Assembly (NCBI RefSeq): GCF_000142905.1
Contig: NW_013657660.1
Location: 334,056-398,055 of the forward strand
Reading direction: 5' to 3'
DNA length: 64,000 nt
From: Thecamonas trahens ATCC 50062
Taxonomy: Eukaryota; Protista; Apusomonadida
Both the position numbers and the translations under genes were made by a program. Shown piece after piece: positions 1 to 64,000 of this stretch. The first letter of the stretch is position 1; every line of letters starts with the position of its first letter. Under the pieces are notes generated by a model, which was given only the letters and a program-made list of their open reading frames with translations, did no database searches and had not been told where the DNA came from.

Positions 1-2
1 GG

Positions 3-1125
3 CGTGCGCGCCACGTCTTCCTTCAGCCCATCCACGTCCTTCGCCTCCTCCGCGAGCTGTATCAGTTCCAGCGGCGGCTTGGCATTGCGCATCTCGGCGT
101 CATCCACAAGGTGTTGGCCCGGTCCGACGCGTCCATGGCCGCCCTCTCGATCGACGAGGCCGAGACACTCGCCATCCCCATTCCAGACCTGTGCGGCGCC
201 CACAACTACCATGTAATCCGCATGCGCGCCTTTATTGAGCGGCAAGAGATCCAGGTGAAGGATCTTGTCCGCGCCTACGCCACCGAAGTCAAGCACGTGG
301 TCATGTACACCCGTGCCGACCGCCTCGAGCTCATCCACGGCATCCTCGCCGAGTCGCCAGGCGCCTCGCAACTTGACGGCTACTTTCCCGAAGACGAGCT
401 CCAGCAGTCGCTCTTCAACTCGCTCATCCTCGACGTCGCTGCGCCCGAAGGCGCCGCCATCCGCAAGTTTGTCAACAAAACCGACGCCGCCGGCGCTTCT
501 CTCGACCCACAAGCTGTCGTCGGCTTTGTCGACGCCCTCGCCAACGACCTCGCCGTCATGTACCGCGTCGCTGACGCTGACGCCGCCCGCTTGCACATGC
601 TTGTTGCACGCGCCGTCATCCCGCGCGTCATCGCCCCATCTGTGCCTACCTCGAGGCGCAGACCAGCGATCGCGACGCCGTCTTTACCTCGCAGGCCGCA
701 TGGCTTCGCAAGCTTCCCCCCAGGACTTTGGTGTCTCGGAGCTGTTTGTCGCCGGCGCTGCTGCCGCCTGCTTGCCGCTCTGCGCAGACGCCATCGCACT
801 CGCCGAGGATCTCCCGTTCCACATCGTACCGTCAGACGTCGCCGCCAACCTTGTCGCCTTTGCTCGCGCCATCTACGATCAGCCAACCTTGGATCCGGAC
901 TCGTCCGCCACTCTTGGCGCCGACGACACCTTTCCCGTTGTTGTCTATGCCCTCGTCCACTCGGACCTCGCCACACCCTGGGCCGTCCTCGACTTTCTCA
1001 ACGCCTTTTGCTCTCGCCCACTCTTCCCCTCGGAAGCCCAGTACTGCGCCGTCACCGTCGAGGCCGCCCTCACCCACATCAATCAGGTCTCGCCGGCCGA
1101 CATCGACAAGCACCGCACCCCGTAG
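3..1125 (+). CDS. VPS9-domain Rab5-family GEF, 5'-truncated at window edge, with two apparent frameshifts (C-runs 634-637 and 716-721)
   Basis: The C-terminus carries the VPS9 motifs 'LGADDTFPVVVYALVHSDL' and 'SEAQYCAVTVEAALTHI'. The frame is open from base 3. Adding one C at each run gives the continuous reading ...VIAPICAYLEAQTSDRDAVFTSQAAWLRKLPPQDFGVSE... Confidence 0.75.
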
Positions 1126-1160
1126 CCACGCGGTGTTTCTGTGGTAGCAGCTCAGGCCGC

Positions 1161-1220
1161 CGTCGGCGATGCTCCGTTGGCGATGCTCCGTCGGCGATGC
1201 TCCGTCGGCGATGCTCCGTC
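1161..1220. repeat. 14-bp tandem repeat (GGCGATGCTCCGTC) x4 downstream of the VPS9 gene
   Basis: Read directly; one copy has a C>T change. Confidence 0.9.
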
Positions 1221-1440
1221 TGAGGGCAAACAACAACGATGACATCAGTCCGCTTCTGCAGAGAGAAAAATATATGTGTGTGTCCCGTCCCGTCCGTCCA
1301 CATTGTTGCGGTGGTGCGGCCCGAAAGCAGCGTTTTTTTTGCCCCCCGTCCCCCCTCCCCTCTCCCCCCTTCCCCCCACCCCCCACCACCCCACCTGGCT
1401 ACCTTTCCACACCGACATCCACACTCATCGCCTCCTGCGC

Positions 1441-3242
1441 ATGGAGTCGACACGGTCACTGGACCGCCTCCCTGTGGGCAATGGAGTTGTGCCTGGGCGG
1501 CGTGTGCGCAGTCCGCTCAAGAACAAAGGTGCCCGGTCACTCTTTCCCTTCCCCTCCCTCCCCCCCTCTCCGGCTGGCCGCCGGCACGTGCCGACCGGCC
1601 AAGGCGGTGCCCAAAGTGGTGGTCTCGGCCGGGCTCGAGGGCAGGGGAAGGGGCAGCGGCAGGGGCAAGTACACCGCCAGGGACACCATACTCGACATGG
1701 TCATGCTCAGTCTGCTCGTGGTGGCCTGCGTCGTCCTCCTCGCATGGCCCCGCGGAGCCGGGAACCCCCGCGTTCGCACGGCCACCACGGCGGCCAGCCG
1801 ACGACGGCCAATCGTCCGCTGCCGCCGCCGGCAACGTCGACCGCTCTGGCCACCGCTTCGAACCAGCCAGGCCTTCGTCGCCGCCCGAGTGCAAGCCGCC
1901 CGCCGCAGCCGCAGCCGCCGCAGCCGCAGTCGGTCCACCAGGTCGAACCGCCCACGCTCGAGAACGATTTGCACGCTTGGACGCCCGCAATGATCTCGCT
2001 CCTCCTCACAGACATGACTCCGCTGGTTGTCGACAACCAGCTCGAGCCGCCGGCAGTCGATCCGGCAGTCGAGTCAGCCGCCGTCGACGCTCTCTTCTTT
2101 GACTCGGATTCGGAGACGATGGCATTTTCGCCGCACGACCCCATCGACATTGCCTCTATCTTGGTCTCGCCCGCCGCCTTTCCTGCCGCGTCTCCAGCCG
2201 GCAAGCACTCGGTGGCTTCGCACTTGCGATCGCCATCGGTTCTCCCACTGCTACCCACCACACCGTCTACCTCTGCTCACGAGCTCGGCCCCATCGGGCC
2301 GGCGCTTTTCTCTCACTCTGAGCCCGTCGTACCGCCCGCGCCTCCCGCCGAAACGGCCTCCCCGCACAGCCTCGCGCCCATTGCGCCGCCGACTGTCATT
2401 GACTCTGCCATTACTGTCGATTCCGACTCGGACGCCGAGTCTGACGACGCTGCCATAGCAGCCTTTGACTTTGCCCTCGAATCGGAAATCTCATTCATGG
2501 ACGTCCTGGCCACATCCGCCGAGCCCGTCGAGCCAGACGAGCCCGTCGCCGTTGAGCCCTCCCCGTCTCCCTCCCCCTCCCCCTCGTCATCACTCTCTAA
2601 CTCGCCTTGCCCGTCACCGCGGCCCATCGCCGCCGACCCCGCACCCGCCCAGGCTGTCAACCCCTCGCCTCACGCCACCCCGCCGCGGCCTCCAACAAGC
2701 CGAATGTCATCACGCCCTTGCTGGTCGCTCTCGCCATGATCATTCCCAACATTCACAGATACGGCACCATGGCTATCCGTGCCCACCCGCTGCGGGTCCT
2801 CGCCATCTTTGCTGCATGCCTTGGCCTCCCGTCGCTCGCCCTTGTTTTTCCGGCCCCGGTCGCCCTCCTCTTTGCGCTTGCCGCAAGCATCTCATTCATC
2901 GCACTCTCGCCGGCGCCGCGGCTCTGCACCACCGTGGTCTCGGCTTGCCTCCTCTCACTCCTTGCCGCTTCAGTCACCGGCTTTATTGTTCCTCTCAATG
3001 GAGCTGAACGCATCCTCAGCGCCTGCATCGTCCTGCTTACCTGGCACACGCGACCGGCATGGCCCGCCGCAGTCTGGCTTTCTCTGGCTGGCCAGGCCAT
3101 GGTCGCCCGCACCCCACTTGGCACCAACTACATCACGCACTGGTTTTGCAGCCTGGTGGCCCTCGCCACAGTCCACGTCGCCACCGCGCCTGCGTCGCCG
3201 CCGGCTGCCGCGCATCGCCGCGCTGTGCCGCCTGCCCAATGA
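1441..3242 (+). CDS. Hypothetical protein with a Pro/Ser/Asp-rich disordered region and a C-terminal multi-TM segment; probable frameshift near 2661-2681
   Basis: ORF 1276..2739 (ATG at 1441) overlaps ORF 2607..3242, which has about 5-6 hydrophobic helices. One extra C in a C4 run joins them. The 5' structure and any introns are uncertain. Confidence 0.45.
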
Positions 3243-3245
3243 ACA

Positions 3246-6200
3246 TCACAAGTCGTAGTGTGACGGCGAGCTCCCGCTCCCGCCGCCGCCGAACTCGCGA
3301 GCCATGTTGACGTTGAACAGAATCGACGGTGAGCCAAAGAACGAGTCGCCGCCCTGCATCAGACCCGAGGCAAGCGACGCCGCAGACTCAAATCGCGACC
3401 GCCCGACCGACGACGCACCGTCGTAGAACGAGCCGCCGTCCCCGACGCGCCCGACAGCGAGATCGCCGCCGTGTACAGCGCAGCTCTCTCGGACCGGTGC
3501 CGCCGCGTGCGGAACTGCTGGTGTCGCCGCCACATCGCGATACCGACCGCGACAGAGAGAAGGCACGAGACCGAGGCCGCCAGAATGATCGGCCGGAAGC
3601 ATTGCGAGCCGGTGCACGTCGACGACTCGGACTGCAGGTGAATCCATTTGACGCCGTCAGCAACGCTGGCCCCAATCGCTTGCCCGAGCGAGACTCCGGC
3701 AAGCACAATTGGAAAGTGGTTGACCGAGAAGCAATCGCGGATCATAAGCGGCATGAGCGCGTCGACCGCACCGTACAGCAGCCCGGTGCCGGCCAGCCCG
3801 GCCTCAATCAGCCACTGGTGCGCGTACGAGAGCAGCAGGTGTGCCACAGACATGAGCGTCGAGATTACAATGACCGAATACGAGTGATGGACGTGCGGGA
3901 GCGCTTGCGTCAGGTTGCCCTCGAACAACGCGCCGACAAACCGCGCCAGCCCAAACAGAGCGTACGCCAGCGACACGTTCGCCTTGCGCCCCGCCGCCCG
4001 CTCGATATCGCCAATGTACGACACAACCGCGGCGGTAAAGCCCTGGCAGAGGGCGGCAACCAGGAACAGCGACTGGAACTCACTCGACGCCACAAGATCG
4101 CGGACAGCAAGGACCGGCGACGACGAAAACTTGAACCATGACGGCGATGTGAACCGTGCAGACGTCGGTAGCGCCATCGTGCCCACCGCGGCCTCATGCG
4201 CCACTCCGCCAACCCCGTGACCAGCCCCGAGCGTGGCACCCAGCACGTAGTCGGCAGCTGCGCGGTTTGGCGCGAGCCCGACCGAGTACGACCGGTCGCG
4301 AACCAGCGAGAGCGACGACGCCGAAATCCGCCGCGACATGGCAGACACGCCGCGGACCCGCGCCAGCCGCGCCTCCATCTGCATCACAGGGTTAAACTGC
4401 ATCGGAAGGAGGACGCCAACCCACGAAATGACGAGGAGGAGCATGGCCAGCCAAAAGAACATCGCATGGACGCTGACGTCAATGCTCAAAAGCGCAAGGC
4501 CCTGCAAGGCCCCGCCGAGCGCCGGCACACCCTGCACAAAACCGACCACGGACGATGCCCACGAGAACTGGAGTAGAACAAGGACAGTCCACAGCGCAGA
4601 GAGCTGGATGGCATATGAGCCGAGCTCCACCGCAAGAATGCACATGCACAGCGGCGCTACGACCGCAGTGACCTTGGAAAACGACATGACCCACATGCCC
4701 ATGTACCCGAGCCAGACCGCCACTCCCGAGACAAGCACCGCTCGCCGCGGCCCGAACCGCTCCACAGCATAACCGGCAACAAGCCCGAGCCACCGCCCCG
4801 ACAGCCTCGCCATCTTGACCCAGTACGCGTCGTTGGCCGTAATGCCAAACAGCTTCTCCATGTGCTCTGAAAAAAACGCCGCCGCGTACATCGACGCCGT
4901 GCCAAACGCAAGCGTGCAGCACGCCACAACCACCAGCGTCACTGACGGGAGCCACGCCTCGGCCAGACACCAAACATCAATCGACCGCACCATCACAGCA
5001 TCCACAATCTCCTCCAACGACTCCCACGCATACGCGCCCATCGCTGGTAACGTACCTGCGCGCTCACTGTCGTCTGTCTGCGCCCGCAGCCGCGCTCCGC
5101 CGCTCACACCGTTGATTGAGCCGCCCAGCAGCGGTGAGTGCTCGTCAAACGTCCGCTCCGAAGATGCCGTTGACTCGTCCACTGCCCGCCGCGATCGCCG
5201 CCAGCAGCATGCCAGTGACTGCTCGCCAGACATCGACCACACCAGCAGCACCGAGGAGTGGTGCGACGAGACAAAGAGGTCCTGCGCCCGCGACCACTCG
5301 TACGCCGCCTCAGACGAGAACACATGCCGCGTCACCGCGTCCATAAACGTCCGCGCGTAGCCTGTCGCCGCCACAAGCGCCGATTCGCGGTCGTCCAGCC
5401 CGCCAAGCGCCCGCCCGCATCGTGCAGACGCCCGCCACAGCCACGAGCCCTCGCCGGCTGAGCAGTCCGGCAGGTAGTTGACAATCCGCAGCCCGTAGAA
5501 GACACCTGTCGAGGGCGAGCCCACAAAACGCGCCGCAGCCAGCCGATCCTCTAGCGCCGCGCGAGTCTCGGCATCGACAGCACCCCAGTTGGGCACCGAA
5601 ATGGCCACAATCGACAGGTCGTAGTCCTGCCACCCAAGCCCGGCTAGAAAGTGAACGTCACGCGCGAGCTGCGCAAGCACAGGCTCGACCCGCTCGAGCT
5701 TGACATTGGTCGAGAGCCCGTAGCCTGACTCGCCCCATCCATTGACCGGATGAAAGGCAAAGTCCTCCACAGCGCCCAGTAGATTCAACTCGTCCAGCGC
5801 AGACGTGGCCAGGAACCAAATGTTCTCTTCCACCATGTACCCCATGTTGTACACCATGAACAAGCCGAATAGGTCGTTGACAAACGTCGTCGCCTCGTTC
5901 TCCAGCCGCGCAAAGAGCGCATCGAGCTCGCGCTCCGCGTCCGCCAGCCAGCTCGGCGACTTGAGGATGGTGCGCGAGATGTAGAGCGAGGAGGTGCCAA
6001 GCCGCAGGTGCGGCTGGCCTGACGCGTCGATTTCTTCCACATGCGCCACTCCGCCGGGGCGGTGCTCGCGGATCCGTGCCATCCACACCTCACGCTCGCG
6101 TGCGCTCCCGGCTTCGAGTACCCAGCTCTGCTTGACAAACAGCGGATCCTCGGCTTCGTGCACCGTCAGCTGCGTCTCGGTCATCGAGACCAACTGCTCC

Positions 6201-7960
6201 GGCGAGTCCATCGTCACCGCTGCGCTGCTCTCCAGTGACTTGTCTTCCAACACCGTCACAACAAACGGGAACTGCGGCGTCGACACAGTCGACGGCGTCA
6301 TGTAGCTCGGCAGCTCGCAGTACTCGACGGGCTCGACCTCGACCAGGTACTCGAGCGGAATCGAGCCAGCGTACGCCACGTCGTCAGTGTCGGATGCGCC
6401 CGACGACGAGATGCCAAACCCAAACGAGGTCGTCCGCTTCGCCGCAGGCCCGTTGGCCCGGAATAGCGACGGCTCGCGCCGCTGAGGCGACGCCAGCTGC
6501 GCCCGCGCCGCAAGAATCGCCGCCGCCGCTCCGCGCGACTCCGAGCCCACAGGTGTATCCAGTGTATGATCAGAGCACACCGGCGAGTCGCTGCTCGTCA
6601 GAAAGTAGTACAGCTTGTCCCCCACAAGCCGAAAGTTGTAAGTCGACCGCAGCGGCGACCGCCATGGGTTCATCACCTCGCGGCACCGAGGTTCAACAGA
6701 GCTGATCAGCGCCAGGTCGCCAGCGTAGTCGAGTAGGTGCGGGCCAAGGAGCGGCGCAGACTCTGCGCCCGACACCTTGAGCTGTTCAAAGTAGAAGAAC
6801 TCACGCCAGTCGTCCTGGCCCTCACGCTCCACAAGATCAACTGCCTCGCGATGCGCCCGCGTCTTGGTCTCGTACAACCGTGCAAACGGGACAGAAAACT
6901 TGCTCGCGTTCGACTCGGTCGACCGCAACGCGCCACCCGTTGATCCAAAAAGCGTCGACGAGCTTGAAGTCGCGTACATCATGTTGCGCGAGAACGAGGT
7001 CCGCCCAGTCAGGTGCTTCATCAGCTCCTCCCACTCTTGCAGCCGCCGCAGATCACCGAGCTTAATCGATGCTGGCAGCGTTCGGTGCCCGCCAAGAATC
7101 GACTTGACGTTTGACCAGAGGACAAAGAAGACCGTGCCGTTGACAATGCCGTGGATGCCGACCACCAGCACCTGCGACAACGCCAGCCACGCCGGGACTG
7201 ACCCGGTCGCTGCCAGGCTGATCTCCTGCCCGATAAAGAGCGAAAAGATGACTGCAAAGCCGCCGCAGTACCACACCACGTACGAGAGCAGCGCCGCGTT
7301 CCATCCCAGCTGCTTGGTCGAGAGCATGCGAAAGGCGAGAACAAAGACGTACAGGTTAAACACGTACGCCAGAGAGAGGGGAATGTCAAACAGCACAATC
7401 CGGCACGACGACGGCTGGATCCAACAGAGCCGGGACTGGGCGTGGATCGGGCCGACCGAGTCGCCGCACGGCAGCACCATCCAGACAGTGGAGAGAAAGG
7501 CACAGGTGAGGATGCCGACCACCGTCATCCACTCTTTGAAGAAGAAGAATCGAATCGAAGCAGACCGGATCTGGTGAAAAACGTCCAGCCCGATGGTAGT
7601 GTGGATCCCGATCCATGCCGTGAGAAAAAACTGCGTCTGAACAGCCTCGAGGTGGCAGGCCACTGAGCTTGTTACCAGCGTCGACATGACGAGCGGAAAC
7701 TGGACAGTGGAAAACACGTTGCAGATAGCCATGTACTTGATCATCCGTAACGTCTTGATCCGCGAGAGCACAGGATGGTTGTGCACCACAAAGGCAACCA
7801 GTAGTCCGACAAATATCGAGATAATCCCCGCAACGCCCAGTGTGTAGTCGAGCCATGACGGCGCCTCGATCGGCGCAGGTGTCGTCGAGTTTGGAAGTGG
7901 TGGTGGTGGGGGGGTGGTGGGAGCGTGGTGTTCCCTACCATGCCCCAACCTTCGAACCAT
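3246..7960 (-). CDS. Fusion protein: cAMP-receptor-like 7TM GPCR + degenerate PIP kinase domain with inserted PH domain + nodulin-like MFS transporter
   Basis: One ORF (3359..8146, likely ATG 7960). 7TM at about 7855-7115 ('CHLEAVQTQFF', 'LCWI', 'GIVNGTVFF'). PH at about 6675-6060 ('FRLVGDKLYYF', 'GSIPL', 'LEAGSAREREVWMARI'). PIPK-like motifs 'LAQLARDVHFLAGLGWQDYDLSIV' and 'YARTFMDAVTRHVF'. About 12-TM MFS at 4955-3530 ('GYAVERFGPRR'). The C-terminus probably extends to the stop at 3246 via a +1 G at 3440-3443. Confidence 0.8.
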
Positions 7961-8287
7961 GCTCCCATACTTGGTGGTGCAATGTGCGGGGGAGGGAAAG
8001 GTGTAGGAATGGCGACGGGGAGGGGGGGGGGGGAGGAGTGTGAGGTGGTGGTACAGTCTTGGCTGGCGGAGGAACGAGTGCTGCGTCGACAGCCCGGACC
8101 GTGCACGAATGTCACAGGATATCGTGACTACAGCGTGACTTGACAAGGGTGTTTGCTAATGCGATGGTTGTAGAGGGTCCAACAGAGCTCACTGACAACG
8201 CAAGACATGTGCCACGAGGAGGCACGCGCGGCAAGGGTAGCAGAGGTGGCAAAGCGGGGGGGGGGGTGGGGGGGAGAGATGGCATCA

Positions 8288-10234
8288 TCACGAGCGACGG
8301 GTAGTCGAGTCGCGAAGACGCGAGCCCGAGCCCGAGGAGCGCAGTGGAGCCGGCTGTGCGGCCGAGGGTGAGCTGGTGGGCGGGGCGTCTGAGCGGCGCT
8401 TGCGACGCTTGTCGCGAGACGAGCCCGAGCGCGGGTCGCGGGCCAGGGATGTGTTGACGCGGGTCGACGAGCCGCCAGGCGACTGGTTGGGCAGGGCCGA
8501 GCCGCCCGGGGTGGCTGATGAGCCATTGCGGGCGACATTGGAGACGCCTGTGCCCGAGGCGGCAGCCGGCGGAGTGGCCGGCGGAGCGGCAGACGACGAG
8601 GCAGGCTTGGCTTCGTCGGCCTCGCTATGGAGCACGGTCCAGTCGTAGACGTAGTCGTAGGCGTAGCCCTCGCGGATGAAGAGGTCGCGGAAGATGATGC
8701 GACAGTAGTCGTAGTCCGGGCGCTCGTCGAACCGGAGCGAACGGGTGTAGGTGATGTACTTGACAAACTCCTCGGGCAGGCCGGCGCAGAGGTCGTCGAC
8801 AAGGACCTCAAGCTTCTTGTCGCGGATCTTGTCATACTTTTGCTTCTTGTTTGCCGCCTTGAGGCCCTGCCACGGCAGCGAGCCGCGGAGCAGATACAGC
8901 AGGACGTAGCCGAGCGACTCCAGATCGTCACGCCGCGACTGCTCGATGCCGATGTGTGTGTTGATCGACGCGTACCGTGCTGTGCCCGTCAGATTCTTGC
9001 CTTCCTTGTACTTGATGTGCTTGCCCGTCCGCGGGTCGATGTACCGCTTCGAAAGGCCAAAGTCGATGACGTTGACCTCGCCGGCGTGCTTGCCGATCCC
9101 CATGAGCAGGTTGTTCGGCTTGACGTCGCGATGGATGAGGTGCCGCGAGTGGATGTACTCGAACCGGGTGATCAGCTGCTCCGCCAGCATCAGCACAGTC
9201 TTGAGCGAAAACTTGCGCCCGCAAATCTGGTGCAAGTCCTCCAGCGACGGGCCGAGCAAGTCCATCACCAGCACATTGTAGTCGCCATCATGCCCGAACC
9301 ACCGCACGTGCGGGATCCCGATCCCGCCAGACAGAATCCGATACAGCATCATCTCTGACTGCAGTTGCGGATGCCGCGTCCGCCGCGGCTCCTACTCCCC
9401 AACAAACACACGGAAATCAGTCGCATCAGTTTCCCTCACACAAACTCTCTTCGCGCCTGGGTCCAGCAGCATGCTCTGCCCACTCCCGCTCGCTCTTGCC
9501 CCGCCTTCTCTACCCCTTCCCCCCTCCAAGGTGCAGTGCCGTTCCAAAAAAACGGCAACGAGCCCCGGCCCGCACACGGACTGCCCATAGAGGGACCGGG
9601 ACCACCCCGCCGCTCGCCCGAACACGCCCTTGCCATGCCGCTTTCCCTTCCCAGCCTCACCCAAACCTTAAACACCCTCCTGGGGTGCACCCTCTGCCAT
9701 GCGACACGCCCTGCACCAAAGTCTAGCGGGCGAGGGGCGAATCGGGCGCGCTTTGGCCGCAAGCCGGCAGCTGCGGCAGCCAAATTTGCCGCCAGCCGAA
9801 ACGAATGAATGTTCGGCCACGAGACAGGGCGGGTAAACCAGGCCGAGAGCGAGGCCACCATGGGTGTGGGCTTGGTTCATATGGAAGGGAGAAGGGAGGG
9901 AGGGTATTGCATGGAGGCGAGGGGGGGAGGGGAGGGGGGGGAGGGAAGGAGGGGGAGACCTCGAGGGCAACGGCAGAATGTGAAAGGCCTCAGCGGCGGG
10001 CAAAGCGCCCACCACTCGCTACAACCCCCTTTCGACCCACCAGTGGCGTACCAGCTTGATCGCCACCTCCTCGCCGGACTTGAGGTCGGTGCCGAGGTAG
10101 ATGTCACCAAAGGAGCCCGAGCCGATTTTGCGGATGGGGACATAGGTGTTACCAAAGCAAATCTTGCGCGACCGTGCCCGGCCGCGCTTCCTCTCCGACG
10201 AGCTCTTCTTGTCTCCGGTCCGTCGCGACGACAT
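8288..10234 (-). CDS. CK1: Casein kinase 1 (delta/epsilon-like), 2 exons: 10234-10052 and 9391-8288
   Basis: Motifs '[13 protein letters not shown]', 'EVAIKL|[10 protein letters not shown]', 'LLGPSLEDL', 'HRDVKPNN', 'IDFGLSK', '[27 protein letters not shown]'. Phase-0 intron GTACGC...TAG at 10051-9392. Confidence 0.95.
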
Positions 10235-10295
10235 TGGGGAGACGAGTGTTGCCGCCCGCGCGTGCAATGGCATTTGCTCACTGAGGAGAGCCAAT

Positions 10296-13200
10296 TCAAC
10301 GCAGGGCTGTCTGTCCGGGGTGTGGCCGCGCCCGGGAGGGAACGACGCGAAGATCTGGAGACGATGAGCCGCGAAAGACGAGGCTAGGAGTGGCACTGCC
10401 CCCACTCGCGATCAAAGGCTCGGGGCTGCGTGAGAGCCGGAGTGGTGGGAGCGGCGAGGCATAGCGGTGTTCAGCTTGGCGACGCTCCGAGTGGCGCGAC
10501 GGCGAGCGAGTCGGCGTCGGCGAACGCGACGGTAGCCGCCGCCCACGGCTTGCTGCGTTTGCGCGCCGTTCGGCGTCGGCATACTGCCGCATGACTCGAT
10601 CCTGGTATGCAGCCTCAGTGGCGGCCATGGTGGCAGCACGGTGGTTGCGGACGGCGGCGGCACGCTCGGCGGCATCGCGCTCGGCGGCCAGTCGCGTCTC
10701 GCGGTGCAAGGCGCGCAGCTTAGCGTGATCACGCAGCAACTGTTTGTGGGCGTGGCGGAGACCATTAATCTGCGACTGAAGGTCGCGCACTGCACGCTGG
10801 TAACCATCCTCACGCTCGCGGTAGTTATGGACCTGGTTTGCAACGTGGGTGAGCTCCAACTCGCGGGCCCGTGCACGATGCAGCTCTGGCCCAAGCCGCC
10901 GCTGCAGCTCATGAATGACCTTGGCCTGCCGCTGGATTCGGAGCAGGAGCCGTGTCGCGTCCGGCGCGCCTGAGGCCGCAGCGTGGAAGACTGGGACCAG
11001 CTCGCGGAGAGAGAGCGACGCCGCGTGCAGTGACGCGGCCACAACCTCGGGCGCCGCGTCAGCAGCCCCAGCATCCTCCAGCGCAACCTCGATCGGCGCC
11101 CACTTGGATACACTAGCCACCGAGGTGCAAAACGCGCGCAGCCTGTCATCGGTCGTACGGAGCACTGCCTCTTGCTCTGCATACATCCGCACAAGCTCGG
11201 CATAGGCTTCGACAAGAAGTTCATGCCCAGCTTGTGGCGCCGACGCCGACGCCGACGCCCCGGAGCCCGTGTCCGACGCAGCCACCGCGCCCAGCCGCAC
11301 AAGCGCACGCTGCTTGGCAGTGTGCGAGATGCGGTGAAGCGTGGCAGACTCGGTCTCGATGTCGTACCGCGGCGCTGGCGTCGCTGTCGCCGCAGCTCCA
11401 ACAGACCGCAGACGAGGCACAGATGAGTTCGGGGAGTCCGCAGCTGGCTCAGCAAGGCCAATAGCCCGAGACACCCGCGCCAAAACCCGTGGTGAAGGTG
11501 GCCGTGAGCTTGCGGCCGACGTCGGCGCAGAACCGATCGGGGTCGATGCTGCGGAAGTCGACGCCGCGGCCGCCCGCTTGGCGGCCTGTAGGAACCGCAT
11601 CTGCCGGATTTTGGCCTGTGACTTGGCCAGCTCGGCTTCAAGAACCTCGACCTTTTCTTGAGCGACGTCCGCCACCACTTGTCGGCAATCCGCTGCTTGC
11701 GCAGCTGCTTCAGCGCCACGAGGTCGGCGTCCGACGCCGACAGCGGCGGCGGCGCTGGAGACGACGGAGTCGGGGGGAGCTTGTCGTCGCCTGCACCCTC
11801 GGCCCCGATCGGCAGCCGCGCATCCATCTCAAAGGTCCGTGCTGCGAGCGCCGGCTCGCAGACTTGAAACAACTCGGCCTGGCCAAGGCCCTTCAGCTCA
11901 TGGATGCCAATTGATGAAATGGGAGCGTCAAAGTCGTCCGGCAGGAGCGAGCGCGAAAGCTTGGAAATGACAACCTGACCGCCCGAAGACCGCGACTCGA
12001 CACGCGCCGACCGGTTGACCATCGGTCCAAAGTAGTCCATACGCCCGGTGATCGGGTCGCGCGCGTAAATCGGCTCCCCGGTGTGGATGCCGACACGGAC
12101 TCGGAGGCCGCGGTAGAGAAGCTCGCCATCGTCGCCACGCACTACCTGCGAGTCGGCATTCTCCAGCAACTTGTCCGGCCACGGCGCGTCCAGCAGCGCG
12201 CGCTGGATGGCCAGCCCGCAGCGGACAGCGTTGGCAGTCTCGCTGAACGCCACCATAAAGGCGTCACCCTCGGTCTTGACCTCGTAGCCCGAGTGCTCGT
12301 CGAGCAGGCCGCGAATGATATCGTTGTGCATACCCAGCGCATGCTCCATCACCGCTGGATCAGCCTCCCATTGGCGAGTCGAGCCCTGAACGTCGGTAAA
12401 CATGAGCGTAACGCGACCGATGGGCGCGCCATCGTCGCCGTCGCCGTCATTGCCGTCACTGAGGACTTTGTCAAATAGCGTCGAGTCACCACTTTCTAGC
12501 ATGTCCTGCAGCGTGTACAGCTGTCGTGCCATAGACGCGCGATCGCTGTCGGCGTCAAGCACCGCTTGGTGCGCTGTCGCCAGCTCAGCCTCCAGCGCTT
12601 TGCGCTCGGCAAGAATCGACGCGTACTGAACAGAGACCGTTGCCAATAGTGACTCGGCCTCGTTCTGCGTTACATCGCCACCCCAGCCCTCGGAGAGGAC
12701 CCGGACAATCGAGTCGAGTGCCGAGGCGTCTGCATCCTCGTCGTCGCTATCGTATGCCACAGCGACGCGAGTCGCCAGGTCACCAGTGCTCGTGCCCACA
12801 CTTCGGGTCGAGACCAAACTTGGGTACTTGCGTGACGGCGACGGTGACGGCACCGCAGCCACCGACGCCCGCCGCCGGTGGATGCGAGGGCTCGACGAGC
12901 CCCGCTCCGAGTTGGATCGCTGCATTGACGACACCGAGTCGCGACGGTGCGCATGCTGGCGTTCTTCGGCACCATCCACAGGCTGGGCGTCACCAAAGAG
13001 CGATCGCTGTCGCGACGGCTTTGTGGTCGCAGTCGTTGGAAATGGCGCAGCCGAGTGGAGGGGTGCGGTCGTCGTGAGCGACGAGGTGAGCGCGTCTGCT
13101 CCTGCGACGTCTTGCCCAGTCACTTTGCTCTCGATCGACGTCGAGGAGATCGACGACGACCAAGACGTCGGAGACGAGGCCGAAGATGGTATCCGAGACA

Positions 13201-15592
13201 TTGTGCCATGCTCCGCGTGTGAAAGCGAGCCAACCGCCTCGACCAGGCTTCCGGATGGCGTCGGACTCCGTGTTGCAGGAGGCGCCCGAGGCCGGGAGCG
13301 CTGCACTTTGTCCCCATCGTCGCGACGCGGAAGAGAGGTTGCGCGACGGGAGGAAAGTGGGCGGCGCCGGGAGAGCGATGCTTGCTCGGACTTGGCAGGC
13401 TGGACGGGAGGCGCACTGGTCGGAGAGAGTGAGCGCGAGCGCGAGAACGAGCCGCTCCTCGCCTTCACCTCAAGCGAGGAGGTGTGAACGAGCGCGAGCT
13501 CATCCAGCTCGCGGGCGCGGGCGTCAGCGGTCATGTATAGGTCATAGTCGGAGCGGACAGAGGTGAGCTGTGAAGCCTGGGCTCGCAGTTGGGCCTTGAG
13601 CTCGCGAATAGTGCTCTTGTACACCGCCTCCTTGCTCTCGTACGCAGCCCGCTGCTCGATAGCTTCGGTGTGGGATTCGTCGCGGAGAACACGCAGCTTG
13701 CGCTCAAGGTCAGCAACCCGGAGAGCGAGCTCTCCCTCGCGGGCCTCGGCGCCGGAGCGGAGGGCATCGGCCTCGGCCTCGATCAACTCGGCACGGGCAA
13801 GCTGCTGTTCCAGCTCTTTCTGTAAGGCCGAGCTGTCGCCGGCGGCGTTGGCGAGCGCATCGTGGCGGAGCTGCATACGGGAACTGTGCTCGCGCAGATC
13901 GTCCAACTCTTGCATCAACGCCTTGTAGGCCTCGTTGGCGTCAGCAAGCTCGGCCTCGAGGCCGCTGATCTGGTTCTCCAAGTCGGAGATGGTGACTTTC
14001 TGAGTGCGAACAGTGGCCTGCTCGGCTTCGAGAGCGGCGTTGTGCTCGGCCACAAGCGCACGGCGCTCGTCCATGGCGACCAGTGACTGGTGGGCGAGCT
14101 TAGCGCGGGCAACACGGGCTCGCTCACGAGCTTCCTGCGCCTCCTGCCAGTGATCAACCAGAGTGGCCCGCTCGGAGACTTTGGCAAACGACTTGGCAAT
14201 GACCGACTTTGCGTGTGCCACAAACATCTTCTTCTCCGGTGTATCGGTCGGCACCTCGGGCGGAGGCCCACTCTCGCGCGGAGTTGTCAGCGACGAGTCG
14301 CGTGGCGTCTCCGCCTCGGCCAGCTGCTCGGCGTACTTGACGAGGTTCTTGACGTCAACTGCGTACTGACGCTCGTACTTGGAGCGGAGCTGAGCCTCAA
14401 TCTGGGCGACGTTGCGTGCCGAGACGGGCGTCACGTCACCGCTGCCCCACGCCCGCCCCTGCGGTGCGGCCGACAGGCGCAAGCGATCGAGGGCGCGCGC
14501 GGCCTCGGAGCGGTCCCTGGCAGCCTTGGCCTGCACCTTGCGCATCTTTTGGCGCTCGCGGTAAATCTCCTCTTCCATCTTGACCAGCAGCGACTCCATG
14601 GCTGACTTTTGCGCGTCGAGCCTGTTGGCCCGAAGCAGCTGGGCCCGGAGCGACGCGTCCATCGAAAGCACGTTCTTGATCGCGGTCTCGACAAGGGCGC
14701 GCAGTTCGGTGACGGTGCCAACGGTCAGGAGCCGGTCCGGCGAGTCGCCGACAGCATGCAGGAGCGCAAGCAGATTAAAGCACTGATCGCGAAGCGAGCC
14801 AAAGTCCTCCAGGCCGTGCTGGCGGTAGTAGACCTGAACTTCGGTCAGTGCTTCCATGGCGGCCTTGGTCTCCAGCTCTTCGGCGACCCACGCCGGCTCG
14901 TCCGGCTCAGTCTCGCGCGCGTAGCTGAGCCACTGCTCGACCTCGTCGAGCTTGGCCATCCGCTCATCGTACGAAAGGTAAAAGGCACGGACCGACTCGT
15001 GGGTAAAGAGCCGTGAAAGTGCGTTGGCTCGTTTGATCCGCTCCTCGCGCGAGAGATGCACATAAAGATGCGGGGCGCCGGGAAGCTCAGCGCCGTGGTC
15101 TTCGAGCGCTTGCTCGGTCAGGTACGCAGCCATCGGATCTTCATGCTGGTCGTCAACGCCGAGATCGGGTACCGCAAACGCAGCCTCAAGACCTTCTAGT
15201 TTGTACTCCATCTCGTTAAGCGTGGCTTCTGCCCTCGTCAGCGAGGTGAGCGCCACGTATCCCGTCGATGCCCGCCGGCGCGCCTCCTGGTACCGAGCGT
15301 CGCGCTCAGCATCGAGCCTGGCGGCGCGCGCACTCTGGATGGCAGCATCGGCACGGGCTTCAACCTCTTTGTCCAGATCGCCAATCCGCGCATCCAACTC
15401 GGCCTGCGCCTCCTCCCACAGGGCAAAGTACTCTCCCGGCGAGGCAAACATCGGGTCTGTTGGCCGAGCCGGCGGCGGCGGCTCTGGAGCAGCAGCGACG
15501 ACAGGCTCTCTAAAGCGGACAACCGGCGAGGCTCGAGCCGCCCTCAGCTCTTCAGCCTTGCCCGCTCGTCGTAGTCTCCCTTGTCTGTCCAT
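10296..15592 (-). CDS. Soluble coiled-coil class III adenylyl cyclase, with one apparent frameshift at about 11678
   Basis: Cyclase domain at about 12420-11840: '[16 protein letters not shown]', '[15 protein letters not shown]', '[11 protein letters not shown]', '[17 protein letters not shown]'. The Lys/Asp specificity residues indicate ATP. Long heptad regions flank the domain and there is no TM segment. ORF 10296..11678 continues the coiled coil if one G is added. Confidence 0.85.
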
Positions 15593-15657
15593 ACTCCCCC
15601 GTCCCGTTTACCAGGGTAAAGGAGGGAGGTGGTGCGGCAGGGCCAGGGCGGTCAGGC

Positions 15658-15701
15658 AGCGAGCGAGCGAGAGAGAGCGAGCGAGCGAGCGAGCGAGCGA
15701 G
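15658..15701. repeat. (GCGA)n/(GA)n microsatellite in a divergent intergenic region
   Basis: Read directly. Confidence 0.8.
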
Positions 15702-15967
15702 TGGGACGGACGATGGGCATGACAGGATCAAAACGTGATTGATCGGGTGAGCAGGAGGGAGGTCAAGAGCATGTGTTTAGCAGTGTTAGATAGAGGTAAG
15801 TGAGTTGGGAAGAGTGGCAGAAAGGAGCATGGAGAGAATCAGTCTGATCATGTCCATAAACGTAGAGGAGGCTGAGAAGGAGTGAGGAGGTCACGCGGTG
15901 CTCAGACAGTGTCAGGGTGCAGGGAGTTGCAGAGACCGTCTCAACGGGCCAACACGCAACTCGTGCA

Positions 15968-18900
15968 ATGGTGGGGTTCACGCAGAGAAGGCTCCGGCTT
16001 GCGCTGTATGTGGTGATGGCGGTGGGTGTGGTCTCGGGTCTGCACATGGCCTTTATGCATGCCTCGTTCAGCCACGATGCCCATGTCGCGGCCTCGGTCT
16101 CTTCTAGGACGGCGTCGACAGAGGCATCGGCAAAGGCGTCAAGTGCTGCTGTCTCCTCCTCGACACGGACAGTGGACTCTGTGTCGGCACGGGATGGGCG
16201 GCGTCCTCCGGCAGAGGTTGTCCCCTCGAGAGATGACTACACCAGGGCTCATGCCCGTAACCTCTCGGCGTCGCAGGGCGACGAGGCGGACAAGGCTGAG
16301 TCGGGCAAGACGGGAGCCGGGAGCAAGACGGCCGATGTGGCGGATGCTGCCGACACGGGTGGCAAGACCCACAAGGAGAGCAAGAGCGGTGGGAGCACGT
16401 CTCGGTCGGCGTTGAAGCCTGCCGATAGCAGCGGCGGTGATGGCAAGGAAAACGAGGATGATGTGGTGGGTCAGCCGAGGCGGGCGTCGACTCCGGCGCC
16501 GTCAAACGGTCGGCAAGCGCTGCCTTCCGCCGGGCCTCGTCATCGTCCAAGTCAAGCAGGGGTGCGGACGAGTCGGGCATAGACTCGGCGTCTGAGGAAG
16601 GGAAGAGTGCCGGCTCAGACGCGCTGGCCAGCATTTTGGAGGATCTCACTATGTATCACGACCGGTTCAAGGGATCCGAGTTTGGGGCAAGTACCTGCTC
16701 AAGAGCATGAATGGTGAGCCAAGGCCGAAGCGAAGCAATCGGCCCATGCCGCAGCCGCTGGCATGGCTGGATGGGCTTGAAGGTCTGGACGGGAGCCTTC
16801 AGGTCGACGGTGAGACCCTCCCGCGGCCGTATCGGGTGCTGGACTCGATCTGGTCGGCATTCAAGGAGGGAGTCGTGCCGGTGACGAGTCTGTACCGTGG
16901 CGCTGTAGCCAAAACGCAGGCCAAGGCGGTGATGGCGAGCTCAGGCGCCGGGCCCGAGTCCGGCTCGGTCTCGCATGACACGTTCTCGTCGTTGTGGACA
17001 ACGTACGTGGAGGCGATGCAGGATGCAGCCGAGCCGTCGGGCAGCGTGCTTGTACTTGGCGCGCCCGAGTACGCGTACGCGGCGGCGGCGGTGGATCGTA
17101 GCTCGCTTTTTGTGGTGGTTGCACCGCGGGATGCGCAGGTGAGCGAGAGCCGCCCGGTGGGCAACGTGGTAGTGACCCAGAGCTCACTGTCGTTCCTAGA
17201 GACGCTAGTCTTTCTCAACGACCAGCCGGATGTGTACTTTGACGCGATGGTCGTGCCGGATCTCGGAGCCACGTTCCAGGACCTGCTTCCGCACGAGTTT
17301 ACCAAGATGTACGCGCTGGCACTCACGCTCGCGCGGTCTGTCTGGGTGCCGTCTGCGACGCGGCTGTTTGACTCGACGCCGTTTCTGGGCTCTTGGGCCA
17401 ATGCGGCTGCGCTCCTGACCGACGCCGCTAAGCTTGCGGGCGTGCGAGCTGATGTCGGAAGCGTGCACGCGCCGACACCAGCGGCTGCGGCGCGTACGTA
17501 CTCACCACGGTACGGGTACGCGCCATCGCCGGCACCTGGCCGGCACCGCTCGACAAGTATGGTGCGGATGACGGTGCGTGAGGCGGCGCGGACGGTGGAT
17601 GCCGACGGGTGCGCGCGGCTTGGCCTTGAAGCCGGCTCTGAGCTCTGTGTGCTCTCACTGACGACGCCTCAATACAACGTATCGGCCAATGTGTCGGACT
17701 ATGAGGCATTCTCGACGTTCCGGCTTGGGTCTGGCAGTGGCCGGCACGCGCTACTGGTCAAAGTTGATGAGGCTGTGATGCGGACGGTGCCACTGCACGT
17801 GGTGCTTGCGCTTCGCCCGCTGCGGCCGGACGCACAGCTTGTGCTCAAGCGGCTCCTGCTCATGCCGCCGGGCGAGAATGTGCAGGGTTCGCAGCTGGCA
17901 CTTACGGCAACGAGCATGTTGCCTGAAGTCCTCCTCCCGTCGCAGCACCCGCTGCCTGACTCGTGGCGTGTCTCTGCCGCCACTCACGAGCATCCTGTCC
18001 GCGAGCTCGAGCCGAGCCTTGTTGGCGGCAAGCGCGGAAGTGGCGAGAAGGCGCGCGAGCGTAGCGGCTCGGGCAGCGACCTCGGCGGCGGGTCAGCGAG
18101 AACGACGCGGCGGCGGGCGAGCGCAGATGATGCAAGCGATGACATGAGCCTTGAGGAGCGGTGGCGGAAGATGCTAGGCCCCGACGGAACGAGCCCATCC
18201 GGGACGCGGCGGTCACTACTCGGCTTGCTCCCACGGCGAAGCAGCGACGGCGGGGCGGGGGCGGGCCAGGAACACGCGGCCTTTGATGCACTCTGGGCTG
18301 CTGTCCGGGAGCGAGCCGCAGCTCTGCTTCCATCGTATGCCGCCGACGCTCCCAAGGGCTCGGTCCCAGTCCTCTGCTATGGGGCCCAAGCGGCACTGCT
18401 GGGGCTCAAGCTGGTCCACGCCGAGCAAGCTGTGGTGCTGTATCTGGTGCTCCCGCCGGAAGAGGTGGAGCGCATCTCGTCAGCGCGGTCGCTGGCCCGG
18501 CAGCTCGGACTCGCCTCGCGTGTCCTTGTCTTTCCGTCGCGGCTGGACGCGGCGCGGGCGCGGCGGCTTGCGTCGCTGCCGGACGCCTTTCCGCTTGCCC
18601 TTCTCGGGGTTGAGCTGTGGCAAGAACTGCTCGCACCGAGCAGTGGTGCTGGCAACGCGGGAGTCGCACGATTTGCCGATTACCTGAGTGACGTGCTGTC
18701 GCTTGCGAGCGAGTCGCTGTTGCAGATGCCTGCCGGCGAGACGCTGGAGCAGGCGTACGGGCTGCTCTCGGCACGCGACGGTCGGGCACGGGTAGCCGAG
18801 CTGGCTGGCATCGTAGAACGGTCTGTGGCGCGAGCAGGGGTTGGGGCGAGCGCCGAGCTGGAGCTTGTGGGCTCGACGGCGACGTTGCGGAGCAACGACC

Positions 18901-20606
18901 CGGCGCAGCCGGTGATGGGCCTGGCACGTGTGAGCTGGACGAGTCTGAGCCGGACAGCGCTGGGCGGGTGCAGCACGGAGGGGCGGACAACGTCCGTCGA
19001 GCTGGGCGGCGTGGGCGGGAGGGCCGCGAGCAGTCGCGGGATCTCGCTGGCGTGGCTGCAGGCTGTGGGCATGTATCCCTCGCTGAAGCGGGTCATGTTT
19101 CGCAAGTACCTTGAGCTGGAGCTGACGGCGGGCGCAAGCGTCGGCGGCGCGGTTTGCCCACTGCACTTGCGGTACCGTGGCCCGCAACTGGGCCTGGGCA
19201 TCGATGCTGGAGCCGCGGTGACGGTCGCGGCGTCACAGTTAGGGAGCACGGTGCTGGCCGAGCTAGCTGGCGAGAAGACCAAGTTGACGCGGTTTTCGAT
19301 GATTTGCTACGAGTCTGGGCGCGGCGAGGCTGTCAAGTCTGTGGCGATGGCGTACCCAAACGCAACGATCATCTCGCTCGAGTCGTCGACTGATGATGCA
19401 ATAGCGCAGGATGAGGCGCTTGTGGCGAGCCGAGTGCGCAACGTGGTGGTGGGGACGCGTGCGCTCACACCGGGACTTGCGCATTCACTGTATGTCTCGC
19501 CGGAGTTTCTGCGGTTCCAGGTTGTGTCGCGAAGCGCGGTTCTTGCGGCGATGACCACCCTGAAGCGGGAGGCGTTTGAGACGCTGCTTGGCGAGCTATT
19601 TGGCACCGCGCTGACCACGTTTGTGGAGCTGCCCTCGGCGGAGCTGATCTCGTCTGCGCTGGCCACGCTGTTCCCGGAGGAGGCGGTGCTGTACGGGGCG
19701 GTGGCCAACGCAGGCGCTGTCTTTGAAGAGGCTCACGCGGTGGCGCTGTACAAGGACGCCGGACTGCACGTTGTGGGCGAGGGGACGCGTGTGGGCGGAG
19801 GCGAGGTTGTGGTGAGTGCGGCTGTGGTGGAAGGCACGACGGGGGTGAGCGGGCGAAGGCTCGGGTGGCAGGCTGTGCGCGTGGACGCGCTCGCGATCAA
19901 CACTGTGGTCAACCACCACTTTGAGTACCAGCTCGATGGACACGCGCGCAAGTACGCGTTCTCTGCGCGGTCAAACGCGAGCGGAGTGGAGGTCTTCCTC
20001 CAGCGGGAGGAGGACGGGTTCCGGATTCCCTACGAGTCAATCGAGGCGGTGACGCTGATTGCTGTGATGCGCCTCCAGCCGCTGGCGCGGATTTCGAACG
20101 CGTTCTACGACATGTTCCTCGCGCTGCCGCTGTACGAGGACATGGCGCCGTGGAACATTGTGTTCCGTAGCGGTCAGCTCGACTACATCGACTACGACAC
20201 CAAAGACGTGACGTTCGACGACAAGGTCGGCCTCGCGTACCAGCTTCTCTCTGCGCTGATGAACTTTGAGCGGACGGTGAAGGACTTTGGCCATTGCGGA
20301 AGCAAGGCCGGGAACGGTATCTACAACTTTGGGCACATTTCCTCGTGCGTCAAGTCGGACAACAGAGGCCCGTGCCGTGACCCCAGTTTCCCGGTCCCGT
20401 GCGGTGACGGCAAGTGTCATCCCGAGTACATCTCGTGCCTGCGGTCGCTCAACGCGATGGAGCAGGAGCGGAACGCAGAGCTGGCGGCCGAGCTGGAGGC
20501 GCGGCTCAAGGCGCCGCTGCGGCCGCTGCCGACCTCGGCCAAGCTTGGCGGCGAAGAAGCAACCGTGGTCGACGCCAACGGGAAGATGGTCATTGCGCTC
20601 AAGTGA
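15968..20606 (+). CDS. Type II membrane protein with three degenerate methyltransferase-like modules and a C-terminal kinase-like motif; two apparent frameshifts (about 16463 and 16684-16687)
   Basis: N-terminal signal anchor 'RRLRLALYVVMAVGVVSGLHMAFM' and a Ser/Gly-rich stem. ORF 16707..20606 contains 'FSMICYESGRGEAVKSVAMAYPNATIISLE' and 'DMAPWNIVF...YIDYD', followed by a Cys-rich tail. Confidence 0.6.
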
Positions 20607-20644
20607 CGGTGTCATGTCTAAGGTGTAAAGAAGGTGACTGGGGA

Positions 20645-21564
20645 CTACGGCCAGGTAAAGTACATTCGGTGGCTGCAATACCCTCCAGGGTTCTTGGCCA
20701 GGTACGCCTGGTGGTCTTCGTGGGCGGGGTAGAACTCGGCTGCGGGACGGACGTCAGTAACCACCGACTTGCCCTCAAAGCAAGTCACGGTGCCATCATC
20801 AAGCAGAGCCTGCAGCTCCGACTTGACATTTTCGACCACCTCCGCCTGTTCATCCGAGTAGGCAAACCAAACAGAAGCATACTCTGTCCCGCGATCATTG
20901 TGCTGGCGATTGAGGGTGGTGGGATCATGGAAGGAGAAGCAGAAGCGGACCAAGTCCTCGAACGACGCCTTGGAAGTATCGAGCTTGCCATGGACCACCT
21001 CGACATGACCCGTCCTACCCGAGCACACATCCCGGTAGCTGGGATCGGGCAAGTCGCCACCCATGAACCCAACCTGTGCGTCAGATATCGAATCCGGGAA
21101 CAGCTTCTGGAACTTGTGGGTGATATACTGCAGGTGGTGGAAGGGGTGGGTGAGTGGGTGAGTGACGACAGCCAAGAAAGGAGATGAAGGGGGACGGGGG
21201 GGCGAGGAAGGGGGGGGGGGGGGGGGGGGGGGTAAAGGATGGTGCGTACATGNNNNNNNNNNNNNNNNNNNNNNNNNNNNNNNNNNNNNNNNNNNNNNNN
21301 NNNNNNNNNNNNNNNNNNNNNNNNNNNNNNNNNNNNNNNNNNNNNNNNNNNNNNNNNNNNNNNNNNNNNNNNNNNNNNNNNNNNNNNNNNNNNNNNNNNN
21401 NNNNNNNNNNNNNNNNNNNNNNNNNNNNNNNNNNNNNNNNNNNNNNNNNNNNNNNNGTTATCTTGAAAAAAAAAAATGGGGGGGTAAGGAGATGTGCGTA
21501 CATGCTCTGTGCCCCAGTAGCATCCTGCACCAATGCAAAAGTTCTGGATGCTGTCGGTGGCCAT
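20645..21564 (-). CDS. msrA: Peptide methionine sulfoxide reductase A, 2 exons: 21564-21502 and 21127-20645
   Basis: Exon 1 reads MATDSIQNFCIGAGCYWGTEH (GCxW catalytic motif) followed by a GTACGC donor. Exon 2 after CTGCAG contains 'GFMGG', 'TGHVEVV', 'HDPTTLNRQHNDRGTEY', 'FYPAHEDHQAYL', 'GYCSH'. The intron spans the N-gap. Confidence 0.92.
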
Positions 21565-21945
21565 GGCGGTGGAGGCGGGCGTCAGGTGTGACAAGGTAAC
21601 GCCGGTGGCGCTGGCGGTGCCGGTGCCGGTGCCGGTGGCTGGCGGGGTAGTGGTGGTGGCATCGGAGAGGGATGTGAGGATGGTGGAGGCAGAGGTGGTG
21701 GGCAGGTGGTGTAGGTGGAGATGAAGGATGGCAAGGGTGGCCCCCATGGCTATGGTGTGCCTTGTTGCTACGTGGAGGTGAAGCATGGGGGTCACGAGAG
21801 TGGCGTGGCGGTGGCGATGGCACAGAACGTCGCGGCACGCCTGCCAACCATGCCAACGACAGGCATGCCGGCTGCAATATCAAGCTAATCGTCATGAGTA
21901 GCTTTGTACAGAGGGTCTTGATAGCCAGCGTCATCACAAACAATG

Positions 21946-21994
21946 TCGTCTCCGCATCACGTCAGAATCGTCTCCGCATCACGTCAGAATCGTC
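21946..21994. repeat. 22-bp direct repeat x2 (TCGTCTCCGCATCACGTCAGAA) between the divergent msrA genes
   Basis: Read directly. Confidence 0.85.
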
Positions 21995-22169
21995 ACCGAT
22001 CATCTCATCGGTCGCCATCGCAACCTCGGCAGCGGCGAGCGATGACTCAGCTGACAGGTGGCGGCGGTATGTACAACAGCATCAAACGAGCACTCTCTCC
22101 GTGAGACTACCAGTGAAGCCATCGCCATCACAAGGTGACAACCCACACTCATGGGCCAGGTAACATGAC

Positions 22170-22965
22170 ATGTGCGCCTTGATGTCGTCATCGGCCAAAG
22201 CTTCCAACCGAATGTCCCCCGAAAAGTCACATGTACGGAGAGGGGGGGAGGGGAGTGGAGGAACACTCATGTGGCCAGCTGATGATGGGGGATATCGTGT
22301 GAAATCATGGATCATGGGGGGGCATCTTCGGTGGTACTCTGGTTGGTGATGGGTGGGTGGTGGGCGATGGCGGTCGCACTGGTGTAACTCTCTGCTTGTG
22401 CCGGTGGTGATGATGGTCTGGTGATCTCGCTTGGCGTTGGATCTGGGTGCAGTTTCTCCTCAAGAACTTCCAGGATCAGTTCCCGGACTCGATTTCTGAG
22501 CTCGAGGTTGGGTTCATGGGCGGCGACATGGCTGATCCCGAGTACGCCGAGGTGAAAAAGGGCAAGACTAACCACGTCGAGGTGGCGCACGGACTGCTCG
22601 ATACGTCCAAGGCCTCGTTTGAGGACCTTGTCCGGTTCTGCCACTCAATCATCGATCCCACCACACACAACCAGCAGGGCATTGACCACGGGACCCAGTA
22701 CGCCACTGTCATCTTTGTCTACACTCCGGAGCAGGCCGCGACCGTGACTACCGTCATCGCCGACGTCCAAGCCTTGATCGACGCCGGCACCATCACTGGC
22801 TACAGCACACCCAACGTAGCTACTCAAATCCGCCTCGCCCGCCCGTTCTACCCTGCCCACGAGGGCCACATGCGGTACTTTGAGAAGCACCCCGAAGACA
22901 TGGGCGAGTGCTCGCATCGCATTTTCTTCAAGTGGTCCGACATCAACGTCGCCGCTTCTGGCTGA
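22170..22965 (+). CDS. msrA: MsrA paralogue; exon 2 (22453-22965) is clear, putative exon 1 (22170-22232) lacks the GCxW motif
   Basis: Exon 2 aligns with the first copy ('FPDSISELEVGFMGG', 'LDTSKASFEDLVRFC', 'FYPAHEGH'). The acceptor GTGCAG ends at 22452. The best donor, CAT|GTACGG at 22233, mirrors copy 1. Confidence 0.75.
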
Positions 22966-23231
22966 CACGAGCCCATCGGTTCACACACACCACCTGTCAC
23001 ATACAAGTACATCATCTCCGTCTCCTGTCATAACACTCGCACTTGCTCTTTACCGGCGTTACTCGGCGAATCGTTTCGAGGACCACGACACGTGCACAAC
23101 CCCCGCTCCGCCACCCGCACCTACCCAGTCTGCGCGTCATTCGACCTACCGCCACCGATGCCGCTTTCCTGACACTACCCACGCCGCCACAACCCCACAT
23201 CTCTCGACCTATATCTCTCGACCTATTCATT

Positions 23232-23825
23232 ATGTTCTGCAAGGGCATGGGCCGGGTCATGATGCCTGGCTTCCAGACCACATACAATCCGTCCAAGATG
23301 ATCGAGGGCAACTCGTGCATTCTCTGGCTGTTCCAGGGCGCCGTTGTTGACACCCCAGGCAAGTACGCCCTCGCTTGCATCGGCTCGTTTTCTCTCGTCC
23401 TTGCCATGGTCTTCCTCCAGCTTGTTCGTGAGCGGGTCTCGCTTTGGGCCTCGCGCCGATCGTCGTCGTCGTCATCGTCGTCGTCGTCGCCGTCATCGCC
23501 GTCGCTCTGCTCGGGCGGCCTGCCCATGCTCGGCTTGGACCTCGCGGTTGCTGCTCTCTTTGCGCTTCAGATGGTTCTTGCCTACTGGATCATGCTGCTG
23601 GTCATGCTCTACGAGGCCTGGATCTTCACCTCGATCATCATCGGCTTCTTTGTCTCGCAGCTCCTCGCCATCCGCCTCCGCCGCCGCTGGCGCGAGCGCA
23701 CCTGCGGCTGCCCGTCGTCGAGCGAGCAAGCCCCGCTTGTCGCTGGCTCCAAGATGGACACTGTCCATGCTGCCGCCGCCTCGTCGCCGTGCTGTGGTGG
23801 TGATGGCCACGGCGCGGCCATCTAA
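23232..23825 (+). CDS. Ctr/SLC31 copper transporter
   Basis: Met-rich N-terminus (MFCKGMGRVMMPGF), three TM helices, and an MxxxM motif in 'YWIMLLVMLYE'. Confidence 0.85.
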   Translation: MFCKGMGRVMMPGFQTTYNPSKMIEGNSCILWLFQGAVVDTPGKYALACIGSFSLVLAMVFLQLVRERVSLWASRRSSSSSSSSSSPSSPSLCSGGLPMLGLDLAVAALFALQMVLAYWIMLLVMLYEAWIFTSIIIGFFVSQLLAIRLRRRWRERTCGCPSSSEQAPLVAGSKMDTVHAAAASSPCCGGDGHGAAI

Positions 23826-23850
23826 GCCTGCTCGACGTTATGCCTTTGCA

Positions 23851-24030
23851 CGACCTCAACCCCGCGGAAGTGCTCCACCTCGTCACAATGCTCGACCTCA
23901 ACCCCGTGCAAATGCTCCACCTCGTCACAATGCTCGACCTCAACCCCGTGCAAATGCTCCACCTCGTCACAATGCTCGACCTCAACCCCGTGCAAATGCT
24001 CCACCTCGTCACAATGCTCGACCTCAACCT
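23851..24030. repeat. 42-bp minisatellite x~4.3
   Basis: Unit CTCAACCCCGTGCAAATGCTCCACCTCGTCACAATGCTCGAC, built from two related AATGCTCsACCTC sub-units. Confidence 0.92.
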
Positions 24031-24169
24031 CATCTTGATGCTCCAATACAACCTCTTGCGCACCCCCCCCCCCCCCCGCCTGTCCTTCCCTTCAATCACG
24101 AACGATCCCTCCACCCGCCACACTCCTCCCCTCCCCTTCCCCCTCCCCCCTCTCCCCCCACGCCACCCC

Positions 24170-25189
24170 ATGCTCAGACTCATCAGGTCACAGGCAAGCG
24201 TCAGGCGGTTTGTGGCGAGCGTATCGGCTGTGGCCTTTCCCGGTCAAGGCGCTCAGTATGTGGGGATGGGTGCGTCGCTGGTGGCCAGGTCGGAGGCAGC
24301 AGCTCGGGTCCATGCCGAGGCTGACGAGGCGCTGCCCGGCTTGAGCAGTATCGTTCAGGATGGCCCGGCGTCACGGCTGAACGAGACCCGGTGGACGCAG
24401 CCTGCTATTCTTGCCCACTCGATCGCAGTATGGAAGTCTGTCCTTGCTGATGATGCCCTGCCGGAGCGCCCCGACTATGTCCTGGGCCACTCGCTGGGCG
24501 AGTTCTCGGCCCTGGTGGCAGCTGGCGCCCTACCCTTTGCCGACGCGCTCTCCATCGTCCATCGTCGCGGAGAGGCCATGCAGGACGCTGTTCCGCGCGG
24601 ACAGGGCATGATGGCGGCGCTGATGCCCATGTCGCATGCGCGTGCACAGGATCTGCTGGATGCCTGGGCAGATGCCGAGTTTGAGGATCCGCACTCGGCG
24701 GCACGGGTGGTCTCCATTGCCAACGTCAACTCGCCATCACAGGTCGTCATCTCGGGCAAGGCCCAGGCTGTCCAGGATGTCATTGATCTGGCCAAGTCTT
24801 CGTTTGGCGTTCGCCGCGCCACAAAACTTCCGGTCTCCGCGCCCTTTCACTGCGAGCTGATGGCCCCGGCCGCCACCGCCGTCCGTGCCATGCTTGAGGC
24901 TCTGCCTGGCGGCCTCTGCGCTCCGGCCATGCCCATCGTCTCCAACATCGACGCCCACCCTCGAGCCGCCGGTGGCTCAGAGCTGGTCGACGCTCTTGTG
25001 GCGCAGACCACGTCGTCAGTCCTCTGGTATCCCTCGCTCGAGTGGCTCGTCGATCCGGCCGGTGGCAACGTCGACACCTTTGTCCTCATCGGCCCGGGCA
25101 CCGCCACCCTTGCCTCGTTCTTGCGGCCGCTGATGGCCGCCCGAACCGCAGCCGGCGGGCCCGAGCTCCGCGTCCTCGAATTCGAGTAA
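24170..25189 (+). CDS. fabD: Malonyl-CoA:ACP transacylase, probably mitochondrial
   Basis: Motifs 'FPGQGAQYVGMG', 'TQPAI', catalytic 'GHSLGE', 'ANVNSPSQVVISG', 'VSAPFH'. The Arg-rich, acid-free N-terminus MLRLIRSQASVRRF resembles a presequence. Confidence 0.93.
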   Translation: MLRLIRSQASVRRFVASVSAVAFPGQGAQYVGMGASLVARSEAAARVHAEADEALPGLSSIVQDGPASRLNETRWTQPAILAHSIAVWKSVLADDALPERPDYVLGHSLGEFSALVAAGALPFADALSIVHRRGEAMQDAVPRGQGMMAALMPMSHARAQDLLDAWADAEFEDPHSAARVVSIANVNSPSQVVISGKAQAVQDVIDLAKSSFGVRRATKLPVSAPFHCELMAPAATAVRAMLEALPGGLCAPAMPIVSNIDAHPRAAGGSELVDALVAQTTSSVLWYPSLEWLVDPAGGNVDTFVLIGPGTATLASFLRPLMAARTAAGGPELRVLEFE

Positions 25190-25205
25190 GCTGCCCCACT
25201 ACCAT

Positions 25206-26264
25206 TTACGCCTCACCCGCGCTCTGCACCGACTCTACAAACGCCTGCAGATGCACCTTCATCTCGGCGTCCTCACACAGCTCAATGGCGGTCACGCCCG
25301 AGTTGTTCTTGAGCTCGACATCCGAGCCTGCAGCGACAAGCATCTCCGCCACCTCGACACACCCGCCCTGCGCCGCCGCATGCAGCGGCGTCCACCCGTA
25401 CCGGAGGCACTGATAGTTGACTGACGAGCCGGCGTCGATGAGCAGCTTGGCCACGTCCGGGAACCCACCGTGCGCCGCAAAGTACAGCGGCGTCCACCCA
25501 TCCGGCTCGTGGATTCCATGGATCGCTTCCGGATTCACATCCAGCGCCTGCTTTGTCTTGCCATAGTCGCCCAGCTTGGCCGCCGTGTGCACCTCGGTCC
25601 AGCCCGAGTCGAAGATCGCCGCCGCAGCATCAGGATACGCTGCGCTGTCCGCGTCCGTGCCAGCGCCCGCGCCAGCGCCAGCGCCTGGCCCAGCATCCTC
25701 CACAGACTCGACTGCCTTGCTCGCCGCCGTTGCTCTCCCAGCGCCGCTTGCGTCGTCGCTTCCCGCGGCCGGGGCCTCGGGCTCGAGAACCAGCTCCGGC
25801 ATCTCTAGCGCGCGGTCGACGGCGTCGTCGACGCGCTGCCTGCGAAGGCCCAGAACAAACCAGAATGTGCCATCGGCGTCCTCGATCGCGTCATCACAGG
25901 CGGTGCAGAAGAGCGAGCCGTCGTCACGGGCCATGTACAGAAAGTGGTCCGTGGCGTCGGCATGGGCCCCGCGGCACTCAGCGCACACCACTTGGTAGCA
26001 GACGAGGCAAACCCAAGCTGCGTTTGGTGCATCCGCCGCCTCAGCCGCCTCAGCCGCAGCCACTCCAGCATCCACAGTCTCTTCTGCCTGCGGCAACGGA
26101 GCCTGAACGCCACAACCAGCACACGCCGCCGTCATCCACTCTTCGTCGAGCGGCGAGGTGTGCTGGTAGTCGTGCTTGCACGCCTTGGGTGTGTACTTGC
26201 TCTGGCACACCATGCACACCTTGGCCTGCGCCACGTTGAGGTACGTGCACTTGTCACATGCCCA
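25206..26264 (-). CDS. NZF (RanBP2-type) zinc finger + ZnF-UBP + ankyrin-repeat protein; 5' exon unresolved
   Basis: After the acceptor CCGTAG the exon reads WACDKCTYLNVAQAKVCMVC. It then has 'WVCLVCYQVVC...HADATDH...LFCTACDD' (UBP-type) and the ankyrin repeats 'GWTPLYFAA' and 'GWTPLHAAA'. A strong donor AG|GTACGT lies at 26402. Confidence 0.75.
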   Translation of the reverse strand, partial: WACDKCTYLNVAQAKVCMVCQSKYTPKACKHDYQHTSPLDEEWMTAACAGCGVQAPLPQAEETVDAGVAAAEAAEAADAPNAAWVCLVCYQVVCAECRGAHADATDHFLYMARDDGSLFCTACDDAIEDADGTFWFVLGLRRQRVDDAVDRALEMPELVLEPEAPAAGSDDASGAGRATAASKAVESVEDAGPGAGAGAGAGTDADSAAYPDAAAAIFDSGWTEVHTAAKLGDYGKTKQALDVNPEAIHGIHEPDGWTPLYFAAHGGFPDVAKLLIDAGSSVNYQCLRYGWTPLHAAAQGGCVEVAEMLVAAGSDVELKNNSGVTAIELCEDAEMKVHLQAFVESVQSAGEA

Positions 26265-26761
26265 CTACGGAGAAGGAAGGGGGGGAGGGAGGGAGGGAGG
26301 GAGTGAGTCATGGACGGGTACGGCTATAGTCGTGCATCTTGCCTGGGCTGGTCGGACCTGTTCTTCTGGCGCTCGGGTCGCCGAGACTGCTGGAACACGT
26401 ACCTCTGTAACAGCCGTACAAACAATTGAACAAAGGAGAGAATGGAATGAATAGGTAGGTGAGGGTGAGTACTTGATCGTAGTTGTGTTTGTATCTACTA
26501 TGTCTCCCCTGTGTCTCCTCATTCGCCTTCCATGTAAACACCCACCAAGCCCTGTTTCTCCACCGCCCCACCCCCCCCCCCTCTCCCTCTCCCTCCGCCA
26601 CAGTTGAAAGAATGGAACTTTTTTGGGTTCCAATCGTACCTGATGGCATGTTGGTCACCGCAAAGAGTCAGGTGCCAATGCCTTTTGCGCCCGTTGCCGA
26701 TCCTGCCTCTGTACACTCTTGACCATCGCTCACTTTCCGATGGCATGGGCATGTGCGCACT

Positions 26762-29700
26762 TTACTCGTCATCTTCTGTGCGATGAGGCACGTTAGTCGG
26801 CCGGTCGGTCTGCGGCTCGGCTGCCGTCGCCTCGTCGAGCGACATTGAAATGCAGTCGGCGCGAACAATGTTGGCGTGAGAGCGACGCCGAGACGACGAC
26901 CGCCGCCGCTTCTTCAAGCTGCCTGCAGCTTGCGGCTGGGAGCTGTTGAGCCCAGCGTCGCGGACAAACGCCAGATTCGGTTGCGTCTGCGTCAGCGACG
27001 TCGAGACTGAGCGCCTCTTCTCCATACGCGTCGCGCTCGACCGTGCCGCGGCACCGCTCGCCGCTCCCATCACCTCGGGATCCGAGCCTTGCGTCGCCAG
27101 CAAAGGCCGCTTCTTGTCCATACGCGTCGCGCTCGCACTACGGCCCGGCTCTTCTCCACGCGGCCGCGCTCCGCTCGAACGACGCCGGCTGGTCTTCGTC
27201 CGCGCCCGGCTGCTTTTGGAATCTGACCGCACCCGAGAACCTGGCTGGCTCTTGAGCTTCGTCGTCTCACCGTCGCCAGGCGCCGCCGGGGAGCTGGACG
27301 GCCCCGCGCTCACCGAGCTGGACTCGCCATCGAGCTTCTGCATTGGCTGGACCTTGTTCGACGGCCGCGCCAAAAGCTTCTCTTTCATCGTCCGCTGGTC
27401 CTTGACAATAGCCCGGCGGGTGATGCGCTCGATGAGTCCGTCCAGCACCTCGACGTCGTCGGCGGGCGCCGTCTCTCGGTAGACTGAGACCGTTTTCTGC
27501 ACCTCATCCACAAACACGTCGACCTTGTGCTGCTTGCGGAGCGCACGTGTCTTAAAGTACATACCCTCCAGCACGTTGGCCAGCTCGGTGCACTCGTCCT
27601 CGTCACCGTCGTTTTTCACCCATGACATGAGCTCAAAGTACGCTTCCTCGGTGAGCACAAACTCGGCCCGCTGCGACAGCTCCGGATGCTCCGCTGCCGC
27701 CTCACGATACCGTCGCGAGTAGTAGTACAGCCGGACCTCCATTCCGACAGTCACCAGAATGAGGGCAGCAGAGAGCGCAATCGCTGTCACGCCAATGACA
27801 GCAAGCGTCGTCGACGACGCCGAGTCCATCTGGTCCGAGTGCACAAGGCCGACAAAGAGCAGAAAGTACTCGACACAGAGCACAACAAACTCGAGCCGGT
27901 TCTCGCGCCGGTTGCGGAACGGCCGCGCGTACACGTGCGTAAGCACAGACGCAAAGACAATAAACATACCCGTAAGTCCCTGGAGCGTCGGCAGCTGCGG
28001 GAAGAACAGCGTCGCCGCAATGAGCGCAACCTTGCGCCCAATCACAACAAGCTCCCATCCGTACCACACCAACGCGTACCGCGAGGTAAGGAACCCGAAC
28101 CGCGCAAGATATCGCTCATACAGCGTCTCCTCTTCCGAGAGGAACGCCGGCCGGAAGACCTTGACCAGAATAACCGCAAACAGCGCATACAGCCCCGCCA
28201 CAAACACAAAGCCCGCGACCAACGCGTACGGGAAAACCTCCCACCATGCACTCGAGTAGCACTGCATCGACGGATACGCAATGAGCGTGTACGTCCCGTC
28301 CGTCTGCTTCTTGCACGCAAACAGCTCCAGTGCTTTCGACGCCATCGTCGCGTAGTAGAAAGAGAGGAACATCAGGTACGCGTGCAGCATCTGGTTCGCC
28401 ATCGACCAAATTTCCGAGCGAGATAGCACCTTGCACGCCGCGCAAGAGGCCGCTACTACCGCCTTGGATTCCCGCGGCGCTTCACCGGCTGCACTACCGC
28501 TTCGCTGGAGAAGCTCCACCCCATCCGAGCCCTCCTCTTGCTCTTCATCCATTTCGACCTTGCCCTTACCCGTGTCTAAACCCGAAGAGTACCGGGATGC
28601 ACGCGAGCTCGCTGCACCCGCAGCCTCAACTGGTGCCTCCTTGCAGCACGAGAGCAACGACGACCACATGCACCGCACCAGAACGTAACACCCGTACACA
28701 AAGCCGACCACCAGCGGCACTGACATCGAAATGAGCCACTTGGTCTTGTACGAGACCGAGACGGCGCACTCGGGCGATGCCGCGTCCAGACTGAGATTGA
28801 AGATGGAGAACCACTTGATGATCGTCACAATCGCACCCGGCCAGTTGAGCTCGTAAGCCGAGAACAGCGCAACCGTTTGAAAGTAGTTGACTGCAATCGA
28901 TATCGAGGTGAACGACGACTTGCCCGTCGACTTGCCGGCCACCTTGTAAAACAGAATGATGACAATCAGCAGGGCGACGCCACCAATGATCATCGGCGCC
29001 ATCGTGTTGTCCGGGCACTTTTCGCACTCGTCCTCCAGCGGGTAGTACCCTTCTGTACACCGGCTGCAAGCCCTCCCAGTGTAGCCAGTCGCGCACGCTG
29101 ATGCTGCCCCGCCTGGACATGCACTCTTTGGCGTGCACTCGAGCACGAGCCCAGCGTTCTCCGGGTCGCGCCAGTACCCAGCGTTCGGCACAGGGACCTC
29201 GTTGTTGAGAAACTCGCAGGTCGCAATCCCGCCTTGCGGGCACTCATTGCATGGTCCGTCTGCCAGGTTGCCCCAGAACCCGTCGTTGCACTTGCACTTG
29301 TCCGCCGAGTCGCCGCCGCTCGTTCCGATCTTCGAGTTGGCCGGGCACTTGCTGCAACCGGTCGAGCCCTCCTCGGTCGCGTACGCATCGATCGCGCACG
29401 CTGTACACTCTACCGCAGACGGTGCGAACTCGTCGGTTGCATTAGGCCAATAGTGACCCGGAGGACATGGCTTGCACTGCCGTGCCAGCCCGTCATCCAC
29501 CGCCAAGTACTGGCCGCCGGAGCATGACGCGCACGTTGTCGATCCGACGCTCGGAGTGTACTGGGTGTCGGGACAGAGCTTGCATGTCGCCTCGCCGTAT
29601 GTATCCGTGTACACCCCAAGACCGCACGGTATGCACGGAACGCTGATCTGCGTCCCAGCTGTTCCCGGCGGGCATCCGAGCTTGGTAAAGCTAACGCCTG

Positions 29701-32700
29701 TTGAAAGCGACTGAAGCCCTGTGCCGCCCACAAGCAGGCGGACCATCGCCTGCCCTACCGCGGCCTTGGGCAAGTTACACAACACCCGGTTTGGCGCCAC
29801 AAACGTGGCCGGATCGCCTCGCAGGTCGCCGTACGCACACACAAGGTCGTTAAACTCCAGTCCGGGACCATGTCCCTCAAGCACCAGCGAGTTCTTGACG
29901 TTGAACGTGCCCGACATCGCGCTGCTCGCTTCAACCGCCATGGCAGCACCGATGTCGAACCGCCGGAGCACACCCGAGACCCGTGCAGGCGTGTCAAAAT
30001 CGCTCGCCTGCTGCCCGCCAAAGTAGTAAGCGTCGCCGTGCGCCGCTACAGAGGCTTCCTCGATAGCAGCCACTGCACTACCCGTCCCGGTGTTCGGCAC
30101 ATGGGCCACAGCCCGCACGCTCCAGTCATGGAGCGAGAGTTGCAGGACCGAGTTGACGACCTGGTCCTCAAACGCCTCACCGCCAAACATCAGTACCGTC
30201 CCGTCGCTGCGGGCATTGCTCACGCTACCCAGAAACCAGAGCGGCAGCTCGCGGTTCTTGCCGTTCTCCTCCGGCGTTGCCTCGACCCACGTCCCGTCAC
30301 TGGGATTGTAGAGAAAGACCATGCCGTAGATGCCAAAAAACGTGGGCGAAGTGATTAGACCAGGTCCCACCACGCCAATGAGCTCACCATTCCCACGCCC
30401 AGTCGCAACAGCCACCGCCTCCGGTACGATAAATGGTCGCAAGCCAAACGGAAAGTTGACTGGTGGCGCAGGCACAACACTCCACGTCATGCTACCCACG
30501 TCCAGCGAGAAGATCTGCGTCGGAAGCATGATGAGGTCATCAGACCCCAACAAGCGCAGGTCGGAAAGGCCAGACACAACGTACATCTTACTTCCGTCCG
30601 GAGTGCAGACAGCCCCGGTGCCAAACAGCGCCGGCGGAGGCGTGCCAAACGTGGTTTGCCGCGTCCACACCCCAGTGTTCAGCTCGAGCGTCCACAGCTC
30701 ATCGCTCGCGGCAACCAGCCCGTTGTCGATAGTGATGCCGCCGAACATGTACACCGTCGAGTCGATGATACACGAGCCACCTAGCAACCACAGCGTCGTC
30801 GGGTCGCGCCCGGTTGTTGCCAGCAGTGCCCAGCTCTGGCTCGCGAGGTCAAACTCGTAGACTTGCGAGAGCTTGGTGCTGGTGTCAGAGTCGACCGCGA
30901 CGAGCCGGCCAATGTCAAAAGGATCGACGCGCTTCGGCACGCCGCCAAAAAGGACTACCGAGCCCCGGGCCGGGACGTGTCGCAGCGTTGCGCCCACCGC
31001 GCGAGTGGCTCGATTGCTGTACCGGTCCACTCTGGATCAGGTGACGGTGCCGCGGCCACGACCGCAGCGTTGTGTGAGAGCTGAAAGACCATGGCGGGTG
31101 CGTCGTCGCCGGTCACCGCGCTTGCCGAGGACACCACCGCGCCGCCGAGCTCGAGCACGTTGCCATCTGGGAATCGAATGAGCACCGCCCCGGCCCGCCA
31201 ACGCATCGCCGCCGGCCGCTCCGGGAGGTAGCTGAATGACATGTCGTGCGGCGAGAAGATGACGTCAAGTCCATAAGAGGTCCTCGACGTGTGGGCGCCG
31301 GCAGCGCTCATGTGCGACGACCGGTACATCACATTGAGGTATTGGCCAACGCCAATGCCGCCGGCAAATAAGACTCGCCCGTCTTTCAGCGCCACACCAG
31401 CCGTGTGCAGCTTGTGCATTTGTGGCGCCGACGTCTCGATGGGCATCCGCGACGTCGTTTCGACCAAGCCTGTCGTAAGCGATCGTGAGAACGCGACAAC
31501 ACACGTCATGCCGCGGGTCGTGCTGACCGAAATGCTTGCCACCTCACCCAGGAAGTAGCCGCCGTCGAAAACAAGGCTCGCCGTGGGGGCCGAGTACACC
31601 ACTGAACCTCCAAGCGTCGGAGGGCAGGTTCCAGAGCCAAACGAGAGGCGCTGCCACACAGGAGGGCTAGCCGTGAGATTGAAAAAGTAGACATCGGCCA
31701 CAGCGTCAAACAGGTTCGTGGGCAACGGGTCAGCGATGGAGAGCACATGCGACCACGCCGCCGCGACAAGGATGCCCTTGGAGCGCAGGACCGGGTCGGA
31801 GGCCCGAACGGCGGCAGTGCCGGGGTAGATCCCGCCAAAGCGCTCGTCAGAGAGCCAGTCGAGCGGCAGGCCTGACGAGGCACACAATGCCGGAAGAGTC
31901 GAAACAAACTTGGGAGTGGCCGACCGAGACCGCAGCGTGAAGTGCGGGTCGTAGCAGTTGGGGAAGATCTGGGTCCAGGTCATGCTCACCAGATTGAGCG
32001 ACCACATGTCGGTCCGGTGACGGATGTACTCGCCGAAAATGTTTTCGTTCGGCACCACGCCACCGATGACTACCAGCTGGTTGTCGTCGGGAAAGCAGAC
32101 GAGTGACGCGTGTGCCCGGCAGCCAGGCCCCGTCGTCTCGCCGTCGCCCATCACACTGGTCAGGTCCGACCAAGCCTGGGTGGCAAGGTTGTACGAGTAA
32201 AACTCGCAGAGCGCAAACGAGGTGTTGAACTTGTTCGAGTCAAAGTACGTAGCGGCAAAAGCGCGCGGAATCGGTCCGTAAAAGTAGGCAACCGAGCCGC
32301 AAGTTTCTGAGTACTCGCCGGCATCAAGCCACTCGCCGAGGCCCGAGCGCTGCTGCGCAAAGTTGGTCACAAACGGCGGCGGCGGCGGCAGCGTCGGCGG
32401 AGGAGGAGTTGAGGGCAAGCCCGCCAAATACGTCGCCATTGTTTGGTGGACATACGGCGCAGGGCACGAGCCGTACCTCGAATCGCCCTTGGCTTCAGCC
32501 ACCTCGGGTTGGGTCACTAACCGAGAAGCCAGCACTCCGGCGAAGCCACCCTGAGCCGGGCACGAGTTCGAATGCGCGACGTTGAAGCCCGTGGCAGCAT
32601 CGACGGCGCCAAGCAAACAAGCTCCCCGCGAAAGGCACCAGGTACACGCCGGATCTGCGACGCACCCTGTGCATGTTCCGTGCCGGCCGCAGACGGCCAG

Positions 32701-34464
32701 CTTGCAGTGCGGGCCGGTTCGATCCTGGTTAAAGTAGCCCGAGGATGGATCACCTTCGGTCCAGCACGAGCAGGTTCCGGTTGATCCGAAAATGTCGCAG
32801 TAGCCGTGGCCGTCACAGTTGCTGTCGCAGTACAGATCCCAACCGACTTGGATGCTTCCGGTAAACGTGGCGTCGGTCGGCGAGCCGGGTGCTGGAATTA
32901 CCGCGAGGTAGTAAATGCCTTTGGTGAGCCGGGTGGTACTGTTGAAACTGTCGGTCACGCCCGAGACAACCACCATGGCGTCCGGTTGGACCACGCCCGA
33001 ATTGGAAAAGACTGGCGGCCCGCCGTGGCGGAGCACCACATCGTATGGGTGCGACGCCGAGATTTCGACGTCAAAGGCCTTGGCTCCTGCCGGAACAGTA
33101 AAGGCAAAGAGCGCCACCGCAAACGACGACGATCCGTTGGTCGCGTGCGCAAGCTGGATCGGGTACCGCCGGCCAGAAAGAAGGCCGTGCTGTTTGCTCG
33201 GCACAACAAGGTTTGATCCCGAAGCAGGCAGCGATGGAAAGTCCGGAAAGCCGATGTACACCAGCCCATCGCCAGTCTTGTAAGGCGCAATGGCGTCAGC
33301 GACAGGCGTGCTCGTCACAAGTAGGGTAAAGTCGGCCAAACTCGTTCGATGAAGACCCACAAAGTAGACACCCGGAACAGGAGCAAAGAGCGTGAGAACG
33401 CTCGGCCCACTCGTCGGGTGATGTTGCACATACAGGCCGTCTTGCGCCCCGGTCATCGTTGAGCCGGAGAAGACTGAAGGTGGGACAGCAAGCGCGTCGC
33501 GCCGGACCCAGACGTCGACCCCAAACGTCGCGCTCGAGACGCCGGAAATATCAACGTCGACGCGGGCATGAGCGCCAGTGACCACAAAGTAAGCATAGGT
33601 CATCGATCCGACTGGCGGTGAGAGCGATCCGACACCAGCATAGGTCCGTGATTCGGATGGGTCCGTGAACGCCGTCGACGGCGCGATGGTGGCAGAGGCC
33701 CCAAACACAAGTCGGGTCATTCCCTCGCTGCAGCCATCCGAAGACCCAATCTTGTCAAAGCTGAGGCCAGCGTCGGTGTACGGGCTGTAGGTCTGTGAGG
33801 TGCCATCAAACTGGCAGGACGCCAAGTCGGCAGTGACGGCAAACTGCACGGCCTTCTCACCGCCTGGCGGGTGAAAGCCGTAGCTCGACGGATCAAAGCC
33901 AGGACACGAGTACGGACCCGAGCCGCCTGTAACGTAGTTGTCGACAATGGTGATCATGCCAAACAGCCGGCCCGCGCGCGGAGCAGGGATGACGATGGTC
34001 TCAGACCAGCCACTGGTGGTGTTGGAGTGACTAAAGCCCGAGTTGTCAAACGTCGCCGGCTCATCCCACGCAAAGTGGGCGGTCCATCCAACCGGCTCCA
34101 GCCCTGGTGGAACCGGGGGACCACCGCCGTTCTCCTGAATGACCTCGATGCGCATGACCTCTGTCAAGTACGGGACTTCGAGTGAGAACGAGACGATTGA
34201 GTCGCTGCAGTCGAGGTAGAACTCGGTCGAGCTGCTCGGGCCGGGACCATCGCTCACATCGGAGGCCATGATAGGATTACGCGAAGGAATAGGCTGCGAG
34301 TAGAGAGGGGAGATGCTTGAAAAGGCATCAGCTACAAAGATAGAGTCCTTGAACAGCTCGGGGCCGTTTGGTGGCGAGTCGGCGGCAACGCCGCCGTCGG
34401 CAACAAGACCGCCAACGAAGACCACCGCCACAATGGCGACTGTCAGCCACCAGAGTGCGAGCAT
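26762..34464 (-). CDS. Giant cell-surface protein: signal peptide, EGF/PSI, Kelch repeats, IPT/TIG-like and Cys-rich repeats, multi-TM C-terminus; apparent frameshift at about 30993-30998
   Basis: Signal 'MLALWWLTVAIVAVVFV', EGF 'CDSNCDGHGYC...CSC', PSI 'CTGCVADPACTWC', Kelch-type 'VYMFGG' and 'VLMFGG', CxxCxxG repeats, and about 9 TM helices. Adding one G yields the Kelch-like 'PLARVGATLRHVPARGSVVLFGG'. Confidence 0.75.
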
Positions 34465-34776
34465 GAGGGGAGTAGTTGTGGGAAATAAGGAAGAAAATGC
34501 GTTGATGGTGGTGGGGGGGAGGGGAGGGAGGGGCGAGGAGATTGTGGTGTAGAGATGTTGAGCAGGGGTGGCCTTGTGGAAGGAAGGAAGGAGGGTGAGG
34601 TGATCCCGGGCTGTGCCATTGCCATTGCGAGTCATTGAGATGGCCGTTGTTCGGCGGGTCACAAAAAGGACGAAATCGCGTGGGAACGTTGCACGTTTCG
34701 CAAGGACACAGAGTACAACAAGTTTACAGCCTGATGAAAGAGGCGAGAGAGGGGGGAAGGATGAAGGCTGAGAGCA

Positions 34777-36491
34777 TTATGCCGAGTGAACCCTGAAGCG
34801 ATAGATGCAGGTGTACTCGTTGTGGCCGTGGTTGGAGAGGATCTCAAGACGGATCTGGTTGTAGGCGGCCGAGTCGACAGCAACGTTGGCATGGAGGACG
34901 CCACCCCAGAGGAGGTCGGGCGAAGCGGGGTCAAAGACAAAGACCGGCGAGTCGGAGCCAGCCGGAAAGATGGGGGTCCAGGACGCGCCCGAGTCCGGTG
35001 AGCCGTAGACGCGGAACTCACGCGGAGCCGACGACGAGTGCAGGAGGACGGCGGCAGGCATGTGCTCGAGCGAGATCGAGGTGACGGCAACGGGCTTGGA
35101 GAGCTGGACGGTGGCAAAGCCTGCGTCAGCGGCCATAGCCCAGCAGTCACCGACGCCAGCCGACGGAAGGAGCATGGCAGTGGCGCGCGGAATGGAAGGC
35201 GCGGCGACCCGGAGCGGCGAAGTGACCTTGGAGAGGAAGGCGGCCATGGCCTCGGCCATCGATGCCGACATGCCGCCGGCCGGCGACCAGTCCGGCGAGT
35301 GCTGGACGACAAAGCCGTCGGCAGCGTGGTCAACAAGACCAGTACGATCAGCATGGTACTTGGCGAGCGAGGCCGCGACGAGCGCCTGCGCCTCGTCGGC
35401 GGAGACGCCGGCGACAACGTCGACGGTGCCCGAGTCGACAGCCGCACGGACCGAGTCGCGGACCATGGCGGCAATGTCGGCCTTGCCGTGCTCGAGCACG
35501 TCAGCGGCAGTCGGCATCGAGATGGCCTCAAGCCGGTCGGCAACCGCAGCCTCAATGAGCGCGGTGAGCTGCGAGGTGGTGACAAAGCCTGCGTCGTCGA
35601 TGAGCTTGCGGACAGCGTCGACCTGCTCGGTGGCGGCAGCGGCGCCAGCGGCGGATGCTGCCTTCTCTACAGCGGCGAGCTGGGCCTTGAGCGCGTCGAC
35701 CGCACCCGAGAGGGCGTTGATTTGGGCGTCGGCGCGGGCGAGTGCCTCGGTGACGGCCGGCGACGGCGGCGCTGGTGAGCTGGATGCTGGGGCGGGGGCC
35801 GGGACCGGTGCAGGCGCAGGCGCGTTCTCGAGCGCTGTCACTGCGGCGTCAAGCGCCGCAAGCTTCGGCTCGAGGCTCGCCACCGATGCTGCCACCGCTG
35901 ACAGCTCGGCGCGGACAGCAGAGTCGTCGTAAGCTTCGACGGGCGCCGGGCTCGGAGACGGCGCCGAGCTTGAGTCTGCCGCGGCGGCGGCGGCCTCGGT
36001 GGCTGCCTGAGCTGCGGCAGCGGCGTCAGCAGCGGCAGCAGCATTCGCAGCCTGGGCCTCCTCCACAGCCGCCACCTGGTCAGCCAGCTCCGAGAGAACT
36101 CGCGAGAGCTCGTCGAGCTGGGTCTTGGTGGCCGTGCGGACCTCGTCAACGCCAGAGGTGGCTGCAGTGGCCCGCTTGCGGACAAGAGCGACCTCGTCCT
36201 GGCTCGCCTCCAGCTTGCCCGAGAGGCCCTCGACCCGACCGGTCAGGGCGCTGAGCTTGGCGCTGAGCTCGGCCAGCGCAGCGTCGTCGACAACCGGTGG
36301 CGCCGGGGCAACAGGGGCCGGAGTCGGCGGCGGAGGCGGGGGCGGAAGCGCAGCGATGGCGTCGGCGACCGCAGACGGAACGGCCTGGGACACTGCGCCC
36401 GGCACCGAGGAGGAGACTGCAGACGCAACAGCAGACGCAACCGTGGCCGAGATGTACTGCTTCAACTCGTCCATGTCAAAGTCGGGCGAGA

Positions 36492-36528
<37 letters not shown>

Positions 36529-37381
36529 GAGCGACGACGCTGGGCTGGGGCCGGGACTGGCCGGGAGCGTCGGGAACGTCGGAAGCGACGGGAGCGACGG
36601 GAGCGACGGGAGCGTCGGGAGCGACGGGAGCGACGGGAGCGACGGGAGCGACGGGAGCGACGGGAACGCAAAGTCAAACGACGGAACAGAGATCCACGGC
36701 AGGTTGGCGAGGGTCGGGAAGGTCGGGAAGGTCGAAAGGCTCGGCAGCGCCAACGAAAAGGTTGGGAGCGACGGAAGCGACGGAAGCGACGGGAGCGACG
36801 GAAGCGACGGAAGCAACGGGAGCGCAGCGGGGAGCGGCGGCGTTGAGAGCTCCGACAGCGCAGGAGCGACATGGCCCAGCGCCGGCGGGCCAGTCCAGGT
36901 GCCGATGAGGAGAACGAGGACCATGATGATGAGGCCGCGCCAGACCGAGCCGTGCTTAAAGTAGCGGTTGTCGTCGAGGAAAAAGATCCAGCGAAGAGTA
37001 GCGCCGACCCAGAGGTTGAGGGCAAGGGCAAGAGCGCCAATGACATGGATCATTCGGACGAGGAGGGCCGGATCGGCGACCGGCAGAGCGTGAATGTCAC
37101 CATCGGGGCCGGGCACCGGGGTGTCCATCCGTGGCGGCGCTTGAACCTTGACATCAAAAACGCCCGCCACCCGCGGCGAGAGCGGCGAGGTCGGCAGCGG
37201 CGACATGGAAGTACGGGCGAGCCGCGGCGGCGAGCCAGCGTCCGAGGCGACTGATGCCGCCGTGGCCTCGCCGGACGGCTCCTCGGACGTCTCGTCCGAG
37301 GCCGACTCATCCTCGCTGCTGCTCTCGGCACCTTCGTCGTCAGAGAGCTTCTCGCCAGAATCATCAGACTCGCCCTCGTCA

Positions 37382-37413
<32 letters not shown>

Positions 37414-37707
37414 CGAGACCGACGCCGAGGCGACCTCCTCGGAGAGCGACTCGGGCGCCGGCGAGGGCGAGGGCGAGCGCCGGACCGAGCGCGAGCGAGT
37501 GGCCCGAGCAGGACGGCTCCGAGTGGCACGTGCAGTGCGTGCGGGACGGGCCGGAGCAGGAGCAGGAACCGGAGCTGGCGAGGCCGGAGCTGCGCCAGCA
37601 GCAGCGCCTCCCGTGTCGTCTTCGGGCGCCACCGAGACGGTGCGGTTGCGGAGGCGGCGGGAGAACCGAGTGGGCGTCACCGACCGGGAAGCTGAACCAC
37701 GCGGCAT
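34777..37707 (-). CDS. SUN-domain (Sad1/UNC-84) inner nuclear membrane LINC protein
   Basis: C-terminal SUN motifs 'GDCWAM', 'ISLEH', 'SSAPREFRVYG', 'SNHGHNEYTCIYRFRVH'. The protein also has a basic then acidic N-terminus, TM helices and a luminal coiled coil. Confidence 0.92.
36562..36830. repeat. 9-bp coding repeats (GGGAGCGAC) encoding two (LPS)n arrays in the SUN protein
   Basis: Read directly. Confidence 0.9.
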
Positions 37708-38265
37708 GGGTCCACCAGTAGCAAACAGTCTGTAGTTGCCCTCGTTTGCCAGAGCGGTGTGTGCTGTTTCCAACTCAGACAAGAGCTCAGGCCAGGGGGG
37801 GGGAAGGGGGGGGGGGGCTGGGGGGGCGAAAGCGCGCGGTGCGTGATGGCGCGAGAGTCGACCCGACGCATCATTCAATCAAACAACTCGTGAATTAATC
37901 GTTGGCAGCGGTGGCGTGAGCCATCGGTCGCTGAACGATAAGCGACATGAAGGGAATGCCCATAAGAGGGGGGAAGGGAATGGAGGGCGGGAGGCTCATA
38001 TACGTACACATAGACACAGTTCTCTTTGCTCATAGGCTACAAACAAAGTAGCAAAGGTATGTGGGTTGGGAGGGGTGGGGGGGGGGGGGGAGGGGGAGGT
38101 GGTGGTGGGGGAGTGGGGGGGGTGGGGGGACGGGACGGGGGGGTGGCGGGGCGAAGTGGTGGCGAGGTGCGGGATACGTGGAGGGGGTGGTGACAGGGAA
38201 CAGGGGAGCACTCATGGAGATGTGGATGTGGTACAATGGGATGGTGTGCGTTAGGAAGAAGGAGT

Positions 38266-38916
38266 ATGTCTGCATCGTCGATGTCTGCGGCGTTGCTCGC
38301 CAAGCAGCTGAAGGCGGCGACAAAGAACCCCATCGATGGGTGCAAGGTCGGCCTGGTGGGTGACGACATCTACCACTGGGAGGTTTACATGGCCGGCCCG
38401 CCGGACTCAACCCACGAGGGAGGAGTCTTTCGTGCTGAGCTTGAGTTTCCCAAGGACTATCCGTACAACCCGCCCAAGATGTCCTTCACCTCCACCATGT
38501 GGCACCCGAACATCCACGGCCCGCCGGACACCGGCAAGGTTTGTATCTCCATTCTCCACCCGCCGGTGGAGGAGTTTGGCTCGGGTGAGTCGCTCGCCGA
38601 GCGGTGGAATCCCATCCAGACTGTCGAGACCGTCCTCATCTCGGTCCGCTCGCTGCTGGGCGACCCCAATCTCTCGTCGCCGGCCAACATCGACGCTGGC
38701 GTCGAGTACCGCAACGATATGGACGCGTACAAGGCCCGCCTCCGCGAACTCTGCGAAAAGTCGCTGCGCGAGCTGCCCGAGGGCTTCCAGCCGCCCGAGG
38801 CTGCTCCCTCTGCCCCGGTCGTCCGCGAGGACTCGGTCCAGTCGGTCGGCGACTGGGTTCTGGAGGAGGACTCCGAGTACGACGAAGACGAGGAGGACAT
38901 GCTGGAGTCGGACTGA
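38266..38916 (+). CDS. CDC34: Ubiquitin-conjugating enzyme E2, Cdc34/UBE2R type
   Basis: 'HPNI...VCISILHPPVEEFGSGESLAERWNP' includes the acidic-loop insertion, and the tail is acidic. A probable 5'UTR intron lies at 38057-38254 (GTATGT...TTAG). Confidence 0.88.
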   Translation: MSASSMSAALLAKQLKAATKNPIDGCKVGLVGDDIYHWEVYMAGPPDSTHEGGVFRAELEFPKDYPYNPPKMSFTSTMWHPNIHGPPDTGKVCISILHPPVEEFGSGESLAERWNPIQTVETVLISVRSLLGDPNLSSPANIDAGVEYRNDMDAYKARLRELCEKSLRELPEGFQPPEAAPSAPVVREDSVQSVGDWVLEEDSEYDEDEEDMLESD

Positions 38917-38955
38917 GACCGCAATAACATCATTTGTACACACTCTGCCGTGCAC

Positions 38956-39960
38956 CTACGCTGATTCAAACAGCGTGGCGTCAAGCCGGATGCTACCACA
39001 GAACACACTCGCCGCCGGCCCGGTCATCAGGCACCGAGCGTCGTCGCCGTCGATGGCGATGTCGAGAAAAGCACGCGCGCGATCGAGGTCAGCGACAACA
39101 GCGCCAAGGTTGAGCGCTCCTGTGTCGACGCCCGTCGCAGCGAGCGCAGGCAGCGGAAAGTAGACTCGGACTGGAGTGTCCACGAGACCGGCTCGGACGC
39201 AGGCCGCCGCCGCTGCGCACGCGCCCGACCCGCACGCCTGCGTCTCGCTGGCCGACCGCTCGTAGACCCGCAGCGCGAGCCTTGACCTGTCGATGACCTG
39301 CACAAACCCGATGTTGGCCCGCGCCGGAAAGACCGGGTGACGCTCGAGCTTTGGGCCGACCGTGCTCACTGGCGCGGTCAGCACGTCGTCGACCACCCAC
39401 ACGCCATGAGGATTACCCATGTCGACGAGCAGAAGCTCGGGTCCGGGCGCGTACCCGGGCAGCCGAGGCGCGATGGCCTCGCGGTGCTGGCAGCCACCGC
39501 CGTCGGCAATGGCAACCTCAAAGCCGGCCACGGCCGGACCCATGTCCACCGTCACCATGTCGATTGCATCTGCCGACGGGAGCGTGCCGGGCGCAAGCGG
39601 TTCGAGGTGCAGAACGATGGTGCGCGCGATGGTGGCGGCAGAGAGCACCGTTGTTTCGGGCGAGACGAGCCCCGCATCACGGATGTACTTGGCAAAGCAT
39701 CGCGCGCCGTTACCACACTGCTCGACTTGAGCACCATCACCGGCGTTGTAGATCAGGTAGCGGAACGAGGCTTCGTTGCCGTCGCCGGGCTCGACAACCA
39801 GCACCTGATCCGCGCCCACGCCACGATGGCGGTCGCTGAGCGCAATTGCCGCAGCCGCAGTCATCGGTGGGACCTCCGGCGAGCTCACCCTGTCCACAAC
39901 AACAAAGTCGTTGCCTAGGCCGTGCATCTTGGTGAACGGTAGTGTGAGCTGTGCCGCCAT
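38956..39960 (-). CDS. dapF: Diaminopimelate epimerase
   Basis: Motifs 'FTKMHGLGNDF', 'EQCGNGARC', 'DMGNPH', 'RVYER...ETQACGSGACA'. Both catalytic cysteines are present. Confidence 0.95.
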   Translation of the reverse strand: MAAQLTLPFTKMHGLGNDFVVVDRVSSPEVPPMTAAAAIALSDRHRGVGADQVLVVEPGDGNEASFRYLIYNAGDGAQVEQCGNGARCFAKYIRDAGLVSPETTVLSAATIARTIVLHLEPLAPGTLPSADAIDMVTVDMGPAVAGFEVAIADGGGCQHREAIAPRLPGYAPGPELLLVDMGNPHGVWVVDDVLTAPVSTVGPKLERHPVFPARANIGFVQVIDRSRLALRVYERSASETQACGSGACAAAAACVRAGLVDTPVRVYFPLPALAATGVDTGALNLGAVVADLDRARAFLDIAIDGDDARCLMTGPAASVFCGSIRLDATLFESA

Positions 39961-39985
39961 CGGTCCGAGCAGAGCGAGGAACAGC

Positions 39986-40016
<31 letters not shown>

Positions 40017-40096
40017 CGGGAGCGGGCGGCGCGAGAACCAGAGCGAGTGAATGAGCAAGAACGAGAAGAGAGAGTGCGCACGCTCGCGCGCGTGTG

Positions 40097-40134
<38 letters not shown>
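39986..40134. repeat. (GT)n(GA)n and (TGGC)n microsatellites between divergent dapF and PARP genes
   Basis: Read directly. Confidence 0.8.
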
Positions 40135-40135
<1 letters not shown>

Positions 40136-40382
40136 AGCCTGGTTCGGGCGGCAACAGTTGGGCAGTCAGTCGAGTCAAGCGACAGACGGGCGAGGGGGGG
40201 AGCGGCACAAGGCGGACGCGCGAGTGATTGATTCCGGACCGAACAAATGGAACGGTTGGGGAAGGACGGGTGGCAGCTGGCTTTTGCCCACGCACCGCCG
40301 GGTAAGCGGACAGGACCGGCCAAGGATGCGAGGGTGGGGACTGAGCACGCCTCTCTCACATACTTTGAGCGACAAAGGTGCT

Positions 40383-42653
40383 ATGTCGTCGAGTGTGACT
40401 GACAGTGACTACAGTGGAAGTGACTCGGGCTCGGACTATGGCTCGGACTATGGCTCGGAGGAGAGCAACGTGACGGAGACTGGGACGGCGACGACGACGG
40501 GGACAGGCGCTTCGTCGTCGACAGCAGAGTGCTCATCGGATGCGGCTGCGGCCAAGTTTGGCGTGTCAAAGGTGCTGACAAAGCTGCAGAACGCAAAGAA
40601 GTTCCGCATCGTCTCACGGCGGCAGGACTTTCCCGACGACGACGACGGCGCAGGAGATGGCGACAAGGGGAAGAAGAAGAAGAACAAGAAGAAGAAGAAG
40701 AAGGGCAGTAAGAAGAAGAGCAAAAAGGCCAATGCCAAGCGTAAGCGCAAGGGGAAGCACGCATCGTCGTCGTCTTCGTCGTCTGATGCCTCCACGTCCG
40801 AGTCGTCGGTCGAGGGCAGCGGAGGCGACCCCGAACTCGCACGGAAAAACAAGAAGATCGGCGTCTCTGTCCTCATTTCGGCCACCGCCGAGGTAGACAA
40901 GGCGGCGAGCAAGGCTGGGCGGCAGATTGTGGGCAACATCCGGGCCGACTTTGCCGCCGCTGACTCGTCGGCGGAGCTGGACACGGTGCTGGACATTGCG
41001 CCGGCCAAGGAGCAGGTCAAGGCCTTTGACCGATACGTCCACAAGCTGGAGAAGAAGCGGCCGTTTCTGGCGCGTAACAACTTTCTCGTGAGGCGGCTGT
41101 ACCACGGCACGTTTGCCAAGTGCACCATCGGGTTCAACGGCAACACCGAGCTCTGCTCCATGCCCGAGTGCAAGCTGTGCTCGATTCTTCGCGAGGGCTT
41201 TGACCTCGACGCAGCGCCGTGCTGGGGCGCACGGGCTCGCGCGCATCCGTCGCTCCTCACCACCAGCTCGGGAGGATCTGCGCTGACGGTGACGCCCAAG
41301 CAAGCACCGCTCTCGCAGACCATGGCCGCAGTGCTCGAGGGCGACGAGTCGGTGTCTGAGCTTGACGACAACGAAGACGACGACAACAACAACGCTGCAG
41401 GCACGGGTGCAGGAGACGACGACGACAGCTCGGACTCGCATGTGACCATCCGTCGGCGACTCGGCGCCGGGCTCTACTTTTCGCCATCGCCGCTCGAGGC
41501 CGAGGAGTACGCGACGCTGATGCCGAACCCGCTTGGGCGGCACGGGCGGCGGGTCCTGCTCGTGGCGCAGGTTGCGGTGGGCAACCCGTACGGGACGTAC
41601 ATGTACACCGACGAGGAGATCGACGACGGCGTGTACGACTCGCTCCAGGGCCTCGAGGTCGATCTCGAGCATCCGCGCGGGCAGTTTGCACGGAGCGAGT
41701 TCTGCGTTCGCGACGCAGCGGCGGCACTGGTCACGCAGGTTGTGGTGTACGCCTCGCGCGAGCGGTCGCTCTGCCCGCGGTGCGGCGTCGGTGTGTACTA
41801 TCCAGACCGTGCACAGCGGGTCATCCGCTCCAAGTTTGCCACCTTTTGCTCCAAGCGGTGCGGTCGGCAGTACGCGGTGGCGCTCCGCGCCATGCGCAAG
41901 CTCGTCGCGCGGACGCCGCGCAAGCCGGACAAGTGGATGGCGTCGTTCTGGGAGGAGACCGACTCGGAGGAGCCGTGCGTCATGGTCGACATCTGGCCCG
42001 GCTCGGTTGAGTGGACCATGATCGAGATCGAGTTCAAAAAGTCGATGCCCGCGATCAACATCTCCAAGATCTACCGGGTCCAAAACGAGCACCTCTACCA
42101 CCGGTACATCGAGGAGTTGCGCTCGGTCCGGAAGAAGACAAGCGGTAACGGGAACGAGAAGCTCCTCTTCCACGGAACGTCGTCGACCGAGCCATCGCAG
42201 GTCTACACCTCGGAGGAGGGCTTTGACCTCCGCTACTCGGACTGGGGCATGTGGGGCCGTGCCTCGTACTTTGCCGCCCGGGCCAACTACTCGCATAGCT
42301 ACGCGTACTACGAGCCCTCGGGCCATCACACCATGTTTGTGGCCAAGGTCATTACCGGCGAAGCCGCTCAGATGGACCCGAACTCAGGCATCCAGCGCCC
42401 GCCGCTGCTCACCAAGGACTATCCCGTCGTTCCGACTGACCAGTGGGGCAGCCCCGTGAAGCACGCCAAGGAGCTCAAGGCCAACGCCCGCATCCACAAG
42501 GCCAAGGCCAGCGCCAAGCGCAAGGTCAAGGTCAAGCACGCCCGCTACGACACCGTCACCGGCTTTACCGGCGGCACCCGCGTGTACATGGCCTACTCAT
42601 TTAAGGCCATGCCCGCCTACCTCGTCACCTACACCGTCGACAACGGATGGTGA
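40383..42653 (+). CDS. Protein with two tandem PARP/ADP-ribosyltransferase-like catalytic domains
   Basis: Domain 1 (about 41090-41750): 'RRLYHGT', a Cys cluster, 'GAGLYFS', 'YDSL', 'SEFCV'. Domain 2 (about 41975-42635): 'RVQNEHLY', 'KLLFHGT', 'GFD', 'WGRASYFA', 'YDTV', 'PAYLVTY'. The Lys-rich N-terminus resembles an NLS. Confidence 0.85.
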   Translation: MSSSVTDSDYSGSDSGSDYGSDYGSEESNVTETGTATTTGTGASSSTAECSSDAAAAKFGVSKVLTKLQNAKKFRIVSRRQDFPDDDDGAGDGDKGKKKKNKKKKKKGSKKKSKKANAKRKRKGKHASSSSSSSDASTSESSVEGSGGDPELARKNKKIGVSVLISATAEVDKAASKAGRQIVGNIRADFAAADSSAELDTVLDIAPAKEQVKAFDRYVHKLEKKRPFLARNNFLVRRLYHGTFAKCTIGFNGNTELCSMPECKLCSILREGFDLDAAPCWGARARAHPSLLTTSSGGSALTVTPKQAPLSQTMAAVLEGDESVSELDDNEDDDNNNAAGTGAGDDDDSSDSHVTIRRRLGAGLYFSPSPLEAEEYATLMPNPLGRHGRRVLLVAQVAVGNPYGTYMYTDEEIDDGVYDSLQGLEVDLEHPRGQFARSEFCVRDAAAALVTQVVVYASRERSLCPRCGVGVYYPDRAQRVIRSKFATFCSKRCGRQYAVALRAMRKLVARTPRKPDKWMASFWEETDSEEPCVMVDIWPGSVEWTMIEIEFKKSMPAINISKIYRVQNEHLYHRYIEELRSVRKKTSGNGNEKLLFHGTSSTEPSQVYTSEEGFDLRYSDWGMWGRASYFAARANYSHSYAYYEPSGHHTMFVAKVITGEAAQMDPNSGIQRPPLLTKDYPVVPTDQWGSPVKHAKELKANARIHKAKASAKRKVKVKHARYDTVTGFTGGTRVYMAYSFKAMPAYLVTYTVDNGW

Positions 42654-42997
42654 GGTTTTGATGTGTCGAGTCCCATGTTGAGCCCCATGGTGGGGCCCAC
42701 CATGGGCGCCCACTATGAGCCTTGATGCCAAGGTCATCACCGATTCGCGCCCCGCGCGCGGCGCGCCGCGCGGCGCTCACTGCCCCCCCCCCTCACACGC
42801 CGATAAACACTGTTTGGCAGTATCTCGACCCACACGACATCGAACTCCTCGCAGCATCCTGCAGCTAGAACACGACTCAATCTGTGGTTAGCTTCCCACC
42901 AAAGCTATTGTCGGCTGTGTCGCCAAGCCAGACGGCGGCGGGTGGTGGCAGGCAGCGGGGGTGACGGCACGGTCCACTTGTCGTCGGGTAGGCCGTG

Positions 42998-44623
42998 ATG
43001 GTGGCATGCGATGCTGGTGCTGTCAAATGGTGCCAAGACTACTTTGGCGAGTGCGTGTACGATACTCAGGGACAGATCTCTGTCATCCTTGGCATCATGT
43101 CTACAGGATGGTGGCTTGTTTGCCAAGCACCTCAGATCTATACCAACTTTAAGCGCGGTAACGCAGACTCGCTTGCCCTTCCCTTCCTCCTCCAGTGGCT
43201 CTTTGGCGACATTCTCAATTTGCTCGGCTGCCTTCTCACCAACCAGCTGCCTACCCAGGTACGTCCAACCTCACCTACCTTCCCCTCTTACCGCCCCTTT
43301 CCCTCTTCTCAACACATACTACCCTCCCTCCTTCTTCCCCGTCCGTCTCTATCCCTACCCCTACCCCTACCCCCCCGCTCCCCCCCCTCCCACACCCTGC
43401 CCTCTCTGTCGGACACATTGGCGCGATCCATTGGCGCTCTCCCCTCCCCTCCCCCCCCCTACACACACCCCTATCCCTCCCTCCACTACACATGTACACT
43501 TGAGCTCTCTAGTTCAAGCCAGAGATGTCAAATCCATGGGAAAGGGTTCCTGGCCTCTTTGTTTTCCCTTGAACCTGGGCCCGGCCAGAGGTATGGGTAT
43601 TCGGCTCGGGCACTCGGCTCTCGGTTCGACGACTGGCGACGACGGGTCGAGCCAACACGACGCGAGTCGACTTGGCAGGAGAGGCGACTGATCACCTCGC
43701 TTGTCCAACCACCGCCATTGCTACTCACTTGCATCTCATGGTTGCTATGCCTGCAGTTGTATCAAGCTATGTACTTTGTCTTTATCGACACAATCCTCTT
43801 CTCGCAGTTTAGCTACTACTCGATCAAGAACCGCGGCAAGAAGGCCAAGTCGCTGACGACCGAGAGCTCAGCCCTGCTGAGCAAGCCGGGCGGGCCAGGC
43901 GTGGCTTCGCCAAATGTAGTCATCGGGACGCCGGTACATGGCACCGGTGCGTCAGAGACCACACGCCTGCTCTCTGGAGCGTCGCCGCTGTCGACAGTGA
44001 CGCCACCGGGCATGGGCACGCCTTCCATCCCGTTCTCAACCGTCCACTCTACTGTCAACTCGATGTACTCAACCAGTGCGTCTCAGCCAGGCGTGCCTGC
44101 CGCCAACGCCACCCGCCTGCACTCGATCTTTGTCTTTCTTGCTCTTGGCCTGCTGACCACGGCGAGCTTGGCGCTGGAGCCGTCGTCTCTTGCCGCCCGG
44201 GTGGCCAGCCCCGGCGGCCGCGTCCTCCTTATGCACACCTCGGGCAAGACGATCAACATCATCGGCACCATCCTGGCTTGGTCGTCGGCGGCGTTTTACC
44301 TAGGCTCGCGCACCCCGCAGATTGTCAAGAACTTCCGCCGCCGCTCCACCGACGGCCTCTCGCTCGCCATGTTCTTCTTTGCCGTCATGGGCAACCTCTT
44401 CTACGCCGTCTCTATCTTCCTCAACACCCACGGTTGGCATGAGTACCGCAATCGCCTCCCATACATCATCGGCTCCATCGGCACCCTCTGCTTTGACTTT
44501 ACTATCTTTACCCAGTTCCAGATCTACAAGGGCAACGTGCCCGCAGAGGTCACAGAAATCGACCCCGAAGTCCAGCCGCTGCCTCCCGCTCCGGCCAACA
44601 ACACCTCGGTCCCAGCTCCGTAA
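42998..44623 (+). CDS. PQ-loop lysosomal/vacuolar cationic amino acid transporter (PQLC2/Ypq-like), exons 42998-43258 and 43757-44623
   Basis: Two PQ loops, 'QAPQIYTNFKRG' and 'SRTPQIVKNFRRRSTDGLS', plus 'QWLFGDILNLLGC'. Intron GTACGT...CTGCAG. Confidence 0.9.
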   Translation: MVACDAGAVKWCQDYFGECVYDTQGQISVILGIMSTGWWLVCQAPQIYTNFKRGNADSLALPFLLQWLFGDILNLLGCLLTNQLPTQVRPTSPTFPSYRPFPSSQHILPSLLLPRPSLSLPLPLPPRSPPSHTLPSLSDTLARSIGALPSPPPPYTHPYPSLHYTCTLELSSSSQRCQIHGKGFLASLFSLEPGPGQRYGYSARALGSRFDDWRRRVEPTRRESTWQERRLITSLVQPPPLLLTCISWLLCLQLYQAMYFVFIDTILFSQFSYYSIKNRGKKAKSLTTESSALLSKPGGPGVASPNVVIGTPVHGTGASETTRLLSGASPLSTVTPPGMGTPSIPFSTVHSTVNSMYSTSASQPGVPAANATRLHSIFVFLALGLLTTASLALEPSSLAARVASPGGRVLLMHTSGKTINIIGTILAWSSAAFYLGSRTPQIVKNFRRRSTDGLSLAMFFFAVMGNLFYAVSIFLNTHGWHEYRNRLPYIIGSIGTLCFDFTIFTQFQIYKGNVPAEVTEIDPEVQPLPPAPANNTSVPAP

Positions 44624-44730
44624 AACACCCCCCCCCCACACACACACACACACACACATCCAAACTAGCCGCAATTAGGCACGTTTCTCTCCGGAAAAAC
44701 AAGACTTTTTTGTTCTTTGAGCCGCACGTT

Positions 44731-47700
44731 ATGACCCGCACTTCCGCGATGGCCTCCCTGTGCTGCTCTTCGGGTGCTACCACCCGGATTCTTTACCTTT
44801 CACTTTTCCTTTGCTTCCTCGCCGTCGCCTCTGATGGGGCCTCGGTGACTTACGCGTCCAAGTTTACCCGTGGCGACGTCATGGCGACCGGGACGTGCCA
44901 TCCCAACGCGCTCGAGGTCAAATTGACGATCCCTGCGGGATATGCCATTTTGGGCTCGTCCTTTGTTCTCCGCGTCGGCTATCCCGACGCAACGGCCCTG
45001 TTCAACATCGACGGCGAATGCGACCTCAGCCCTGCCGGATGCAATGCCGACACTTCGTCGCTCGTCATGGAGAATGCTGTTGCCGCCGGTACCGCCGTCT
45101 ACACGGCCTCCGGCGACATCCAAACGTTTGCCACTGTCGCCGCGCCATTTATGGCACCGGAGTTTGACTCGGCCGGCGTTCCCGTCCTCGACCCGGCGAC
45201 GGGGCTCGATCCGGCCAACCAGCAGCCACGCGAGGCGACCTTTACTGTCTCTGTCGACCCGTTCACTCTTGTGGACCTTAACTCGGGTGCGACTCAGCAG
45301 CATGCCGGCTTCTCCGAGGATGTCATCATCAACCTCCGCCCCATGCTCGCCGGCATGTCCGTGCCCATCGAGACCGACTACTCGGGCTCGATCGCCGCAG
45401 GCGTCGGCTGGCTCACCCCGCGTGACCTTGTTGCTTGGACCTCGACCAACGTCATGTCCGAGTACTTTGCCATCAAGGATATCGAGGTCCTCGAGTTCAA
45501 CGTCCACGACGGCACCACGCCCAACACTGCCGGCAAGCTCCGCGCGCCGGACATCAACGGCAACTCGCCCATCGACATCACCCATCCCTACGACTACTCG
45601 GACGTCGGGAACGATGCCAACCCAGCAACGTCGGGCACGAGCTCCACTTACCGCTCCGTCTTTGGCGAGCTGCAGGGCTGCGAGTCGGCCGCGATCATCT
45701 CGTACGCCAACGTCAACGAGCTCTTCACCGACACCCGCCTCAACACCGACCCAACTCTCGTCACCGGCGACTCAATCACCGCTGACTCTGTTTGGCGCGG
45801 CACCATCATCGGCTACAATCCTAACAAGCTCGTCGCCGCCGCCGCCACGGGCCGGCCCATCAAGCCCAAGCCCATCACCCTCGAGGTCGTCGCCGTCAAC
45901 TCGGCCGACTGCCCGTGCGGCACAAACAACCCGGTCCACATCGGCGACATCGTCACCTACGAGATGCGCTACCCGCTCATCTCTACCGACTATGCTGCCC
46001 TTGAGCTGACCCTCAACGTCCCTTCGCCGCAGCACGATGTGACCGGCACCACCTACTCGGGGCCGACTCCGATCGCTACCTATCCGGCGCCCAATGTCTG
46101 CACCCCAGCCGCAGACTCGGCCGCGACCCAGATCATCGGCTCGCCGTCACTTGCGGTTGACTCGGGCGCCTCACAGCTGACCTTTACCTTCCCCCCGCAC
46201 TCGGACATGGACTCGATCTACCGCGAAATCGTCATCCGCTGCTCGTATACTGTCGTCGACGTCACCGGCACCGACCTCGACACCTTTTCAGCCACCGACG
46301 GCGCGCTCGAGAACTCCATCTTTGCCACCTCGGACGCCGACCTCATCGCCGTCCGCCAGCCACTCATCAACTTTCTGGGAACAGGCCTCCTCAGTGCCTC
46401 CTCCAGCAGTGTCACGGCCACCTGCTCCTCATGCCCGGCTAGCGACTGGCTTGACGCCATGACCGTCAACTTTTGCGATCCGGCCTCGCCCTCGGCCACC
46501 ACCGTCGCCATTTCGCCACCGATCACCTCGCCCGTCGCTGCCTCGGTCTCGGGCATGGACGGCTCGGACATCGTCCGCCTCTCCGCCGCCTACAAGAACG
46601 TCCAGTCGGGTATCGCCCACAACGTTGTCCTCCATCTCAACCTTGACACCACCTGTTACGTTCAGCGGCCCGGCCCCTGTGGGCTCTCACTGACGGTCAC
46701 CGACGGCGCGGGCTCGCCGCTCGCCTACACCCTTGCCGCCGAGTCGGATCTCTTCAGCACTAACTCGCCCGGCCTCATCGTCCACGCTGTCCCAGGCGAT
46801 GGCGTCGCAATCATCGCATTCGACGTCGAGATCGCCGCTACCGTCGAGTCCGGCACGGTCTGCGCTGCGCCCACGGCTCCGCCCATGTGCTACCTCGGCC
46901 ACTTTACCTCGCCGGTCCCAAGCTCGTGCCGCCTCTCGCCGGCCGCCACCGCCGCTGAGCTCACCGTCGCCGTCCCGAAGCTCGACACCCTCGACATCAC
47001 CACCTCGTTCGACTACACCAACAAGGCCTCGGATCGCGTCACCCGTGACGATCTCGCCCCGTGCGAGACCGTTGTTCTCACCTACACGGCGACGTTCCCC
47101 GAGGGCATCTCGCCCGACGCCTCGTTTACTCTCGACTCGGAGGCGCCCGGCGAGTTTGTCATCGAGTCCGTCACCGTCACTTCGCCGGCGCTGACCTGGT
47201 CTGGAGCCGCCGCCGTGCTCTCCAACTCGAACTCGGAGGCCTCGATCAACCTCGGGACGATCGTCAACACTCCGGACAACATCGTCACAGCTGCCGACAC
47301 CATGACCTTTGTCGCCACCCTCCGCGTCGATGGTGGAAGCATGGACGCTGCTGACCTCAAGTCGCGGTTCCGCACCACCGCTCGCATCGTCCTCTCCAAC
47401 GGCGTCAACATCCGCCGCCGCAACTGGTTCGACGTCGTCCATCCCGTTCTCAACGTTGAGCTCGGCACCTCGCCGACCGTCATCGTAGACGCAGGCGATG
47501 CCGCCGTCTTCAACGCCCGCATCACCGTGCCGTCGTCGGCGCACACCGACACTCTCGATGGCGTCGTCACCCTTGCTGTCCCCGACCTCTTCATCGCCGA
47601 CTTTTCCAGTGCCACCTCCTCGGGCTCGCACACGCCGATCTCCACTACGGTTGTCGATGGCAACCTAGTCGTTGTCCTCCCGCAGCTCGCGCCAGGCGCC

Positions 47701-50700
47701 GACCTCACCATCTCCATCCCAGGCTCCATCCCCACGACAGCGCCGTCGGGATCGACTCTCACCTTTACCGCCGCACGTACCTTTGCTTCGACTGCCGGCA
47801 CGACCGCTGCCGGCTGCTACCACGACTACAGCCCGGCGCCTGTGATCATGAACCGGGTCCTGGCCTCGCCCGTTGCGGCCCTCACGCTCGAGTCCGGCTG
47901 CCTCGACGCTCTGCCGACGATTGTCCCGTCCGAGGCGCTCACCTACCACATGGCAATCACCCTTCCCGAGGGCGTCAACTACAACCCGACCGTCTACCTC
48001 GGCGCTACTGGTCCGCTGACGCTTGTCTCGGCAGTGGCGACGCTCGCCAACGGCTCGCCCATGACCAACGTCAACCTCAGCCCGGAGGCAGCGGCGGCCA
48101 ACGCCGTCACGCTCCCGCTGTTCGACTCGGCCTCGCCGCCGGCGGTGACCAACCCGCCCGACAACATCGACACTGATGGCGACATCATCACCATTGTCGT
48201 TACCGCTGTCGTTAATCCGGGCGCTTCGCGCGGCGACGTCGTCACGCTCCTCGCCAACTACGCGTACTCGCCGGCCTCGGTCTCGGCTACGCCGGTCGCC
48301 ACGGAAGTCAACCTCGCTCGGACAGTCTCGGCGCCGCTGCTCACCTTTTCGTCGTTTGTGGAAGCCGACGCCTCGATCGCTGCCGGGCCGCACGAGGCCG
48401 GCGACACGGCGACCTGGGAGCTGGTCCTCGATCACGATGCCAGTGCGACAAACGCTGCGGTCACCGCCCACGACGTGGTTTACACCGTGGTGACCCCTCC
48501 AGGCCTCGAAATTGCAGCTGCCTCGTGTACTCAGGCGACAGACGCCTCGCCGGCTCCGCCGGTTGCGGTCTCGGCCGTCGTCTCGCCCGCCAACGTCCTC
48601 ACCGTCTCGACCGACGCTCTCGGCGTCCTCGACTCGATCACATGCGAGCTCTCGTATGTTCTCCCGGACTCGGTCGAGATCGGCGGCGTTTATCCGCTCG
48701 CCGCCGTTGTTGCTGGCACCTACCAACCACGGAGCTCGGCACCGTCAGCTCCTGCCTGTCTCCCGGCTTACACGCCGCCATCATACGCCGTCAACGCCGG
48801 TGCTGCCGCCGCGGTGACCATCAAGGCCTTGCCTGCTGGTGCCATCGTGGTCTCCCCGAGCTGCGTCGGGCAGGGTTTCACCCTCGCCCATGAGCTGCTC
48901 TCGATCACACTCAGCGTTGCCCTCCCGCGCGGCACGCTCACAGCCTCTGCCCTCGATCTCATCTTTGATGGCGCACCGTTCCTCTTCGCCTCCCCATCGG
49001 CCATCCTTGACGTCAACGTCGCCAACGGCGCGCAGGGCGTCCCGCTCTCGCTCCCGACCTCGGAGGTGCTCTCGGCCACGCTCCCGCTTGGTGAGCCGAA
49101 CATGGTCATCGTCTACGGCGCGGCCGACACCTCGTCGTCGGGTACGATCACCGTCTCATTCACTGCCATGGCCCAGTCGACCGTTCAGTTCCCGCTGGAG
49201 GCCTGGCCCATCCGGACCGACGACATCACCATTGATGCCGCACTCGACTACACGACCACCACCGCCCAGCCGGCCGTGACCGCGGACTTTGATGCTGTCG
49301 TCCTCGAGCCCGCCGGACCTCTCCTCACGCTCACCGCCGGCTCCAACATTGTGGCCGATGGGCTTCTCGGCGTTGCCGGCGACATGGTTATCAACCTGGT
49401 CATTGCCAACGCGGAGAGCGACTATCCCGGTGTCGGCGCCGACATTGTGGCGCAAGACCTGGTCCTCAGGGTTGATCTTGACACTGCTGGCCTCCTCACC
49501 CTCCTGCCGGGCTCGGTGAGCGTGAGCGTCGATGCCGCTGCGATCCTCGACCTGAGTGTGACGTCCATCGCCGGCAGCGTCGAGATCACGCTTGGGGCCT
49601 CGCGGACCATTGCGCTTGGTGAGCAGATGGCAGTGAGCTTCACCCTGGTCGACTCTTCCGGAAACGGTTGCCAGACGTGCAGCTGGCCGGCGATCAGCGC
49701 GCAGCTCTCGTACCGTCCGGGTGGCGCGTGCTCGAGTGTCGATCAGGGTCGCGCGCTCACCGCCCACTCGGGCCCGGTTCTCGCGCCTGAGCTGCCGAGC
49801 ACGCCGGTGGCCGGTGTAGCCTCGGTTGGATGCTACGAGTACGCTGTGCTCGAGGGCAACAGCGTGAGTGCGAGTTGTGGCGGCCTGGCTTCGACGCCGC
49901 TCCCGCTCGGGTGTGGCTGGGAGGTTGCGCCAAACAATGGATCGACGTACCACGCTATGCATGAGCTGCTGTGCGGCGGCGGCGCGACGCCGTCGTGTGC
50001 CTTTGGCGCCAGCTGCCTCATTCTTGCCGATGGCTCCGGAATCACGCCGGATGGCACGCCGTGCGCGACCGACGCCCTCGTCACCACGCCCAACCTGGTC
50101 GGCGCCTGCGGTGCGCCGACGCTGGTGAGCACAACCGCAAGCGGCGGGCGCGTCCTCATTCGCCGCAAGTCATCGGCGTGCTCGACTTCATGCGCGGCGC
50201 CTATCCGCGACTTTAACCTCATCAATGCCGGTTCGCCGAAGCTTGCGCTCGGCATCGAGCTTGCAGCCGGCGTCACCCTCGACACGCCCAGCGCGTGGTC
50301 GGCCATTGCTGGCGCGTACGACCTGCAGCGGTCGCTGCCGGCGCTCAAGCTGGGCGCCGGAGCCTCGCTCTCCTTTACCGTCAACATCCTAGACCTGATG
50401 GTGGAGCGCCACGGCGGACGGCTGGTCATCCCGTTCTCGACGGCGGTGCCCGAGTCGTTCTCGGCCGCGGTCTCGTTTGACGGCGGTGTGCCGAGCGTTG
50501 TGACTGGCTCGGCCTCGACCGAGCTCAACATTGCCATCCCGTCGGGAACGTCGACGCTGGGCGTGACGCTCACGCTCGACTCAAGCGTGAGTGGCAATGT
50601 GTACATCCCGGGCGTGGCTCTCGCGCCAGCGCTTGTCCGCGCAGTAGCGGCGACAAACCCGGACGTGTGCCTTGATCCCGACGCCGAGGCCTTTAACTGG

Positions 50701-53012
50701 TGAGCAACAGCAACTACGGGCTCGCACTCTCGGCTACTGCCGGTACGATGGACGGCGTTTGGCGGCCACTTGACTCGAACAGCGGCGGCGATGTGGCGTA
50801 TGTCAACGGTGCGCTGCAGCTGAGCTCGACGTCGACGTCGGCGAGCATGGCGGTGGGTCAGCGGATCGAGCTCTCGCAGCCGCAGACGGCGCTCTACATT
50901 GCTGTGCGGTTCTCGAGCAACGACGTGAGTGAGGGCTACGTCCCTTACCTCTCGCTCTACATTGATGCCGAGCTGGCCTCGGGTGGCTTCCTTTACGGAC
51001 GCGCGTTCCCGCTCCCGCCCGGCACGACCGCGACGCCCGAGATGATTGCCGGCACGCTCAACTTTGGTGAGCCGGTCACTGCCTTCCGCATCTACTCGAT
51101 GATGCGGTACCGGACTGGGTCTGCCACCTTTGACGATGTCACGGTCTTCCCCACCACGACCTCGTGTGTTGGCCCGCCGCTGGCGGTTGCCTACGGCGAT
51201 CCCCACCTGCGGACCTTTGATGGCCTCGACTGGTCGTTCCATGGCCTCGGTGAGTTTGTGCTCTCCAAGACCGATGTCTTTACTTCGCACATCCGCATTG
51301 TGCCAGCCGGCGCGGCAACGGTCAACGCCGGTGCCTCGGTGGCGCTCGCCGGCCGCCCGTCGGTGGCGATCGAACGGGCGAGCGGGAGTGCGTGGCCGAC
51401 GATCTCAGTCCGCGCGGGCGACAGCAGCGCGTGGACGGCGGTCTCCACCGCCGACATTGTCGATGCCGGCACTCCGCTCAAGGGCCAGCTGGCTGGTGTG
51501 CCTGATGGTGTTCTCATCACCTTTGCCTGGTCAGGCGAGCTGACGGTGGCGCATCCGCTGCGTCTCACTGTCTTGTACCCGGGCTCGGGTGGGTACGGTC
51601 TCCGGATGACGGTCCATGTCTCTGGCTACGATGTTCAGTATCTGCAGGTCATGCCGACGATCTCGCGGTACAACCGTGGGGCGCTTACGGGTCTGCTGGG
51701 CAACGCTGATGGCTTGCCCGACAATGACGTGGCGACCGCCGATGGGGCAATCGGCACCGCCGACGATCTCGACTTTGTGTACTCTGCTGCGTTTGCCGAC
51801 GGCTGGCGTGCGACGTCGGGCGCGCTGCCGGAAGCCGAGAATCTCGAGTTGAGCGTGCCTTCCCCGAGTGCGCGCGAGCGCCTGGGTCTTGCCGGATGGG
51901 GCGAGGCCGAAGTGGCTGCGGCGCGTGAGCTTTGCGCCGGCTTTGTTAGCCTGCAGTCGCTGGTGGATGCGTGCGCGCTGGACGTGCTCGCGTCGGGTGA
52001 CAACACGTTTGCCACTGGCTACCTGTCTGTCAGCGAGCTGGAGACCGGGCAGGAGGCGGCGATCGACGGCAAGGGCCCGAATCCGGGTGTGCCGACGAAC
52101 CCGGCCGCCCAAGGTGGCAGCAACAAGAGCGTCGGCGCCAAGATTGTGGGCGCGCTCGGATGGATTGTGCTTGCGCTAATTGTGGCGGTTATCGCCGGCG
52201 TTGTCGGCTGTATCCTCGTCCGCATGAAGACCAAGCCGATTGTGATCGGCGGAGAGAGCGGTCAAGACGCGATCAAGGCCAAGACCCCGCTGGATGCCAA
52301 GGCTCAAGACGATGAGAGCCTGGAGGCCGCGGGCTCGCGGTCGGGCTCGTCCGAAGGGGCCGACCAGACAGTGCCGCAGACAACGAGCTCGCATCGGACA
52401 ACGCACAGCTCGGCGAGCTCCGACGAGGGATTGGCTATCCGCGCCGCGCCTGTGATCTCCGAGGTCGAGCGTAACGAGGCCCAAGCCAAGCACAAGGCTC
52501 ATCTCGAGAAGCGCAAGTCGGTCATTCTCTCGGGGCTTGAGAAGCACCGGTCCGAGGTTCTAGTGGCGAGCGCCAATGCCAGGAAGACCACCGAAGCGGC
52601 GGCATCCAAGCCTGCCTCGCGGCCAATGGTTGCGGTCGACGATGCGCAGGCCACAGCCGCGCGCGCCGAGGCTGCCAAGCAGGCCGAAGCCCGAGCGATC
52701 GAGAAGGCCGCGCGGCGGGCCAAGAACGAGCAGCGTGCAGCGCGCAAGCGGCAGCACAACCTCAAGAAGGTCGCTGCGCTTACCACCTCGATGACCGACA
52801 TCGATACTCCCGCAGTGGACGTCTCGGATGTCCAGCCCGTGGTCGGGCTGGCAGGTCCGTCCGAAGTGGTGCAGGCCGTAACGCCACGGTCTGATGCCGG
52901 CCTCCTCGACGCTGATGGGACGGACGGCGCTGCAGCCCAGTCAGGTGCCGCTGTTACTACTGGTGAGTACTCGTACTACGAGTACGATGAGGAGTGGTCG
53001 TCAGAACTGTAA
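44731..53012 (+). CDS. Giant type I membrane adhesin-like protein: Ig-like/DUF11-type repeats, CBM-like domain, von Willebrand D domain, TM, cytoplasmic tail; apparent frameshift at about 50697
   Basis: Signal peptide and repeats of the type 'GDIVTYEM', 'LTYHMAITLPEG', 'AGDTATWELVL'. VWD motifs 'YGDPHLRTFDG' and 'GLLGNADG'. TM 'IVGALGWIVLALIVAVIAGVVGCILV'. Adding one C turns 'AFNW*' into 'AFNLVSNSNY' and joins the two ORFs. Confidence 0.75.
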
Positions 53013-53261
53013 ATCCCAAGCATGAACCACTAGCTACACATCCTCGCTCTGCAAAGCGTCCTCGCTCATGTCGCTGCTCATCGGCTTGACGCTTTTGCAG
53101 CCGAGGCTGGCGTGCCGAGCTGTCGGACGCTATTTCAGCGTCGGATTGCTGACTGTCGGCTCGAGTGCTCAGAGATATTTCCACACATTTACTACGGATC
53201 GTCGCATTGTAGCTGGATCGGGCCCAACCGCACCATAGGTTGGTGGATAGAGTGTAAGCAA

Positions 53262-54367
53262 TCAAGAGAAGAACTTGGACGGCTGGCTGTTGGCACTAGG
53301 TCCGTCGCCTTGCTGGGACAACTTCGCCTGCTCCTCGGCGACAGCGATAGGGGCGAGGAACGGGTTGTTCTCCACAAAGTAATGCTGTAGCATGCCGGCA
53401 CTGGGCAGGAGTTGGCAACGAGCGGCCTGGAGATCCCTGCAAGTCACAGTGGTTCGGCCGTGGGCACAGGCCTCAGCCTGCATGGCCTCAAACATCTCGG
53501 CCACAAACTGCTCGACGGCTGCGTGGATGAGGGCAATGGCTGCCTTTTCAAATCGCAAGTCGCACTTGTAATCCTGCGCCACCTCGCGGATGACTCGCTG
53601 CATGGGCAGTCTCCGGATCGCAGGCGGGTCAGTCGGGTGCATGACGTCGTCGTTGGCGGCGAGAAAGTCGGCGACGGACGCCGCCGGAACGACCGAGGCG
53701 ATGGGCTGAGGGCGCGGATAGTACTCGCCCCATCCCATCGGATCGACGAACCACGAGGTATGGGTGCCCCCGAGGTAGAGCAACAGCTCCTCGTCGTTCA
53801 TCATTGCCTTGGCCAGGTGCATGACGGAAATGGCAGTCTCGCCACCGTCGCCAGCTGCGGCATCCTGGTCATCCCTGGCGGCGTTGCCGCCCAGCTCCAG
53901 GCACTCTGCCAGGAGGTACTCGATGACGGCCGAGGCGTAGATAATGGCGCCCGATCCAAGACGCATCGATCCAGCCCCAAGCGCCTCTGCAGCAGTCTTG
54001 AGCACCTTTCGAGCGTCAGTGGCGTTCATGGTGAGGCCCGAGAAGGCGTAGGAGGCAGTGCCAGATTCGCCGAGGAGAAGGCCTTGGTCACAGCCTTGAC
54101 GCCCTCGGACACGGCATGCTTCGCCAACTCGCCCGGAAGAATCAGCCGGACGGCAGTCTGGATGGCCCGCGAGTCGACAGTCTTCCGCTTGTTCGCCTGC
54201 GAGAGAAAGACAGCCTCGGCCATCATCCGCCGGCCGTTGTCCATACACAGCGCCGTCGTCCACCGCAGCGCAGCATGAGAGAGCGAGAGCGAGGGATGGA
54301 TCTGCTTGAGAACAGCCTGCGGGAACTCGCACAGCCCCACTTTGGCATGCTTGTTGTTGAACGACAT
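53262..54367 (-). CDS. Fused histone H2B-H2A-H3 polyprotein with one apparent frameshift at the H2B/H2A junction (54070-54071)
   Basis: H2B: 'VLKQIHPS...KRKTVDSRAIQTAVRLILPGELAKHAVSEGVKAVTK'. H2A: 'SGLTM...GAIIYASAVIEYLLAECLELGGNAARD...HLAKAMMNDEEL'. H3: 'IRRLPMQRVIREVAQDYKCDLRFEKAAI...GRTTVTCRDLQAAR'. H2A and H3 are in one uninterrupted frame. Confidence 0.85.
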
Positions 54368-54693
54368 GGTACACCCTCGGTGGAGAAAGAGAGGGAGATG
54401 TGTCGTGTTGTGTCGTGTCGTGGAGAGGGGGGCTGACAAGCGCGTGCAGGTGGACAGCCCCTGCAGGCGTGGGCGGGTGTTTTTTCTTCCTTTGGCGGAA
54501 GGTCGGGACAGGGTTGATGATCGTGATGGTGGACGCCATCGTGGTTGCCATCGTGGGTCAACCATGATTATGAGACACAAGCTGTTGTTTGTAGTGGCAG
54601 ATGGTGGCTGGTGGTGGCTTGAGACTGCGTGCGTCAGGATACAGGGCCGAGTTGGGAGGGGGGGGGGGGGGGGGGGGGGCCAATAGTCACATC

Positions 54694-57060
54694 TCACCGC
54701 ATAGAGCGGGTCGAGGCTGATGAGGTCGACGAGGGGCGGGCACGACCATGACGGAGCGAGGGACGCTCGCGGCGCGGCTGACGTGATGAGGCGACAGGGC
54801 GGGCAGAGGTGGATGATGATGTTGTGTGGGCGTGGAGGGCGGCGGCCGAGGGCGGCGGCGCGCGCAGAGCGCGGCGCGAGCGGATCTTGCGGGCGGTGGG
54901 TGATGAAGGCTCCGAGTGGCCTGAGCCGGTAAACGTCGGGCGCGCGGCAGCACGGTGGTGCTTGGGCACCATGGGAGCGAGGCCGTGGTTCTCCTTGTAG
55001 TCCGAGGTGAAGCGGATGGCTGGCGGAGCGGGCCTGGCAGCGGCGGCCGAGGACGGGCGCGAGCGGTCGGACCGCTGGGCGGCGAGCTCGTGGTGCTGGA
55101 TGGGGATGACAACCTTGCTGTGCTGCGGCGCTGAGGCCGGGCGAGCCGGGGCCAGCTTCTTGGCCTTGATGACCTTGGGCGTGACCTTGAGGTTTCGGGT
55201 GATCTCGAGGTAGGCGCCATCGTTCTCATACTTGCCCTGATAGTTTGTGGCGGTAAAGAGCGAAACGAGGTGGCCAGCAGAGAAGAGCTCAAAGCCGTCT
55301 TGGACGCATTCGTGGGCGCGGATGATCATGGAGACGTCGTTATCGATGCAAAAGTGCTGGACGCGGTCAGGACCGTAGGTGGTGACGTCTGGCCCACGCG
55401 AGTTGGCGTGGACGCCGACGACCGAGTCCGAGGCGGTCGGATCGGACCAGAGCAGATCGCGGACAATGTGCTCGTGTCGAGTGCCGGCGAGCTGCGACAT
55501 GACTACAGGCTTGGGCACGGCGCGGACGTCGTCAAGACCATGGACCGAGCCGCCGAGCCCTCCGTGGCAACAGAAGATCTCCGAGTCGATGAGGCCGGCC
55601 AGCGGGAGATGAGTAAAGGCGTCGTTGACGGCGGCCCAGACGGCGGCGCCATCGTGGTTTCCGAGACGCGTCAGACACTCGGCCTTAAAGCCGTAGTCGG
55701 CGTTGATGGCCGCATCCTCGTGGTTGCCCCGGATGAGAATGATCTGCGACGGGTAGCGGACCTTGAGCGAGAAGAGAAGAGCGACAACCTCGAGCGAGTG
55801 CGGACCGCGGTCGACAAAGTCGCCGAGGAACATGTACGAGACCAGCTCAATGTCGCCAGTGACGTGCTGCGGTGCGCCGTAAGTGCGGAAGAAGGCAAGC
55901 AGGTCGTTGATCTGGCCGTGGATGTCGCCAAAGACCTTGAACGGGGCCTTGGCCTCGACGAGGGTCGGCTCGCTAGCAAGGACGTCGCCAGCGCGCTGGG
56001 CGAGACGGAGGAACTCGGGTACGGTGAGCAGGTCAAACGGCTCGCCAGCCGGTGGCGGGGACCACGTCTCGCTTCCAAGGAGGAGCGGGTTGATGACCTT
56101 GGACGTCACGCCGTCCTGAGCCTTGGTGGGCGAGCGGGCAGCCGAGATGACGTCGGGATCGAGAAAGTTGACCTTTTTGCGGGCAGCCGAGCCAAAGGCC
56201 TCGGACATGTATGCAGCGTGTGCCTCGCGCCGCGAGCGAGCGTCGGCGTAGTGGGCCTGGCGAGCGGGCGTCATGGCCTTCCAGTACAAGGTGGCCTTGG
56301 CCTTTGGCGCGGCCGCGCGGGCGGGAGACGAGAACGGCGACATCATGGGCGAGACTGGCGGGAGGGCCAGCTGCGACTTTGCAGGCGTGGCGCCCGGGCG
56401 GAGCTGGGCAGCGGCGGCGGCCGACGATGAGCCGTGAATGAACGAGCCGCGGAGGCGGAAGAGCTTGGACGTGCCGCGGATGCGCATCTCGCCGACAGCG
56501 GTGTGGAAGGCGCGAAAGTCGAGCGAGCCTGCCGCGAGCGAGTCAAAGCCAAAGACGGTGGCCCAAGCCAAGGCGGCATCGGCTTCAGACTCGGCCTGTG
56601 GCGGGCGGGTGCCGCGGGCACGAGCGGTGGCGATGTCAGCCAACATGGCAGCAAACTCCGAGCCAGAGATGGTGCCGTCACCATCGGTGTCGTAGAGGGA
56701 GAAGATGTACGTGAGCCGCTCGGCGCCCCATGCGCCACCGTGCGGGGTGTGCGGATCCATGGCGATGATACCGACCTCAAACTGGTGGTAGTCGACGCGG
56801 CCGCGCGGGGAGGCGGTGTTGAAGCCGGCAAAGTAGAGCGCAGCCTTGGCAGCCGAGACCCCAAGCGAGGCCATGAGCTCAACAAAGGCCGGCTCGTCCA
56901 GAAAGTGGCCATCGGCTGCGTGAGCGAGAAACTTGGCCTCGATCCGTGACCGCTCCACAGGGCCGACCTTGGCCGCTGTCAGCAGCTCATGCGAGAGGTC
57001 AAACGAGAAGGTGGAGAGGATCTCGTCACGCGAGGCAAACGACTCGGGAATACTCGACAT
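54694..57060 (-). CDS. PPP-family Ser/Thr phosphatase with N-terminal EF-hands and a PPKL/BSU1-like catalytic domain
   Basis: EF-hand 'DTDGDGTISGSEF'. PPP motifs GDIHGQ, GDFVDRG, RGNHE, HGG, DLLWSDP, RAHE and TATNY. Confidence 0.9.
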   Translation of the reverse strand: MSSIPESFASRDEILSTFSFDLSHELLTAAKVGPVERSRIEAKFLAHAADGHFLDEPAFVELMASLGVSAAKAALYFAGFNTASPRGRVDYHQFEVGIIAMDPHTPHGGAWGAERLTYIFSLYDTDGDGTISGSEFAAMLADIATARARGTRPPQAESEADAALAWATVFGFDSLAAGSLDFRAFHTAVGEMRIRGTSKLFRLRGSFIHGSSSAAAAAQLRPGATPAKSQLALPPVSPMMSPFSSPARAAAPKAKATLYWKAMTPARQAHYADARSRREAHAAYMSEAFGSAARKKVNFLDPDVISAARSPTKAQDGVTSKVINPLLLGSETWSPPPAGEPFDLLTVPEFLRLAQRAGDVLASEPTLVEAKAPFKVFGDIHGQINDLLAFFRTYGAPQHVTGDIELVSYMFLGDFVDRGPHSLEVVALLFSLKVRYPSQIILIRGNHEDAAINADYGFKAECLTRLGNHDGAAVWAAVNDAFTHLPLAGLIDSEIFCCHGGLGGSVHGLDDVRAVPKPVVMSQLAGTRHEHIVRDLLWSDPTASDSVVGVHANSRGPDVTTYGPDRVQHFCIDNDVSMIIRAHECVQDGFELFSAGHLVSLFTATNYQGKYENDGAYLEITRNLKVTPKVIKAKKLAPARPASAPQHSKVVIPIQHHELAAQRSDRSRPSSAAAARPAPPAIRFTSDYKENHGLAPMVPKHHRAAARPTFTGSGHSEPSSPTARKIRSRRALRAPPPSAAALHAHTTSSSTSARPVASSRQPRRERPSLRHGRARPSSTSSASTRSMR

Positions 57061-57563
57061 GCCAGGCTACCTCGTCGCCAACACTGCGTGGGGGGGGTGG
57101 AGGTATCGATGACCTGGCGGTGGAGTGTAGGCGAGAACAGGCCGTGTGCAAGGGGGGGAAGAGCAGGCGCGCGGACAAGGTGCACCGCGGTGGCGCGAGT
57201 TTTGGGTTTGTGGTTCAAATTTTTAGGATGTGGTGGTGGGGGGGGTGGGGGTGAGGAGGGAAAATTTGTCGTGGAGGGAGAAGGAGGGGGGGGGGGCAAG
57301 GGCAAGGGGAAAAAAGAGGCGATGCTCATGTACCACCACCGATCTCCTCCGTATAGGGGAGGGGATCCAAGATCTCTAGAACAATCCGTTCACTGCTGAG
57401 CGAGGCGCTGCCTAGCGCTGCCTCTCCCCCTCCCTCCCCCCCCCCCACCACCACCAACACCAACCACCACCCTCCGCGATTAGAATGGTTGGCTGGTTGG
57501 CAGTCGAGCCGACAAAGCCAGAATCAACCAAGTCGGCCACCACTCGACGGACACGTTGCGACC

Positions 57564-58984
57564 ATGGCTCGTCGGAAGAAAGGCGGCGGAGATGCTTCAA
57601 AGAAGGCCAACCAGAAGAAGGCAAAGAAGGTGGTCGAGGTACGTTGAGGGAGAGGGAATGTGGGAGGGGAAGAGAGAGGAGGGGGGGGAGGAGAGGGGGG
57701 AGGAGAGGGGGAGGTGGGGGGGGGGGGGGGGGAAGAAGCGACAGACGGGTCGGCCTTCGTGATTTTGGTTGGTCACACACAGAGTGCGGGGTAGGTGGTG
57801 AGCAGAGGGACAGAGAAGGGACTTATGGAGGAGACGGGGTTGGATGAATGGGGTTGGGCGAGTAGGACAAGACGTTTGGGCTGAAGAACAAGAACAAGTC
57901 GCGGCGTGTGGCGCAGTATGTGGAGCAGGTGAAGAAGCAGGCTGCGCCCGGGTCGAAGCAGGACCGGGCGAGGGAGCGTGAGCGGGCGCGGCGGGAGCGT
58001 GAGAAGAAGGCTGCGGAACAGTACAACCAGCTGCTGCTCGAGACGAACAAGGTTGTGCGGTCAAAGAAGACGGCGCTAGCCGCAGGCGTTGACCCCAAGT
58101 CGGTGGTGTGCGAGTACTTTAAGCGCGGCCTCTGCTCCAAGGGCAAGCGGTGCAAGTACTCTCACGACATGGCGCAGGAGCGCAAGCAGAAGAAGCGCAA
58201 CATCTACGCCGACGAGCGCGATGAGGCAAAGGCAAAGGAGGATATGAATGATTGGGACGAGGCCAAGCTCCGCGACGTGGTCAACCAGAAGCACGGCGCG
58301 CCCAACGCGACCAAAATTGTGTGCAAGTACTTTATCCAGGCCATCGAGGAGAAGAAGTACGGCTGGTTCTGGGTCTGTCCCAACGGCGGCAAGTCATGCA
58401 AGTACCGGCACGCGCTTCCTCCGGGTTTTGTCCTCAAGTCGGTGGCCAAGGCGCAGAAGGAAGACGAGGACGAGGGCCCGTGCATCGAGGAGATCATCGA
58501 GGAGAAGCGCAAGGAGATCAAGGATGGAACGCCGGTCACCGCCGAGACCTTTACTGCGTGGAAGAACCGCAAGGTGGCCGCCCGCGAGGAGAAGGCCGCC
58601 AAGCTGCGCGAGGAGAAGGTCTCGACGTACGCCAAGGGCGGCAAGGAAGGCCTTTCTGGCCGCGATCTGTTCGAGTTCAACCCCGACTCGTTTGTGGATG
58701 ACGACGATGGTGTCGACAACTTTGACAACCGCCAGGACCGTGGCAACGCGAGCTCATCGGCAACCACCACCACCACCACCACCACTACGACTACTACCAC
58801 CACCACCACCAGCAGCTCTGCACCCGCACAGGCTGACGCCGCCGATGGTGCAGGCAGCGGCGCTGCGGCTCCCGGCACTGGGCCGGAGGCCGGCGGCGAT
58901 GCTGCCGAGGTCCAGGCGAGCTTGTTTGCTGCTGCCTCCTTGGAGGATCTTGACGATGACTCTGACGACGACGACGACGAGTAA
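57564..58984 (+). CDS. ZC3H15: ZC3H15/Tma46 (DFRP1) CCCH zinc-finger translation factor, exons 57564-57638 and 57866-58984
   Basis: Motifs 'KKVVE|DKTFGLKNKNKS', 'GVDPKSVVCEYFKRGLCSKGKRCKYSH', 'KYGWFWVCPNGG..CKYRHALPPGFVL'. Phase-0 intron GTACGT...TAG. Confidence 0.95.
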
Positions 58985-59229
58985 ACGTTGGCGCCAGTAT
59001 GTAGACTGCAACAGTGTTGAGTGTTCGCGGTGATGCTGGCAAGGTCCAAGCGAGCTAGCTTGGTGATGACGCCGACGAAGAGTAAACGCTGGCGCCAGTC
59101 ATAGGCAGCAGTCCTGAGTGTCGCCCAGCAGTTGCTCGGCGCGGGAGTCGGCGGCGACTCGCACCCGCTGTGGGAGCCCCGGCGTCAACCGGCACACTCC
59201 ACTTTGCGCATCGACAGCGAACACCACTC

Positions 59230-62200
59230 ATGGCGTTCAAGTTCGGGAGCGGCAAGAAGCCGGGAGGGTTTGGCGGCGGCGGTGGGTCCACCTTTGGTGG
59301 CGGTAACAAATCATCGTTTGGCGGTAGGTGGCAGGAGACAGAGCAGCGAGGAAGCAGAGGCGAGCGGGAAGGGGGCGGCAAGGAGGGTGAGGCAGAGAGT
59401 GGCGGGCGGCGGGGTGCGGTGACGAGTCACATTGGCAAGTCGCATTGGGCGGGAAGAGGGCCGGAGACTGACGGGACAGGGAGGGATGTACATGCACTGT
59501 GGGGGGTTATAGGTGGTGGCGGCGGGTTCGGCGCAAAGGCAGGAGGCTCTGGCTTTGGTGGTGCCGCGGCAGGTGGCGGCGGCTTTGGTGGAGGCGCCCG
59601 CAGTGGCTTTGGCGCCGGAGGCGCGGGATTCGGAGGCGGCGCAAAGTCCGCCACTGGCGGCTTTGGCGCAGGCGCTGCTGCAGGCGGTGCTGCCGGTGGA
59701 AACAGGTTCGGAGGCGGTGGAGGTGGCGCCTTTGGCGGCGGAGGTGGCGGGAGTACCTTTGGCGGTGGCGCTGGCGGGAGCAAGTTTGGCGCCGGCGCCG
59801 GTGCCGGGAACAAGTTTGGCGCCGGTGCCGGTGCCGGTGGCTTTGGCGGGAACAAGGCCGGCGGCTTTGGAGCCGGGGCAGGGGGAAACCGGTTTGGCGG
59901 TGGTGCCGCAGCTAGCGGTGGGGGCTTTGGCGCCTCTGGTGGGAGTGGATTCGGGGCTGGCTCCAACGGCGCCGCGGCTGCCGGCGAGACGGTCAAGTAC
60001 TCCATGACTCGGCATCCGGAGGAGCGCAACCAGAAGCTGGTCGACATCGCCGCCATGCCCACATACCGGGGCCAGTCAGCGCTCGAGCTGAGGGCCGCCA
60101 AGTACGGGTTTGCAACCGGTGGGGCTGGAAACACCGGCGCCGCTGCAGGGTTTGGCGCAGGCGCGGCGGCTGGCGGCGGCTTTGGGGCCAACAAGGCCGC
60201 CGGCGGTGGCTTTGGGGCCAACAAGGCTACCGGTGGCGGATTTGGCGGCGGCGGCGGCTTTGGGGCCAACAAGGCTGCAGGCGGCGGCTTTGGGGCCAAC
60301 AAGGCTGCAGGCGGCGGCTTTGGCGGCAACAGCGGCGGCTTTGGGGCCAACAAGGCTGCAGGCGGCGGTTTTGGCGGCAACAGCAGCGGCTTTGGGGCCA
60401 ACAAGGCTGCAGGCGGCGGTTTTGGCGGCAACAAGGCTGCAGGCGGTGGCTTTGGTGCCAGCAGCGGCGGCTTTGGGGGGAACAAGGCTGCAGGCGGTGG
60501 CTTTGGCAGCAACAGTAGCGGCGGCTTCAAGATGGGTGGTGGCAACAACGCTGGCAGCGGCGGCGGCTTCAAGATGGGTGGTGGCGGCGGCAACAATGTG
60601 CGGCGGCTTCAGATGGGCGGCGGCGGCGGCACATGTGCGCGGCGGCGGCGGCNNNNNNNNNNNNNNNNNNNNNNNNNNNNNNNNNNNNNNNNNNNNNNNN
60701 NNNNNNNNNNNNNNNNNNNNNNNNNNNNNNNNNNNNNNNNNNNNNNNNNNNNTGGTGGCGGCGGCTTCAAGATGGGCTGGGCGGCGGCGGCGGCACGCTG
60801 GCGGCGGCTTCAAGATGGGCGGCAACAACAACGCCGGCGGTGGTGGTGGCTTCAAGATGGGCGGCAACAACAACGCTGGCGGCGGTGGTTTCAAGATGGG
60901 CGGCAACAACAATGCTGGCGGTGGTGGCGGCTTCAAGATGGGCGGCAACAACAATGCTGGCGGTGGTGGCGGCTTCAAGATGGGCGGCAACAACAACGCC
61001 GGCGGCGGTGGTGGCTTCAAGATGGGCGGCAACAACAACGCTGGCGGCGGTGGCTTCAAGATGGGCGGCAACAACAATGCTGGTGGTGGTGGTGGCTTCA
61101 AGATGGGCGGCGGCAACGCTGGCGGCGGCGGTGGCTTCAAAATGGGCGGCGGCAACACTGGCAACAACAACGCTGGTGGCGGCGGCGGCTTCAAGATGGG
61201 CGGCGGTAACTCTGGCAACAACAACGCTGGTGGCGGTGGCGGCTTCAAGATGGGTGGCGGCGGCAACGGATCTGGTGGTGTGTTCAACAGCCAAAACCAG
61301 GTCGCTCAGGTCCAGGCGCAGGCGCAGGCGCAGATGACCAAGCTCCAGGCACAGCAAAACCAGAACGCACAGGGCCAGAACGCGCAAGGCCAGGGCCAAG
61401 GCCAGGATGGCGGAGAGCAAAAGCCGGCCGAGGGGCTCGGAGAGGCACGGTCGGCGTACGGACCCGACGTGTTCTCGGTTATCCAGTCGCTGCCGGCGCT
61501 GCCTGCCGCGCAGCCCAAGACACCGGTGGCGCACCGGCACCGCAAGACGCCGCGGTCGGCAGCGCGGATTCGTCCGCGCGGATACGCGCCGCCGGCCCAG
61601 ACATCGGCGCCAGTCCCGCTGCGGACGCCACGGTCAGCGCGGACCCGGGCATCGCAGCTGGAAATCAGCAACTTGCAGGCGGTGCAGACGCCGATGGGCG
61701 GAGTCTCGGGAGCCAGCCGTGACGGCGGCGAGGAGTTCTCGATGTTCGACATGTTTGTCTCGCGAGCGCTGGTTGACGAGGAGCGGCGGTCGCGGCGGAG
61801 TGCGCGGTCGTCAGCAGCATCGTCGGCAGCCACGTCGGGCAGAACAACGCCAGCTGTTGCGCACCACCACGAGCTGGCCGACGTCGCGGTGGTTGTCACG
61901 CCGCAGCTCGACAGGCTGCGGATCTCGGGAGAGATGGAGGTTGCGCCGTCTCCAGCCGCAGAGAAGCGCCAGCCGCTGCAAACGCTGTCGTCGAACCCAA
62001 GCCAGGCGGGCAGCAGCGGCAACAAGGCCGGCAGCAGCGCGGCGCAGGCGCGCAAGGCCGACGGCTCGGTCCTCACCAACCTCGTCTCGTCGGTCTCGTC
62101 GCTGTTTGGCGCCACGGGCGGCTCGCCACACGGCAGTTCCACAGTGCCGCGGCTCTCTAAGCCCGGCTACTTTACCGAGCCGTCGATGGCAGAGCTCGCG

Positions 62201-62614
62201 CGCATGACCGAGGACCAGCTGCGGGCGGTGCCGAACTTTGTCATCGGCTGCAAGGGTCTCGGCTCGATCCGGTTCGCCGGCACCACCGACGTCGTTGGCC
62301 TCGACCTCGACTCGCTCGTCGAGTTTGAAAACTCTGCTGTCACCGTGTACCCGGACGGCGTAGTCAAGCACCAGCACGGCGAGAAGCTCAACAAGCCCGC
62401 CGAGGTTCGGCTCCACTCATACCCCAAGTCCAAGGCCAAGTCGCGGAGCAAGAGCCGGACGAGCGCAGGCGTGTCCAGCAAGCGCATTGCCAAGCATCGC
62501 GAGCGGCTCCGCAAGGCCACTGAGCGCGCCGGTGCCGAGTTTATCTCCTATGACGCTGATGACCGCAAGCCCGAGGGGCTCTGGGTCTTCCGCGTCGACA
62601 GCTTTGACTCGTAA
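59230..62614 (+). CDS. NUP98: Nup98/Nup116-like FG nucleoporin; exon 1 is 59230-59323, intron 59324-59512, and the gene spans an N-gap
   Basis: GGFG repeats and a GLEBS-like segment 'DIAAMPTYRGQSALELRAAKY'. C-terminal Nup98 autoprotease-fold motifs: 'PRLSKPGYFTEPSMAELA', 'VPNFVIG..GLGSIRF', 'LNKPAEVRL', 'WVFRV'. Confidence 0.88.
60525..61262 (+). repeat. Coding tandem repeats of about 36-39 bp encoding GGFKMGGNNNAGG
   Basis: Read directly; at least 14 FKMG units, interrupted by the N-gap. Confidence 0.9.
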
Positions 62615-62670
62615 ACTACAAACGAACAAAGCGGGCGATGGATGAGGGCCGAGCCGGCAAAGCTCAACGT

Positions 62671-63999
62671 TTAAGACTCCCCACTCAGAGAGGTGGCCTC
62701 CGACGAGAGCTCGCCGTCGTCGCGCGAGAGCCGAGAAACCCGCGACATTTGCGAGTCGTCGTCGGAGCCCGAGACAGAGGTTGGCGCACCAGCGCACACA
62801 ACCTCATCATCATAGTCATAGTCGGACGACTCTGAGTTGACGCCGGCCTCCACCCGAGCCTTGTACTGCGAGTGGAGATCAGCCATCGAGACAAAGGTAG
62901 AAATGGCGCCCACCTGCGAGGCGGCAAGCCTGCGGAGGTGGGCAATGACCCTGTCTTCAGAGGCGATGGCAGCCTCGAGTGTGTCAACACGCGCAGTAGC
63001 GTCGGCGATGGCAGAGGTTTCAGCGTGGAGAACGGCCTGAAGGCGGGCAACCTCCTTGCGCAACAGCTTCTGCACAAACTTGGGATCTGACGCCGGCGCT
63101 GTGCCGGCAAAGACCGAAGGCCGCAAGTCCTTGAACCGCCCGATGGCCTTGGAGAGCGCGGTCGAGCCGTCAGATTCTCCACAAGTCTCGCCGAGCCGCT
63201 TTCGCTGGCGCGTTGCCTCGGCCGAAGCCTGGAGCTTAGCTGAGATCCGGCGCATGATCTTGCCGGCAACCACCCGCTCGTTGCGGGTCGACTCGTGCGA
63301 GGCGACTACGTGCGAGGCCGAGAGGAGCCAGAGCCTCTGCTTTGGCCCGACCTTGAGGAACAGGTTCATCGAGTGGATGTGGTGGTGACGGACCGAGAAG
63401 ACGCGGACATGGTTGGCAATGTCAAAGGCGAGCTTGTGAACTTTGTCGCGGAGGAACTCGTCCGACTCTCGGAGCGCCCACGGGACAGCGACAGACGGTG
63501 GGTTGCGGCCCTCGAAAACCTGCAGCCTGGTTGCGAGATCGACGTTGTCATCTTCAAACGCGTGGACGTTGCGGCGGCGCTCGAGGGTGGTGTCGAGGCC
63601 GGCGTAGGCGACTTTGATGGTCTCGTTGTGCACGCCGTGCGGATCGACAAACCGCTGCAGCACCATGTACTGGGTCATGGCCGACTCTTCAAAGGCCTCG
63701 TCAAACGACTCGGCGGTGAGGTACTTGACCGACATAAACGACTCGTCGCCGCCAACGTTGTGCCGGACCTTGGTGAGGGTGGCGAGCACAGGCCCGCGCC
63801 GGTACGAGGTCTCTCGCATGAGCGCCGCCCGCACAGTTGAGAGTCGGAGTCGGTCCTGCCGCTTCTTGAGAATGCGCCCGTCCTTGGACATGAAGAGCCA
63901 CTCGGCGGGCGCGCCGTCGATAAACAGCACCGTGTCTGGAATGAGGACGCCAGGGCACGACTCGAGATCGTCGTTCTTGAGATAGACGTAGTGCAGAAA
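62671..63999 (-). CDS. Hypothetical protein with C-terminal coiled coil, 5'-truncated at window edge
   Basis: The frame is open to the window end (FLHYVYLKN...IPDTVLFIDG...LQRFVDPHGVHNETI...LERRRN) and the composition looks globular. Confidence 0.7.
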   Translation of the reverse strand, partial: FLHYVYLKNDDLESCPGVLIPDTVLFIDGAPAEWLFMSKDGRILKKRQDRLRLSTVRAALMRETSYRRGPVLATLTKVRHNVGGDESFMSVKYLTAESFDEAFEESAMTQYMVLQRFVDPHGVHNETIKVAYAGLDTTLERRRNVHAFEDDNVDLATRLQVFEGRNPPSVAVPWALRESDEFLRDKVHKLAFDIANHVRVFSVRHHHIHSMNLFLKVGPKQRLWLLSASHVVASHESTRNERVVAGKIMRRISAKLQASAEATRQRKRLGETCGESDGSTALSKAIGRFKDLRPSVFAGTAPASDPKFVQKLLRKEVARLQAVLHAETSAIADATARVDTLEAAIASEDRVIAHLRRLAASQVGAISTFVSMADLHSQYKARVEAGVNSESSDYDYDDEVVCAGAPTSVSGSDDDSQMSRVSRLSRDDGELSSEATSLSGES

Positions 64000-64000
64000 G

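Follow-up and report, generated by a model that had tools for sequence, protein, structure and literature searches.

The fusion protein AMSG_04709 of Thecamonas trahens ATCC 50062 is genuine and conserved: in one chain with about 19 membrane helices, a GPCR-fold seven-transmembrane (7TM) domain is followed by a helix-8-like helix, a conserved motif, a PH domain, a PIP-kinase-like domain, a linker and a 12-helix MFS domain, in that order. The identities of these modules are established at the level of family profiles or fold only, and the family apparently is restricted to apusomonads. Our literature search found no description of a 7TM-PH-PIPK-MFS architecture, in line with the earlier note on this DNA, which knew of no GPCR-PIPK with an appended MFS carrier. 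We hypothesize, with a probability of roughly one in three, that the protein is a receptor-regulated carrier ('transceptor') that would act in cis through its PH/pseudokinase region in a lipid-dependent manner.

Gene, open frame and family

The gene lies on the minus strand of the window (the whole stretch of 64,000 nucleotides that was analysed), where an open frame extends from 8146 to 3359, with its stop codon at 3359-3361. Its first ATG, at 7960, gives 1533 codons, which bears out the single ORF of about 1530 codons, without stop or frameshift between the modules, that had been described before. Of the bounds given for that ORF, the upper one (7960) was exact. At 3246, given as the lower bound, a different ORF ends (3246-3647), which lies in another frame than AMSG_04709, whose own frame stops at 3359. 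A frameshifted C-terminus reaching 3246 was considered and rejected, since the main frame downstream fits the tail of the orthologue better. In one low-depth read contig an additional C follows 3439, probably through an error in the reads or the assembly.

Over 98% of its length, the encoded protein matches AMSG_04709 (NCBI, 1511 aa) at 100% identity, an entry that is annotated as "uncharacterized" and modelled by NCBI as a single gene. The two differ at the extreme 5' end, where the annotated intron (7865-7938; 74 nt, GT..AG) rejoins the ORF at codon 33; ORF codons 1-32 lack GC3 bias and have no counterpart in the orthologue. Past about 30 codons, GC3 is the highest of the codon positions throughout the ORF, or equals GC1 in aa 926-1000. 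The features are as follows:

7865-7968, minus strand: alternative annotated 5' end (ATG at 7968, 10-codon exon 7939-7968, then intron)
3359-7960, minus strand: the complete ORF, 1533 uninterrupted codons and the stop, equal to AMSG_04709 save the extreme 5' end
7112-7855, minus strand: GPCR-fold domain of seven helices (aa 36-283); its extracellular loop 2 contains a beta-hairpin
7010-7060, minus strand: strongly conserved helix after TM7 in a helix-8-like position (aa 301-317, core RRLQEWE)
6737-6808, minus strand: cytosolic motif with the strongest conservation in the family (aa 385-408, core GAES.PLLGPH)
6041-6736, minus strand: PH domain with long disordered loop insertions (aa 409-640)
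5309-6040, minus strand: PIP-kinase-like domain, probable pseudokinase (aa 641-884)
4991-5308, minus strand: linker (aa 885-990) with weak sequence conservation and differing lengths, which keeps the frame open in all family members
3521-4990, minus strand: MFS transporter domain, 6+6 helices by hydropathy (aa 991-1480)
4742-4774, minus strand: MFS motif A, G-x3-E-R-x-G-x-R-R, between TM2 and TM3 (aa 1063-1073)
3362-3520, minus strand: basic low-complexity C-terminal tail (aa 1481-1533)

Hydropathy indicates about seven helices in aa 36-283, a soluble region in aa 290-1000, and two sets of six helices in aa 1004-1185 and 1298-1476 that are separated by the central loop of the MFS domain (aa 1186-1297), and thus supports the approximately 19 TM segments proposed in the earlier note.

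Five members make up the family: the query, P0002 on a TARA metagenome scaffold, P0003 and P0004 on two Logan contigs (all three environmental members being full-length uninterrupted ORFs), and a T. trahens paralogue on contig C57 with the modules in the same order; P0007 and P0009 are fragments. The observation clearly exceeds what chance could produce, since full-length homologues resemble the query at identities of 49%, roughly 37% and roughly 32%. Identity between the query and P0002 amounts to 66% in the 7TM domain, 49% in the middle region and 55% in the MFS domain. Since the same chain is found in three environmental contigs and in the C57 paralogue, the fusion is real and conserved, and the view that the fusion is no frameshift artefact is confirmed by these four other loci. 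Neither the MFS domain by itself nor the 7TM alignment retrieved any match in word-based homologue searches, and a JGI metagenome scan with a profile of the 7TM domain plus the middle region returned no relatives. A candidate third fused paralogue on contig C2, suggested by a weak Nodulin-like match, was rejected, as the C2 protein is Rif1_N.

Identity of the modules

Searched with the whole query protein, Pfam gave no match at E<=1 and phmmer against the PDB returned nothing, while three-sequence profiles against the PDB yielded only sub-threshold PH, PIP4K and FtsX rows. The expectation that each segment would match its profile therefore failed for the query alone, but the modules find support through family members or fold.

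The AF2 model of the 7TM domain contains seven helices (pLDDT 68.5, moderate; pTM 0.59), and all of its 50 best Foldseek matches are GPCRs, with GPR56 at the top (1.1e-4), so that the AlphaFold check suggested in the earlier note gives a GPCR fold. Cys102 and Cys179 are conserved across the full-length members compared. Language-model neighbours of the domain in the Atlas belong to Dicty_CAR/7tm_2 clusters (0.94-0.96), and Git3 shows up in one marginal neighbour cluster, among 12% of its members. Neither the query nor the family members match the Pfam profiles Dicty_CAR, 7tm_2 or Git3, and genome scans with PF05462 and PF00002 (E<=1) matched other loci and not AMSG_04709. As judged by sequence profiles, the domain lies outside Pfam Dicty_CAR and 7tm_2 membership. 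The label "CAR/Git3-like" given to it before can thus be kept for the fold and the Dicty_CAR/7tm_2 neighbourhood, but not for Pfam membership, and its Git3 part is marginal.

The conserved motif at aa 385-408 directly precedes the PH domain and has no assignable fold, AF2 confidence being low there. The PH domain itself, which the earlier note had expected to emerge from profile searches, does so in family members: P0007 and P0009 score above the Pfam PH cut-off, and P0002 matches weakly (0.11). In the AF2 model, comparison by VIA with the C-terminal PH domain of pleckstrin (Z 12.0, rmsd 2.1 Å, 92 of 94 residues, model residues 60-286) reveals the seven-strand sandwich with a capping C-terminal helix. 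Basic residues around aa 434-444 are candidates for the phosphoinositide-binding basic signature of PH strands 1-2. Insertion of the PH domain into the kinase N-lobe was rejected, as the motif preceding it aligned with the N-terminal region and G-loop of PIPKs at an hhalign probability of only 1.2%; in the global hhalign alignment, the kinase G-loop and Lys site are both C-terminal to the PH domain.

The region called PIPK-like in the earlier note proved homologous to true PIP kinases. A family profile search of 1.84 billion proteins detected a PIP5K protein (P0010) at an HMM E-value of 5.9e-5, and hhalign against the PIPKs of T. trahens itself gave probabilities of 93.8% (local) and 95.7% (global, E 3.9e-9), the global alignment covering the whole PIPK core over 239 columns. 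Among the top 50 Foldseek matches of the middle-region model, PI5P4K is the sole non-PH family named, and a few multidomain chains among these matches carry PH among other domains. PF01504 did not match the query, its genome scan yielding nine other loci without AMSG_04709, and an Atlas look-up of the kinase-like part gave no usable match. The AF2 model of the middle region has low confidence (overall pLDDT 54.9), with the kinase N-lobe below 50.

Arg663 occupies the ATP-binding Lys site, and Arg is found there in all five members, a call that depends on the low-confidence N-terminal portion of the global hhalign alignment. The MDYSL-type Asp is retained in the query (Asp779) and in P0002, both of which have Asn (Asn828 in the query) or Gly in place of the IID-type Asp, whereas P0003, P0004 and the C57 paralogue exhibit the opposite pattern. 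A full catalytic set (GKSGS-type loop with Lys, MDYSL and IID-type Asp) occurs in none of the five. The kinase-like domain is probably a pseudokinase and catalytically dead, because Arg stands at the Lys site in all members and one Asp is missing from each, and the loss of a different Asp in the two subgroups fits relaxed selection on catalysis. This complementary loss offers a natural case of a PIP kinase becoming a pseudoenzyme.

For the C-terminal domain, P0003 matches Pfam MFS_1 at 7.1e-10 over profile positions 2-343 of 347, its 38.8 bits exceeding the cut-off of 33.4, and the query matches a T. trahens protein on contig C4 at E 1.2e-10, which itself has MFS_1 (1.1e-11) and NFD4_C (1.7e-6). 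With the family profile, the best PDB match is OxlT (0.015), followed by a lactate MFS transporter (0.082). Genome scans with PF06813 and PF23262 matched proteins on C46 and C4 and missed AMSG_04709, and the C-terminal piece of the C57 paralogue matches NFD4_C weakly (0.046). Nodulin-like/NFD4 carriers (PF06813, PF23262; oxalate:formate antiporter group) are thus the nearest sequence relatives, and together with the 6+6 helices this speaks for the "roughly 12-TM nodulin-like MFS domain" of the earlier note. Compared with these carriers, the MFS domain of AMSG_04709 falls under every Pfam threshold and is fused behind about 990 residues that make up the receptor and cytosolic domains.

G proteins and known receptor fusions

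A six-frame scan of the T. trahens genome, which an exon-split gene could escape, detected no G-alpha above the cut-off, and the sub-cut-off matches span only profile positions 160-266 (the GTPase core). T. trahens was also reported to be without heterotrimeric G-protein subunits (de Mendoza et al., 2014; PMC3971589). Judged by its genome, T. trahens has no detectable G-alpha, so AMSG_04709 would not be a GPCR in the functional sense. If G proteins are absent, the output must therefore be intramolecular or pass via non-G-protein partners.

The closest known architecture is that of GPCR-PIPKs (type IV; Dictyostelium RpkA, Phytophthora GK), which share with AMSG_04709 an N-terminal 7TM domain followed by a PIPK-core homologue in one chain, the order typical of that class (PMC5784254). 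Two canonical GPCR-PIPKs (A0A0L0DB47 and A0A0L0DRJ2) are encoded in the same genome. The 7TM domains of the canonical proteins may be related to that of AMSG_04709, with which they align weakly but in register over TM2-TM6, a stretch that holds the TM3 Cys and the Cys-Trp of loop 2 (hhalign, 33-49%). By contrast, the LRx9GI motif of the 7TM-kinase linker, a hallmark of GPCR-PIPKs, is present in both canonical T. trahens proteins (aa 415 and 388) and, by pattern search, in none of the linkers of the AMSG_04709 family. AMSG_04709 further differs in having a PH domain ahead of the kinase and a 12-helix MFS domain after it, in the loss of the catalytic Lys and of one Asp, and in matching neither PF01504 nor 7tm_2. 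A 2018 survey of GPCR-PIPKs named two other T. trahens genes and not AMSG_04709. Proteins with additional C-terminal domains were discarded in that survey, and its filter would have dropped AMSG_04709 because of the MFS domain after the kinase. The absence of this Pfam-blank protein from the 2018 list suggests that profile catalogues can undercount divergent protist receptor fusions.

GPR155/LYCHOS is a precedent for the joining of a transporter to a 7TM domain. It likewise combines a transporter fold, a GPCR-fold 7TM domain and a cytosolic signalling domain in one chain, and its G-protein coupling is unclear (PMC12716839). However, its order is reversed, with the transporter before the 7TM domain, and it carries a 10-helix PIN-like transporter and a DEP domain instead of MFS and PH/PIPK-like domains. 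Since domain order and types differ, the likeness is an analogy only; LYCHOS is confined to holozoans, and a sequence relationship to AMSG_04709 is not expected.

Proposed mechanism and alternatives

We favor the receptor-regulated carrier introduced above. In this model, the kinase-like domain would no longer phosphorylate lipid, and the PH domain and pseudokinase would together bind phosphoinositides or act as a scaffold at the cytosolic side of the membrane. The 7TM sensor would work in cis, G proteins being absent, and a ligand-driven change in it might reach the MFS domain by way of the PH/pseudokinase module; alternatively, substrate occupancy of the MFS domain might be signalled back to the 7TM domain. 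The lipid identity of the membrane may also set carrier activity. The predicted topology would permit such coupling, with the C-terminus of the 7TM domain and both termini of the MFS domain in the cytosol. A more specific version, which we consider tentative, is a G-protein-independent transceptor in which either the 7TM sensor would gate the MFS carrier or the carrier would gate the sensor, by way of a PH/pseudo-PIP-kinase clamp reading the phosphoinositides of the membrane. It would descend from a GPCR-PIPK, in a lineage whose G proteins were lost.

GPCR-bigrams (7TM-enzyme fusions) and LYCHOS are the main hints of 7TM signalling without G proteins, and AMSG_04709 joins a 7TM sensor to a solute carrier and two putative lipid-reading modules, in a species that reportedly has no heterotrimeric G proteins. 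If true, the transceptor would be a third independent wiring of the GPCR fold, beside these two. Apusomonads are the sister group of opisthokonts, and therefore the family bears on which signalling architectures predated animals and fungi.

Alternatively, the MFS domain may have lost its transport function. The whole protein might then signal as a receptor or act as a scaffold, with the 12-helix domain as another sensor or as an anchor for membrane targeting, and the PH/pseudokinase region would recruit partners, e.g., active PIPKs or arrestin-domain proteins. This alternative is possible though doubtful. The middle module is probably non-catalytic, and there is a precedent in human PIP5KL1, an inactive scaffold-type PIPK that is soluble and single-domain; it has a PIPK fold without key catalytic residues, is presumed to act in binding or scaffolding, and is likened here by description only. 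The divergence of the query MFS domain from Pfam and the degraded motif A in the paralogue group point in the same direction. However, the query, P0002 and P0004 have an intact motif A, the MFS domain is as conserved between the query and P0002 as the rest of the protein, and a Cys-x-Gly-x-x-Cys-Phe sequence before the last helix is common to the query and a free-standing NFD4-type carrier.

It is unlikely that AMSG_04709 is instead an active non-canonical GPCR-PIPK, in which Arg663 and the remaining Asp suffice and locally made PIP2 regulates the attached carrier. Although the PIPK core is alignable throughout, each lineage retains one catalytic Asp, and the 7TM-then-PIPK order is that of GPCR-PIPKs, no member has the full catalytic set, the subgroups lost different Asp residues, and the G-loop departs from the GKSGS type. 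Replacement of Lys by Arg at the ATP-binding site is typically kinase-inactivating.

Still harder to credit is a single precursor cleaved in the disordered linker (aa 885-990) into a 7TM-PH-kinase-like part and a free MFS domain, separate or in a non-covalent complex: the linker is long, poorly conserved and variable in length, but no cleavage motif was seen in it, and a short conserved stretch (aa about 973-990) directly ahead of the first MFS helix suggests a structured junction. Finally, a gene-model artefact that merged two neighbouring genes is conceivable, as DNA of 64% GC contains few stop codons, long spurious ORFs are common within the window and the contigs from the two public read runs with the locus (3274-4370 and 6619-7599, library type not given) both miss the kinase-MFS junction, but it is highly improbable given that homologue searches revealed no ATG-led MFS-only homologue of this subfamily, that GC3 in the linker is nowhere under the other codon positions, although its margin over GC1 is nil at aa 926-1000, and that the same in-frame join recurs in four other loci at 32-49% identity despite the unconserved linker.

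Reading frame and relatives of the fused gene

The DNA analyzed is part of contig C20 of the 28.7-Mb, 64% GC genome of T. trahens, and the query protein is 100% identical to the NCBI "uncharacterized protein AMSG_04709" (T. trahens ATCC 50062, 1511 aa). The open frame runs from 8146 to 3359 on the minus strand, with 1533 stop-free codons from its first ATG at 7960, which bears out the uninterrupted ORF of about 1530 codons described in the earlier note. The upper end of the span reported there (3246-7960) is this ATG, but 3246 is the end of an overlapping ORF in another frame. The annotated model of AMSG_04709 differs from the ORF only at the extreme 5' end, so that two candidate starts lie 8 nt apart, the ORF ATG at 7960 versus an annotated ATG at 7968 that is followed by a short exon and an intron.

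Annotated 5' end of AMSG_04709
7968, minus strand: ATG and 10-codon exon; 74-nt GT..AG intron at 7865-7938; joins the ORF at codon 33

The annotated start is favoured, since the first ~30 (32) codons of the ORF show no GC3 bias and have no counterpart in the orthologue. Past these codons the third position has the highest GC content, including in the linker (aa 885-990), and its margin over GC1 disappears at aa 926-1000. Read contigs with the locus came from two runs of unrecorded library type and cover 3274-4370 and 6619-7599 only. In run X2, a low-depth Logan contig carries one additional C after 3439, which would move the C-terminal tail into the frame ending at 3246, the lower coordinate of the earlier note; this frame shift is probably an error, because beyond this point the main frame still looks like the tail of the orthologue.

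By hydropathy, about seven helices (aa 36-283) are separated by some 700 soluble residues from two sets of six (aa 1004-1185 and 1298-1476). Of 1.84 billion representative proteins, only ten matched a profile built from the N-terminal 985 residues, namely the query, three full-length relatives and six fragments.

Full-length relatives from environmental contigs
P0002: 1493 aa, 49% identical to the query, single ORF, TARA metagenome scaffold
P0003: 1639 aa, single ORF, Logan contig
P0004: 1440 aa, Logan contig

A T. trahens paralogue on contig C57 has the identical domain order; its nearest relative is P0003, probably its orthologue. The architecture, which the earlier note had proposed to look for in other protists, thus recurs in P0002, P0003, P0004 and this paralogue. 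All full-length members can be aligned from TM1 of the 7TM domain through the last MFS helix, and although the kinase-MFS linker is unconserved and variable in length, it is in frame in all of them, making it very unlikely that the gene model is an artefact in which two genes are accidentally read as one. Therefore, we regard the fused architecture as real with high confidence, as the earlier note had argued.

The C57 paralogue (L009, G000:C57:78000-87999) changes frame at ~6217-6290, where helix 6 of the MFS domain ends; P0003 is uninterrupted there. The two frames of the paralogue were searched separately with no spliced join, and the change might reflect an indel in the assembly, a very short intron or the onset of decay.

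Open reading frames of the paralogue in L009
2555..6952: first frame
6289..7197: second frame

Receptor, PH and kinase-like domains

The AF2 model of the 7TM domain, built on a 7-sequence alignment (pLDDT 68.5, pTM 0.59), shows seven helices and one more after them, and its extracellular loop 2 forms a beta-hairpin. In a Foldseek comparison with the PDB, the top 50 matches are all GPCRs. The adhesion receptors GPR56 (1.1e-4) and LPHN3 (7e-4) rank first, then come receptors of classes C, A and F; TM-scores lie at 0.4-0.5. The full-length members compared share two cysteines, Cys102 (top of TM3) and Cys179 (loop 2). Pfam GPCR profiles match no family member, and genome scans with Dicty_CAR and 7tm_2 (E<=1) recovered other T. 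trahens loci, one of them a canonical GPCR-PIPK, with neither the query gene nor its paralogue among the matches. With the 7TM domains of the two canonical T. trahens GPCR-PIPKs, hhalign gives a weak alignment (33-49%) whose register holds between TM2 and TM6. Taken together, the fold matches, the lack of a Pfam match and the weak hhalign result indicate that the domain, as modelled, belongs to an orphan family with a GPCR fold. The CAR/Git3-like label given to it earlier agrees, marginally so for Git3, with this fold and with its language-model neighbours (Dicty_CAR, 7tm_2 and GPR_Gpa2_C clusters, 0.94-0.96), but not with the Dicty_CAR profile; the best pointer to its kinship is the cAMP-receptor/adhesion clan.

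The best Dicty_CAR match in the genome (G000:C16:276490-277032, 2.1e-15) lies inside a 1153-aa open frame, which may be another long 7TM fusion protein. The two T. trahens members of the 2018 GPCR-PIPK survey are other genes, on C22 and C61, and proteins carrying further C-terminal domains were excluded from it (PMC5784254). In the C22 stretch (L024), near 1602, the N-terminal start of the ORF for the canonical GPCR-PIPK A0A0L0DB47 differs from that of the UniProt sequence quoted in the survey, which suggests an alternative start or a 5' intron in the model.

TM7 is directly followed by a highly conserved helix (aa 301-317), and C-terminal to it lies the most conserved motif of the family (aa 385-408), to which no fold could be assigned. 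The AF2 model covering aa 350-900 is of poor quality as a whole (pLDDT 54.9), apart from confident islands. By VIA-align, one of its regions, model residues 60-286 (aa 409-635, with long disordered loops within), matches the C-terminal PH domain of pleckstrin over 92 of 94 residues (Z 12.0, rmsd 2.1 Å), and in two fragments from the family PH scores above the Pfam cut-off, so that the PH domain expected in the earlier note is present. Insertion of this domain into the kinase N-lobe is unsupported, as the motif preceding it gave no alignment with the PIPK N-terminus (1.2%).

Homology of the PIPK-like region to PIP kinases is likewise supported, by four results. The family profile matches P0010 (E 5.9e-5 for the whole library), a PF01504 protein (2.5e-39); hhalign of the kinase-like block against five canonical PIPKs, four from T. 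trahens, gave 93.8% over 116 columns, and 95.7% over 239 columns in global mode (E 3.9e-9). Among the top 50 Foldseek matches of the middle region, PI5P4K is the sole named non-PH family, and a few multidomain chains include PH among other domains. In the global alignment, Arg663 occupies the position of the ATP-binding Lys, Asp779 that of the MDYSL-type Asp, and Asn828 that of the IID-type Asp. The Lys site is Arg in all five full-length members; the query and P0002 keep the MDYSL-type Asp and lack the IID-type Asp, whereas the reverse holds for P0003, P0004 and the paralogue. With a complete catalytic set in none of the five, the domain is probably a pseudokinase judging from sequence, the N-lobe part of both alignment and model being of low confidence. 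Unlike both canonical T. trahens GPCR-PIPK genes, the query family has no detectable LRx9GI motif, a hallmark of GPCR-PIPKs.

The MFS domain

Taken by itself, the query reaches no profile cut-off for its MFS part, yet results from the family consistently support the MFS assignment made earlier, with nodulin-like/NFD4-type carriers as the nearest kin. P0003 matches Pfam MFS_1 above cut-off over the entire profile (7.1e-10), and the second half of the query matches (1.2e-10) a protein that T. trahens encodes as a free-standing gene on C4 and that itself scores with MFS_1 (1.1e-11) and NFD4_C (1.7e-6). Motif A is intact (aa 1063-1073), and the family shares with the C4 carrier a Cys-x-Gly-x-x-Cys-Phe motif ahead of the last helix. 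Against the PDB, the family profile picks up OxlT (0.015), the oxalate:formate antiporter, as well as a lactate MFS (0.082). Two free-standing genes likely represent the source family of the fused carrier domain.

Free-standing Nodulin-like/NFD4-type MFS genes
G000:C4:122861-123478 (L010:3814-4986), minus strand
G000:C46:62122-63537

A weak Nodulin-like match elsewhere (L025, G000:C2:535500-544500; ORF 154..4260, minus strand, 1368 aa) looks spurious, as this ORF matches Rif1_N (3.4e-5).

A putative receptor-carrier

According to de Mendoza et al. (2014; PMC3971589), T. trahens lacks the heterotrimeric G-protein subunits. Consistent with this, a G-alpha scan of the genome gave nothing at the Pfam cut-off, and the sub-threshold matches were limited to profile positions 160-266, the GTPase-core part. 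Several GPCR-fold genes are retained in the genome.

Given a conserved architecture in which the kinase has degenerated and the carrier motif is intact, in an organism that lacks G proteins, we infer a receptor-carrier wired in cis, with a probability of roughly 0.35. In such a protein, the PH and pseudokinase module would sit at the inner leaflet, bound to phosphoinositides or partners, and connect the 7TM bundle with the MFS domain, and transport or signalling might thereby depend on both ligand and membrane lipid identity. Alternatively, the MFS domain might be a non-transporting sensor or anchor, which we consider doubtful given the intact motif A. It is distinctly unlikely that the kinase is unusual but still active, as every member lacks part of the catalytic set, and cleavage of the chain in the linker seems highly improbable.

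Neither AMSG_04709 nor a 7TM-MFS fusion was found named in the full-text literature. The nearest architectural precedent for the putative receptor-carrier is GPR155/LYCHOS, a transporter-7TM-DEP fusion (2025 catalogue, PMC12716839).
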